Part shown: in pieces, positions 1 to 64,000 of the stretch
Layout: every line of letters starts with the position of its first letter
How positions within the stretch are numbered: position 1 is the stretch's first letter
Assembly: GCF_021869535.1 (NCBI RefSeq)
Contig: NW_026262604.1
Coordinates: forward strand, 6,262,001 to 6,326,000
Direction: 5' to 3'
Source of the DNA: Mytilus californianus
Lineage: Eukaryota
DNA: 64,000 bases
Notes under the pieces: generated by a model
What the model saw: the letters and a program-made list of their open reading frames with translations, nothing else
The model's database searches: none
Told to the model about the DNA's origin: nothing
Position numbers and translations under genes: made by a program

Positions 1-2668
1 AAACGTGAGAAAAACATTAAATGTATGGTAGAATATATATCGCTAAAACGTTTTCTAATATATTTTCTAAAATATTTGCATAATATAATTAAAATGTTGT
101 AAAGAAATATCATGATAATGTGAAAAACAATGGCGTATAAAACATTTTGATAATCTTTTAAAAAATATTTTCTAGAAATATTTTCTGAACGTTTGAAAAA
201 CATCATGAACATCAAATAATGTTATAAAAATGTTTTTTGGATGTTTTCTTGCAAGTGAGACTGCCTAAAAAATGTTTTCAAAATGTTTTAAGAAGATGTT
301 TTTGGTTGATATCAAGATCATATCAATATAAAAATGTCTGTACTTTTGATTGAATAAATCAGTTGTTTTGCTAAGCATATGAAATTCACAATTCAAAGTC
401 TCTAAAAACAAGAAGTATCTACAAATTTTGACACATCCAAAATGGCAGACACAACTCATCATGGTCAAGCCACTTACCAAATATGAAGTCATTCTGTTCA
501 TCAGCATTACTAATTAAAGTAATGAAAAATGTGAGAAAATTCAACATTTTGAAATACAATGTATATAAAGCAAACAGGAAACAGGTGCCAGATACAAAAA
601 TGTTCACACATCACAGTTCATCACTTTCAAGCAGCTCATTAAATATGAACTCATCTTTATCAGCAGTTTTGGGAAAAACAGTGATGAAAATATTTGTTGG
701 ACAAAATCCCACAAATAAAGGTGAACAGACGACAGACAGTGCAAGAAAGCCCATTATTCCAACCACAATGGTATAATGTTTAGTTTTTCACTCTCAACTT
801 TTATTACCTATCTTATACACATCATGCATATGTCAACCTGAACATGCATGACATATATGCCATTGGACATTATGCAAACATTATACACATTTTTAAGTTC
901 AAGTTACATTGACTAAAACTTGTGTCCCAAATTCAGATTTTTCAATACAACTTCTCTTTCTAAACTAAAACGCTACACTTCTAATAGGGTTACATCTTAA
1001 GTCAATAATCATTGATAATTGGCTAAAGAGATGAGAACAAAACACCATTTTACATCAACTATTTGATTTATTTAAGAATACATTGAAAAAGTCAATCAAT
1101 TGTCTTATTCAAAATCACTTGGAATGTCTTGTAGTGTCTTATATCTTTTTCTTGCTGTGCCATGCTTCTGAAAAAAAAATTAATCTTACATTCATATATA
1201 ATTTCTTGCACATTCCTTTATTATAGAACGATTCACGTTGCCTGAAGGATATACATCCCCTCCCCTTTAAAGTTTTGAAACAAATAACGATGATAGTCTG
1301 TCGGAAGGGGACGATAAATGGCTGACCGTGTTAAGAGAGAGCAATATGCCACGCTGAACTTCATTTAGTTATTAAAAAAAAACACATAAAAAACTTTAGA
1401 CTAGATATGTGTCCAGTCAAGAGTCTTATTTCATTATACTCGTTGATTGTTGTCTATCATAATTTTTTCTTTTATTGTTCTGTATAAATCAGGCTGTTGT
1501 TTTTCTTGTTTTTTTTTAGTTTTCATTAAATGCATTGTATATAATGTAGGGGCCTTTAAAAGCCCTGCTACATAATGTCATTAAACATCTTATTGTCCTT
1601 TTTGCATGTTTTGAGTGATAAACTCTGTAGAGTGACATAGTTTATAACTTGTCATTTGTATCTAAGGGTATATGATACAGTCCTAGAAGTATACTATAGG
1701 CACATAATAACTTATCGAAGTGTTACGCATTGTTTTCGCAATGATGATAATAATATAACTTAACTTCCGAGAAACACACAGATGTCATTAAATGAGTTGT
1801 TTATATGTATTTGAAATACTTCAAAGGAAAGCAAATATGTTGTTTATGAAAGCACACTGTTGGACTAAAAGATTGATTTAAATAAACAACTTGTTTCTAT
1901 TTTGTCACAAAAAAAATAATTAATTCAAATATCCAGATATCTTTTCTGTATTGTATGCCCTTAATCTTGAATGTAATGCATTGTTTATGCTAAATATTTG
2001 AATTGAATATGGAATAACAGTAATTCTGTATAAAAATCTTACTTCAAAAAAAAATTCTACTGAAAGGTTGTAGACATTCCAAAGAACCTGCGCCACTTCC
2101 AAATTGTAAACCTGCATATTGAACTTGTCCTTTGTGGCTTTCCTTTTAGCTCCTGTTAAAAAATAAAAGATACATTGTATGTACATTGTGTGTATGAAGC
2201 AATAAATATAATTTTAAGCAACAGTTAATATTACAGTTACATTATCTTGCTTGTACTGAAGTCTTACATAGTCTTTTTAATGTTCATTAAGCTGTTAAGG
2301 GAAATTTAATTTACTGTTTTGCAAATACATACATACACTGATTTTACTAGAAAAAAAATCTCCATATTCAAATGGTGCTTATATTAGTGTTATTGTAACT
2401 TGTTTGTGTGCCTCGGAAACAAGGTATTGAGTCATGCTTATTGCAATAGTTGTTGTTGGTTTAAGTCTGTCAAATTTCTTTTTCATAATGTGTATTTAAT
2501 GTAGGCAGTTAGTTGTTTTGTTTCAATTGTGTTGAGAAAAATTTAACATTTGTTTGTCAAGGCTTCAAAGTGGACTATATGGCATTGGTTTTCTCTGTTT
2601 TGAAAGCCGTACAGTGACCTATAATTTCTTTTATCCAAGTCATTTAAATTCTGGTGGATAACTGTCTC

Positions 2669-3214
2669 ATACACCTTATCGCTATTTCAGTATTTGGAAA
2701 TCTGTCCCGCTTGAACTTTTTACGTCAGCATACGTCATACAATAATACACCTTATCGCTATTCCTGCTTGACCCGAGAATCTATCCTGCTTGAACATTTG
2801 ACGTCAAACAACAATCACTTTTCCATTGTGGCATCAGATATTTTTTATGATGACGTCAAAATTTTAAGGGAACTTGTGACAGTTGTGTGATGTCCAGTAA
2901 TGGTGGACAAATAGCAATAAGGTGTATTACTTTCAATTGTGGTGTCAAATATTTTCTAATATGACGTCAACATTTTACGGGAACTTTTGTGATGTCCATG
3001 GCCAGTAATGGCGGACTAATAGCGATAAGGTGTATTGGCAATACACCTTATCGCTATTCCCGCTTGACCCGAGAATCTGTCCCACTTGAACTTTTGACGT
3101 CATACAACAATCACTTTTCCATTGTGGCGTCAGATATTTTCTATTATGACGTCAAAATTTTACGGGAACTTTTGTGATGTCCAGTAATGGCGGACAAATA
3201 GCGATAAGGTGTAT
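2669..3214. mobile_element. Cluster of four (two complete, two truncated) copies of a ~175-bp MITE with AT flanks
   Basis: TIRs (AT)ACACCTTATCGCTATT...AATAGCGATAAGGTGT(AT). Complete copies 2745-2927 and 3041-3214; partial copies 2669-2744 and 2929-3035. Confidence 0.85.
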
Positions 3215-3929
3215 CAAACTGTGACAAACACACAAGCCACATATCTTTATAATTTTTTTTTATCAATGAACAAATTCATAATTGGTGTACGTAGACTATT
3301 TACAAGTATCACTCCAAACGTTTGCTTGCCTTGGGCAGGGGCCCCCCTTTTTTCAAAACCTTGATCCGCACCTCCAGAAACAGATGTAATTTGGTTCCGA
3401 TTATGATTGAACACACACAATGAATGCACAAATTTCATCTTAACAGATTAATCATTCTTACCAAGTGAGTATATATATCGCGTAACAAACAATTTTCTTG
3501 GCTCTCTTTGTTGATATCCTGTCTTCGTTTCGAAATTCAAATTTCAAATTCATTTCCGGTGATAAAACAAAAGTCGATTCCGGAAAAGGTCGGTTTTCCG
3601 TAAATCATATAAACGATACGAAAATTGAACTTAGTACAGTTACAGTTTTCATTTCTTAATTTCTAAAATATACACGAACAAAATGAATAAACATTAAAGA
3701 AAGGTGATTGTTTATTAATACATTATTGCTTAATTTAATGTTGACTCTTTTGAATTTTAATATAAGAAGGAATAAAATCTGACTTCAAGGATCTTCAACT
3801 GAGATATCAATTGAGGATTTCAACCATAGTGTCTTGCTTGTCATCAGAGACATATATATGTCTCTGTTGTCATGATATTGATGAAATGTAGTACTATATC
3901 TTATCCTGAAAAAAAAACGAGCTAATTCC

Positions 3930-4476
3930 ACAAAACGTTGTTTGTGGGGTTTTGAATAAAGTTTAAATAAAATGTTATTTTTATATCCGTAAAATGTTGA
4001 ATATTAAGTAATGTGTATGTCAGAATATTTTATAGAAAACATTTAGCTGATATTTTTCAGATGTTTTATGTAAAACATTTTAATTTTACGTTATAAAACA
4101 TTTTATGCAAATAGCAAAACTATATTTTCTGTAAAACATTTTTTTGCAGAATGTTTTTTGGATATTTGGAAAATATTTACTTTAAATGTTGTTAAAATAT
4201 AAAATACCAATTGAAGAAAATATTATTTTTTTGTATTATAAAATATCTACGTGATATTTTAGAACAATGTTTGAGAACATGAATAAAAGATATTAGCAAA
4301 TAATATTTTGTTAATGTTGTAAAAACATTTTACTTAAATGTTAGAAATAAAACATTTCAAAAACAATAAAATAAAAATTTTTTTTTATGTTTAAATGATA
4401 TCTTATTGAAATATTTTGCGAGAGACGTCCATATGACATTTAAAAAATGTTTTTAAAATGTTGTGTGTTTGCTGGG
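3930..4476. mobile_element. Right end of a non-autonomous DNA element rich in AAAACATTT/AAATGTTTT motifs
   Basis: Ends in GTGTTTGCTGGG followed by TA. Many AAAACATTT/AAATGTTTT half-palindromes; positions 1-310 have similar composition. Confidence 0.45.
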
Positions 4477-4929
4477 TAGTTCATATTGTATTTTTCAAAA
4501 TATCAAATTATGAATTCCTCCTCCTACATGTATTTATATTCTTGCTGTGAATCGTGGTATTTCATAAACATTCGTAATAAGGTTATTGACATATCGGTTA
4601 TTTTATGTTTGACCGAAATTGTTATCCCATTCTATGCGTCATGCCTACTTGATTCTTCCTGTATGTACTTTTTTCATTTGATTCTTCTCTTCACTAAACA
4701 CTATATATAATGGACCCCATAATGATTTGATAAACATATATTAAATGATAAGGACACCGTCCATATAACTTGTACTAATGTAAAAGATAACCTATATAAT
4801 AGTTTTTTTAAGGGTCCCTGACTCATTCTTGATTTTTGATCCTTCCAACGTTCACATTTCACTATTAACCTATATATTTTCTGTTTTGTCCTACATTATC
4901 AACTTTCACTGATATTTCACTTAGTCAAC

Positions 4930-5175
4930 ACATGGACACCTACCTTAGCCTGTATTGCCTAATACATGAACATGCTTACACCATATGGACACCTGAATAC
5001 ATATGGACACCTGACATTCTAGACTGTATTGCCTAATACATCCCTTACCTTACATCATATGGACGCCTTGACTAGCCTGTATTGCCTAATACATGAACAT
5101 GCTTACACCATATGGACACCTGGACACCTACCTTATTGCCTAATACCTTACAGTATTGCTTAATACACATGGACC
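4930..5175. repeat. Degenerate minisatellite downstream of ZNF-A
   Basis: Shuffled copies of CATATGGACACCT and TGTATTGCCTAATAC modules. Confidence 0.75.
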
Positions 5176-5199
5176 CCCAACTTACCCCTTATGTAGTTA

Positions 5200-5345
5200 T
5201 ATATACAAAGTATGAAGGATCCAAGTCTTCTACCTTCTGAAATATTACGTTTTAAGAAGTTTGTTAACGCCGGAGTGGGCGTCGTCGCCAGATCACTATC
5301 ACTTTGTTGAGCTTTCTGCGACAGAAGTTGCAGACTCGACAAAAA
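5200..5345 (-). mobile_element. 5' fragment of HINE (same family as 56150-57356)
   Basis: Reverse complement reads TTTTTGTCGAGTCTGCAACTTCTGTCGCAGAAAGCTCAACA..., matching the start of the 56150 element. Confidence 0.75.
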
Positions 5346-5405
5346 TGTTTAGATGTGGCATAAGTTCTTTCTCAGCATTTTTTCATGCATCATATCCTAC
5401 ATGTC

Positions 5406-6518
5406 CTAATGTGGTTTATTACATATATGTGTCTGTGAATTCATAAACTGACTAAATCCTCTTCCACATACATCACAGTTAAAAGGTTTATCACCAGTGA
5501 GTATTCTCATATGGGTCCTTATGATATGTACACTACTAAATCCTTTACCACATACATCACATTTATAAGGTTTATCACCAGTGTGTATTCTCATGTGTAT
5601 CTGTAAGCTATGACTATTAGGGTAAGTTTTACTGCATTCGTCACATTTATACTTTTTGTCACCAGTATGCAAAGTACTGTGTCTCTGTAAGCTACCACTA
5701 TGACTAAACCTTTTACCACATACATCACATTTATAAGGTTTATCACCGGTGTGTGTTCTCATATGGGTCCTCATGCTCTGTACAGAACTAAATTCTCTCT
5801 CACATGAATCACATTTAAAAGGTTTATTACCAGTGTGTATTGTCGTGTGTCTCTGTAAACCACTTAATTGCATAAAAACTTTTTCACATAAATCACATTT
5901 ATAAGGTTTATCTCCAGTATGAGTTCTCGTGTGTGTTTGTAAATTACCATTCTGCCTAAACTCTTTACCACATACATCACACTGATATGGTTTATCATCT
6001 GTATGAAATTTCATGTGTTGCAATAAGCTACATTTTTTACTAAACTCTTTACCACACACTTTACATTTATAAGGTGTATAACCAGTGTGTGTTCTCATGT
6101 GTCTCTGTAAATTACCATTCTGCCTAAACTCTTTACCACATAAATCACATTTAAAAGGTTTATCACCAGTATGCAATTTCATGTGTTGCAATAAGTTAAA
6201 ACTTTGACTACACTCTTTACCACAAACTTTACATTTATAAGGTGTATAACCAGTGTGTGATAGGATGTGTCTTTTTAAACCATGATTTGTACTCAGCCTC
6301 TTATTACATATATCACATTGAAATATGTTGAAAGTCTTTTTATCAATATGTGATCTCATATGCGCCTTCAGCTTTGTACCATTACTGCAACGTTTACCAC
6401 ACACTTCACATTCATAGTCGTTTTCGCCAGCATTTAAGATGAAGTGTTCCTTTGACTTGTCTGTTGTCTTAACAAGGGAGATGATCATGGAATCAGCTGT
6501 ATTTTCGTTGTTAGACAT
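5406..6518 (-). CDS. C2H2 zinc-finger protein ZNF-A (10 intact + 2 degenerate fingers), probable start MSNNE at 6518
   Basis: ORF 5406..6659 has tandem CxxC-x12-HxxxH units with TGDKP/TGYTP linkers. A splice acceptor (TTTTTATTCATCAG) at 6577-6576 makes the in-frame ATG at 6518 the likely start, and that start matches the MSNNE start of ZNF-D. Confidence 0.9.
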   Translation of the reverse strand: MSNNENTADSMIISLVKTTDKSKEHFILNAGENDYECEVCGKRCSNGTKLKAHMRSHIDKKTFNIFQCDICNKRLSTNHGLKRHILSHTGYTPYKCKVCGKECSQSFNLLQHMKLHTGDKPFKCDLCGKEFRQNGNLQRHMRTHTGYTPYKCKVCGKEFSKKCSLLQHMKFHTDDKPYQCDVCGKEFRQNGNLQTHTRTHTGDKPYKCDLCEKVFMQLSGLQRHTTIHTGNKPFKCDSCEREFSSVQSMRTHMRTHTGDKPYKCDVCGKRFSHSGSLQRHSTLHTGDKKYKCDECSKTYPNSHSLQIHMRIHTGDKPYKCDVCGKGFSSVHIIRTHMRILTGDKPFNCDVCGRGFSQFMNSQTHICNKPH

Positions 6519-6734
6519 TTTATTTGTATTTGTTCTTTCTCGTCCACTTCTTACATTCCCTGAGTGCACTGGAGTCTGATGAATAAAAAACACATTTAAC
6601 ATAGCTGTATATATATCGATGTATGTGGTTTTTATAATTACATAAAAATCAGCAACCAATCACATACACATGGAGTTTACAGAAAAGAGATTAGGGCCAA
6701 ACGATCACACAAGATGTCAGAGTGACAGCAAACC

Positions 6735-7020
6735 GGATTTTCTTGCAGAGGTCGAACCCTGAGCAGTTGAGCAAGTATGGACACTACATTTAAGCTTAAA
6801 ACAGCTCTGAATTTGGATTGTTATCGCATATTTGAGTATAGGTTTGTGACACAAAATGAATGTGGTCAAAGAACTGAAATATTTGAAATTGGACATTTAT
6901 CTATTATAATCCAAAATCTAAGTACATTGATAAAATCAGCATATCAAATAACCCCAAGAATTCAATTTTTGATGAAATCAAACAAGTCAAAATTGAACCA
7001 CAAAATGTTGAATAATCTTC
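6735..7020 (-). mobile_element. Decayed HINE-like fragment related to 17048-18037
   Basis: Shares ACCCTGA..AGTTG..GCAA..ATGGACAC...CTGAATTTGGATTGT...GTCAAAGAAC with 17070-17210. Confidence 0.55.
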
Positions 7021-7920
7021 TATTCCTGGCTCTGTAATACATTTATCCAACTGTTTGTGTCATTCATGTGCACATGTTTGTGATCAGTTTTTTCCATAGA
7101 TTTGATTTTCAACAGTTAAAATAGTAAAATATAGTTCCTTTTTTGTGTAACCATGGCAACATTTTGCATTTATTTACCATAAAATATTGCAAAAGGAGGA
7201 TGAAAATGTCACATATTCCCCACAAATTTAGTTCAAACTACAATTTCCCTAAAATTTAGAATATTTTATGGAAAACAACCCATCCTGATGTATAAAAAGT
7301 ACTTTAATTAAATTTCTATCAAAATAAATCAATAATTGCAATTGTATTCAACACATACAAGAGTTTAAGTATTCTTTTCCTCATAAAATTAAAACATAAA
7401 AAAATCTTATCTTGGTGGTTTAGAAATAACTAGTTACAAATAACACTGAATTATTTTTTATCAAATGAAGAAAAAATTATCATTTTAAACAATGCAAACA
7501 ACATTTTATAGTGTATTTTCTCTCATATACTTTTGATTTCTAATGATAAACAGCATATAATGAAGAACGTAAAATACAAAAATCTAATGGCTGTCAATAA
7601 TTTCCATTAAAATGAAGAAATGATTGCATTCTTATTCAAATAAAACGAAAGTTTATGTATATTTAAAAGAAAGTCTGCGTTTATCACTGACTCATAAGTA
7701 ATGTGGAGTTCGTTTTTAAAAAATAAGAGTTTTAATATATATGTATCCGTCCAATCGGTGTATATATATTTAATTTCGCTGTCAAAGTAACTCTCACATA
7801 GCTTATTTGACGTATTTAACAAATTCTATGGTTCATCGATCACAGATCTGTCATAGGTCAGTAAAAACTTCCATCACTGATCAGTCATCGATCAGTCAAG
7901 TTCACATCAAACAGTAACGC

Positions 7921-8082
7921 CAGTGGTCGATCCAGAAATGTTCATAAAAGGGGGGGGCACTGACTACTTAAGAGGTGACCCGCTCCCGTCATGCTTCAGT
8001 GGTTCCCTAAATAATCAACCAGATTTTTCCCAAAAAAGAGGGTTGCCCGGGTCCCCTGAAAAACCCTCTTAATCCGCCTCTG
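7921..8082. mobile_element. MITE with CAGTGG(C)GGATCC termini and 5-bp TSD
   Basis: Imperfect TIRs; AACGC flanks both ends; internal CATGCTTCAGTG..CCCTA.ATAATCAACC core. Confidence 0.8.
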
Positions 8083-8448
8083 AACGCCTCATGTACATGA
8101 CATATTTAACATTGAACTGAGCAAGCTTTTCATAGCAGCAACTCATAGTGTTCTAAGAACCATTCTATACATTTCGCAGGAAAAAAATTTTGTATAAAAA
8201 GAGTGTAATAACAGAATCAAATCTAAAATTGACGAAAAGAATATAGCAGTAAACGGATATTATGATCCTAAAACTGTTAATAAGACGTTCCATAGAAACA
8301 TAAATTTTCTATACATTGTTTCAAAAAACATATCTTAATTACATGAAAAGTGTCTCAGATTTTATTTAAAACAAACAACAACGTCTTCCAAATATTTACA
8401 TCAACACTGATAAACGATATTGATCGATCTGATATCAGCGAGTGTAGG

Positions 8449-8532
8449 TAGCAGCGAAAACGTAGCTCTTAAGGTCCTTTTGATGATTTTGATATTTATT
8501 CAAAGGACAATAGAGCTACGTTTTCGCAGCTA
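8449..8532. mobile_element. 84-bp mini-MITE with TAG...CTA ends and 10-bp TSD
   Basis: TIRs TAGCAGCGAAAACGTAGCTCT / AGAGCTACGTTTTCGCAGCTA (1 mismatch); CGAGTGTAGG directly repeated at 8439-8448 and 8533-8542. Confidence 0.85.
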
Positions 8533-8887
8533 CGAGTGTAGGTCACTAGGTGTCGGTCGATTTTATCTCAGGATTTTATTTTTTTTTATCTGAATACGTA
8601 GTGCACATTTCCTTAGTACAAATTTGTTATTTGCGGTGAAGTTTTTATATAAAGTTTGAAATTATTATATAAAGTAACAGTGCTTACTTACAATTTTATT
8701 GTCGATTCGTGACTGTGTGTATACATCAAAATAATACAGGTAAGAAATCAAAGGGCGATAACCACGAATGAAGTATTACAAGTAATGGCTTTTCTAAAAA
8801 TCTTGCTGTGTTACTCTGCAAAACTGTATTGGGGTAAAACATCAAGTATGATATAGGGCCATTTAGTTGCAGGATACTGGTAGATTT

Positions 8888-9006
8888 CAGTGGCGGATCA
8901 ATGGGAGGGGCCCCCTTTTTTGACGATCAATGCATTCAAATGAGAACATATAGTTAGAACCCCCCTTTTTTCTTTATTGTTGTTTAAATGGCTGGATCCG
9001 CCCCTG
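8888..9006. mobile_element. MITE with CAGTGGCGGATC termini and 5-bp TSD
   Basis: CAGTGGCGGATC...GATCCGCCCCTG; GATTT on both sides. Confidence 0.8.
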
Positions 9007-10146
9007 GATTTAGTAGTTTCTAAATCTATGGCTAATTTTCTGCAAATGGAGGAGCCGACAGTCAGTAAGTATCTGACAAAGTACTAGCTCAAATGAAATT
9101 GACGTAAAAAGACTTCAAAGGTATTAGAAGTCTAAGATAGAGCTTTCTAAATATCAAGAAAGATTGTTTGGTAGAATAGTATTGGATAGTTGGCGTAAAA
9201 ATTCTGCAGTTTACGGAATTTGCAAAGTATAAACATTACGAACCAACATAAAATCCGGCATAATTTTACCGTTTATTTACTAGTATTTGTTACGTTATAT
9301 AGTTCACCATTTTCACGGAAAATTACTCAGAATCTGGGACTATTATACTATATTAGTATAATAGTCCCAGGCAGAATCAAAATCTTCCATATAGATTTGG
9401 AGGAAACAATAGAGCTGACATAGATTTATGATTTGTATGGCGTTTGAGACGTTAAATTTTGCCATATATTTGAAATTTGCCATAGATCTGGAACCCACCC
9501 AAGTTTGAATCCTACATATATTTGCCTTTTTAATTGTAATTTCCCATATTATGGGAACATAAGAAAATAGTTTGTCAACATTGGAAGTAACTTATTCTAT
9601 AGATGGGAGCAATTTGTCTTCCCATTTGAACAATTTTTCTTTCCATGGGAACATTTTTTTCTTCCTTAAAGATCACATTTTCTTCCCATTGGAACATATA
9701 ATTTACGATGGGAACATTTTTTTTCATTTTGACTGGTTTTTCTCCTAGAAAAATGTAATGGAGGCCGTGGCCGTCTTTAACTTTTTGAAACTTTAAGCAA
9801 TTGTCTTCAACTTCCGTGTGTGATTTGGACATTCCCTTTTTTCTAGACACGCGGATGAAGCTATTTTAAAAAGGGTGTCTCAAACCCCCGGAACACTATG
9901 AAACGCTTATACAATTAAAATAATAATAATAAAAATAAAAATCGTAAAGAAAGCGAGTTCTTCCTAACGGACACCCCACAACGAATTTCTTTTGATGAAT
10001 TTTCCTCTGAGTTCTGTATTTTTGTGATTTTCGTTCTTACCACCATCTACAATTAACAATCATTCAGTTTCGAACGTTTATCACCACCATATGCATACAA
10101 TTTACAAACATCAAGTTTCGAACATATCAGTATTACATTTGTAAAA

Positions 10147-10973
10147 TTAGCAAACATCAAGTTTCAGACGCTTTTCATTATCATGTGTTTTTATGCGTCT
10201 TTGTAAGTTATAATCTGTAGGAAATCCTTTGCCACAAATACTACAGTGTCGAAGATTTCCAGAATGTCTTTTCGAATGAGTTCGTAGGTTACTTTTCCTA
10301 TTAAACTGTTTGTCACATATACATCACATGTATGCATACCATCACCAGTGTGTAATTTCATGTGCATCCTTAGAGTATCTTTACTACACAACCCTTGACC
10401 ACACACATCACACTTATAAGGTTTGTCATCATTATGTGTATGAGTTCTTATGTGTCTCTCCAAGGTATGTGTATGACCAAATTCTTTACCACATGCTCTG
10501 CACGTGTACGGTTTATTACCATTGTGTGTTCTCATATGCTTCTTTACGTATTTTTTTCAGTCTGAAACTTTGATCACATAAATGACATTGATACGGTTTC
10601 TCACCCGTATGTAATGTCAAGTGTCTCTTTAGATCATCTTTTCGACTAAAACTATTACCACACTTTTCACATTTATAAGGTTTATCATCAGACGAGTATG
10701 TGTTTTCATATGTCTTTTCATTGCTTGATTTTTTCGCTGAATATTTTACCACAGATCACATTGATGCGGTTTTTCTCCAGTATGTGTTCTCATGTGTGTT
10801 TTTAAGAAAAACGAATACTTGAACCGCTTTTCACAAAACTCACACTTATGAGTTTTCTCATCACTGTGTTTTCTCATGTGTTTCTGTAAGAAGTAGGAAT
10901 CATGAAACCGTTTACAAAACACATTACACTGTCTAGCTTTGTGATTTCTTATATGTTTCTGAAACTGTAGTTT
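10147..10973 (-). pseudogene. Frameshifted partial duplicate of the C-terminal half of ZNF-B
   Basis: Colinear with 14577-15428. The reading frame is split across ORFs 10191-10535 and 10516-10752 (peptides such as CGQGLCSKDTLRMHMKLH and [14 protein letters not shown]). Homology stops abruptly at 10973. Confidence 0.9.
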
Positions 10974-11503
10974 TGCCGAGCGGAGCGAGTCGAAAAATAT
11001 TTTGGATTTTTTTTTTTTTTTGCTAAAAACATAAATTAATTGTGAAATGCACTATTCAATACAATATTAGCAGATTACGATAGTTTTTTTTAAGGGGGCG
11101 TACGCCCATTACGCCCTCACCTGGACCCGCCCCTGTAAAGTGACCTAAAGTCCTACCATATGATGACATAAAATATGAAAACTTCCACTCTCTTTACTGT
11201 TTTGGAATTGCAGAATTCATCTAGTTTCAAAGTGTAAATAAACAAAGGGTGATTACCGAGCATTATTACCTATGGAGTGCCAACTATGGCACAACTGGAT
11301 ATGTGCGGGTACGGGTACGTCAAGTCGGCACATGGTCAGTTCGGCACCTGCTCAAATCGGCATCTTTTCAAATCGGCACTAATGTTTTCTTTCAGTAAAA
11401 AGCATAAAACAGAAGAAAATAACACATGTAGGTAAATTTTGTTTATTTAATTTTATCTAAAGTATGCAAATATATATGTTCTACCTTAGTGACACCTGGG
11501 ACT

Positions 11504-11681
11504 ATACATCTTATCGCTATTTGTCCGCTATAACTGGACATCACACAGCTAGGTTCCCGTAAAATTTTGACGTGATAATACAAAATATCTGACGCCACAA
11601 TGGAAAAGTGATTGTTGTACGACGCCAATAGTTCAAGCGGTACAGATTCTCGGGTCAAGCGGGAAAAGCGATAGGGTGTAT
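11504..11681. mobile_element. Copy of the AT-flanked ~175-bp MITE (inverted relative to 3041-3214)
   Basis: ATACATCTTATCGCTATT...AAAGCGATAGGGTGTAT; interior is the reverse complement of the 3041 copy. Confidence 0.85.
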
Positions 11682-12015
11682 TATCCCTTACCTCTGTATC
11701 TTCAACCCCCTTTCAGAGGAACCATACTCTAGTATGTAGAACTTGTGCTCTGCAATTTCTATGTACAGTGAACAATATGTTGCAGTGCTCGCTATATACA
11801 CAGTGACTGAAATCCTACCCATGCCACTCACACTTATATCAGTAAAAATCCTTTGTTTTATAATAAAAATGTTTCTGTGCTTATCATACGATGATTAAAA
11901 GTCAAGTCACTATAAAATTCCTTTCTTTATATATACACGTGTCTTATATGTCTATCTCTAGATTCGACTTCCGTGACATGATAAGACTACGACTATTGAA
12001 GTTATATTTTTATAT

Positions 12016-12218
12016 AGCGGATGTGGTCGAGTGGTCTAGAGCGCTGGACATAAGGTTAAGTGATTGGTGCTGTAGTATATCGAAGGTGTGAGTTCGATTC
12101 CCGCTGAGCAAATAAGGGACGGACAAAAAATTGTCAGCATAAAATCTAACTCTAACACTGTTGGGTGTAATTTTCAGACTTTAATACCGGGTTGGGTATA
12201 ATTTTCAGACTTATACTG
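12016..12218 (+). mobile_element. tRNA-derived SINE
   Basis: A-box TGGTCGAGTGG and B-box GAGTTCGATTCCC followed by a non-tRNA body; duplicated GTTGGGT.TAATTTTCAGAC tail. Confidence 0.75.
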
Positions 12219-12574
12219 GTTTCACATTTGTTTTCGGTTCCCCTGTTAAAACCATATGTATAGGTATGCTTTAAAAGTATAACTCATTTCTTTAAAATAT
12301 CAACAACATTATTCCATATTTACTTTGGTTTCACGGTAAAATGATAGAAGAATGAGTGCCTCTTCCTCATGACTTAAAAGCTATATTTTAAAGTATAAAG
12401 TGTACTAAAAGTTAAAAGTTCTTTGTGTGATATAATTTATGTATTGCTTAAAATTCTGTTAGCTATATATTTTTAAATATTTTTGATACAAGATCGCACA
12501 CTCTAACTGTCAGTATGATAGTCCAAGGTAACACATTTATTGGAATGTTTATATGTATATTGATTTTGTTTACC

Positions 12575-14170
12575 TTATCTAGAATCTGGGACTTTGATGA
12601 GCAGAATTTTTTGTATGATCTGCAATGTATAAACTGCATGGGATATTGATAATTTTACTGATGTTAACAATGCATGTGATAATTTTAGTAAAAACTTTGT
12701 TCGGGAAGCATATAAACACGCACCTTTCAAGAAAAGAAAAAAATACCTAACATTTCCATATATGAATAAAGAACTGAAGTCAGCATTGTATAAAAAGAGA
12801 ATGTTATATAACAGGGTACAAACATTCAACAACAACAAAACTGGGAAGCTTATAGAGCTCAAAGGAATTTTGTAACAAAATTGTTAAAAAAAAATATCTG
12901 TGAACACCTACTTCATTAAAGATGTACAGACGGCCTTAATGCAAAAAATTCTGGCCTACAGTTAAACCATTTCTTACGAAACCAGCTAGTCGAATACTTC
13001 AATACACACTTTCATCCATACTTATCTGCTTTTCGAACAAAATACGGATGTTTAACTACTCTATTCCGAATCATTGAGGACTGGAAAATGGCACTTGATC
13101 AAAATAAGATAATTGGGTCAATACTAATTAATGGATCTATCTAAGGCGTTCGACTGTCTTCCTCACGATCTTCTGCTGCTATAGCTTGAAGCTTATGGTC
13201 TTTCAACTTCCTCTTTAGAACTGATCAAAAATTACTTATCTAACAGGAAACAATGTATTCGAGATGGCTCTCGTCTGAGCAATTGGCAAAATATACAAAG
13301 GAGTACCACAAGGTTCTATTCTTGCATGTCTTGGTCATACTCTTTTCAACATCTGCTCAAATGATATCTTTACCTTCACCACACACAGTTGTTCACTTTA
13401 CAATTATGCTGACGACAACACATTTTCTTATGCAAATACAGATATAAACAAAGTTATTTCCACACTTGAAAAAGACAGTTTGGCTCTGACTGGTTTACTT
13501 CCAATCAAATGAAGGCAAACCCACGAAAATTTTAAGAACCATGGCAATATAGGTATCGAGAACATTCAATAATGAAAATCCAGTATACCTCCATGATTTA
13601 ATAAACATCAAAGAAACAAAATATTCTTTAAGATATTAAAACTTAGCTCAAATACCTGCTGTAAGAACTACAAGGTGTGGCTTGAAATCCTTCAGATATT
13701 CTGCTGCCAAATTATGGAATAAGTTGCCAAACCACTTTAGAGCTGAAGCATCTTTTACCCAATTCAAATTAAGCGTCTAATAAACTCATGGAATGGCAAC
13801 TCATGCCATTGCAATGCATGTGCTAAGTATTTATTTTTATGTTTTATGTTACAGCTTTGAAACATAATAGTGCTGCTTTTTTGTGTTTGTTTACTAAGCT
13901 TGTTATAATTTGTTATTGTTGTGCTTTAGTTTTTATGTTGCTTTTAGCTTAATGTTCATTCATGTATATAATATAAAGTATTTAAATTAGTCCAGCATAA
14001 ATGTGCATGAAATGTATGTTCTATGTCTTTAATGTTTTTATATTAGTATTGTGTTCGATTATTGTGTAAATGTATGTATTTGTCGGTTATAAAAGCTCAA
14101 AGAGCTTATGTTTATTTGTTATATGACAAGCCAACTTTAAATAAAGCTTTGAATTGAATTGAATTGAATT
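12575..14170 (+). mobile_element. Decayed CR1/L2-group LINE (APE-RT linker, RT core, C-terminus, (TTGAA)n tail) with internal deletions
   Basis: Frameshifted peptides HAPFKK..PYMNKELK, MDLSKAFDCLPH, GVPQGSIL, YNYADDNT, NQMKANP and SFRYSAAKLWNKLP; AATAAA then TTGAATTGAATT at 14140-14170. Confidence 0.9.
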
Positions 14171-14289
14171 ATCACCTTCATACAATAACAAACATCAAGT
14201 TTCAAACAATTATTACCTTCATACAATTAACAAACATGAAGTTTCGGACATTTATCTCCATTCTACAGTTAACACACATCAAGAGGTTT

Positions 14290-14485
14290 AGCTATAGGTA
14301 TAAAACCAGGTTTTAATCAACCGTTTTTTAAATAAAAAATGCCTGTACCAAGTCAGGAATATGACAGTTGATTCGTTTGATGTGTTTGAGCTTTTGATAA
14401 TACCATTTGATAAGGGAATGTCCTTTTTTGAATTTTCCTCAGAGTTCTGTATTTTTGTAATTTTTGTTTTTATCACCATCTTCAA
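14290..14485 (+). repeat. Interspersed repeat (class unknown); second copy inverted at ~50350-50690
   Basis: AAAACCAGG...AAAATGCCTGTACCAAGTCAGGAATATGACAGTTG...GTGTTTGAGCTTTTGA matches the reverse complement of 50390-50490. Confidence 0.7.
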
Positions 14486-14576
14486 TTAACAAACATTCAG
14501 TTTTCGAACGTTTATCACCATCATATGCATACAATTTACAAACATCAAGTTTCGAACATTTATTACATTCGTACAA

Positions 14577-16634
14577 TTAGCAAACATCAAGTTTCAAACG
14601 CTTATCATTATCATGTGTTTTTATGTGTCTTTGTAGGTTATAATCCGTAGGAAATCCTTTGCCACAAATACTACAGTGCTGAAGATTGCCAGAATGTCTT
14701 TTCAAATGAGTCCGTAGGTTAGATTTTCTATTAAACTGTTTGCCACATACATCACATGTATGCATTCCATCACCAGTGTGTAATTTCATGTGCATCCTTA
14801 GAGTATCTTTACTACACAACCCTTGACCACAAACAGCACACTTAAAAGGTTTGTCATCATTATGTGTATGAGTTCTTATGTGTCTCTCCAAGGTATGTGT
14901 ATGAGTTCTTATGTGTCTCTCTAAGGTATGTTTCTGACCAAATTCTTTACCACATGCTCTGCACGTGTACGGTTTATCACCATTGTGTGTTCTCATGTGC
15001 TTCTTTACGTATTTTTTCAGTCTGAAACTTTGATCACATAATTGACATTGATAAGGCTTATCACCCGTATGTAATGTCAAATGTGTCTTTAAATCATCTT
15101 TTCGACCAAAACTATTACCACACTTTTCACATTTATACGGTTTATCATCAGTATGTGTTATCATATGTCTTTTCATTGCTTGATTTTCGCTGAACATTTT
15201 ACCACACAGATCACATTGATACGGTTTTTCTCCAGTATGTGTTCTCATGTGTGTTTTTAAAAAAAATGAATACTTAAACCGCTTTTCACAAAACGCACAC
15301 TTATGAGGTTTCGCATCACTGTGTTTTCTCATGTGTTTCTGTAAGAAGTAGGAATCATGAAACCGTTTACCACACACATTACACTGTCTAGCTTTGTGAT
15401 TTCTTATGTGTTTCTGAAACTGCAGTTTATTTTTAAACCCTACACCACACACATCACACAGATAAGAGATGAAATCAGCGTGTGTTTTTATGTGTGACTG
15501 TAAGAAATCACTACGATCAAACCCTAAACCACATAAAAAACAATCATAAGGTCTATCAACGTGTGTCCTCATGTGGTCCTGTAGGTGTTGTTTGTCGGTA
15601 AACTTTTCACCACACACAGCACATGTGTAAGGTTTATAAACAATATGTGTTCTTATGGGATTCTGTATGTGTTCAGTAAAGATCGTTAACTTTTCATCAC
15701 ATAAAATATATGTACGAGGTTTATAAACAACGTGTGTCCTCGTGTGGTCCTGTAGGTGTTGTTTGTCGGTAAACTTTTTACCACACACAGTACATGTGTG
15801 GGGTTTATTAATAATATGTTTTCTTGTGTGCTCCTGTAAGTGCTCTTTCGTAGTAAATGATTCATTACATACTATGCATGCATGTCGTTTATTAACATTA
15901 TGTATTCTCGTGTGTTCCTGCAAATGATCATGAATTGTAAACGTTTCACCACACACAGCACATGTGTGAGGTTTATCAACAATATGTTTTCTTGTGTGTT
16001 CCTGCAAGTGCTCTTTCTTAGTAAACTTTTCATTACATACAGTACATGTATGAGGCTTATACACAACATGTATTCTCATGTGATTATGTAGGTGCTTTTT
16101 CTCAGCAAACTTTTCATGACAAACAACACATGTGTGAGGTTTTTCAACAATATGGATTTTCATGTGTTCTTGAAAGTGATCATTCTCAGTAAACTTTTCC
16201 CCACATACAGTACATGTGTGAGTTTTGTTAACAATATGTATTCTCATGTGATTCTGTATTTGTTCCTTCTCAGTTATCTTTTCATCGCATACAATATGTG
16301 TAGGAGGTTTATATACAATATGTATTTTCATGTGTTTCTGAAAGTGTTCATTAATTGTAAACTTCTCACCACACACAGCACATGTGTAAGGTTTATCAAC
16401 AATATGTTTTTTCCTGTGTTCCTGTAAGTGCTCTTTCGTAGTAAATCTTTCACCACATACAGTACATATATGTGGTTTTTTGACAAAATGAATTTTCATG
16501 TGATTCTGTAAGAGTTCTTTCTCTGTAAACCTTTCATGACAATGACCACATACATGAAATGTCTGAGGTTTATGAACAATAACTATTCTCATGTCTTTTG
16601 TAGGTTTTACCTTGGGCTGAATTCTTCGATACAT
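14577..16634 (-). CDS. C2H2 zinc-finger protein ZNF-B (685 aa; 23 finger units, 21 with intact Cys/His ligands)
   Basis: Uninterrupted ORF. The N-terminal 12 units have IVxKP-type linkers; the C-terminal 11 have more canonical TGEKP/TGDKP linkers. Upstream acceptor TATATTTTCAG near 17031. Confidence 0.92.
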   Translation of the reverse strand: MYRRIQPKVKPTKDMRIVIVHKPQTFHVCGHCHERFTEKELLQNHMKIHFVKKPHICTVCGERFTTKEHLQEHRKKHIVDKPYTCAVCGEKFTINEHFQKHMKIHIVYKPPTHIVCDEKITEKEQIQNHMRIHIVNKTHTCTVCGEKFTENDHFQEHMKIHIVEKPHTCVVCHEKFAEKKHLHNHMRIHVVYKPHTCTVCNEKFTKKEHLQEHTRKHIVDKPHTCAVCGETFTIHDHLQEHTRIHNVNKRHACIVCNESFTTKEHLQEHTRKHIINKPHTCTVCGKKFTDKQHLQDHTRTHVVYKPRTYILCDEKLTIFTEHIQNPIRTHIVYKPYTCAVCGEKFTDKQHLQDHMRTHVDRPYDCFLCGLGFDRSDFLQSHIKTHADFISYLCDVCGVGFKNKLQFQKHIRNHKARQCNVCGKRFHDSYFLQKHMRKHSDAKPHKCAFCEKRFKYSFFLKTHMRTHTGEKPYQCDLCGKMFSENQAMKRHMITHTDDKPYKCEKCGNSFGRKDDLKTHLTLHTGDKPYQCQLCDQSFRLKKYVKKHMRTHNGDKPYTCRACGKEFGQKHTLERHIRTHTHTLERHIRTHTHNDDKPFKCAVCGQGLCSKDTLRMHMKLHTGDGMHTCDVCGKQFNRKSNLRTHLKRHSGNLQHCSICGKGFPTDYNLQRHIKTHDNDKRLKLDVC

Positions 16635-17047
16635 ACTTCCAAAATTGTAAGTTTATCACTTATATAAATGTTTATGTGTGCCTCTTATTTGCATAATTTC
16701 TTCTTTCTTCTCCACAATAGAAATTACTAATTTATATGTTTCCTATGCAGTGTCATGAGCATGACATCTCATGGGTGATTGTGTTGAGTCCTCTGTATTC
16801 TAGTCAAGAAAAATTCTTGTTGACATTACCTTCGTTATATTAAATAAATTGTCCAATATCAGACCTTCAGCATTGGTTTGTACTTCCATCAAACAACTAA
16901 ATTGTCGATATTATAATTTTATGTTTCTTTCTTTTCGTATCTATAAATGGACATCTTTAACTGATCTGTTGCCTATTGGTGGCATCAACCGTGGATCTCA
17001 TTTCATGACATTCAGCAAACTAATAATTGGCTGAAAATATATAAAAG

Positions 17048-18037
17048 AATAAATTGCTTCGCTGAGCGCAGCTGTCCAACCCTGAAAAGTTGGGGCCAAA
17101 ATGGACACAATATTCACGCTTGACACAGGTCTGAATTTGGATTGTAATTAAATTTTTGACACATAATAGGTTTCTGACACAGAATAACTGTAGTCAAAGA
17201 ACTTCAAATTGGTTATACGATTTGAATTTATATTCAATTTTTTTGCTTTTGTGCAATACCTGAATACACTATGCGAATTGACCCCCCCAAAAAAAAATAT
17301 TTTACCCCGTTTTTTAGCGTTTGTGCAATACACTATGCTGTTGAATAATAACCACCAAAAAAAATATTTGAAGAAATTTTCTTTTAAAATCTGAAATCTA
17401 AAATTCGAAAAATTGTCCCCCTCCAATTTTTTTCACCTCCCCCTTTCATATATCAAATTAAATAAATATTTCCCTCAAGTTATGGTCAGTATCTCAGACA
17501 ATCATCATTTCGTAATACATAATTAACAAGCAGTTTAAGGGAGGTAATCAAACATTGTTATTTAAATTGATTTTGATTTTGATTTGGTTTACCTCCCTTA
17601 CACTGCTTTTAAATTGTCTCAATTGTCCTTTAACCAGAAAAACCCTTGTTTTTCCCCTTTTAGCCCCTAATTTCTAAATTGTTTGAGCCATAACCCCTCA
17701 AAGTCAATCCTAACCATCCCTTTGTAGTATGGAAACTTGTGGTATAATTTCAAAGAGATGCATACACTTTAACACAAGTTATTGTCTGGAAACTACAAAA
17801 ATGCTTATTTGGGCCCCTTTTTTGGCCCCTAATTCCTAAACAGTTGGGACCATAACCCCCAAAATCAATCCCAACCTTCCTTAAGTGGTTATAAACCTTG
17901 TGTTAAAATTTTATTGATTTCACTACAGTTATTATCCGGAAACCATCTGTCTTCAGATGACGCTGACGACAACCACGACGACAACTTGATACCAATATAC
18001 GACCAAAATTTTTTTAATTTTTGCGGTCGTATAAAAA
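17048..18037 (-). mobile_element. HINE/DINE-1-like non-autonomous Helentron derivative
   Basis: On -: T-run, TATACGACC...GGTCGTATA stem, GTC-rich microsatellite; 3' hairpin GCTGCGCTCAGCGAAGC. Confidence 0.75.
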
Positions 18038-18504
18038 TTGAGAATATTAGGACTCAAATTTGCTCTAGGTCTTATACCACCAGTCATAGTATGTCCCATC
18101 AAGAAAAAGGGTGGGAAAAAAATATTCCATCGAATTTGGCAATTGTAGGTTATTACAAAATGTAATCCTACATTCCTTTCAAAGCACTATTCTTTTTTAT
18201 TTGGTGTTTCTATAGAATAATATGGAAATTTTAGGTTACATTGTTTTTTTCATCATTGAATACAGGGGAAAAAAGTTATCATTAATACAATGGCATTTCA
18301 AAATCTATAAAACTCATCAGTAACAAGAAATAATTGTAACAGAATGCTGTAACGAAGTCTCCCAAACAAAGCTCCAATAATTCGCCATTCCCATTGTCGC
18401 TTGACATTTGGCAATGTCCAGTACAAATTGGTTTATGATATGCATTAGTGACGCCCATGGATTGACCCTGTATGTCATTCAAATCTTCTTGAAATTATGA
18501 ACAG

Positions 18505-19100
18505 GAATTTATATGGTTTAGGGGTGGAGATCTCGACCGTTTACAAGTTCTCAAAGGAGGGGTGTGATCCCCAGGGGACTCTCCCCTTATTTCATATGAT
18601 TTGTTTTTATTTGTCCCATACAAGTATATATATGGTTTAGGGGTGGGGATCTCGACCGTTTACAAGTTCTTAAACAGGAGGGGGTGGGGGTGACCCCAGG
18701 GGACTAGCCTTATATTTCATTTGATTTGTTTTATGGTCCCATACAAGAATATATATGGTTTCAGCGTTGGGATCTTGACCGTTTACAAGTTTTCAAAAAA
18801 AAAGGGGTGGGGGTTACCCCATGGAATTTCCCCTTAATTTCATTTGATTTGTTTTATTGTCCCATTCAAGAATATATACCGGTAATATGGTTTAAGGGTG
18901 GGGATCTAGACCGTTTACAAGTTATCAAAAAGATGGGGGTGGGGGTGAACCAGGGAATCCCCAAATATTTCATTTGATTTGTTTTACTGTCCCATACAAG
19001 AATATATATGGTTTAGGGGTGGGGATCTCAACCATTTACAAGATAAAAGCACATTCTCAAATTGAAGGGGGGTGGGGGTAAGAATATATATGGTTTAGGG
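18505..19100. repeat. ~122-bp tandem repeat, ~5 copies, G-tract rich
   Basis: ATATGGTTTAGGGGTGGGGATCTCGACCGTTTACAAG recurs at ~18511, 18630, 18753, 18885 and 19006, with a partial copy at 19087. Confidence 0.85.
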
Positions 19101-19804
19101 AGACTTAATTATCTACAATATGTCTAATAATGAACAGTTTATTTCAAATTTCATTTATACAGTCCTACTAGTAAATTTCAAACTTTATATATACAGTCCT
19201 ACAGATCTTATCAGGAAACAGAAAATTTTCAAATAAATCTGTCACTCCAATGATATTATATGCTAAGATATAACCAAGATCTAATTAATAGCTAATAATG
19301 TAATTAACTTCAAGATTTCTAATAATATTGCTTATAATCATTACCACTTAGGAAATAAATAATTTTCAAATAAATCTGTCACTCCAATTTTTATTGTGAG
19401 ATAAGACATTATGCTTAGTCATAAAAAAAGATAACAAGAGTAAAATATTTAAAAATTCCAGTTTTGGATATTAAAAATGGCGATAACTCACAAAGGAGAT
19501 ATACTAAAATCTTGAAAATTGAATTAGACCTTCATTAAGCCCCAGGAAACAACATATTTAAATTTGAAAAAAAATTGTTAAAGCGTTTTCATGTTATTGT
19601 GCTGACACTGTTTGGCAGCTGCCCGACACAGATATTGCTGATATAACTGATGATATAAGTTTCATAAAATTCTGGCAAAAATGGTACACATCAGATGACT
19701 AACAATACATTTTTTCACATGATCAATATTTCCAAGGGACATAACTCTTTTAAAATAAATTGATCTGGACCAATATTCAAATTTCTCTCAGACATTTCAT
19801 ATAA

Positions 19805-20034
19805 GGCCAAATAACAAAAGATGTGTGTTTCCTATTACCCTATCCTCCCTATTTTTTAAGCTCAAAAATAGCCTACCCTAAAGTTTTTTTGGTTATTTTT
19901 CAATAAGCACTTTTAAGTCAGAATGTCCCTCAATGTAAAAAAAAAATGGTAAAATAAAAAAAATCCCTACCTACCTACCTACCCTATTTTTTTCAAAGAT
20001 GTAATAGAAAACACACATTTTATATTTTTTGGCC
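19805..20034. mobile_element. MITE with GGCC termini and TAA TSD (Zator- or PIF/Harbinger-type)
   Basis: TIR GGCCAAATAA..AAGATGTGTGTTTCCTATTAC / GTAATAGAAAACACACAT..TTTGGCC; TAA on both sides; second copy at 58165-58392. Confidence 0.85.
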
Positions 20035-20424
20035 TAATTTAAATTTCATAAAAATCTGGCAACAATTGTACACATGAGAATGCTAACAACACATGAACAA
20101 TGAAAATTTTCGTAAAATCAATATTTACAAGGGCGTTACAACTGTTTTTTAAAATAATTGATCTTCACTGATTTTGGAATAGGTCAAAGACATTGCTGAA
20201 AACCTATGATCATGATGATATAGGCTTCTAACAAGACTGGATGGATACACAGATGGACGGCTTATATTTCTATATCTCCCCCATAACACATTCACGAGGA
20301 ACAACAACCAAATTGCAGATTGTAAATAGAATTTATCAGATGTGGATCCAGGATTTTGACAATAATCTGCCTCTGTTTATATGACTTTGAGTTCTATTTT
20401 TTTTTTTTATTTATTTAAAAATAA

Positions 20425-21738
20425 ACTGTTAACACAGAGATATGTCTCGCCTATTTGTTATTTTGATAATGCAAATGTTGAAATTAAAAGAGCAATACAT
20501 GTAAGTTATGCAAATATTCAAAGTCAATGAACCATGACTGAAGGTACAGGGCTAAACAATCTCCATGGAAATGAGATGTGCCAATGCTAATACAACTGCA
20601 AACCAAATACCATTGACTTTTCATAAGTCGGTCCCTTTCAACAAACCTAAACACAAACATTAACTTGTAAACTATGTAAAAGTTTCAAAGTCAATGAACC
20701 ATAATTAGGGGGTGGGGTTATATAATCTCCATGGAAATGAAACTTGCAAATGCCAATACATTTGCATACCGATTATCATTGACTTAACATTAGTGGTTCA
20801 TCTTAAACTGACCTAATCACAAACCAATACATGTAAACTAAGCAAAAGTTTCAAAGTCAATAGCCCATGACTAAAGGGTAAGGACCAAATATTCTCCATG
20901 GAAATGAGATGTGCTAATGCTTATACAACTGCATACCAATTATCATTGACCTACCTTTAACAGTGGCGGATCTAGAAATTTTCATAAGTGGGGCCCACTG
21001 ACTGCCTAAGTGGGGGCCCACTCCAGTCATGCTTCAGTGATTCCCTATATAATCAACCAAATGTTTTCCCCAAAAAGGGGGGCCCGGGCCCCCTGAAAAA
21101 CCCTCTAAATGCACCCCTGACTAACAGTTACCCTTAAACTGACCTAATCACAAACTAATACATGAAAACTAAGCAAAAGTTTCAAAGTCAATAGACCATG
21201 AATGAGGGGACGGGGTCAAATAATCTCCATGGAAATGAGATATGCCAATGCTTATACAACTGCATACCAAATATCATTGACCTACCACTAGTGGTTCCCC
21301 ATAAACTGACCTAATCACAAACTAATACATGTTAACGTAGCAAAATTTTCAAAGTCAATAGACCTTGACTGAGGGGTTAGGGCTAAATAATCTCCATGGT
21401 AATGAGATGTGCCAATGTTAATACAACTGCATACCAAATATCATTGACCTACCATTAGTGGTTCCCCATAAACTGACCTAATCACAAACTAATACATGTA
21501 AACTAAGCAGTTTCAAAGTCAATAGACCTTGACTGAGGGGGCGGGGCCAAATAATCTCCATGGTAATGAGATGTGGCAATGCTAATACAACTGCATACCA
21601 AATATCATCGACCTACCACCAGTTGTTTACCATGAACTAGACCTAATCACAAACTAATACATTGTGGACGCTGCCGCCGTCGCCGGAAACAGCATGCCTA
21701 TGTCTCGGGTTTTGACTCTGTCAAGGCGAGACAAAAAA
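20425..21738 (-). mobile_element. HINE carrying ~7 tandem ~166-bp core units
   Basis: 5' end on -: TTTTTTGTCTCGCC..., GGC microsatellite; subterminal AGGCGAGACA near 20445. Unit anchors at ~20495, 20662, 20827, 21158 (after a 159-bp insertion), 21325, 21492 and 21657. Confidence 0.88.
20961..21119. mobile_element. CAGTGGCGGATC MITE inserted into a HINE core unit
   Basis: Interrupts the otherwise regular 166-bp period by ~160 bp. Confidence 0.85.
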
Positions 21739-22039
21739 GGGAGAGACCATATAATTCTTTAAAATTAGAAGTTAGCAAAATAAACAAACACATGAGTTTC
21801 ATTTGATACGGTTCACTCATTTACACAGTTTACATGTAAATCACCTATTGTTGGCGATGTTTATTGTCCATCTTTTGTCAATTAATTTAAATTAATACAA
21901 CTCACAACATGTAAATGTATTATATGAGAGAGCTTCTCAAACTTCTTTCCCACTAAGTTCATTTTGGGACCTTCTGTAGGAACAAAAAAAAAATGAATAG
22001 CAAAATCTAGTAAAGTTTTTAATATTCTGAAACTTTAAA

Positions 22040-22460
22040 TGCATTTAAATTTTATTTATCTAGGTCCAGCCATACTCTAAAACTTTTCTATTGAGATGAA
22101 CAGGTTTGTCTGTACTCAGGGTGTAATTTGTAGTGCAAATACGGCCATATTTGCGAAAAGGTTATGATGAACCTTAACAAATGAATCATTTTCCATTGAC
22201 ATAAAATTGTAAGACTATATAAAATATCATTGATCTATAAGCATGATAAGTATCACAAGTATATCCTATCAAACTAACTTCCAGCTAAGCAGGAAACTTA
22301 AATTATATTGAAAATTGCTAATTAAGGTTCATATGATTATAATCTTTTTGCTAATATGGCCATATTTACACCACAAATTTAACTCTGAGTACAGACAAAC
22401 CTGTGCACAGGGAGAAGTTTTAAGGCATGGCAGGATCTAGATAAAGTTCGTCATTTTCTG
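22040..22460. mobile_element. MITE with long imperfect TIRs
   Basis: ACAGGTTTGTCTGTACTCAG...GGCCATATT mirrored by AATATGGCC...CTGAGTACAGACAAACCTGT; related arms at ~27880-27975, 34180-34290, 34610-34715, 35295-35385 and 36235-36300. Confidence 0.65.
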
Positions 22461-22797
22461 AAACATAGACTTCATATAGTCCACATAATTATAACGTCTT
22501 GAAAGGCTATTAGTATTATATTTTTTTTTTTATTTTTCTTTGATGCCCTACAAATCGCTGTATGGCGTCAAAGCAACAAAAAAAAATAGCCTTCGAAGAC
22601 GTCATAATTATTGGGATTAAGACTACATATAACTTTTATAACGTCGCTGTACCCAAATTGCACCGAGTTACTGTCAGAGTACCCAAATTGCACCTATTCA
22701 ACATAAACAGCTGAGAAATTCCTAAAAGTTTTCTTTGAGACTAAACAATTTGTATTTTGATTATTTGACATTATACACGTCTTACAAACTAGGCGAA

Positions 22798-23168
22798 CAG
22801 GGGCAGATCCAGCCATTTTAAAAGGAAGGGGTTCCCAACCCAGGAGAAAGGGGGGTTCCAACCATATGTCCCCATCAAGGATCCGGAAATTTTTCCAGAC
22901 AATTTCGGTCATTTTGAGATGTTTGAAAAGTTGGTGCCCCTTTTCAAATTGTCGATATCAACTTGACTATATTCATAGCTTCAACGAACATGACGAACTT
23001 GTATTGCTGTTTCATCGCATTTACTAAGTAAATGTCTCACCATTACCATGAAGGACAGTTTAGGGAAGGCAACTCCCCATTCAAATGCATTGATCGGCCA
23101 AAAAAAAGGGGGGTTCCAACCCCCGGAACCCCGGAACCCCCCCCCCCCCCCCCCTGGATCTGCCACTG
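22798..23168. mobile_element. CAGGGGCAGATCC MITE with 5-bp TSD and ~180-bp internal insertion
   Basis: Flanks GCGAA/GTGAA; interior related to the 8888 copy but interrupted at ~22885-23065. Confidence 0.75.
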
Positions 23169-23399
23169 GTGAATGTATTCAAATATACACTAAACCTTCA
23201 CAGTTTATATCAACAAATTAAGCTTTCACTGGAAAAGAAAAATGTACGAAAACGCTGCCATGCGACGTTCACAAAAAGTCATCTTTTTAAAAATGAACAA
23301 AAAAATATGTTACCAAGCATCCATTTAAAAAAAAAAGAAGAGTGAGCATGTACTAATTTTTTCAAATTGTTCTAAATATTTGAAAAAATAAAACAAAAC

Positions 23400-24450
23400 A
23401 AACCATCAGGTGGCATGCTTGTATTTATAAAAGCCAAATTTAAAAATGTAATTTCTGAAATAAAACGGAACAACTTCTCAATATGGTTAAAAATAGATGG
23501 AACTTTTCTCAATTTGGAGAAAGACATTTTTCTATGTTTTACCTACATCAAACCATATATCAATGTATATTAATAAGGATATTTCTGAACTGACATTCAC
23601 AAAAATGGAAAATGATATTTCTTTTTTCTTATCTAAAGGTGAGGTGATTTTAAGTGGTGATTTTAACACACGCACAGGAGGGTTAAATGACTTTATTCAA
23701 AATGATGGTGTTATAATGACAATTTTACAAACTAGCTGTCCAGTACCGGAAGATTATACACCTGATTTACCCTTAGAAAGAAATCAACTAGATCAAAAAA
23801 ACAATTTACATGGGAATTTACTAGTGAATATCTGCAAGTCCTCTCAAATGAGAATTGTGAAAGGAAGATTCCTTGGTGACTCACTTGGCTACTTTACATT
23901 TTATAATAGTAATGGTAAGAGCACAGTAGATTATATGTTGACATCACAGAATTTATTTTATACTATCAATAATTTTATGGTAAAACCACCTTAACAATGA
24001 GCTGATCTAATAGCATTGAATATTTTTAATTTTAAAAATTCTAAAGAAATAAATAAGGAAGAACTATATATATATATGGTCCCTTCCTGGTACTTTTAAA
24101 TGAACCGATCAGAGCAAGGACATTTATCTATCTAAAATAAAAGATGGAAACTGTGGTAAACTTTTATTTTTTAGTAAAATTTATACTAAATTTAAACAAC
24201 AAGAATATTTGAACTTTAATGTTCCTAAATATCTTAGAAAAAAAACTCACTAAATTAAGAATAAGTGCACACTCATTAGCAATAGAAACTGGTAGGTAAA
24301 CAAGACCAATAATACCCTCTAATGAGAGAGTTTGTAAATTTTGCACAGGAAAAATTGAAAATGAGATACATTTCTTGATTGAATGTCCTCAATATAACAA
24401 AATTAGATCTAAATATTGTGTGTTTTAAGTAAAATTTAGAATAATCGTGC
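23400..24450 (+). mobile_element. APE-type non-LTR retrotransposon remnant: endonuclease joined directly to C-terminal CCHC region, RT absent
   Basis: Peptides SGGMLVFIK, WLKID, GDFNTRTG, GKSTVDY, then LRISAHSLAIETGR and RVCKFC..IENEIHFLIECPQYNKIR; junction near 24135. Confidence 0.85.
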
Positions 24451-24580
24451 TGTATATGTGTATGGTATCAATATGAGTTTAGAATGTAATGGTATTCATA
24501 TAAATATACTTAGAATGTTATGGTATCCATAGAATTTACTTATGACTTGTTGTTACATGCATCTATATTTCATTTATATG

Positions 24581-25391
24581 TTGTTAGCTCACCTGGCCCG
24601 AAGGGCCAAGTGAGCTTTTCTCATCACTTTGCGTCCGTGGTCCGTCGTCGTCGTCCGGCGTCGTCTGTTAACTTTTACAAAAATCTTCTCCTCTGAAACT
24701 ACTTTGCCAAATTTGTCCAAACTTGGCCACAATCATCATTGGGGTATCTAGTTTAAAAAAAGTGTCCGGTGACCCGGCCAACCAACCAAGATGGCCGCCA
24801 TGGCTAAAAATAGAACATAGGGGTAAAATGTAGATTTTGGCTTATATCTCTGAAACCAAAGCATTTAGAGCAAATCTGACATGAGATAAAATTGTTTATC
24901 AGGTCAAGATCTATCTGCCCTGAAATTTTCAGATGAATCGGACAACCCGTTGTTGGGTTGCTGCCTCTGAATTGGTAATTTTAAGGAAATTTTGCCGTTT
25001 TTGGTTATTATCTTGAATATTATTATAGATAGAGATAAACTGTAAACGGCAATAATGTACAGCAAAGTAAGATCTACAAAAAAGTCAACATGATCAAAAT
25101 TGTCAATTGTCCCCTTAAGGAGTTATTGCCCTTTATAGTCAATTTTTTACAATTTTCATAAATTTTGTAAAGTTTTGTAAATTTTTACATAATATTTTCC
25201 ACTGTAACTACTGGGCCAAGTTCATTATAGATAAAGATAACAGTAAGGAGCAAGAATGTTCAGTAAAGTAAGATCTACAAACACATCACCATCACCGAAA
25301 CACAATTTTGTCATGAATCCATCTGTGTCCTTTGTTTGATATGCACATAGACCAAGGTGAGCGACACAGGCTCTTTAGAGCCTCTAGTTTT
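24581..25391 (+). mobile_element. Complete HINE (AGCTCACC family)
   Basis: 5' hairpin AGCTCAC-CTGGCCC-GAA-GGGCCAA-GTGAGCT, (GTC)n tract, 3' AGGTGAGC subterminal repeat and AGGCTCT-TT-AGAGCCT hairpin before a T-run; degenerate relative at 63395-63500. Confidence 0.88.
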
Positions 25392-25464
25392 AATATTATT
25401 ATTGTCTGTATTTGGATCACGCCTCTATTGTGCTCTTTCTAATAAATATTGAATTGTTATTTGA

Positions 25465-26342
25465 TTTTTGTCGAGCCTTCGACTTTTGTCGAAAAAGCGA
25501 GACATAGCGATCCTACATTCCGTCGGCGTCGGCGTCGTCGTCAGCGGCGTCCACAAATATTCACTCTGTGGTTAAAGTTTTTGAAATTTTAATAACTTTC
25601 TTAAACTATCCTGGATTTCTACCAAACTTGGACAGAAGCTTGTCTATGATCATAAGATAATATTCAAAAGTAAATTTTGTAAAAAAATAAATCCATTTTT
25701 TCCTTATTTTACTTATAAATGGACTTAGTTTTTCTGCCAAGAAACATTACATTCACTCTGTGGTTAAAGTTTTTGAAATTTTAATAACTTTCTTAAACTA
25801 TCCTGGATTTCTACCAAACTTGGAAAGAAGCTTGTTTATGATCATAAGATAGTATCCAGAAGTAAATTTTGTAAAAAAAAAATTCCATTTTTTCCGTATT
25901 TTACTTATAAATGGACTTAGTTTTTCTGCCAGTTAACATTACATTCACTCTGTGGTTAAAGTTTTTAAAATTTTAACAACTTTCTTAAACTATCCTGGAT
26001 TTGTACCAAACTTGGACAGAAGCTTGTTTATGATTAAAAGCTAGTATCTAGAAGTAAATTTTGTTAAAATTTTGTTCCATTTTTTCCGTATTTCACTTAT
26101 AAATGGACTTAGTTTTTCTTCCAGTTAACATTACATACAGTCTGCAGTTTAAGTTTTTAAAACATTGATTAGATTCATAAACTATCCTGGATTTTTACAA
26201 AACTTGGACAGAAGCTACTTACAATCAAAAGATAGTATAGAGAGGGATATTTTTATTAATTTTTTTCCTCATTTTTGTTGAGCCTGTGATTAACAGCAAA
26301 AGTAGGCGAGACACTGGGTTCCGCGGAACCTTTACGAATTTT
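25465..26342 (+). mobile_element. Complete HINE with ~3.5 x 192-bp core units
   Basis: TTTTTGTCGAGCC start, GTC/GGC microsatellite, TCACTCTGTGG anchors at 25561, 25753 and 25945; 3' AGGCGAGACA and GGGTTCCGCGGAACC hairpin. Confidence 0.9.
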
Positions 26343-26363
26343 TATTAATGATGTGAATTTAAG

Positions 26364-27371
26364 CATGGATGCAATTTGGCAGAGTTGGAAATTATAGCCC
26401 GCCCGACCGCCCGAGACAGCCTATTTTACGATCGGGCGGTCAAAAATTAAATTTCAACAGTCCGATGGACGGTCTATTTTTTGCAGGTGGTTTGGATTAC
26501 CTTTTTCTATTTTTGGAATGAGTTCTCAGTATTACCCCATTCATAACAGCACGTAAGAATCATGACTGCCAATTAACCTGTTACTACCACGTGTTTCCAC
26601 GCCATTTCTGCAGGGAACATGGTGATACCTGTTGTTTGTAAGATCCGCACTCATTGGCTAGTTGGTATCGAATCGTCCAATGGGGATCACATTTATTAAA
26701 TAAAAAATAAATATTAGAGGAAATCGAAAGTACAAATTTGTTTTGGTTAACTCATGTCTTTACGACAGTACTTGGGCCTTTCGTCGCCGAAAAAGCGAAC
26801 TGCTGTTGACTCAACAGGAAAAAACTAAATTGTACGATCAGTCTAAGAGGAAGCAAACAATTGTTCCTGGTTGGAAAACGGAGTTCGAGTGGTTGAGTTT
26901 CAAATATTGTGAAAACGAGGAGCAATAAAATTATAAATGAAACCAAAATTTTATTTTTATTTGCTTAAAAGTAATTTTGTGGAACAAAGGTACAAACAAA
27001 GGCATGCTGAATTACACTGAAGACAAACTAACACCCCCAGTGTCCACCCCAAATTCTAAAAATTAAATCACACCTTGCTTCTGAACAAATGGTCATTAGG
27101 CTTAGCAGTGTCTGCTTAAATGTGCACTTGTAAGTCTTGTTGCAGTGTGTATTTACAAAAGCAGTCATAAGTCATTTTCATCACAAAAAATCACTTCTAG
27201 TCATTAAAACATCTCAAAACACAAAAACATAATTTAGAATCTTGAAGGAAAATGGGTTTGATTTTTATTGCATTAATTTTCAGGGCTGGTAAATTTTGAT
27301 CAGGACAGGTAATTTTTATATGCAGCCAGCCCTGTGGTCTGGTAGACATTTCCAGTGAGTTTCCTACCCTG
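26364..27371 (+). mobile_element. Internally deleted hAT-type element retaining a frameshifted transposase N-terminus
   Basis: Imperfect CA(T/G)GG..CCCTG ends; flanks AATTTAAG/AATTTGGG (6/8); GCCCGACCGCCCG and CCAGCCCTG subterminal motifs; peptide MSLRQYLG..KRKQTIVPGWKTEFEWL (26754-26928) resembles the start of a TTF-type hAT zinc finger. Confidence 0.6.
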
Positions 27372-27506
27372 AATTTGGGTACTCCTCATTACGGAATCAT
27401 GGATAGTTTGGATGTTGATTCAAACCCATTTTTCTATGACTCAATAGGGATTAAAAATCAAATTGGTGTACATATATAATAAAGAAGCATACGGCTACAA
27501 AATAAA

Positions 27507-27763
27507 GAGGGGGGTAATAGGGGGTTTTCATCACGGTTCACGAAATGTTAAATTTGCACAGTTCACAGGAAATACAACAAAACTGTTCACAAAAAAACGA
27601 CGATTTAAAACCTTCATCACAGAGAACTTTATCATATTGAATTGAAAACGAGTCACGAAAAATGCACTAATCACGAGTCACGTATAATAAATCCATGAAA
27701 AAACGAATCACGGAAAGCAAATATCCACGATCATGAAGGACGAAAATAACCCATCAGCCCCTC
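27507..27763. mobile_element. MITE with GAGGGG...CCCCTC ends and many TCACG motifs
   Basis: AATAAA directly flanks both ends; a related inverted fragment lies at ~33102-33250. Confidence 0.6.
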
Positions 27764-28004
27764 AATAAATATAGAATGGAAATTTTTGTCTTTATCATAA
27801 AAAAAACATAGGTGAAAAACTGTCAAAATAGGTACAATTTGGGTACCGTCATGTTATATCAAGATCCTGTCATGCTTTAAAACGTTCCTAGATGTATCAG
27901 TTTATCTGTACTTAAAACGCCCGTACTTGAAGGACTCTTAAAGTAGATTTTGTGGTGTAATCATGGCCATATTTTTTAATTCCTTTTGATGAACCTTAAT
28001 CTGT

Positions 28005-29275
28005 CAGGGGTACTACTTCAACAAGTGACAAGTGATTTCAGAATCACTCCCTCGAGTGATTTTGGCTGTGAAATATTAAAAATTTTCACACAGACTTTTT
28101 AAAATCACCGAAACAAGTAATTTTAGAAGTTAAAATGTAAACACTTTAAGTGTTTATAACATTTTCTTGATATTTTTCCCACAAGCTTGATTTTTTTATT
28201 GGTAAAAAGACAATTCCATTGAAAAAACAACTATGTATATGCAGAAATTGTCTTTTGCTTGATAAGCCTGACACTTTTACAGTTTTTTTAAAATATGCAA
28301 AAACTGGAATACAATGTAGTTTGTAGATCAGGTCATAACCTTGAAGTAGATCATTCTAACTCTAAGAAAACCAATCAGGTTACCTAATATTGTTGATCTT
28401 TGTCTGATAGTAAGAGTAGTTGATGAATTTTTGATTACAGAAAAATTCCCAAGGGTACTTTTAAAAGCTTTAGCGCACTAACTTACTGCCCAAGCCCACT
28501 GGTGAAATTAATATACAAAGAAAAAGGGATAATTGATTTATGTAGGAAAATTATAGAAAAGATTGTGAAAATATAGAAAATCAATGAAATTAGCATTTGA
28601 AGATCAAAGAAAACACTAAAATCACTTAAATAGGTGATAACCTGGGAACAGTATATCTAACGGGAAATGAATCTGATACGCTTTTCAGTATAAAATTGAT
28701 AAAATCTCGGACTCCCCGAGACTTGCGGATTTTGGTAGCGTCTGACTGAAAAACTATCAGAACTGCTCAACAAATAAACCACATAACTCTAATTGTAAAT
28801 AAATACAAGTTTTATCATTTAGTAGATATATTTTGTCATATAAAATTACCAAAATAAGTTTGATTTATTTGATGTGAAGTGTTTTATAATAGTTTGGGAA
28901 TTTGTAAATCATCGCGGCAATGGCCGCCATTTTTTTATTACCTGGTTTGCATTCTGCACAATTCTGTGATGAAATGCTTTCGATTTTAACAAATTTGAAG
29001 TGACAGAATACAAGTTTGATACACTAGCTTCACTGTAAAACTAGTTTGAATGACATTTTATTGATAATATCAGAAATTATTAGGATAATAGCGAGTCCGT
29101 TTTTAACACATGTCCGTTTCTGTATCGTATCTTTATTAACTATGGCACGACGATAAAATCGACTACAATCAGGTAGTGTCAAGTCCCGTCAATATATATG
29201 TTCCTGGTGATAACTGAATTTATCAAATCACTGAAATAAGTGATGATGAAATCACTTGTTTAAGTAGCACCCCTG
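28005..29275. mobile_element. 1.27-kb non-autonomous TIR element (CAGGGG...CCCCTG)
   Basis: TIR CAGGGGTACTACTTCAACAAGTGA versus reverse complement of right end CAGGGGTGCTACTTAAACAAGTGA; no clear TSD. Confidence 0.7.
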
Positions 29276-29896
29276 ACTCTCGGGACCATTTCCTAGGTGG
29301 CAGCAGAGATTGATAATTATATATTGATATAATCGACCTGCCCATGGATAGAAACAAGTACATATGTGTCCTCACCAGTGGCGGATCCAGAAATTTTTAT
29401 AAGAGGGGCCCACTGACTGCCTAAGAGGGGGCCCCGCTCCAAGTCATGCTTCAGTGATTCCCTATGCCAATGTCAACTGACGAACTGTTTTAGAGTTATT
29501 TTGTAATTCATTGTGTAAGTCGCTGATAGTGTTTTATATTCGGGGTATATTAAAAGTCCTACCATAATGTACATAAAATATGTACACTTTCACTCTCTTT
29601 ACTATTTTGAAAATGCTGAATTCACCAAGTTTCAAAGTGTAAATAAACAAAGGGCGATAACTGAGCATTATTACCTATGGAGTGCCAACAGACACAACGT
29701 GTGTGTACGTGTAGGTCAAGTCGGCACATGGCCAATTCGGCACTTTTAGAAAAAGACGAAACGGCACCTGTTTAAATCGGCATTTCTTCAAATCGGCATT
29801 AGTGTTGCCTTTCAGCATGTTCAGTAAAAAGCATAAAACAGAAGAAAAAACACCTGTAGGTAAATTTTGTTTATTCTGATTATCTAAAGTATGCAA

Positions 29897-30560
29897 GAGG
29901 GGCGAAAGATACCAGAGGGACAGTCAAACTTCGATAGATTGAAAATAAACTGACAACGCCATGGCTAAAAAAAATTAAAAGACAAACAGACAATAATAGT
30001 ACAAAAGACACAACATAGAAAACTAAAGACTAAGCAACACGAACCCCACCCAGTGGCGGATCCAGAACTTTTCATAAAGGGGGGGGGGGGGGGGGACCCG
30101 CTGACTGACCTAAGGGGGGCCCACTACAGTCATGCTTCAGTGATTCCCTATATAATCAACCAAATTTTTCCCACGAAAGGGGGGCCGAGCCCCCCCTGGA
30201 TCCGCCTATGCCACCTTCTTCTTCTTCTGGTAATCTTCCGTCCACGTTGGGACAACCTCAAATGAACCGAAAACTGGGGGTGATCTCAGGTGCTCCGGAA
30301 GGGTAAGCAGATCCTGCTCCACATGTGGCACTCGTCGTGTTGCTTATGTTATTACAAATCCGGTAAATAGTCTAATTCGGTAGGTCACATTCGTGAAAAC
30401 GGAAGGATATTGTAGTTACGACATATGGAACATATCCGGATATCATCTGTGAAACGGTTATTCCATAACTGCCAACCAACTACGGTGATGGCGTCCGTAA
30501 AATTTACGAAGGGATGATTTCAACTTCACCATTTGGAACTCTTGGTTTAATAGCTTCCTC
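29897..30560 (-). mobile_element. 3' part of a probable Penelope-like retroelement (RT C-terminus + downstream repeat)
   Basis: Frameshifted minus-strand peptide RKLLNQEFQMVKLKSSLRKFYGRHH..YGITVSQMI resembles the PLE RT thumb region; inverted partial copy at ~31165-31330. Confidence 0.55.
30051..30210. mobile_element. CAGTGGCGGATCC MITE with perfect 5-bp TSD, nested in the Penelope-like fragment
   Basis: CCACC on both sides. Confidence 0.85.
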
Positions 30561-30566
30561 ATGTAT

Positions 30567-30752
30567 AATTGGCCGTTTCAGAATCTGAAGAACCATATGG
30601 GTAATTTCATTGTTCGTACCCAAAACTGATAATAACATCACGTCATTGGTTGAATTTCCATTGTTTATGACATTTTTAACCCGAATCACGACAATTTGGT
30701 GTACCATTTGAAAGTATTACCCAGGATGCATAAGATTCTGAAACGGTGAATT
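30567..30752. mobile_element. AT-flanked MITE, second family
   Basis: AT|AATTGGCCGTTTCAGAATCT...AGATTCTGAAACGGTGAATT|AT. Confidence 0.75.
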
Positions 30753-30758
30753 ATCATT

Positions 30759-31034
30759 GGTACTTGGGGACAGGATTTTTTTTTAGCCTACCACTTTTTC
30801 CCAAATTCTGTATTATTTTGGTTTTCTATCAATTCGAAATAATTTCGTATTTATCTGATTTATATATGAACATAAATATATTAGAAATACTTGTATTTTC
30901 TATTTACTATCAATTAATTCCAAGTAAACTATCCATAGCGGTCACTGATATATAAATAGACTCTGAAGAAAATCCAAAAATTACGATCTTTGGAAAAGGG
31001 GGTGGTCTAAAAAATTATCCTGTCCCAAAGTACC
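30759..31034. mobile_element. MITE with GGTACTT(G/T)GGGACAGGAT TIRs
   Basis: Left TIR matches the reverse complement of the right end over ~35 bp; TSD unclear. Confidence 0.7.
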
Positions 31035-31536
31035 TACGATAATTAAATCAATTCTTAACCATGTTACTGAGCTATACACGCCTTTCATAATTTCAGGATT
31101 AAAAATTGAATTCAAATTTTATATTTTTATTCAAATAGGACAATTTATTTTTAAATATGACCGGTCCCAGTATGTTTGGTGGGGTTTGTGTTGCTTAGTC
31201 TTTAGTTTTCTATGTTGTGTCTTGTGTACTATAATTTGTCTGTTTGTCTTTTTATTTTTAGCCATGGCGTTGTCAGTTTATTTTCGATCTATGAGTTTGA
31301 ATGTTCCTTTGGTATCTCTCGCCCCTCCTTTATAAGGTATGATCACACAATTTTATGTATTCTGTCTACCTTTATAGAGTCTTTATAGACCTCTTTGTAA
31401 TAGAACTTTTTGCTATTTTTGAATCCGAGACACTTGACCGGAGAATTTGTGACACTTGAACTATTGACGTCATACAAATGTAATAGGTATGGATTATTTC
31501 CCTTTTTATACAAAATCATTTCAAGCTGTTAATTTG

Positions 31537-31721
31537 TTTGCTTTATCATGTTTCATTTCTATTTGCTTTATCATGTTTCATTTCTATTTGCTTTATCATG
31601 TTTCATTTCTATTTGCTTTATCATGTTTCATTTCTATTTGCTTTATCATGTTTCATTTCTATTTGCTTTATCATGTTTCATTTCTATTTGCTTTATTATG
31701 TTTCATTTCTATTTGCTTTAT
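31537..31721. repeat. 25-bp minisatellite, ~7.4 near-perfect copies
   Basis: Unit TTTGCTTTATCATGTTTCATTTCTA. Confidence 0.95.
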
Positions 31722-31974
31722 TCAATATTGAGCAAGATTCACATTTGGGTTCCTCTATATATTTGACGATTTTGATAATTTTGTTATTAATTATTGCTTA
31801 CCATTTTGAAGGAACTTATTTAATTGAAATAATAATAATCATATTTGAAAAGGAATTATTCACATGAAGACCTGTGTTGGAATTAAAAATGAGTTAGTTC
31901 CCTTTGAACAGAAATCTAGTAATTTATAAGTATTTCATCAAAAATTTAATTCTAGGAAAAGGGCCTTAACTGAA

Positions 31975-32186
31975 CAAGGAGAAAAGCTAAAATCGTGAAA
32001 ATCGAACTTGACCTGTAACTTGTCATGATAAAACAATATACCAAATATCAAATCAATATCTTAAAGCATGAAGAAAAAAATCTGGAAAACTGAGTTGCCG
32101 GACTGAAGGATTGACAGACAGACAGACGGACGGACAGAGTGCACACCTAAAGTCTCCTTCGACTTCGTCGGTGGGGGACTAAAAAA
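31975..32186 (-). mobile_element. Short HINE with (GTCC/GTCT)n tract
   Basis: On -: TTTTTTAGTCCCCC...GGAGACT stem followed by CTGTCCGTCCGTCTGTCTGTC. Confidence 0.65.
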
Positions 32187-32549
32187 GGAATGGTGGCCTA
32201 GTTAACCTGGTTTAGGATACGATTTTAGGTGAGTTTCTGTCTGAAATTATAAAGTTGTTTTGATACACACACTGTATCAAGAACCACTCCCTTCACACTA
32301 TTACCTTTCATTTGTGGCATCAGACATTTTCTATTGTGACAAGAACTTTACGGGAACCTTTGTGATGGCCAGTAATGACAATGGCCAGTAATGACAGACA
32401 TGCAGTTATATAAAATGTATGTGTATGTGTATGTTTCAATCTGCAGGTTTTGGTATGGTGATTATGTGGCTTGATATTAAGAAGCTACCATATTTGATTA
32501 TAATGGAGAGGGGGGCTAGGATCATCTGGATGAAAAATTTTGTTCTGCA

Positions 32550-33101
32550 TTTTTGTCGAGCCTTCGACTTTAGTCGAAAACGCGAGACATAGCGATCCTA
32601 CATTTCGGCGTCGGCGTCGTCATCATCGGCGGCGGCGGCGTCCACAAATATTCACTTTGTGGTAAAAGTTTTTGAAATTTTAATAACTTTCTTAAACTAT
32701 CCTTGATTTGTACAAAACTTGGACAGAAGCTTGTTTATGGTCATAAGATAGTATCCAGAAGTAAATTTTGAAAAAAAAACAAAACATTTTTCCGTATTTT
32801 ACTTATAAATGGACTAAGTTTTTCTGTCAGAAAACATTACATTCACTCTGTGGTTAAAGTTTTTGAAATTTTAATAACTTTCTTAAACTATACTGGATTT
32901 GTACCAAACTTGGACAGAAGCTTGTTTATGATCATAAGATAGTATCCAGAAGTAAATTTTTTTTTTTAAATCCATTTTTTCCGTTTTTGTCGAGCCTTCG
33001 ACTTTTGTCGAAAAAGCGAGACATAGCGATCCTACATTCCGTCGTCGTCGTCGTCGTTGTTGTCGTCGGCGGCGGCGTCCACAAATATTCACTCTGTGGT
33101 T
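32550..33101 (+). mobile_element. Two truncated copies of the 192-bp-core HINE, the second inserted into a core unit of the first
   Basis: TTTTTGTCGAGCCTTCGAC starts at 32550 and again at 32984. Confidence 0.85.
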
Positions 33102-35029
33102 CGTTATTCACCGTGTTTCGTGAAATCGGTAAAAAGATTAACGTGCAAGAATTTTTAAATGTTCGTTCATCGTGAAAAGGCAATTTTATTTCGCGTTTTT
33201 CCGTGCAGATACACCCCCCCCCCCCTTTCCTCCTCTTTACACCCCTCTTTGCCCGTACAACACACAATTCATTAACACGCTTGACAATATAATTTACACA
33301 CATTAGAATATACAATATACCAATCATAATAAAAAGTGAACACCTATTGCAAACTTGACATTGAATTTAATTACTTCTTATCCTTAATCAACAAGAAACA
33401 AAAAAAAAGGTATATATAAAAAATACAATATCGTTCAATGCTGCTATTATATATATATTTACTGTCTATATACAAAATTCGAGTAACTTTCAGTTTTCAG
33501 TTCATTAATTTTAAATCACATAACATGTTTTTATTTTCAGGATAATGACACACATAAAATGCATTTTTCATGCTGTTTTATATTTATTTCTTTACTGTTT
33601 AAATTTATGCGACACTGAAGCAGTTGCATGTTTGACATGTTTATAAGATCTACATGTAGCTGTAACATTATTATTGTCCCCGAACGTGTAGATACTTTAT
33701 TATGTACATCATGGATAAACATATATTTATAAATATTGCATTTTGTAATGCTACATGTTAATTTGTTTTGTTATTTAATATATGTTTTTCTTTAGTAACA
33801 ATCCTATTGTTTGGATTTTAAACTGATCAAAATTCTTATTCTAATTCATTGTGTGGAACGTTATATATATAAGCTTAATGTGAAGCCACTTCGAATATTG
33901 TTTCTATTAAGAACAATGAATTGCACATTTGTATTAAAGACTCTATATGGTTTACCTTGTGCTCCATAGGTATTTTTTTAAATATTATCGCCCTTTAGCG
34001 GATAATTATAGATTGAATAGATTCATGAAAATACCACCCAGGTAACAGGTCACAGGTAAAAACATTGCATAACAAAGAAGGTAATCGTAATATTTTTATT
34101 GATGTTTGTCATTTATATTTGATGCATTAATGTCTTTGTTTAACATGTTTAAGGTTCATCGTAACAAATGGACAAAAATGGCTTTATTTCCACATCAAAA
34201 ACTACTCTGTGTACAGACTTACCTGTCCAGTTGGAAAAGTTTTAAAGCCTGGCATCCACTAGATATATAAAAGTTAAATGCATTCTGTGTTTCATAGAGA
34301 AAATATCTTTTTTAGGTTTTGATGGGGATTTTTTTTCGTTCGTGCAGAAGGTGTAAAAATAAAATAAGTTGGGATACAACTTTGAGATGCTCCCTCTCAG
34401 GTAAAAACTGTATTGCATTGTATCGATTGTCCTTGATTGACATCGACAATAGACAGACAATAGCTATCTACACAACTATAGGTGAGTTAAAGGGTTTAAT
34501 GAGTGCAGACAGTGTCAAAGCAATTCAGGTGTTTGTTTACTTTTACAACTTCTACAGAAAGGAAAAAATGCCCAAATCAAAATCCAAAAATAGATATTTA
34601 TTATCTCTTTCTGAATTAAACTTTTATATATCTAGTGGATGCCAGGCCTTAAGAAACTTTCAAACTGGACAGGTAAGTCCGTATTCAGAGTAGTATTTGA
34701 GGTGTAAATATACAGCAATTACTTGTTGTCCATTTGTCATGTTTGTTACGATGAACCATACCAAATTGTCATGAAACAATAAAGAAAATGAAATATCATA
34801 GAAAGACAATATTATTTAATATTATTAATCGAATATTTTTAAGGATTTGTGATTCGTTAAAACTTGATCACATGTACATTTGTATTTGCTTAGTTTGCAC
34901 GCCAATACTGTGTGTTTAGCTTTTCGTAGGTCAAAAACAGCATATTGCACAGGGTATACAGCATGTTACTAAAAATAGATTCTAGAAATCCCCAATTTTA
35001 CATTGTTCATGCAATAGTTGTTGATTAAT

Positions 35030-35183
35030 AATATAACAATTGTAGCCTTTGGTTGAGGTCAATACGATGTTATATCGACACAGAGAAGCGTATCGACCTC
35101 GGACTTCGTCCTCAGTCAATATGCTTCTCTTAGGTCGATATAACCTCGTATCGACCTCATACAAAGGCTATAATTGTATAATA
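35030..35183. mobile_element. ~150-bp near-palindromic hairpin element
   Basis: ACAATTGTAGCCTTTG..GAGGTCAATACGATGTTATATCGAC mirrored by GTCGATATAACCTCGTATCGACCTC..CAAAGGCTATAATTGT; partial copy ~50125-50205. Confidence 0.75.
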
Positions 35184-36593
35184 CCAGTCTCATATCTACA
35201 TCAATACATCAATTCATATCTCTGCTATTATTTAACATAGACAGCAAACAAAATAAAAGTAATAAGATTATTTTAAGGTTCATCAATACACTTTGTCAAA
35301 AATGGCTTTACACCATGAAATTTTCTCTGAGTACAGACAAAACTGTACATTTTGAAAAGTTTTAAAGCCCTGCAGCACCTACAGAGTGTGGTCATAAGTA
35401 TTAGTCACTTCAGATTTCCACTATATATTTCATATAAAACTAAAATATATTTTGGGGTCATTTCTGGTTTTATTTTAAGCAGCATTGTCACAGGTTTATT
35501 TGTTGTTTTTTTTTTTATTTGGTTGTATTTTTGTTGTGGATCATTTTAATTTTCTCACGAGATGAACAAATATTAAATTCCGTTCAGAAATTTGTTATAT
35601 GATATTCAACCAAATTAAATTGTAAATCTGTATTATCTATGTTCACATTGAGAGAAAAATAAAATAAATCTTTATTATCTATGTTCACATCGAGAGAAAA
35701 CAAAAACAACTGAAAACAAAATTATGGCCAAATAAACAAATATGCTCTAGACAATTCTCTGTCTTTTAAAGCCTTGTTTATATAAATCCGACCATAAACG
35801 TCTTCAAATTTTATATTTATTGAAAAATTGTGTTTTTATATAAAATATATAGCAAATAAATGCAGGTGACCTATACTTTTGGCCAGGTACTGTAGATGAA
35901 TAAATGTTACATCGATTTTATGTTTTAAAAAGTTAGCAACCTTTATGGATTTTGATGAACATTTTCTTTCCTTGCCACATTATCATAAGATGGTAAAATA
36001 AACTAACACCTGAGTTATATTTGATACATTTCACTCATTTACACTATTTAAATCACCTTTGTTGTGTTGATTTCTAGTGTCCCTCTTTTGTCAATTTCAA
36101 TCAATATGTTACAATACAATCATTCCCTGAGGGGGATCATCTCAAAGATTTCACCAGACTTAGTTTATTTATACACCACCACTGAAAAGGAAAGACAATG
36201 TTTAGGTAAATCCGCAAATGAATACAATTTGTATATATTTAGGTGCTACCAGGCTTTAACACTTTTCAAAATTGCACAGTTTTGTCGAACAATGTGTAGT
36301 GTGTTCCAATACAAATCCTTGCTACAAGTAATTTAAAGGCGTTCATAGAAAAATTTAAAGCACGTAAATAGGTCGTTACGGCCCAAATCTACCAGGCCAC
36401 AAGTCGATCCGTCCCAAGTCCTTTCGTCCCACGACGATCCGGTCCCATGATAAAATAATGAATAACTTGTATATATAACGGAGGATTAGGTAATATACTG
36501 GATTCTATGCAATGGTACTTTCACAAAATATCGATGATAAATGAAAGCAGGCTAGTGATTTCTTGGACTATTATATATATTAAGTATAAAAGC

Positions 36594-37102
36594 TATGGCA
36601 TGGTATTGGTTGCAAAAATTTGATATTTTTCATTTAAATGCAATATTTCTTATTTAATTGGTATATTTCTTCATTTAAATGCTTTTTTTTTATTTGAATG
36701 GTATATTTTTTCATTTAAATGCAATATTTTTTATTCAGATGGTATAATTTTTCATTCAAATGGTATAATTTTTCATTCAAATGGTATAATTTTTTATTCA
36801 AATGGTATAATTTTCGTTCAAATGCAATATTTTTTATTCAATTGGTATAAAATGTCATTTAAATGCAATATTTTTTATTCAATTGGTATAGTAGTTTTTT
36901 TATTTATATGCAATAATTGCATTATGGGAAATTCTTTGACGTCATATGGTAAAATTTGCAACAACGTTTGTGATTGGTCGGTAATTGTTTGGATTTCTCC
37001 CCTTTCTTTCTAAACATGGGTGACCAAGAATTAAAAAACGCCTCAGAATATCGCCCCTCTAACTAAATCTAACGTTCGTGCGAGTCCTGCACTGGCTGTT
37101 AA
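36594..37102 (+). repeat. Left arm of ~500-bp inverted repeat pair containing ~20-bp internal tandem units
   Basis: Reverse complement of 41059-41548; units like TCATTCAAATGGTATAATTT. Confidence 0.92.
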
Positions 37103-37229
37103 AATCTTGTGGTCATAACTTAGTCTAGTATATCTATTGCAAAATTTCGATGGCCAAAACGTTCGGTCCACTTTTCAAAAACCGTTTCATTGTATATGGA
37201 TTTATATGCAAGTATATCTGTTTTTTTAA

Positions 37230-38540
37230 ATAGATTAGACACCGTTGGTTTTCCCGTTTGAATGGTTTTACACTACTAATTTTTTGGGTCCTTTATAGCT
37301 TGCTGTTCGGTTTGAGCCAAGGCTCCGTGTTGAAGACCATACGTTGACCTTTAATGGTTTACATTTACAAATTATGACTTGGATGGAGAGTTGTCTCATC
37401 GGCACTCATACCACATCTTCTTATATCTATATACAACGTAAACCAGACGTTTCTCAGACTGTTTTTCTTTTTTTAATAAATCCTTTGCTGCGCGTTGTGT
37501 ACTGATTGATAACTCAGTCTTGGAGAACAAGATTTATTTCAGTACCAGTTGTAATTAGGATTGAGCAAACTTCCAGTAATTGCAAATACTCTTATGTCGG
37601 TGCTTTGTGTCTATTGTCTTAATGTTATTTTTTTTGTGTGTCTCGTACCGATCTTTTGAGTTAATTTGCTGATTTGTGCAGGTTGTTATTTTATTGTACT
37701 GTAACTACTGTTACACCACTGTCCCAGCTTCGGGATGGGTTGCTCACAAACATGTTGTTGTACTGTTACACCGCTGTCCCAGATTAGGGGGAGGATTGGG
37801 ATCCCGCTAACATGTTTAACCCCGCCACATTCTGTATGTATGTGCTTGTCCCAAGTCAGGAACCTGTAATTCAGTGGTTGCCGTTTGTTGCTTTGTTATA
37901 CATATTTGTGTTTCGTTCATTTTTTTGTACATTAATTCGGCCGTTAGTTTTCTCGATTGAATTGTTTTACATTTTTGATTTCGAAGCCTTTTATAGCTGA
38001 CTATGCGCTGTAGGCTTTGCTTATTGTCGAAGGCCGTACGGTGACTTATAGCTGTTGATTTCTGTGTCATTTGATCTCTTGTGGAGAGTTGTCTCATTTG
38101 CAATCATACCACATCTTCGTTTTTATATCCACCCTGCCATATTCTTTATTTGCCTGTCCCAGGGATGGAGCCTGTAGTTTAGTGGTTGTCGTTGGTTCCT
38201 GTCTCGACTCATATTTGATATTTTGTAAATTGTTTTGTTATGTATAATTAGGCTGTTGGTTTTTTCGTTTGAATTGTTCACACTTTTCATGTCGGGCCTT
38301 TTATAGACGACTTTACAGTATCAGGTTTTTGTCATTGTTGAAGGCCTTACGATTGTCTACAAATAGCATTTGTCTACATGACGGCAAAAAGCTCTACCGA
38401 GCTTATGTTTGTAGTATTTCATGTAACCCGACTTAAAATAAATTTTTCTTATATCTTATCTTATCTTATCTATAATTGCTTACATCCACTTCATATTTGA
38501 ACTCCGGTGAATAGTTGCCTTATTAGCAATCATATTCGGC
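37230..38540 (+). repeat. Three adjacent copies/fragments of an abundant interspersed repeat family (class uncertain)
   Basis: Recurrent ...GAAGGCCGTACGGTGAC.TATAG...GAGAGTTGTCTCAT..GCAATCATACCACATCTTC; also seen at ~2570-2670, 57357-57738 and inverted at ~59225-59390. Confidence 0.75.
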
Positions 38541-39518
38541 ATCTCTTCATTTTTATATTTTGACTTCTAAGCTCGTGTTTGCCTGAACAAGCATGAAATA
38601 ATTTTCACTGGGCGTTAAAATTAGCAACAAACAATCAATCAATTTAAACTTGTGTTAAATAAGAGGAAAACCATTTGATATTTATTTATTTGTTGGGGTG
38701 GGGGACATAAGGATTTCATATATGAATATGATTGCCTGGTAAGAGCTGAAAAATAGGCACGATTAGCGACAGATTGAAATGAATAATAATGCCCTCTCTT
38801 CCCTTCCCCATCCTTCATCTATAAATTTAAACTGACCACCATGGAATAGCCCAATAGTGTTGAAAGTAGCGTTACACACCAATCAATCAAAATCCCTTCC
38901 CTAGAATATCAAATAATCGTCCCTTAACTGTTATTGTCCGTGTAGTTCTATATATTTATCCAGCTTATCGTCCTACAGGGATGTCCTACTAAGGCTGTCA
39001 TACCATAAAAACGTTTATAAAACAGCTCACATTCTTATATATCTGCGTTCATAAATTTATTAATTTCATTTAGACTAAACGACGCCATGTTTGTTATGTG
39101 CATCTGCCGTCAACCTATCAAAAAAGAAGAGGTGGAAGAGAGCCCAGAAGATCTTCCCAATGCAAATAAAAACCAGAAATGGACTTCTTCTGGCTCACTT
39201 CCGAAGAACAAAAAAAAAAAAAACGCGCCCCATTGAAATGCTTTAAAAACGCCTTGCCCCTACCCTTTTTTTCCCAAAAAAATGGCATTATTAAATATAT
39301 AAACATATATATAATCATCAAAATTAAAATGCTATTGTATTTTTATAAGACCTACTTTATTACATGACCTGGGACTAATGACATCTATCTATAAGTCCTA
39401 GCATACATTAATTATTATAATATGAATATGTTTCTTGTTTTTATAACCACATATGATGCTATGCATGAGTCACCATCTATCAGGACATGAATTGGGTTTA
39501 TTTACATAGAGAGGATAA

Positions 39519-39730
39519 GGGACGACATCAGAAAATCAATGAAGGATAAAAAACTTAATTCAAATAATTGCTGCAAGTTTTGTTTAATTAACATCGATTT
39601 ATATATTGGTCAATACATTTTTCCCAAATTAAGTTAAGAGGGGGGGGGGGGGGAGGGGTAGGGGTTGATTGAAAAAAAACTGTATGAATTAAGTTTTTTT
39701 TATCCTACATTGAACTTTTGATGTCGTCCC
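39519..39730. mobile_element. MITE with GGG...CCC termini and TAA TSD (PIF/Harbinger- or Zator-type)
   Basis: TIR GGGACGACATCA..CAATG.AGGATAAAAAACTTAATTCA mirrored at the right end; TAA on both sides. Confidence 0.88.
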
Positions 39731-41058
39731 TAATGTGCTAAAAAATAGATAAGGGGCGGGACCAAACCTATAGATAACATAATAAAGAAATGATTAAATA
39801 TACAGAATACGTTGATTGACTTTTGGTTGCCTTATGTCCAGTGGCAAATATGTCACGCATGTTTAGGACAAATATAATAGAGATCAAAGGATAAAGAATA
39901 GAGTGAAATGGTAAAAACTAAAAGATATAGAATTATAGAAACGATCTTTGACCTGAAACCCCTACCCTCACACACACACCATAACCATTACTGCCAATAC
40001 GCGCATATTTACATCTCTATACAAATATCTAAATTTGAACCTACTCTCCCCCGCCCCCCCCCCCCCCCCCGCCCCCCCCCCCCCCCCCCCCCCACACTAG
40101 ACACCGAGGTTTTGGATCCGCCCCTGTTAAATGTGTCTAATTATATACATTTTGTACGGGTCTAGATAATAGCTAAACGTACAATCATATAATTTGTTGG
40201 ATACCTAATTATATTATATAATGTGTCACAAAATAAACTTGTATACCCCCCCCCCCCTTCCCAATGCAGTATTGAAAAGTAAATCATTTAAAAGTCCTGA
40301 AGATAAAATATGTTTTGAAATATGCCCTGAATACTTATTTATGCAAAGACATATAGTAATTATTGAACTACTATGGGGCTTGAAAAAAAACTATTTAAGG
40401 GATTCGGAGACGAGAACAGTAAAAAAAAGCTCAGCAACGAATCCTAAATGTAAAATGATTTGCAGCATAAGACATGAGAGCACATACTATAGATAGTATT
40501 AAATATGAAGTTCACGCCTCATATAGTGAAGTCCTATGTCATAGGACTATTGTTGTAACATGGGTTAGTACCTGGTTCCAATTTATCCTGAATTGTCTTT
40601 ATTAAAGAATTAGTTCCGGAGTATAACAGCTTATGTCTCTACTTGTGGGTTTCTGGTTCTGCTGTCGTAATTAGGTGATTTTTTTTCTACATGTAGTAAA
40701 AAAAGAGGGGGCTTAGTCCAAATAATTGTAACGTCCTGGATGCTCTTTATTCTTTTTTCATGTGTGCCTTCCTGCAACGTCTCTGAGGATCAAGAAATGT
40801 AAAAAATGATATAGCACTAAAGAACGTCATGATTACATGTATCTGGACTTAGAAGGGGGAAGGGGGCTAGCTATGTATTTTTTTTATTTCAATGTGTAGA
40901 CTGATTCTTCTTCTGAGAGTTTCTTCAGAAAAGGTTTTCATTGGAGGTGTTTTTGCCATGCACGCAGGCATCTGTTTCTATCCACGAACAAGTAGTGTGT
41001 CAAATTAATTATTATTACTTGTCACTCGCATTTTTACTCGTCCTGGCCATTATTGGCA

Positions 41059-41548
41059 TTAACAGCCAGTGCACGAACTCGCACGAACGCCAAATTTAGT
41101 TAGAGGGGCGATATTCTGACGCGTTTTTTAATTCTTGGTCACTCAAGTTTAGAAAGAAAGGGGAGAAATCCAAACAACTACCGACCAATCACAAACGTTG
41201 TTGCAAATTTGACCATATGACGTCAAAGAATTTCCCATAATGCAATTATTGCATATAAATAAAAAACTACTATACCAATCGAATAAAAAATATTGCATTC
41301 AAATGACATTTTATACCAATTGAATAAAAAATATTGCATTTGAACGAAAATTAAACCATTTGAAAGAAAAATTATACCATTTGAATGAAAAATTATACCA
41401 TTTGAATGAAAAATATTGCATTTAAATGAAAAAATATACCATTCAAATAAAAAAATGTTGCATTTAAATGAAGAAATATACCAATTAAATAAGAAATATT
41501 GCATTTAAATGAAAAATATCAAATTTTTGCAACCAATACCATGCCATA
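41059..41548 (-). repeat. Right arm of the ~500-bp inverted repeat pair
   Basis: See 36594-37102. Confidence 0.92.
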
Positions 41549-43029
41549 CAAAGCCCCAGGTGAAGTCTGATATTGGAGGAAGAATCAGATTATTCATTTT
41601 AAAATTTGGCAATGTACGGAAGGGAGTATGATTGGAACTATTTGTTAAGCATCACGCTGGTGTAACTATTTTCCATGATAACTTGGAATTTCATGGAAAT
41701 ATAGTTTTTGATTAATTCAAAATCAATTTGAGATTTTTTTATAACTTTATATATATAAAAGATAAAACAAAGTGTATATGCATCAGCTTGTACAGTTGTG
41801 TTTATAACTATTTGATATAACACAGGGTGATAAACTTGTTAAGGTAATTTTTTTTTGGGGGGGGGGGGACTTAAATAAATTCCATAGAATGTTTTAATAA
41901 TTTTTCAAAATGTAGTTTTTATCATGCTTTTTTTCCAAAATATAATAAAAAGTATGGGTTACCGAACTTTTTTTGAAACTACAAGTTGTGCAAATTGTCA
42001 GATTTTGTATTGATTATGCATGGAAAATCCATTTGGTTTCAGGGGATGTTATTTATGCGTTTGTTGGCTATAAAATCTGCGGTACTTTGGGCTAAGGAAT
42101 ATACATATTCTAATGGGGATACATCTTCCTTATGACTGCGTCAATAACTGTTTCTAAATGATAAAATTAATATATTTCTTCAGGCAGGGTCGGATTATAC
42201 ACAAAAGAATAAAGACAGGTGTTCAAATTATGTCCTTCATGTAGACCACTTTCGAATTATGTCCTTCACCGGGAAAAAAATCCGTCAATTATGCGCGCCT
42301 TTATGACGTCATTTACCAGATAGAGGGATCGCCTGTGTGTCACTGCACTATTAACGTTCATCAAGCGTCTTAGTGATCGTCATTGTGCAGGATAAACTAG
42401 AAATACTATTTGTTCCGTTGATACTTATTCACAATTCCCTAATGACAGCAGTGTTGATTGTCAATTTAAGAATTTGATTTGCCGAATAATTCGTGCAATA
42501 GCGGCATCTTATTTTTCTAACCACTCGCTCAACATGGGAACGGAAGTGACGATGCCCTTAAACACACGAATGATGTTTACTAAAATCAAAGTTTTTGACA
42601 GAAATGCATCGAACTCGAAAGTTGTCTATTACTTTATAAGTTCAAAGATGCAGGGGTCAAGTTAGCTCATGAAACGTTTCAAGATCTTTAAATTACGTGA
42701 TAAACTAGAATATGGTAAAAGAGTATTTCTGGTAATGGAAATAATATAGATCAAACGTATAAAGCAATGTCAAAAAAGTATCGTCTTCTTCCCTAGTTCC
42801 TGTGATAATTTTATAGGTTGAGACATGGGTGAATTAATGAAGTAAATAAATACATAATTATATATTTTCAGCCTGCAAGAACAACAAAGTCCTGGAATAT
42901 TTCCTTTATTTCTGACTTTATACACATGAAGTAAATCATTTTAATCTAAGATTAACTGCGTATAGAAGAATTAGAGATATCCATTACCAGACAAACAAAT
43001 ACAGAACTACATATAGATAATAAGAGACT

Positions 43030-44547
43030 ATGTCTAATAACGAAGATAAAACTTCTACGATTATGTCCCTTGATCAGACTAATTGCCATGCACCACAGGA
43101 CCAAACAAGGTGTCAAATTAAGGAACAAACTATTTGTGATAAAGATTTGAGTTGTAATTCAGATCTAGAAAAACAAATAAGAACACATTCAGGGATGAAA
43201 TCTTTTAAATTTAATGAAGATATCACAGCAGATAGTGTTTCAATAAATTACCAGTTGCACGGAAACGTGAGAACACAAACATCTGATAGACCTTTTATAT
43301 GTGGTGTGTGTAATAAAACGTTTAGTCGGCAACCTTATTTACTACAACACATGAAAATACACACTGGTGATAAACCGTATAAATGTGATATATGTGGTAG
43401 AGGGTTCAGTACAAAAGGCATCTTAAAAACCCATCTAAGAACACATACCATTGAAAAACGTTATAAATGTAATGTATGTGGAAAAGGGGTTAATGGTAGT
43501 TTACAGGCTCACATGAGAACACATACTGGTGTAAAACCTTATAAATGTGATGTATGTTATAAAGGGTGTAATACAAGTAGCGGCCTAACTAGACACATGA
43601 GAACACACACATGTGACAAACCTTATAAATGTGATGAATGTTTTCGAGTGTTTGATCACAGTGTAATATTAAAGAACCACATCAGAAGATCACATATTAG
43701 AATGAAACCTTATAAATGTGATGTATGTGGTAAGGAATTAAGTCTAAACGCCGGGTTTCAGGCACACATGAGAACACATACTGGTGATAAACCTTATAAA
43801 TGTGATGTATGTTGTACACGGTTTAATCATAAATCGAACTTAGCTAAACACATTAGAACACATGATGGATATAAAGAATTTAAATGTGGTGTTTGTAGTA
43901 AAGAATTCAGTAGAAGCGGTGGATTACAGTTACACATAAAGAGAACACATACCGGAAAGAATAGAGATAAACCTTTTGAATGTGATGTATGTGGTAAAGG
44001 TTTTAAAGGTAGAGAGAACTTGAATAGACACATGAGAATACATACCGGTGATAAACCTTATGAATGTGATGTATGTTGTAGATCGTTTTATTATAGATGG
44101 AGCTTTGATAAACACGTAAAATTACATACGGTTGATGAACCTTATAAATGTGATGTATGCTTTCAAGTGTTTAATAATATCGTAAACTTAAAGAACCACA
44201 TCGGCAGAACACATATTGGAAACAAACCTTATAAATGTGATGTATGTGGCAAGGAATTTAGTCTCAATAGCGGGTTAAAGGCACACATGAGAACGCATAC
44301 GGGCGGTAAACCTTATAAATGTGATGTTTGCTGTAAAGGATTCAATCAAAGAGGCAACTTAACGACACATATGATAACACATACTAGTGATAAACCTTAT
44401 AAATGTGATATTTGCGAGACAGGATTCAATCAAAGAGGCAACTTAGCTACACACATGAAGAAACATACTGATATTAAATGTGAAGTTTGTGGACTAATAT
44501 TCATGTCTCATGAACACTTACAGAACCACGTGACATCACACACTTGA
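43030..44547 (+). CDS. C2H2 zinc-finger protein ZNF-D (505 aa; 15 fingers plus two decayed N-terminal fingers)
   Basis: Uninterrupted ORF with TGDKPYKCDVC linkers; acceptor TATATTTTCAG at 42871; starts MSNNE like ZNF-A. Confidence 0.93.
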   Translation: MSNNEDKTSTIMSLDQTNCHAPQDQTRCQIKEQTICDKDLSCNSDLEKQIRTHSGMKSFKFNEDITADSVSINYQLHGNVRTQTSDRPFICGVCNKTFSRQPYLLQHMKIHTGDKPYKCDICGRGFSTKGILKTHLRTHTIEKRYKCNVCGKGVNGSLQAHMRTHTGVKPYKCDVCYKGCNTSSGLTRHMRTHTCDKPYKCDECFRVFDHSVILKNHIRRSHIRMKPYKCDVCGKELSLNAGFQAHMRTHTGDKPYKCDVCCTRFNHKSNLAKHIRTHDGYKEFKCGVCSKEFSRSGGLQLHIKRTHTGKNRDKPFECDVCGKGFKGRENLNRHMRIHTGDKPYECDVCCRSFYYRWSFDKHVKLHTVDEPYKCDVCFQVFNNIVNLKNHIGRTHIGNKPYKCDVCGKEFSLNSGLKAHMRTHTGGKPYKCDVCCKGFNQRGNLTTHMITHTSDKPYKCDICETGFNQRGNLATHMKKHTDIKCEVCGLIFMSHEHLQNHVTSHT

Positions 44548-44846
44548 CCACACATACTTGACTGAATTTAAATGATTGTGAAGTTTGTGGACTAATATTC
44601 ATGTGTCTCATCAACACTTACAGAACCACGTGACATCACACACTTGCAGAACCACATGACAACACACACTTGACTGAATAGACTTAACATTCACTGCATG
44701 AGATCTGGACACATTGATCATGTGGTGTTAGTGATGAGCAGCTGAGACATCCAATACCACTCCGTTTTCGTATTGATATATTGAAATATTTATCCTATGA
44801 TATATTTTTAACAACAATATAACCTACATACATAAATTGCAATGAA

Positions 44847-45451
44847 CATGAGTTGTAGTGTATTATAAATTCTAATCCACATGAGTTGTAGTGTATTGTA
44901 AATTCTAATCCACATTAGTTGTAGTGTATTATAAATCTAATCCACATTAGTTGTAGTGTATTGTAAATTTATTCCACATCAGTTGTAATGTATTTTAATT
45001 CTAATCCACATCAGTTGAAGGATATTTTAAGATTTAATCTACCTACGTTGTAGTGAATTATAAATCTATTTCACATCAGTTGTAGTGTATTTTAAAATTA
45101 AATCCACATGGGTTGAAGTGTATTTTGAATTTAATCCATATGAGTTGTAGTGTATTTTAAATCTAATCCATATGAGTTGAAGTGAGTTAAAAATCTTATT
45201 TACCTCAGTTGTAGTGTATTTTAAATCTAATCCATATGAGTTGTGCTGTATTTTAGATAAAATTCACACGAGTTGTAGTTATTTTAAAATCTAATCCCTT
45301 GAGTTGTAGTGTATTTAAAAATTTAATCCCTTGAGTTGTAGTGTATTTTAAAATTTAATCCCTTGAGTTGTAGTGTATTTTAAAATTTAATCCCTTGAGT
45401 TGTAGTGTATTTTAAAATTTTAATCCACATGAGTTGTGGTGTATTTAAAAT
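44847..45451. repeat. 32-bp minisatellite, ~19 copies, downstream of ZNF-D
   Basis: Unit GAGTTGTAGTGTATTTTAAAATTTAATCCCTT (anchors 45301, 45333, 45365, 45397); stray units at ~46435-46520 and ~49430-49500. Confidence 0.92.
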
Positions 45452-45605
45452 TGTTGTCTACTTATAGGTTAAACAATACTTGGTCATGTTTTATGAAGAT
45501 TTAAAGCTTAAGGCGAAGCTGACAGTTCATTGCAATTTGATAACACCACAACTCGTGGGATTATCTATAAGATAAGGTCGATTTAAGATACATCTAATAC
45601 TAATT

Positions 45606-45648
<43 letters not shown>
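45606..45648. repeat. (GA)n microsatellite
   Basis: Direct reading. Confidence 0.95.
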
Positions 45649-45650
<2 letters not shown>

Positions 45651-47088
45651 TACGAAAGCAAGATGGAGACGGGTCAAAATCGCTCCTCAGATAAGTTATA
45701 TTTATAATTGGAATTTAAAATACACACAATGTTATATAAATCCGCTTTTTGATTTTTTTATAATTATAAAACTCACTGTATAAATATTTTAATTCAGACC
45801 ATCATTCAACATTAGATGCCTACTTTTTATTGATAAATGTACTTGTATTGTGTTTCTCAAAAACAAAATCCTTCAGCAGTCTGGCATTGTTTTCTTGAAA
45901 GAAAAAAAATTAATTCACTCAAATGCCAGATATATGAGTACCATTACAAAATATATTCACGTTTGCAAAATTCAAAATGTTTTTTTTAGGTCTTTCCACT
46001 TTTTGGTGGAAAGACCTGTTGTATTTGTTCTGATTATTATTAGGTCTTTCCACTTTTCGGTTCCATTCATTTATCGCATCAGTTTGAAGAAACTTATGAT
46101 TGGATACCAATTTTAACTTGAGTAAACCAGAACTAGCTTCTTTCAAATAACTTTGAAAATTGATGTAGAAAGACCTTCAATTGTTCTCTGAGCAATTGGT
46201 TTTGAATTTTATTCTTTAATCTTTCATCTTTAATAGGAAGGCTATTTTCCCAAGGAAAAGTCCTCAGGGTATTGTACACTTCGTTATTGTAGTTATTAAG
46301 AGTTCACTTTCATAATTAATCTACAATGAAAAGTCATTCATGTATAGTATTTTATAGAGCATGGAATGCCATGTACTATGAAAATTAGAGGGAGAAATGA
46401 CTTTTCATTGGACGAGAAGGGTGAGTATGTTCTGAATGAGTTGCAGTGTATTTGTAATTGGAATCCACTTGTTTAATGTATTTTAAATCTAATCCATATG
46501 AGTTGTCTTGTATTTTATATAAAATTCTCACGAATTGTAGTTTAGAACTCGACTAATGAAATTATAGGATTTGGTATTTCTTAATTGTGAAGAATGGATG
46601 AAATCATGTTCTTAGTAAAGGATTTTCCTATTGTTTAGACCTACTTACAGTTCAAAACAAAGAGTTTTTATGAATGAGTTACAAATGCCCCAAAGCACAT
46701 TTATCAGCTGTCAAGAATTTGTGATTAAAACTGACTAAAAGTTGATTTTTGAAACAAACATATAAATTAGAAGAAGATGAAGTTTATTGGAGCAGTAATA
46801 TTGGCACCTGAAGTGTTATTATGAGAATATTAATAACTTCGAATTCAAATTACTAAAAAAATAAACAATATCAAAGCAGCGCAAAAAAAACCAATCAATT
46901 TAAGATTGAATAATACCTAAATAGTAAACTTATACTCTTTCAAAATCTCATATTATTGAATCCGCGGTAAGTGAGAATAGCTTTCCAATATTCTGATAAA
47001 ATCTAAAGAAAGGAATTATGTTTATCTTTTGAATATATTTTAAACTTTTAAAGGCATTGTATATCAGCATGTCCCTGAAAACAATTTG

Positions 47089-47215
47089 TAGTAGCTGATC
47101 CAGAAATTTTCAAAAAGGGGGGAGAGGGATTGACTGCCAAAAAGGGGGCTGCACCAGTCATGCTTTAGTAATTTCCTAAATAATCAACCAAGTTTTCCCC
47201 ATAAATCTGCCTCTG
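47089..47215. mobile_element. Degenerate CAGTGGCGGATCC-family MITE
   Basis: Same internal core; flanks ATTTG/ATCTG. Confidence 0.65.
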
Positions 47216-48361
47216 ATCTGATGTAAAGGACTAGACTTACATATTTGATGTAAAATAAAATTTAGTTGTTACTTAAATTTTGAATTTATTGATTTAAACT
47301 GGAAATAAACAAAAAAGATAAATCCTCGCTAAAATATTACATGGTGATGATTTACATTCATACTCACAAACAGGAAACATTTGTTTTTGTTCGATTGTAT
47401 TTGAATTATCTCCCCTTAATTTAGGTTGTCATTTATTTTGTGATTCTGTCCAATATGTCATGTCTGATCCTTATCTGTGAATGATCTCTTGTGGCCTCTC
47501 CTGGTACCTCTCATGTTCAACATCATTGTATAGACAGTGATGCATGTGGCTAGAGGAGAAGGCTAGCTGATGCCATTAACCTTATCAACATATTCAGGTA
47601 TTCTAATCCAGAGTGATAAATGATGAGTATGATCGAGTAGATAATAGACATTTGCGGATACTAGGTCTATACCAGGATTACACTCAGACCTACGATTACA
47701 GTTCACGAAAAACAAGGGGTCATCTCAAAATTAAAAAAAATAATAGAGATACATAGTAAAACCAAATGATTTTTTTTAGTATTGTAATATGACTTTTCGA
47801 CGACATACTAATGCAGCGCATATGGTCACAACAGATTCGAATCGCTGTATTGGATGTCACCGAAAATCCCCATAAACTTTGCATATTTATTTATTAATTT
47901 CAACCTTCACTCTTTAGTGTGTAATACGTGTTTTTAATTGTCTACATTCACTCTGCATATTCTGGGAGTTCTCGAATAATCTTGTATAAGGTGTCAATGC
48001 TTGATGTCTATTCGGATATCTTTTGTCATCCACAAAAACAAGCAGAGAAGCATACGCTCTCCCCGAGAAACATGGATCTTCTCTTTATGTTATATTCTAA
48101 AATTGTGTCTTCAATATTTTTGTATAGAAAAATCAGCCAAAATTTCGTTCTGGTGGTACTCTGCAAATGGCGCACTTGAAAATCACGGGAAAATGCGGTA
48201 AACAAGTTACATAATATAATTATTTAACCCACCTCAGCGCAGTTTTTTGAAATACATTTGTATCAATGTCCTTTGTTTTCACGATTACTCTTTTGTATCC
48301 GCATCTGCTCCCTTAGCGACTTAAATAGTGTGTGACTTATTTTAACAACTTCTTCTCGCCA

Positions 48362-48590
48362 GTTAATAAAATTGAGAATGGAAATGGGGAATGTGTCAAA
48401 GAGACAACAACCCGACCATAGAACAGACAACAGCAGAAGGTCACCAACAGGTCTTCAATGCAGCGAGAAATTCCCGCACCCGGAGGCGTCCTTCAGCTGG
48501 CCCCTAAACAAATATATATACTAGTTCAGTGATAATGAACGCCATACTAAACTCCAAATTGTACACAAGAAACTAAAATTAAAAATAATA
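48362..48590 (+). repeat. Fragment of an interspersed repeat (class unknown)
   Basis: GC-richer island starting AATAAAATTGAGAATGGAAATGGGGAATGTGTCAAAGAGAC; recalled as an abundant Mytilus repeat, not verified by search. Confidence 0.45.
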
Positions 48591-49813
48591 AACCTTTGCA
48601 CCATTTTGATATCCCTTTTAATCAAAGGAATTATTTTGAGGATAAACCTAGCCTACGACAATTGCGATTTTTTTTTCACGTCTCGTGTAAAATTCATTGA
48701 ATTATAGTTTACTATTTTATCATACTCCGTACATTTGCATCATGTCAAACCTTGATTACACCATGTTTAATAATTATGTATACACATTACTACATTCATT
48801 TTTTTAAAACCCCGTTGTTCAACTATAGAAAAAAAATTCATAGGAGTTAGACTTTGTTTTGGAACGAAGTTTTATATTTACACTTTGAGAAGACCCAAGA
48901 TTTAAAGTTACCAGTAAGTGTAATTGTAATCCTAATCGTAGATGTATGAAAGTTTCCGCAAATGTCTAATTATCATATATATATAATATACAATTAGCAT
49001 ATCTAACTTTTTAATTTTAGACTGTTATTGAAAAATTTAATATTAATACGTGTATTATGAATTATCTATATATTAATGTATCACAATGCTTGGGTTTTTT
49101 TCAGATAAAATAAAAATAAATTACAAAAAAAACAGGAAACCTTTTTTACTATTTCATTGTACTGTTGTGTCATCTAATGTCTAAAACACAATCTATTATA
49201 TTTTCCAAAATTATAAGAAAGTCCTTATATCACTAAAACTAATCCATAAATGAAATAGTTAAAAAAAAAGGCATTGGTGCATTTATTAATACAACCAATC
49301 AAGAGATCATTTGCGCCTTATCCACTTTAAAATATTCTAAGTTTGTAAGAGAATGCTAACGCTCGTACTTAATCGTGTAGAAAGGGATTATCATTCTCTT
49401 ACATATACTTATTTTTAAATTTAATTCCTAGGGTTGTTGTGTATTTTAAAAAAAATTCTTATCCACATGAGTTGTAGTGTGTTTTAAATCTAATTCACAT
49501 ACGTGTCATGGTCCATCTTGTCCTCATTCCAATATTGCATTTTGAAACATTGATCTAACTGCTACATTGATTTGTGATGTTACAGCAAATACAATGTTTT
49601 CTTTCCCATATTTTCATATCAATTTTTACCGACATTTTAGAACATTTATATGCTGATCCTTGGACATAATAAAGTACGAGTCCACACCTTTTGGGGAAAA
49701 ATAATAAAAGCATGCAATTTATACTCGTCACATAAATTTAAACATTAAGAAACAATTATAAAAAATCATGCAAAATGCATTTCATGTGTGTCATTGTCCT
49801 GAAAATATAAACA

Positions 49814-50074
49814 TTTGATTTGATTTTTGTTTTTTTAACGCCACTTTTGAGCACCGCTTTTGGGCTATTTCGTGGCGGCCAGTTTTTATTGGTGGAGGTA
49901 GCCGGAGTGCCCGGAGAAAACCACCGACCTTCGATAGGAAAACTGACAATTCTAGTCAATTAAGATTGGAGTCGAGTGCACCCGCACGAGCGGGGATCGA
50001 ACTCACAACCTCAGTGTTAAACTGGCTAGTGATTACAGTAGTAACTACTTAGACCACTCGGCCACTGAGGCCCC
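49814..50074 (-). mobile_element. Full-length tRNA-derived SINE with V-domain-like centre
   Basis: On -: GGGGCCTCAGTGGCCGAGTGG (A-box), GAGTTCGATCCC (B-box), GGTGGTTTTCTCCGGGCACTCCGGCTACCTCCACC, AATCAAATCAAA tail. Confidence 0.85.
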
Positions 50075-50692
50075 TAAAACATATTATGTGATATACAATT
50101 AATGAACTGAAAACTGAAAGTTACTTTGTCCTCAGTCAACATACTTCTTTCAGGTCAAAATATCCTGTATCGACCTCATCATGCTCATACAAATGTTATG
50201 GTTGTATAAATTAATAGTTTCTTGTGAGTGATTGAATAGTTAATAAATACAATATTGAGTTTTCAATTGGTGTTCACGTTTTATTTTAGTTTGCGTATTG
50301 TATATTCTAACGTGCGTAATATATTGTATTACAGTCTGGCGCACGTACTGAAAAGTAAAATCATAAAAATACTGTACTCAGAGGGTAGTCAAAAGCTCAA
50401 ACACACCAAACGAATGGATAACAACTGTCATATTCCTGACTTGGCCATGGTACAGGCATTTTCTTATGTTGAAAATGGTGGATTAAACCTGGTTTTATAG
50501 CTAGCTAAACCTCTCACTTGTATGACAGTCGCATTAACTTTCATTATATTGACAACGATGTGACAGTGTGAACAAAACAAACAGACATGAATAGTTAAAA
50601 ATGTCAAAATAGGGGTACAGCAGTCAACACTATGTTATAATCTTAATCACTAAAAAAAACAAACAAATATATGTAACAAAGAAACCCAAAAA

Positions 50693-51680
50693 CCCTTATG
50701 GAACTAAAATGTTTGCAGCAGACTGGCTGCAAGTTTGCAGGAAAACAGAAAATAGCTGCAAACATCCAACAAACACTGCAAGCTTGCGGCAAGATTGCAG
50801 AGACATCAATGTTTGCCGCAAGATTGCAGAAACCTTTGACCATTCTATATGTTTGCCAGAACATTGCAATAATTACACAATTTTGAGTGGGTATGCCTAG
50901 TTGCCACTTCCTGGAAGCTAACAATTTGAAATTTTGGTCTAGGTCATATTGATTGTATTTGATAAATGTTGCATGTATAAGAGATCAAGGAGGCATTTTG
51001 GTTCAATAATATAGGATACTGTATTCAATATGTAATTTTGTAAGTACAAATTGTTCATAGAACTGTTGATTTTAAAATAAAATGATTAATGTCACCATCA
51101 TACAAAATAAAGAACTCAACTATAGTTGTTAACTTTATTATAGTTAGTGTTCAACACATATACAATGTATGTGTTTGAAATACTCTAGCTATTTATAAGT
51201 TTGAATTTTGTAACTGATTAAATGTATACTGTTTAATAAAGTTAATTTCAATTCTGTAACGCAATTATCACCTATAGCTTAATACACACTTGAGATTTAA
51301 ACCTTTTTTTATTTCTTACTACCGGTAAATGATATCATTTCAGAACGACCCTCCGCCCCCAAAATGAAATGCATGTATGACTTTTTCCTTATATCTCGTA
51401 AGTTTGCAAGTATTCTTTCAATGACTGGTTGTGGTATATAGGAAGGAAGTTCTTTCTTTTTTTAAATTTTGATGTGTAATTTGAAAGAGTTGAATTGAAT
51501 GACATTGGTATATGTGTAGTAACTGCAAGTTTGCAGCAAACAATTGCGTTAAGTTTGCATAATTCTGTTTGCTGCAAACTTGCCGCAACCTTCATTTGCA
51601 TGGTTAATTAAATGGTTGCGGCAATGTTTGCTGCAAGTTTGCTGCAAATATTTACCACAAGAATTATTTTTCGGTAAGGG
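50693..51680. mobile_element. ~1-kb non-autonomous element with CCCTTA...TAAGGG ends and TTGC(A/G)GCAA subterminal repeats
   Basis: Clusters of TTTGCAGCAAA/TTGCCGCAA at 50715-50830 and 51520-51650; short TIRs. Confidence 0.65.
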
Positions 51681-52435
51681 AAGGCATATATTGACAATTG
51701 AGCACAAGTTAACAAAAATTAAAGACCATAATTATACAAAAATTTATCATAGCACAATGACACAATGACGGGATGTATAAGTATAGAGCCACGTCAAACG
51801 TACATGTATCAAAGAAATACAAAAAGGTATATAGACAAAGCACATTTAAATTAGCAAAAATAAAAGACAAGAATACAAAAATTATCATAGAAAGTTAAGA
51901 GTGTTAAAAAAATAATTGTGTGTTATGAAGGCAAATAAACTAGATAAACGCATTCAATGTATTGCATTGTGTATATTGTTTTTAACTTATGGTGAATGAT
52001 AATCAACTTATTCTAATACTGTTTCTATCAACAGCAATCGAATGCATTGCACAATATTGTTTACCTGGTGCTCCATATGTATTTTTGAAATTGATTATCG
52101 CCCTTTAAGAAATGTAACCATTGTAAAAGAAACAAAAACACATGACAAAGAAGGTTTGTTATATTCATTGATATTTTTCATTTTACATCCAAATTTTATG
52201 CATAGAATTACGTGCGGTTGATAAAGTGTTGAGCAGGGTTCATCATGAACTTTTGGATAATATGAGCGTATAGTATTTACACCACACATCTGAGACAGAT
52301 ATAAGGAGGTTTTATCGATGACGTCATCTCGGTTCTATTTTTAAATCCGGGGAAGTCTGGCCGTCAATCGGCCATTTCCGTTCGGCGCCATGTGACTGAA
52401 ACGGAAGTCTGCAGTCGTCTGTTTACTAACAAACC

Positions 52436-52650
52436 ATGGGTAAAGTGTGCGTAGTGTTAGGTTGCCGAAATCGAGATAGTCACAAACAGCCAGGAATCAA
52501 ATTCCACAGGATTCCAAAAGATGAAGAAAGAAAACAGCTTTGGATAAAGGCAATAAACCGAAGGGACCCTTTATTCTTTAACAGGAAAAGTTTGGATATC
52601 TGGTGACGAGGGAGCCAGAGACAGAGTGTGCAGTGAACATTTCATTGATG
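52436..52650 (+). pseudogene. THAP-domain first exon of the transposase, frameshifted by a 7-bp insertion
   Basis: MGKVCVVLGCRNR..KFHRIPKDEERKQLWIKAINRRDPL / TGKVW..DRVCSEHFIDG; CTTTA-TT-CTTTA duplication at ~52568-52581 shifts the frame; GT donor at 52651. Confidence 0.85.
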
Positions 52651-52942
52651 GTAAAAATTAAAAGCAATGCTTTATCTTAACCCTTTAAAACATTGCATAT
52701 GTATTCCAGTTCTTGTTATATCCATTTTACATCTAAACTTCAATGCATAAACAACGTGTCGCAATTTTTCTGACGGGCACTTGTCTCAAATATATATATA
52801 TAACAACAATGATGTTTACGACTTTAACCAGTTTACAATTTACCATACCTGTTAACATAAAAGTAAGTATAGGTATCTATTTATTCAATATTTTTATGGG
52901 TTTTTAAAACTAGTTCACTCCTTATAAATTACACAGACCTGT

Positions 52943-53293
52943 ATACACCTAATCGCTATTTATTCCATTCCGGATAAGTTCTAAAATTACACAACTTTTT
53001 CATCCAGTTGACGCTATCTGGGACCCTGTTTAAACAATGCACCATGCATGATACTTTTTAATGAGACCTGTTTAAAACATCGTAAATACTTCAAACACAA
53101 TATTTTTTTTACTTTAATTTGAGTTTGGAAAAAGTGGATCATAATCTATCAAAGTTTCCTATTGATCGCTTTCTAAATTTTTCCCTCCCTCAGCTCGTTA
53201 CTGATGACCTTTGTTTGCGGCCTGTTGACCCAAACAGGAAGTTGTCTAAATGACTGTTTTTTCCGGATTGGACTAAATAGCGATAAGGTGTAT
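52943..53293. mobile_element. 350-bp MITE sharing TIRs with the 175-bp AT-flanked family but with a different interior
   Basis: ATACACCTAATCGCTATTT...AAATAGCGATAAGGTGTAT. Confidence 0.8.
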
Positions 53294-53862
53294 AGTGTAG
53301 GTAGTACAAGGACTGCCATTGACATTGTTTGTTGGAATTGACATGAGGTCTTGAGGACAAGGCTATGGTTTGTATTTTAACATATTCTATCATAGGCATG
53401 ATATGGTGTATGGTTTCATGTTTTATAAATGAACCTGCCCCCACACCGATCATTTTCTTTCTTGATTCTTCCTGTTTTGGCCTGGAATCTACTAGCAAGG
53501 GTGGAAATTCACATTTTCAAGGGGAAGTGCTGCCCAATTTGTTTTCATGTTTGGAATTAGTAATTTGTCCACAATTACTCCACAAATTTTATTATGTCAG
53601 ATTGTCCACATATCTAGCAGTGAATATCTTCCTAGCAAAAAGGGAATTATATATAAAATACCATCTTGTTTCTATGTAAACTATGTAAAAGAAACTTATA
53701 TCAATTAGTATCACATTCTCATGATGCTAAAAGGCCATGGAACGAATACTGGTGGTACCTGTTGTGTTGCTCTTGTTCAAACCCTGTGATAAGTCTAAAT
53801 TGGTAGGTCACATTCAGGGTTAAGGGCGCAAGATTAATAACATAAACAGTACCAATTTTTCT

Positions 53863-53906
53863 GCACCAGATGCGCATTTAGACAATCAATGTCTCTTCAG
53901 TGATGC
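53863..53906 (-). ncRNA. Minimal type I hammerhead ribozyme motif, probably inactive (G12U)
   Basis: On -: GCAUCA CUGAAGA GAC-AUUGAUU-GUC UAA AUGCGCAU C UGGUGC. Stem I 6 bp, stem II 3 bp, palindromic stem III, AUC cleavage triplet. Confidence 0.75.
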
Positions 53907-54237
53907 TCGAGGCGAAAATATTTGAAAATCCAAAGCTTATTAAAAATATAAAGAGTTAGAGAAAAAGATGACTGTGCAATGACAAAATAATGGGCATTCA
54001 CAGATAAAGTACTGTGAAAGTGCATATATGTGTATAACAATAATATTTGGTATGGTTTTGATTTAATTGCTAATAACATTTTTCTATGTCTGTTTTTTTG
54101 AGACGCTAACTGACATATAAAAGGATTATCATATGTCCTAATAACGTTTGATCCATTAAATTCAAGACTGCTACATGTATCTTCAAATTTGACAATTGAC
54201 ATATATTTTCAATGTTAAACATGTTAAATATATACTC

Positions 54238-55317
54238 TTTTTTGTCGAGCCTTCGACTTTTGTCGAAAAAGCGAGACATAGCGATCCTACATTCCGTTGG
54301 CGTCGTCGTCGGCGGCGGCGGCGTCCACAAATATTCACTCTGTGGTTAAAGTTTTTGAAATTTTAATAACTTTCTTAAACTATCCTGGATTTCTACCAAA
54401 CTTGGACAGAAGCTTGTTTATGATCATAAGATAATATTCAAAAGTAAATTTTGTAAAAAAAAAAATCCAATTTTTCCGTATTTTACTTATAAATGGACTT
54501 AGTTTTTCTGCCAAGAAACATAACATTCACTCTGTGGTTAAAGTTTTTGAAATTTTAATAACTTTCTTAAACTATCCTGGATTTCTACCAAACTTGGACA
54601 GAAGCTTGTTTATGATCATAAGATAATATTCAAAAGTAAATTTTGTAAAAAAAAAAATTCCATTTTTTCCGTATTTTACTTATAAATGGACTTAGTTTTT
54701 CTGCCAAGAAACATTACATTCACTCTGTGGTTAAAGTTTTTGAAATTTTAATAACTTTCTTAAACTATCCTGGATTTCTACCAAACTTGGACAGAAGCTT
54801 GTTTATGATCAAAAGATAGTATCCAGAAGTAAATTTTGTAAAAAAAAAATTCCATTTTTTCTGTATTTTACTTATAAATGGACTTAGTTTTTCTGCCATG
54901 AAACATTACATTCACTCTGTGGTTAAAGTTTTTGAAATTTTAATAACTTTCTTAAACTATCCTGGATTTTTACCAAACTTGGAAAGAACCTTGTTTATGA
55001 TCAAAAGATAGTATCCAGAAGTAAATTTTGTAAAAAAGTAAAAAATAAATTCCATTTTTTCCGTATTTTACTTGTAAATGGACTTAGTTTTTCTTCCAGT
55101 TAACATTACATACAGTCTGCACTTTAAGTTTTTAAAACATTTATTAGATTGATAAACTATCCTGGATTTTTACCAAACTTGGACAGAAGCTACTTACAAT
55201 CAAAAGATAGTATAGAGAGGAATATTTTTATTAATTTTTTTCCTCATTTTTGTTGAGCCTGCGATTAACAGCAAAAGTAGGCGAGACACTGGGTTCCGCG
55301 GAACCCTTACGAATTTT
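54238..55317 (+). mobile_element. Complete HINE with ~4.5 x 192-bp core units (same family as 25465)
   Basis: Anchors 54335, 54527, 54720 and 54912; perfect 3' palindrome GGGTTCCGCGGAACCC. Confidence 0.92.
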
Positions 55318-56149
55318 GTTTTTATTCAGATGTTCTTTTTTTATTGTTCTTCTTTCCTTCATAACTGATATATTCTTGGGTTAATTTGTTTTATACATAG
55401 TGTGTAACCAATAGGTCAACTGTAATATATACATGTATTTTCATGGTTTGTTAGTTAATGTTAAATTTTCGTACTTTGGTCTGTGTCTCAAATACTACAT
55501 GTATAAGCAGTATGTGAAAGTATTGATGGTATAAGGTGTAGGTATCTCTGTGTCAGGATTCATATGACCTTGCTCCTTATTGACGATTTATTAACAACAT
55601 TTTAATTTTATCGTTGATCTTATATAATGCATTTTTAAAAAATGGCCATCAATTTTTTAATTGTAACTTCAAGTTATATTTCCTTCTCTCATTCTAACTA
55701 AGGTGTGAAGGGACAATGTGACCTCTTCATCTTATGGCATGTTGCAATGAACGAGCAGAATGGTTTTGGACTTCTAATGAAATAAAATATATAGCGGAAT
55801 GTGAACCGGTTTAAGATGAATACTTAGGGAGCTACCATTTGATTTTTATGGGGGGGGGGGGGGGGGGGCTAGGATGAAAAATTTTGTCCTGCATTTTTTT
55901 TTAGTTGTAATCTTTGTCCTACATTTTTATTTTTCACTCTATTCAGTCCTGCATTTTTTTTGTTAGTTTATCCTGACTTTTTTTATATAAATTGTCATCC
56001 TGCCTTTTTTTTGCTCAAAACTCCTGTCTTGCCTTTTTTCAAATCTCATCCTTTTTGTTGTTTGGATGTACAAGTACCCGGCCAAGTCCACATGTATTTG
56101 TAGTATTTGTATTTTTATCCATCTGATGAGTTAAGCCTCTTTCAACTGA

Positions 56150-57356
56150 TTTTTGTCGAGCCTGCGACTTTTGTTGCAGAAAGCTCGACATAGGGATAGT
56201 GATCCAGTGGCTACAGCGGCGGCAGCGTTATCTAACTTCTTAAAAGCTTTATATTTTAGAAGGTGGAAGACCTGTATGCTTCATACTTTGTATATAGATG
56301 CCTTATGTTATGAAGTTTCCATCTGTCACATGTCCATTGTCCTTGACCTCATTTTCATGGTTCAGTGACTACTTGAAAAAAAGTTAAGATTTTTTGTAAT
56401 GATAATTTCTCTCTTACTATGAATAATAGGATAACTATATTTGGTATGTGCGTACCTTGCAAGGTCCTTATGCCCGTCAGCCAGAATTCCCTTGACCTCG
56501 ACCTCGTTTCATGGATCAGTGAACACGGTTAAGTTTTGGTGGTCAAGTCTATTTCTCAGATACTAGAAGCAATAGGTCTAGCATATTCGGTGTATGGAAG
56601 GACTGTAAGGTGTACATGTCCAACTGGCAGGTGTCATCTGACCTTGACCTCATTTTCATGGTTCAGTGATTATAGTTAAGTTTTTGTGTTTTGGTCTGTT
56701 TTTCTTATACTGTATGCAATAGGTCTACTGTATTTGGTGTATGGAATGATTGTAAGGTGTACATGTCTAGCTGGCATGTGTCTTCTGACCTTGACCTCAT
56801 TTTCATGGTTCAGTTGTCAAAGTTAAGTTTTTGAGTTTTTGGTATTTTTTTCTAATACTATATGCAATAGGTCATCTATATTTGGTGTATGGAAATATTT
56901 TATGTTGTACATGTCAGTCTTGCAGGTTTGACCTTGACCTCATTTTCACGGTTCATTGCTCAGTGTTAAGTTTTTGTGTTTTGGTCTGTTTTTCTAATAC
57001 TATAAGCAATAGGTCAACTATATTTGTTGTATGGAAGGATTGCAAGCTGTACATGTCTGCCTGGCATGGTTCATCTCACCTTGATCTCATTTTCATGGTT
57101 CATTGGTCAATGTTTAGTTTTCTTGGTTAAGCCTGTATCTTAGAAACTATAAACAAAAGGTCAACAATATTTAGTGTATTGAATGATTGTAAGGTGTACA
57201 TGTATTTCTTGTTTGGTTTATATGACCTTGACCTCATTTTCTTGGATCATGTCAAGTGTTTGTGATAGTTGTAGTAAAGCTTTATATTTAGGACTATCAA
57301 CATAATATCAATGATTAGTAAAGAAGGCGATACATTTCAGCGTGTGCACTCTTGTT
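56150..57356 (+). mobile_element. Complete HINE (GACCTTGACCTCATTTTCATGG core) inserted into an interspersed repeat
   Basis: TTTTTGTCGAGCCTGCGAC start, GGC tract, repeated core; ends AAGGCGATACATTTCAGCGTGTGCACTCTTGTT. Confidence 0.85.
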
Positions 57357-58164
57357 ATAGTTCGTTCTTATGTTGTACTGTTACACCACTGTCCCAGGTT
57401 AGGGGAGGGTTGGGATCCCGCTAGCATGTTTAACCCCGCCACATTCTGTATGTATGTGCCTGTCCCAAGTCAGGAGCCTGTAATTCAGCGGTTGTCGTTT
57501 GTTTATGTGTTACATATTTGTTTTTCGTTCATTTTTTGTACATAAATTAGGCCGCTAGTTTTCTCGTTTGAATTGTTTTACATTGTCATTTCGGGGCCTT
57601 TTAAAGCTGACTGTGCAGTATGAACTTTGCTCATTGTTGAAGGCTGTACGCTGACCTATAGTTGTTAATTTCTGTGTCATTTGGTCTCTTGTAGAGAGTT
57701 GTCTCATTGGCAATCATATCACATCTTCTTTTTTATATATCAATTATGGGAAAGTGTTTTAAACAAGATTTAGGTATGAATCAATGTTTTATATCTTTAT
57801 TTATCAGCATACCATATTACACTGTTAAAGAGATACATGTACACACAATAAAAATTACATAATGTACATGTTGTATATGTAGTAAATTTGGTTGATTAGT
57901 ATATTTCTTTTCTCAATAACTATTTATGATCATCATTAAATATAGGACATTTACAAATAGAAAGAAATTCATCTGATATCTCCAGAGTTATACATAAGTA
58001 TTTCATATTATCACTTGCAATATTATGCCATCTACCAGTCTCAACCTACCTAATGTAATAAAATGTTTCTATCATCTTTAGTTTTTAAATAATATTCCAA
58101 TTCACAGTTTTCATTATACATACCATATATATAGTTTACAGCTTTTTTTGATAAAAATAAAAAA

Positions 58165-58392
58165 AGATGTGTGTTTCCTATTACCCTACCCTCCCTATTT
58201 TTTAAGCTCAAAAATAGCCTACCCTAAAGTTTTTTTGTTGTCATTTTTCAGTTTGCACTTTTAAAGTCAGAATGTCCCTCCCATAGACTCAATGTAATAA
58301 AAATGGTAAAATAAAAAAAAAAACCTACCTACCTACCCTTTTTTTTTCAAAGATGTAATAGGAAACACACATATTATTTTTTTTTTTTGGCC
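58165..58392. mobile_element. Copy of the GGCC/TAA MITE (left GGCC missing)
   Basis: Aligns with 19815-20034. Confidence 0.8.
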
Positions 58393-58666
58393 TTAGATAT
58401 ATTATAAGTCTTTTATTAGGCCAAATAAAATAATAGAAACTTGAGAATATTAATCAACAATTGAATATAAAATACATCTATGATATACTAATTGCAAATA
58501 CTTCAAAAAAATCATTCATTTATAGACAGCAATTCACTAAGTACTAAATTCACAGTAAGTGATGTTGTAGTCTACAGTTACTAATTTGAAAAGAAATACT
58601 TAAAATTTGTATCCAAAGTAAGTTCTGGTTTCAGTTTATTGTAACATTTTCACTATTTTTTAAAAG

Positions 58667-58815
58667 ATATAAAAGAGCTGTTAAAAGAACTGCTGATCAA
58701 AAGGAGAGAGAATGCAGAATGCAGTTGGACTTATTGATGACAGCTGATGGCAAAGAAAATGATCATCTGCCATTACAAGACTTAGACTGCAATGTAGACA
58801 TGGAAGACAAAAATG
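58667..58815 (+). CDS. Putative internal exon of the transposase
   Basis: AG/GT bounded and open (YKRAVKRTADQKERECRMQLDLLM...EDKNG); its phase-1 end matches the phase-1 start of the 59834 exon. Confidence 0.5.
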
Positions 58816-59833
58816 GTACCAGAACTTAGTTTACTATTCTTATGTGTTCATAGGGTTAATAATCTTTTTGGACTTGTTGCCTTCAGTTTCTCCATTAATA
58901 ATTTATTAGCAGTTAATTTAAATGCTGCACAGCGTATATTTAAAAAAAAAATGTATAAACATACCACAATGTATTCAATTGCAATAAAATCCATAATCAA
59001 GTAGTGCAATAAACAATGTTTTTTGTACAGAGATGAAAAGGCAACAAATTTATCATACATTTTATATTTTTCCTAGGACTCTATGTAGAAAGCTTAATAT
59101 ATCATCAGTATTAATTTTGCACATTGGTTAAGGCTGTATGGTACCTATACATGTACTTGTTAATATTTTTTGATGTTTTAATCCCTGTCTACTGCAAACT
59201 ATTTCTTTAAAATGTTAGTACGAAAATAATGAGATGTGGTATGATTGCCAATAAGACAACTAATCAAACAAACAAACAAACACACACACACACGCTTAAT
59301 TTACCGCAAAGGAAATTCTAAAAGCAAATATGACATACATGAACCAATCATAACCACTGAACTATAGGCTCCTCACTTGGGACAGACACAAGCTCATTTA
59401 CAATGGATAAATGTCAATTTTATTCAGAAAATAGACCATGCACTTGTAAAAACAACTTCTTGATATATGACACCAACCTTCATCAGGTTATGCTGTTCCT
59501 TGTGACACTTTTCAGTTACTTTGATGTTTATATAGATGGAGTTTAATTCATCCTTTATTAGTATCCAAAAGCTCAAAGTGAATCTGGTTTTCTTAATTGG
59601 AAAACTGCAAATTTGATATATAATTTAGACATTTTTATAAAAGTAAAACAAGGAAATGATTTTATAGTACAAGTTACATTAAGTTTACAAGCCACACAAA
59701 AGTAAATTATTTCAGTAAAAGTCATTTGACCCTTATCATGCTTATGTAATTTAAGAAAAGTTTCAAGTGTCCTTGTTGCCAAATGGAAATGTTTATAGCA
59801 TTTTTGGTTAATTTATAACTCTTTATATTTCAG

Positions 59834-60828
59834 GTAAAGGAGAATATGAAAATTGCAGTATATTATTAAAAAATGCCATAAGTGAAAACAAAATCCTAAT
59901 AGATCAACTTCAACAACTGCAGTTAGAAAAAAATGTTTTAAATAATAAACCACCTTATATGAGGGCTTCTAGTCTATCCCTGGAGAAAACAGAAGAAACA
60001 ACAAAATTTTATACCGGATTGCCATCTTATACATGTTTTATTTGGTTGGTGAACTTTGTGACCTGTATTTTACCTTCTTCCAATATTTTGAGTTCAGCAG
60101 ACATTCTTCTTTTGGTTTTAATGAAATTACGTTTAAATTCTCCACATACTGATATCTCATTTCGTTTTGGAGTTTCTCTTAGTTTAGTTACCAATTTAAT
60201 TGACAGTGTCATCCCTCAATTAGCCCACAAATTAAAATGGTTGATTCATTGGCCAAATAAAGATGATATTTTACGCTCTAGACCAGACTGCTTTAAGGAG
60301 GCCTTTCCCAGATGTGTTTCTGTTATTGACTGTACAGAAGTTTATATAGAGACTCCATCAAATTTTACAGCCAGATCTTGTACTTACAGTAACTATAAGC
60401 ACCACAATACAATTAAGTTTTTAGTCAGTATTGTTCCGTGTGGAAGTATTTCTTTTGTTTCACGTGCATTTGGGGGGAGGACTTCAGATAAATTGATTTC
60501 TCTTAAATCTGGTTACCTTGACTTTATACATCATGGTGATGTTGTCCTAGCAGACCGTGGCTTTCTTATTAAAGACGAATTAGCATCGAGAGGGGCTGAA
60601 TTAATTATACCATCATTTGTAAAGGGAAAAGACCAGCTAAGTGCCTTTGAAGTGGAAAGAAGCCGAAATATTGCACATGTAAGAATTCATGTTGAAAGAG
60701 AAATGGAACGACTGAAAAATTTCCCTATTTGGTCTGGAAAGATGTCATTGAATATGGTGCCACATTCTGACAGTATCATGACAATTTGCTCTGCTATTAT
60801 AAATATGCACCCTAATATTGTTCAATAA
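59834..60828 (+). CDS. Terminal exon of Harbinger/ISL2EU-type DDE transposase (DDE_Tnp_4-like nuclease preceded by an HTH-like region)
   Basis: Acceptor TTTCAG at 59833, in frame with ORF 59959-60828; motifs VIDCTE, TYSNYKHHNTIKFLV, GGRTSD, LADRGF and RIHVER, with the D-D-E triad intact. Confidence 0.92.
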
Positions 60829-60860
60829 CAAATTAACACATTTCCCTTGATTATAGGTAA

Positions 60861-61166
60861 GGCCATTGAAAATTTAATATTGGTTTCCCCTAACACAAGA
60901 AAATTTTAAAAGGTCAGCAGGCAAGAAAAACTTTATTTTTCTATTATTGTAGTTCAAAATATCTACCAGACTACAAGAAAAATGTTGACATCATATCTGA
61001 TCTATATTGTGATGTCACCTACTTTAAACTTGAAGAATGATAAATAAAACATTATTTTGAGAAATGGTCAGACAAGGATCATTTATAGTTTAAGAGCAAG
61101 TATTACTGGAGGGTGAAAACAGACCCAACAGACTTTAGGTAAACCAACAATCTTTTTTCCATGGCC
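60861..61166. mobile_element. GGCC-terminated MITE with TAA/TTA flanks
   Basis: TIR GGCCATTGAAAA..ATTGGTTTCCCCTAA versus GGCCATGGAAAA..GTTGGTTTACCTAA. Confidence 0.78.
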
Positions 61167-61599
61167 TTAAAATTACTAATTTTCATATCTCATCATGTAC
61201 ATAACAACATGTTTCTTGTTGTTTTGTCTAGCCAACATTGACTTTTAAAACAAATTCAATTTTTGATATCTGTATTCAAATTCAAGAAGTTATTGTAGCA
61301 AAAATTGCTGAGGCATCACCGAAAGATAATTGTTCTGCAGATTTTTTTGTTCAGCATTATTATTTTTCAATGAATCTTATAAGGTGCTGAAAAATATTGG
61401 TGTCTGACATTTAAATAAACAGTAGAAGGAGTATTGTTATTACTAGGTATACTTGTTTTTCATTTACTGTAAAGCTTTTATGAAAAATTGACCATATAAC
61501 CTATTAAGAAACTCCCTCACTTGATTTTGAGACTTACAACTCTTTACACTTTTTTTTTTGGAATATGCCTTTTGCAGATACATACAATGCACCCATAAT

Positions 61600-61750
61600 C
61601 AGAAAAGGATTAAGGGTGGGGCAGGGTGTCCCCTCTTTTGTTTGAAAAAATTTGGTTCATTATATAGGAAATCACTGAAGCATGACTGGAGCTGGCCCCT
61701 CTAAGGCAGTCAGTGCCCCCTCTTTATGATAATTTCTGGATCCGCCAATG
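61600..61750. mobile_element. Inverted CAGTGGCGGATCC-family MITE with 5-bp TSD
   Basis: ATAAT on both sides. Confidence 0.8.
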
Positions 61751-62157
61751 ATAATATATTTCAAAAAGATTTTTTTTTATTTTTGTTAAGAATGTATCCT
61801 TATCCAGTTTCAGATAAATGTTCAATTTATCTACAAAATTAACAATATCAAATTTATAAAAAAAAATCCAAAATCTTATGAGAACCTCGCAATACACTTG
61901 AAGTTGTTATTATGTTAATTTTGGAACAGATTGAAAGACTAAAAAATCGTTGTGAAATTAATTCTGGAAAAAAAAATTCTTTTGAAAATATGATGTAAAA
62001 ATTTTTCAATTATAATGGATAAATGAAAATCCAGAATCCTAAACTAAAATTGTCTAGAAAAAATGTATTCAAGTATTAAGTGGTACACCAAGTGTTATCC
62101 ATGCTTCAAGAAGAGGTTATTTTGTAAATATGTTTGATGGCACACTACTTCCACAAA

Positions 62158-63372
62158 TTATTTTTTACATTTTGGACAAAGCCACTTTCCCCTTGGTTTC
62201 CTTACAATGTTAACACATTGATAATGGAACCATCCAATATCACATGAGTCTCCATCACAAAAAATCATCTTGCCATATTCTGGTTCTTCACACAAGCAAT
62301 ACTTCTCTTTTGTGACGTCATTGACTGAAGTGTTGGCTACTTTATAATCATGTAGCAATTTCCTGGTAAGTAGCTCTGGGATTAATAGCTCTTTAACAAA
62401 GTAAGTGCACTTACTTATTAAATGATTACAAAACTCAGGATCCCTGCAAATTCTAACAATAGCAAGCAAAATAACATCATTAGGACTTGTCATTACAACA
62501 AAATCACAATAATCAGTGTCATAGACAAACATCTGTAACTGAACCTGAGTGTAATATTTGTGGTTATTTTTCAAGTGTAAGTTTGTGTCCAAACAAAATG
62601 TAGGGTCTTGATTTGCAGCTTCTATTGAAGTTTTGTCTTTATGCTTGTGGGGACATTTAATCTCAAGGGTTCCTTGTCCACAACAATTGCATGAAATCAC
62701 ACCATCAGCTGAAGCACCAAGAAAATAATTTTTTTCAGATATCTTCAACCCAGATAATTTACACTCAAAATTTGTATGTTTTTTTTCCATATATTGGATG
62801 TAGGCATCTCTGGTTGTTGCTTCATTTTCCAGCCCCCATTTTATGGCCTCTTTTTTACTGAGATCATATGAGTTGTATCCTGCAAGTCTCATGATCAATT
62901 TATTAGGATTTGTAGTTGGTCTTAATGTTAAAACCTCATGAGCTTTTGAAGCTGTTATTCGACCTTTTCTGTGTTCAAACCAAAGGGTACTTATATTTTG
63001 AGATTCAGTAATTTTGAATAAATTTGCAGATTGAGAAGTTGAGCAATGATAGTTCCTAAAAAGTTGATCTGATTTGTTGATTAATTCCTGTTCAGTTAGT
63101 TCTTTATTAATGACATCATAATAACTTGTAAGAGGTCTAGGTAATTTTTCTTCTTTTGTATGTTTAACCTTGACTGATGTTTCTCTAGTTACTTCATCAT
63201 TCATTGGAGGCATGAGAGAAAAGAATGCAGCATTAGGACACACCTTAGAGAAAGATTCTAACACATCTTTGCCTGGTAATGGATCTTTGCTTGATGGTAT
63301 AACACATTCCAATTTTTTTTTTCTGTTACTGTTCATAAGGTGCTGTATATCCATAATTGAGCTGACATCAAC
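62158..63372 (-). CDS. Terminal exon of YqaJ/lambda-exonuclease-domain protein with C-terminal PHD finger
   Basis: WFEHRKGRITAS, WGLENE, LGASADG, LEIKCP and YYTQVQLQM (PD-(D/E)xK); YCLC..MIFCD..C..GWFHYQCV..KWLCPKC (PHD); in-frame acceptor TTAG at 63373. Confidence 0.92.
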   Translation of the reverse strand, partial: VDVSSIMDIQHLMNSNRKKKLECVIPSSKDPLPGKDVLESFSKVCPNAAFFSLMPPMNDEVTRETSVKVKHTKEEKLPRPLTSYYDVINKELTEQELINKSDQLFRNYHCSTSQSANLFKITESQNISTLWFEHRKGRITASKAHEVLTLRPTTNPNKLIMRLAGYNSYDLSKKEAIKWGLENEATTRDAYIQYMEKKHTNFECKLSGLKISEKNYFLGASADGVISCNCCGQGTLEIKCPHKHKDKTSIEAANQDPTFCLDTNLHLKNNHKYYTQVQLQMFVYDTDYCDFVVMTSPNDVILLAIVRICRDPEFCNHLISKCTYFVKELLIPELLTRKLLHDYKVANTSVNDVTKEKYCLCEEPEYGKMIFCDGDSCDIGWFHYQCVNIVRKPRGKWLCPKCKK

Positions 63373-63621
63373 CTAACAACACAAAGATATCAATTTTTAG
63401 CTTACCGGCCCAAAAGGCCAAGTGAGATTTTCCCATCTCTTGGCATCTGTCGTCGTCCATTAACTTTACCACAAATCTCTCTGTAATTACTGGGCCAAAT
63501 TTAAACAGACTTTTGAGTTATCTTTCCCTTGTTGAGAGTTTTTCGGACTGTTTAAACTCAATTTTAAAGTAAAAACAGTTAAGTAACAGAGTCAAGTATT
63601 TATTAAATAATTCTTTTTTTT

Positions 63622-64000
63622 TTTGTATGCTTTACAGTTTCTGTACATAAATAACTTGAGAAAACCAGTGTTGTATTTTCAACTTATACAAGACTCCAAC
63701 CTTAATTAAGAATTAATAAGTGTTATCACTCTTTGTACACCTGATATAGACTACACTTGATAACTTTGTATAGTTTATTGTACATGTATTATTGTCTTAT
63801 TAATCATTATAATCAGTTGAAAGATTTGCAAGTGTTTGTGAATAAGTTATATATTTTTTTCATGCTTGTAATGATTCATTTGTTTAATAAGTTTATTGTA
63901 AAGTTGAAGTGACATAACTTTTTGTATGCTTTACAGTTTCTGTATATAAATAACTTGAGAAAACCAGTCTTGTATTTTCAATTTTATATACAACACTCCA
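63622..64000. repeat. ~80-bp direct repeat, ~297-bp spacing
   Basis: TGTATGCTTTACAGTTTCTGTA.ATAAATAACTTGAGAAAACCAGT at ~63625 and ~63923. Confidence 0.75.

What the first reader, a model, noticed from the sequence alone, without database searches (positions are those of the whole stretch)
62158..63372. Transposon accessory protein fuses a lambda-type exonuclease to an ING-like H3K4me3-reader PHD finger
The YqaJ catalytic motifs (ASADG, EIK, Q..Q) are intact. The C-terminal PHD (YCLCEEPEYGKMIFCDGDSCDIGWFH) keeps the Tyr, Met, Asp and Trp positions that form the trimethyl-lysine cage in ING-family PHDs. A YqaJ gene beside a THAP-DDE transposase is the known ISL2EU layout. The inference is that the partner couples end processing to recognition of active promoter chromatin, conceptually like the RAG1/RAG2-PHD pair. 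I am not aware of this being tested.
Basis: partly seen in the sequence, partly recalled or inferred. Interest (0 to 1): 0.72.

Follow-up and report, generated by a model that had tools for sequence, protein, structure and literature searches.

The report
Transposon exonuclease with histone-reader finger
The ORF is the last exon of the helper gene of a giant (about 28 kb) ISL2EU DNA transposon in a mussel genome, and it fuses a lambda-type exonuclease to an ING-like PHD finger whose methyl-lysine pocket is conserved from molluscs to fish, which suggests, untested, that this transposon family reads active chromatin.

Summary
Window 62158-63372 (-) encodes a YqaJ/lambda-exonuclease domain (Pfam E 1.6e-21) followed by an ING-type PHD finger. 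The finger matches solved ING1-5 PHDs at E 1e-17 to 1e-15, and its model superposes on their H3K4me3 complexes at 0.6-0.9 Å.

It is not a whole gene. It is exon 4 of a four-exon gene for a SWIM-like zinc finger, a YqaJ nuclease and a PHD finger. The first three exons lie 12-17 kb upstream, outside the window.

The gene sits tail-to-tail with a spliced THAP-HTH-DDE_Tnp_4 transposase gene, inside a ~28.1 kb element with GGAG termini. I compared five copies of that element, which are 98-99% alike.

The window copy is defective. It has a stop codon in exon 2 and a frameshift in the THAP exon.

Of 120 homologues, 108 keep the PHD core:
- Aromatic at the Tyr position: 98/108.
- Met: 105/108.
- Cage Trp: 100/108.
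- Arg2-pocket Trp: 108/108.
- The ING cage Ser is replaced by Glu or Asp in 87/108.

The same gene pair occurs in killifish. A PHD-less ISL2EU lineage coexists in this genome.

One stranded RNA run shows spliced transposase mRNA but only antisense or read-through coverage of this exon.

Histone binding and chromatin-guided transposition remain inferences. No paper in the searched library mentions the PHD.

The parts
52303..64000 (.). Left 11.7 kb of a ~28.1 kb ISL2EU-type DNA transposon. The element runs on to about 80450 in window-extended coordinates (G000:C24:6314303-6342450).
   Evidence: BLASTN of 40 kb around five copies gives 98-99% identity with sharp common ends. The genome holds 13 left-end and 10 right-end matches.
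52305..52315 (+). Left terminal inverted repeat, starting GGAGGTTTTA and preceded by A/AA. The right end outside the window reads TAAAATCTCC followed by T.
   Evidence: Termini aligned across copies. They begin with GG, as reported for ISL2EU (PMC4482050).
52436..52650 (+). Transposase exon 1, encoding the THAP zinc finger. In this copy it is frameshifted by a 7-nt insertion near 52571 and also carries a 6-nt insertion near 52620.
   Evidence: Pfam THAP E 2.7e-10. The C88 and C154 copies read through in frame, while the C24 copy does not. Three RNA reads whose unmatched parts resemble the exon-1 end, one base different in the consensus, abut 59833/4.
58665..58814 (+). Alternative internal transposase exon (linker), spliced to the DDE exon.
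   Evidence: A GT..AG joint 58814->59833 is seen in contigs of three runs. It keeps the reading frame.
59834..60828 (+). Transposase last coding exon: HTH_Tnp_4 plus the DDE_Tnp_4 catalytic domain. It is open in this copy, with the stop at 60826-60828.
   Evidence: Pfam DDE_Tnp_4 E 4.3e-41 and HTH_Tnp_4 1.5e-11. All RNA reads here have the first mate on the minus strand, which means plus-strand RNA.
62158..63372 (-). Exon 4 (last exon) of the accessory gene, encoding a linker, the YqaJ nuclease and the PHD finger. It is open in this copy. The splice acceptor AG lies at 63373-63374.
   Evidence: tblastn with the 594-aa Mytilus edulis homologue P0001 (92% identity) places residues 191-594 here. 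Residues 1-190 fall on three upstream exons at 80343-80083, ~78053-77885 and 75263-75135 in extended coordinates.
62524..62982 (-). YqaJ / lambda-exonuclease PD-(D/E)XK nuclease domain, with catalytic residues E178, D217, E231 and K233.
   Evidence: Pfam E 1.6e-21. The residues are invariant in 65 homologues. Foldseek matches LHK-Exo and lambda exonuclease at probability 1.0 with target-normalised TM 0.59-0.76.
62167..62301 (-). ING-type PHD finger (C4HC3). Pocket residues are Y352, E359, M363, C366-D367, W375 and W391.
   Evidence: PDB phmmer against ING1-5 gives E 1e-17 to 1e-15. Foldseek gives rmsd 0.6-0.9 Å to ING/H3K4me3 complexes. Residue statistics come from 108 homologues.
63373..64000 (-). 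3' part of the 11.8 kb intron 3 of the accessory gene, which holds nested repeats and tandem arrays further upstream.
   Evidence: Gene model. RNA contigs run unspliced across 63372.

Best explanation
Window 62158-63372 (-) is the last exon of the accessory gene of an ISL2EU-group (PIF/Harbinger-like) cut-and-paste DNA transposon in a Mytilus genome.

The full protein has about 594 residues and three modules:
- An N-terminal SWIM-like zinc-finger domain, encoded by exons 1-3 outside the window.
- A lambda-exonuclease/YqaJ PD-(D/E)XK nuclease.
- A C-terminal ING-type PHD finger.

Its partner is the convergent THAP-HTH-DDE transposase.

Shown here:
- The domain anatomy.
- The four-exon gene model, by homology.
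- The ~28 kb element with GG termini, compared in five copies that are 98-99% alike.
- Family-wide conservation of the nuclease active site and of the PHD zinc ligands and pocket residues.
- The same gene pair in killifish and in other assemblies.

Inferred:
- The nuclease resects or trims 5' ends at the excision or insertion gap.
- The PHD docks on the free N-terminus of histone H3 carrying methylated K4, and so brings or retains the nuclease, and with it the transposase, on active chromatin. This would resemble what RAG2's PHD does for RAG1.
- The conserved Ser-to-Glu change in the cage may relax or shift preference towards H3K4me2.

The copy in the window is defective: a stop in exon 2 and a frameshift in the THAP exon.

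My odds: anatomy about 0.95, binding of H3K4me2/3 about 0.65, a bias in where or when the element moves about 0.3.
For: Domains.

Structure: pLDDT 88.9. The nuclease matches LHK-Exo and lambda exonuclease. The PHD matches ING1-5/H3K4me3 complexes at 0.6-0.9 Å.

An exhaustive search of 1.84 billion representatives with the PHD alone found 906 proteins at E<=1e-10. Most top hits are true ING proteins with the ING N-terminal domain.

Conservation in the 108 of 120 homologues that keep the PHD core:
- Aromatic at the Tyr position: 98.
- Met: 105.
- Asp, Glu or Ser at the Asp position: 101.
- Cage Trp: 100.
- Arg2-pocket Trp: 108.
- Zn ligands: 106-108.

Roles of these residues in ING PHDs come from PMC5000080. 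The few PHD-less rows are scattered singletons on the nuclease tree, consistent with truncated models.

Gene model and copies.

ISL2EU layout in the literature: PMC4482050 and PMC9179366.

The same convergent pair occurs in Fundulus, with the DDE 58% identical and 330 bp downstream, and in ENA contigs.

ESM Atlas clusters of YqaJ+PHD proteins come from Mollusca, Chordata and Arthropoda.
Against: No binding or activity data exist.

The ING cage Ser is Glu here, and the ING Glu before the cage Trp is Gly, so specificity may differ. The BPTF Y17E variant at what I align as the same position prefers Kme2 (the variant's preference is from PMC4589357; the positional equivalence is my own alignment).

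A PHD-less SWIM-YqaJ lineage with its own THAP-DDE partner is multicopy in the same genome. The PHD is therefore dispensable for ISL2EU transposition as such.

In the one stranded RNA-seq run, every read over this exon and its intron comes from plus-strand RNA. That is antisense or read-through, not sense mRNA, although only 6% of the run was read.

The window copy has a nonsense codon and a frameshift elsewhere.

The target-site duplication could not be fixed as AT or TA.
Confidence: 0.7

Rival explanations
1. The PHD does read methylated H3K4, but not for target choice. It senses the chromatin state of the donor copy or allosterically licenses cleavage, as H3K4me3 does for RAG1/RAG2. Alternatively it simply keeps the repair nuclease on chromatin, so insertion sites would show no H3K4me3 bias.
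For: The pocket conservation is the same as for the main reading. The THAP domain on the transposase already supplies DNA recognition. PHD-less ISL2EU elements exist in several copies in the same genome.
Against: Nothing here discriminates target choice from licensing. Both rest on the same untested binding.
Confidence: 0.25
2. The PHD has diverged from ING specificity. With Glu in place of the cage Ser, it binds lower methyl states, unmodified H3, or a non-histone peptide that mimics the H3 N-terminus, such as a host or transposase partner.
For: Ser->Glu/Asp in 87 of 108 homologues, against Ser in about 90 of 145 top hits of the PHD-alone search. The three such hits scanned with Pfam carried the ING N-terminal domain. 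BPTF Y17E prefers Kme2 (PMC4589357). The position before the cage Trp is variable.
Against: Both aromatic cage walls, the Met and the Arg2 and N-terminus pockets are kept. The backbone superposes on ING complexes at under 1 Å.
Confidence: 0.2
3. The gene is a domesticated host gene, or a gene-prediction chimera, rather than a transposon gene. Its closeness to the transposase would then be incidental.
For: Long introns (an 18 kb gene) are unusual for a transposon. Public annotations call the homologues ordinary uncharacterised proteins.
Against: Both genes lie inside one unit with inverted GGAG termini, present in several copies that are 98-99% alike on different chromosomes, with deletion derivatives down to about 200 bp. 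The same pair recurs in fish and other assemblies.
Confidence: 0.03

Closest known systems
ISL2EU group of the PHIS (PIF/Harbinger-ISL2EU-Spy) DNA transposon superfamily (Han et al. 2015, PMC4482050)
   Same: [quoted passage not shown] The termini begin with GG and the insertion sites are A/T-rich dinucleotides.
   Different: It is about 28 kb against a reported mean of about 4.8 kb, and both genes are split by long introns full of repeats. The accessory protein also carries a SWIM-like N-terminal domain and an ING-type PHD finger, neither of which appears in the published descriptions I could search.
ING1-5 / Yng1-2 / Pho23 PHD fingers (H3K4me3 readers)
   Same: C4HC3 fold with 49-57% identity and rmsd 0.6-0.9 Å. 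The Tyr, Met and Trp cage residues, the Cys-Asp and the second Trp of the Arg2 pocket are conserved.
   Different: There is no ING N-terminal domain. The cage Ser is replaced by Glu and the Glu before the cage Trp by Gly. The finger is attached to a nuclease encoded by a transposon.
Lambda exonuclease / LHK-Exo / YqaJ phage recombination nucleases
   Same: The same PD-(D/E)XK fold and the same acidic-acidic-Lys active-site motif, plus the N-terminal R-x-G-R-I-T-A-S motif.
   Different: It is eukaryotic and has no SSAP (Red-beta/RecT) partner gene. It has a conserved extra Cys cluster (C222/C224/C234) around the catalytic hairpin and is flanked by two zinc-finger modules.
RAG1/RAG2 recombinase (RAG2 PHD binds H3K4me3)
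   Same: A DDE-type cutter works with a separate accessory subunit whose C-terminal PHD finger has an H3K4me-type pocket. The resemblance is by analogy only.
   Different: The superfamilies are unrelated (Transib against PIF/Harbinger-like). RAG2 is a kelch propeller without nuclease activity. No functional data exist for the ISL2EU protein.

Membership tests
ISL2EU DNA transposon | Transposase with DDE (DDE_Tnp_4), HTH and THAP domains | tested here: met
   Pfam gives THAP at 2.7e-10, HTH_Tnp_4 at 1.5e-11 and DDE_Tnp_4 at 4.3e-41. RNA reads and contigs splice upstream plus-strand exons onto the DDE exon, and the three read ends resemble the THAP exon end.
ISL2EU DNA transposon | Second gene encoding a YqaJ exonuclease-domain protein | tested here: met
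   Pfam YqaJ 1.6e-21. The gene is convergent with the transposase inside the same repeated unit.
ISL2EU DNA transposon | Terminal inverted repeats starting with GG | tested here: met
   The left end reads GGAGGTTTTA and the reverse complement of the right end reads GGAGATTTTA, a TIR of about 10 bp with one mismatch.
ISL2EU DNA transposon | 2-bp AT target-site duplication (target A|AT|T) | tested here: inconclusive
   Flanks are always A/T dinucleotides. Four of five clean pairs fit AT if 1-2 variable A/T bases are counted as element, but TA fits about as well. No empty site was available.
ING-type PHD finger (H3K4me3 reader) | C4HC3 zinc ligands and the PHD fold closest to ING fingers | tested here: met
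   The eight ligands are kept in 106-108 of 108 homologues. All PDB hits at E 1e-17 to 5e-11 are ING, Yng, Pho23 or Png2. Foldseek gives rmsd 0.6-0.9 Å.
ING-type PHD finger (H3K4me3 reader) | Kme3 cage of Tyr, Ser, Met and Trp (ING3 Tyr-8, Ser-15, Met-19, Trp-31; PMC5000080) | tested here: not met
   Tyr, Met and Trp are kept (Y352, M363, W375) but Ser is Glu (E359). Among homologues the position is Glu 78, Asp 9, Ala 11 and Ser 3 of 108. Three of four residues are met.
ING-type PHD finger (H3K4me3 reader) | Arg2 and N-terminus pocket (Cys-22, Asp-23, Trp-47) | tested here: met
   C366, D367 and W391. Among homologues Cys is kept in 108, Asp in 81 (with Glu 10 and Ser 10) and Trp in 108 of 108.
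ING-type PHD finger (H3K4me3 reader) | Binding of the H3K4me3 peptide | not testable with these tools
ING protein family | N-terminal ING (leucine-zipper-like) domain, PF12998 | tested here: not met
   There is no PF12998 hit on the exon product or on full-length P0001. True ING hits do have it. The PHD is ING-like, but the protein is not an ING protein.
Lambda exonuclease / YqaJ PD-(D/E)XK nucleases | Conserved Glu / Asp / Glu-x-Lys active site and fold | tested here: met
   E178, D217, E231 and K233 are invariant in 65 homologues. The fold matches 3syy, 3sz4 and 1avq at probability 1.0.
Lambda exonuclease / YqaJ PD-(D/E)XK nucleases | 5'-3' exonuclease activity | not testable with these tools
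   This needs an enzyme assay.

The most novel reading that the evidence does not exclude
A large, ancient clade of ISL2EU transposons, found at least in molluscs and fish and possibly in arthropods, captured an ING-type PHD finger onto its exonuclease subunit. It would use that finger to read H3K4 methylation, so that excision, gap processing or integration is tied to active promoter chromatin. That would be an independent, RAG2-like solution in the PIF/Harbinger-like superfamily.
Probability: 0.3. Interest if true: 0.75.

Novelty: new variant of a known kind. Interest (0 to 1): 0.55.

Why it matters
How cut-and-paste transposons choose where and when to move is known for only a few systems. 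The accessory proteins of PIF/Harbinger-like elements are poorly understood. Papers on ISL2EU say the function of the YqaJ gene is unknown (PMC4482050).

A methyl-lysine-reader finger sits on that protein with its pocket under clear purifying selection across phyla. This gives a concrete, cheap experiment: peptide binding, then insertion mapping against H3K4me3.

It also offers a second natural example of the RAG2 logic, in which an accessory subunit reads chromatin for a DDE cutter. For annotation there is a practical point. ING-type PHDs fall just under Pfam's PHD cut-off, so this domain goes unannotated on many YqaJ proteins.

Tried and rejected
- Complex prediction of the PHD with the genome's own histone H3 tail. 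H3 genes were located, but no more genome letters could be fetched, so the job was never sent.
- Target-site duplication. Nine to ten ends were compared. AT and TA fit about equally well, no empty site was found, and the question is left open.
- Sense expression and splicing of the accessory gene. The single read-laying run showed only plus-strand RNA over the exon, and contigs ran unspliced across the acceptor. Exon 3 lies 11.8 kb away, beyond the 6 kb limit, so the joint could not be tested.
- N-terminal domain fold. The model has pLDDT 71. Foldseek gave only a weak ZSWIM8 match (probability 0.97, E 0.02). I call the domain SWIM-like on motif grounds (CxC...CxH, invariant in 15 homologues) and not on fold.
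- Literature. Searches for ISL2EU+PHD, YqaJ+PHD+transposon, YqaJ+SWIM and YqaJ+H3K4me3 found no description of this fusion. Subscription papers and Repbase Reports are not covered.
- PHD-less ISL2EU proteins as an outgroup in the nuclease tree. My motif filter dropped them, so the tree says only that PHD loss within the clade is scattered. It does not say when the PHD was gained.
- Host-gene or chimera reading. I rejected it on copy number and termini.

Full report
**What is at the coordinates.** The minus strand of window 62158-63372 is open for 404 codons, or 398 from the ATG at 63354.
- Pfam finds a YqaJ domain at residues 125-277 (E 1.6e-21). It also finds a PHD finger at the C-terminus, just under its cut-off at 23.4 against 24 bits.
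- Against all PDB sequences, the last 50 residues match the PHD fingers of ING4, ING1, ING2, ING5 and ING3, and Yng1/2, Pho23 and Png2, at E 2e-17 to 5e-11. The next PHD family (Spp1) reaches only 2.5e-05.
- An AlphaFold2 model built on 65 homologues has mean pLDDT 88.9.
- Foldseek matches its nuclease to LHK-Exo and lambda exonuclease (probability 1.0, target TM 0.59-0.76). It matches its PHD to the ING1-5/H3K4me3 co-crystal structures at rmsd 0.6-0.9 Å and 49-57% identity.

**The pocket residues.** For ING PHDs the Kme3 cage is Tyr-8, Ser-15, Met-19 and Trp-31. The Arg2 pocket uses Cys-22, Asp-23 and Trp-47 (ING3 construct numbering; PMC5000080).
- The mussel protein has Y352, E359, M363, C366, D367, W375 and W391 at these positions. 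Six of the seven are kept, and the cage Ser is Glu.
- Of the 120 best homologues, 108 have the PHD core. Among these 108:

| ING position | Residues in the 108 homologues |
|---|---|
| Tyr (cage) | Tyr, Trp or Phe in 98 |
| Ser (cage) | Glu 78, Asp 9, Ala 11, Ser 3 |
| Met (cage) | Met 105 |
| Asp (Arg2 pocket) | Asp 81, Glu 10, Ser 10 |
| Trp (cage) | Trp 100 |
| Trp (Arg2 pocket) | Trp 108 |
| Eight zinc ligands | kept in 106-108 |

- The homologues without a PHD are scattered singletons on a tree of the nuclease domain, as expected for truncated gene models or decayed copies.
- I searched 1.84 billion representative proteins with the PHD alone. It found 906 proteins at E<=1e-10.
- Most of the best hits carry the Ser-type motif. 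The three Ser-type hits I scanned were true ING proteins with the ING N-terminal domain.
- The finger is therefore ING-derived or ING-like, with a family-specific acidic residue in the cage.
- In BPTF, putting Glu at what I align as the equivalent cage position (Y17E) turns the preference from Kme3 to Kme2 (PMC4589357). The Glu may therefore tune methyl-state preference. This is an inference.

**It is a last exon, not a gene.**
- The codons upstream of the ATG stay open to 63372, where a polypyrimidine tract and an AG form a splice acceptor.
- The closest database protein, a 594-residue Mytilus edulis product (P0001, 92% identical over the exon), has 190 more N-terminal residues.
- tblastn places them on three exons at 80343-80083, about 78053-77885 and 75263-75135 in window-extended coordinates, 12-17 kb upstream and outside the window.
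- They encode a domain with an invariant CxC...CxH SWIM-type motif, present in 15 long homologues from bivalves, gastropods and killifish.
- The fold model for this domain is mediocre (pLDDT 71). Its only suggestive PDB match is ZSWIM8.

**The element.**
- Comparing 40 kb around five copies shows a unit of about 28.1 kb that is 98-99% identical with sharp common ends. In the window it runs from 52303 onwards, and its right end lies at about 80450 extended.
- The ends are inverted: GGAGGTTTTA on the left and TAAAATCTCC on the right. The flanks are A/T dinucleotides.
- The genome holds 13 left-end and 10 right-end matches. They include derivatives of 8.5 kb, 3 kb and about 200 bp.
- Near the left end is a THAP exon at 52436-52650 (Pfam 2.7e-10). 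Seven kb downstream is the HTH_Tnp_4 + DDE_Tnp_4 exon at 59834-60828.
- RNA data join upstream exons to the DDE exon in frame. Three raw reads have unmatched parts resembling the THAP-exon end (one base different in the consensus) and abut 59833/4. A GT..AG joint 58814->59833 appears in the contigs of three runs.
- This is the published ISL2EU layout: a THAP-HTH-DDE transposase plus a YqaJ protein, GG termini and an AT target (PMC4482050, PMC9179366). It differs in being about six times the usual size, with long repeat-filled introns in both genes.
- I could not settle whether the duplication is AT or TA.

**State of the copies.**
- The window copy has an in-frame stop in accessory exon 2 (Trp codon to stop). 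It also has a 7-nt insertion that shifts the THAP exon. Its DDE exon and exon 4 are open.
- Other copies differ. One has all recognised exons open, one lacks exons 1-2, and one has a frameshift in the DDE exon and a 21-nt deletion in exon 4.

**Distribution.**
- The same convergent pair occurs in Fundulus heteroclitus. There a DDE_Tnp_4 frame 58% identical to the mussel one lies 330 bp beyond the SWIM-YqaJ-PHD gene.
- It also occurs in several copies in an unnamed ENA assembly.
- ESM Atlas clusters with YqaJ plus PHD come mostly from Mollusca, Chordata and Arthropoda.
- The same mussel genome also holds a second ISL2EU lineage. Its SWIM-YqaJ protein (506-532 residues, single exon) ends without a PHD, next to its own THAP-DDE gene.
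- The PHD is thus a feature of a large clade, not of every ISL2EU.

**Expression.**
- In the one stranded RNA-seq run, with 6% of it read, every read from 59.8 to 64.0 kb has its first mate on the minus strand.
- That orientation corresponds to plus-strand RNA, because the reads over the plus-strand GT..AG-spliced transposase exon lie the same way.
- Coverage continues at similar depth across the YqaJ-PHD exon and into its intron. Contigs of three other runs cross the acceptor unspliced.
- This is transposase sense RNA with read-through that is antisense to the accessory exon. I found no sense mRNA for the accessory gene. One sample cannot show absence.

**Mechanism.**
- Shown: the anatomy and the conservation.
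- Inferred: the nuclease trims or resects 5' ends at transposon or gap ends. The PHD binds the H3 N-terminus with methylated K4. The protein thereby links the transposase to active chromatin.
- Whether this affects target choice, licensing of cleavage at the donor, or repair cannot be told from sequence.
- The RAG1/RAG2-PHD comparison is a fair analogy but not homology.

**Novelty.**
- The element is a member of a known group.
- No paper in the searchable library mentions a PHD or a SWIM domain on the ISL2EU accessory protein. Repbase Reports and subscription journals were not covered.
- Even true ING PHDs score under Pfam's PHD threshold, which probably explains why the finger is not annotated on these proteins.
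- I rate it a new variant of a known kind, of moderate interest. It is a well-supported and easily testable hypothesis, not a demonstrated mechanism.

Note s1-328211 describes the same element at 52303-64000 as a bloated two-gene element with a broken THAP exon. My analysis agrees and extends the element to about 28 kb.

Noticed in passing
window 59143-59323 and 61496-61857: Two nested repeats inside the element are extremely abundant in RNA-run contigs (summed depth 1000-2200 and 120-360, against 4-10 around them). Many loose ends occur at 59222-59232, 61646 and 61692-61699. They are probably short high-copy elements transcribed elsewhere.
   Followed up: no
L044, L045, L046 (G000:C110:81.92 Mb, C165:54.16 Mb, C91:3.76 Mb): A second ISL2EU lineage in the same genome. 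It has a single-exon SWIM-YqaJ protein of 506-532 aa without a PHD, convergent with a single-exon THAP-DDE transposase of about 513 aa, and is partly arranged in tandem.
   Followed up: partly
G000:C86:3201475-3201670; C132:66357143-66360126; C1:54446648-54455194: Deletion derivatives of the 28 kb element that keep both termini: about 200 bp (MITE-like), 3 kb and 8.5 kb.
   Followed up: partly
window 62653-62691 (-), residues C222, C224, C225, C234: A conserved cysteine cluster (CxCC...EIKCPxKH) brackets the catalytic hairpin of the nuclease. It is invariant or at least 90% conserved in 65 homologues and could be an extra zinc site.
   Followed up: no
window 59834-64000 (+ strand RNA): The transposase transcript appears to read through for more than 3 kb across the convergent accessory exon, giving RNA antisense to the YqaJ-PHD exon. 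This could be a substrate for small-RNA silencing.
   Followed up: partly
G000:C88 copy, flanks (L020/L023): The sequences flanking this copy on the two sides are reverse complements of each other over at least 40 nt. The element may have landed in a palindrome or in the inverted repeat of another element.
   Followed up: no
P0121, P0122 (hits): P0121 (288 aa) is made of five ING-like PHD fingers in a row. P0122 (486 aa) has three, plus a faint plant-transposase (Transposase_24) hit. Their origin is unknown.
   Followed up: no
window-extended ~64500-73000 (L014-L015): Intron 3 of the accessory gene contains long tandem arrays with periods of roughly 130 and 400 bp. Copy number differs between element copies and accounts for much of the length differences.
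   Followed up: no
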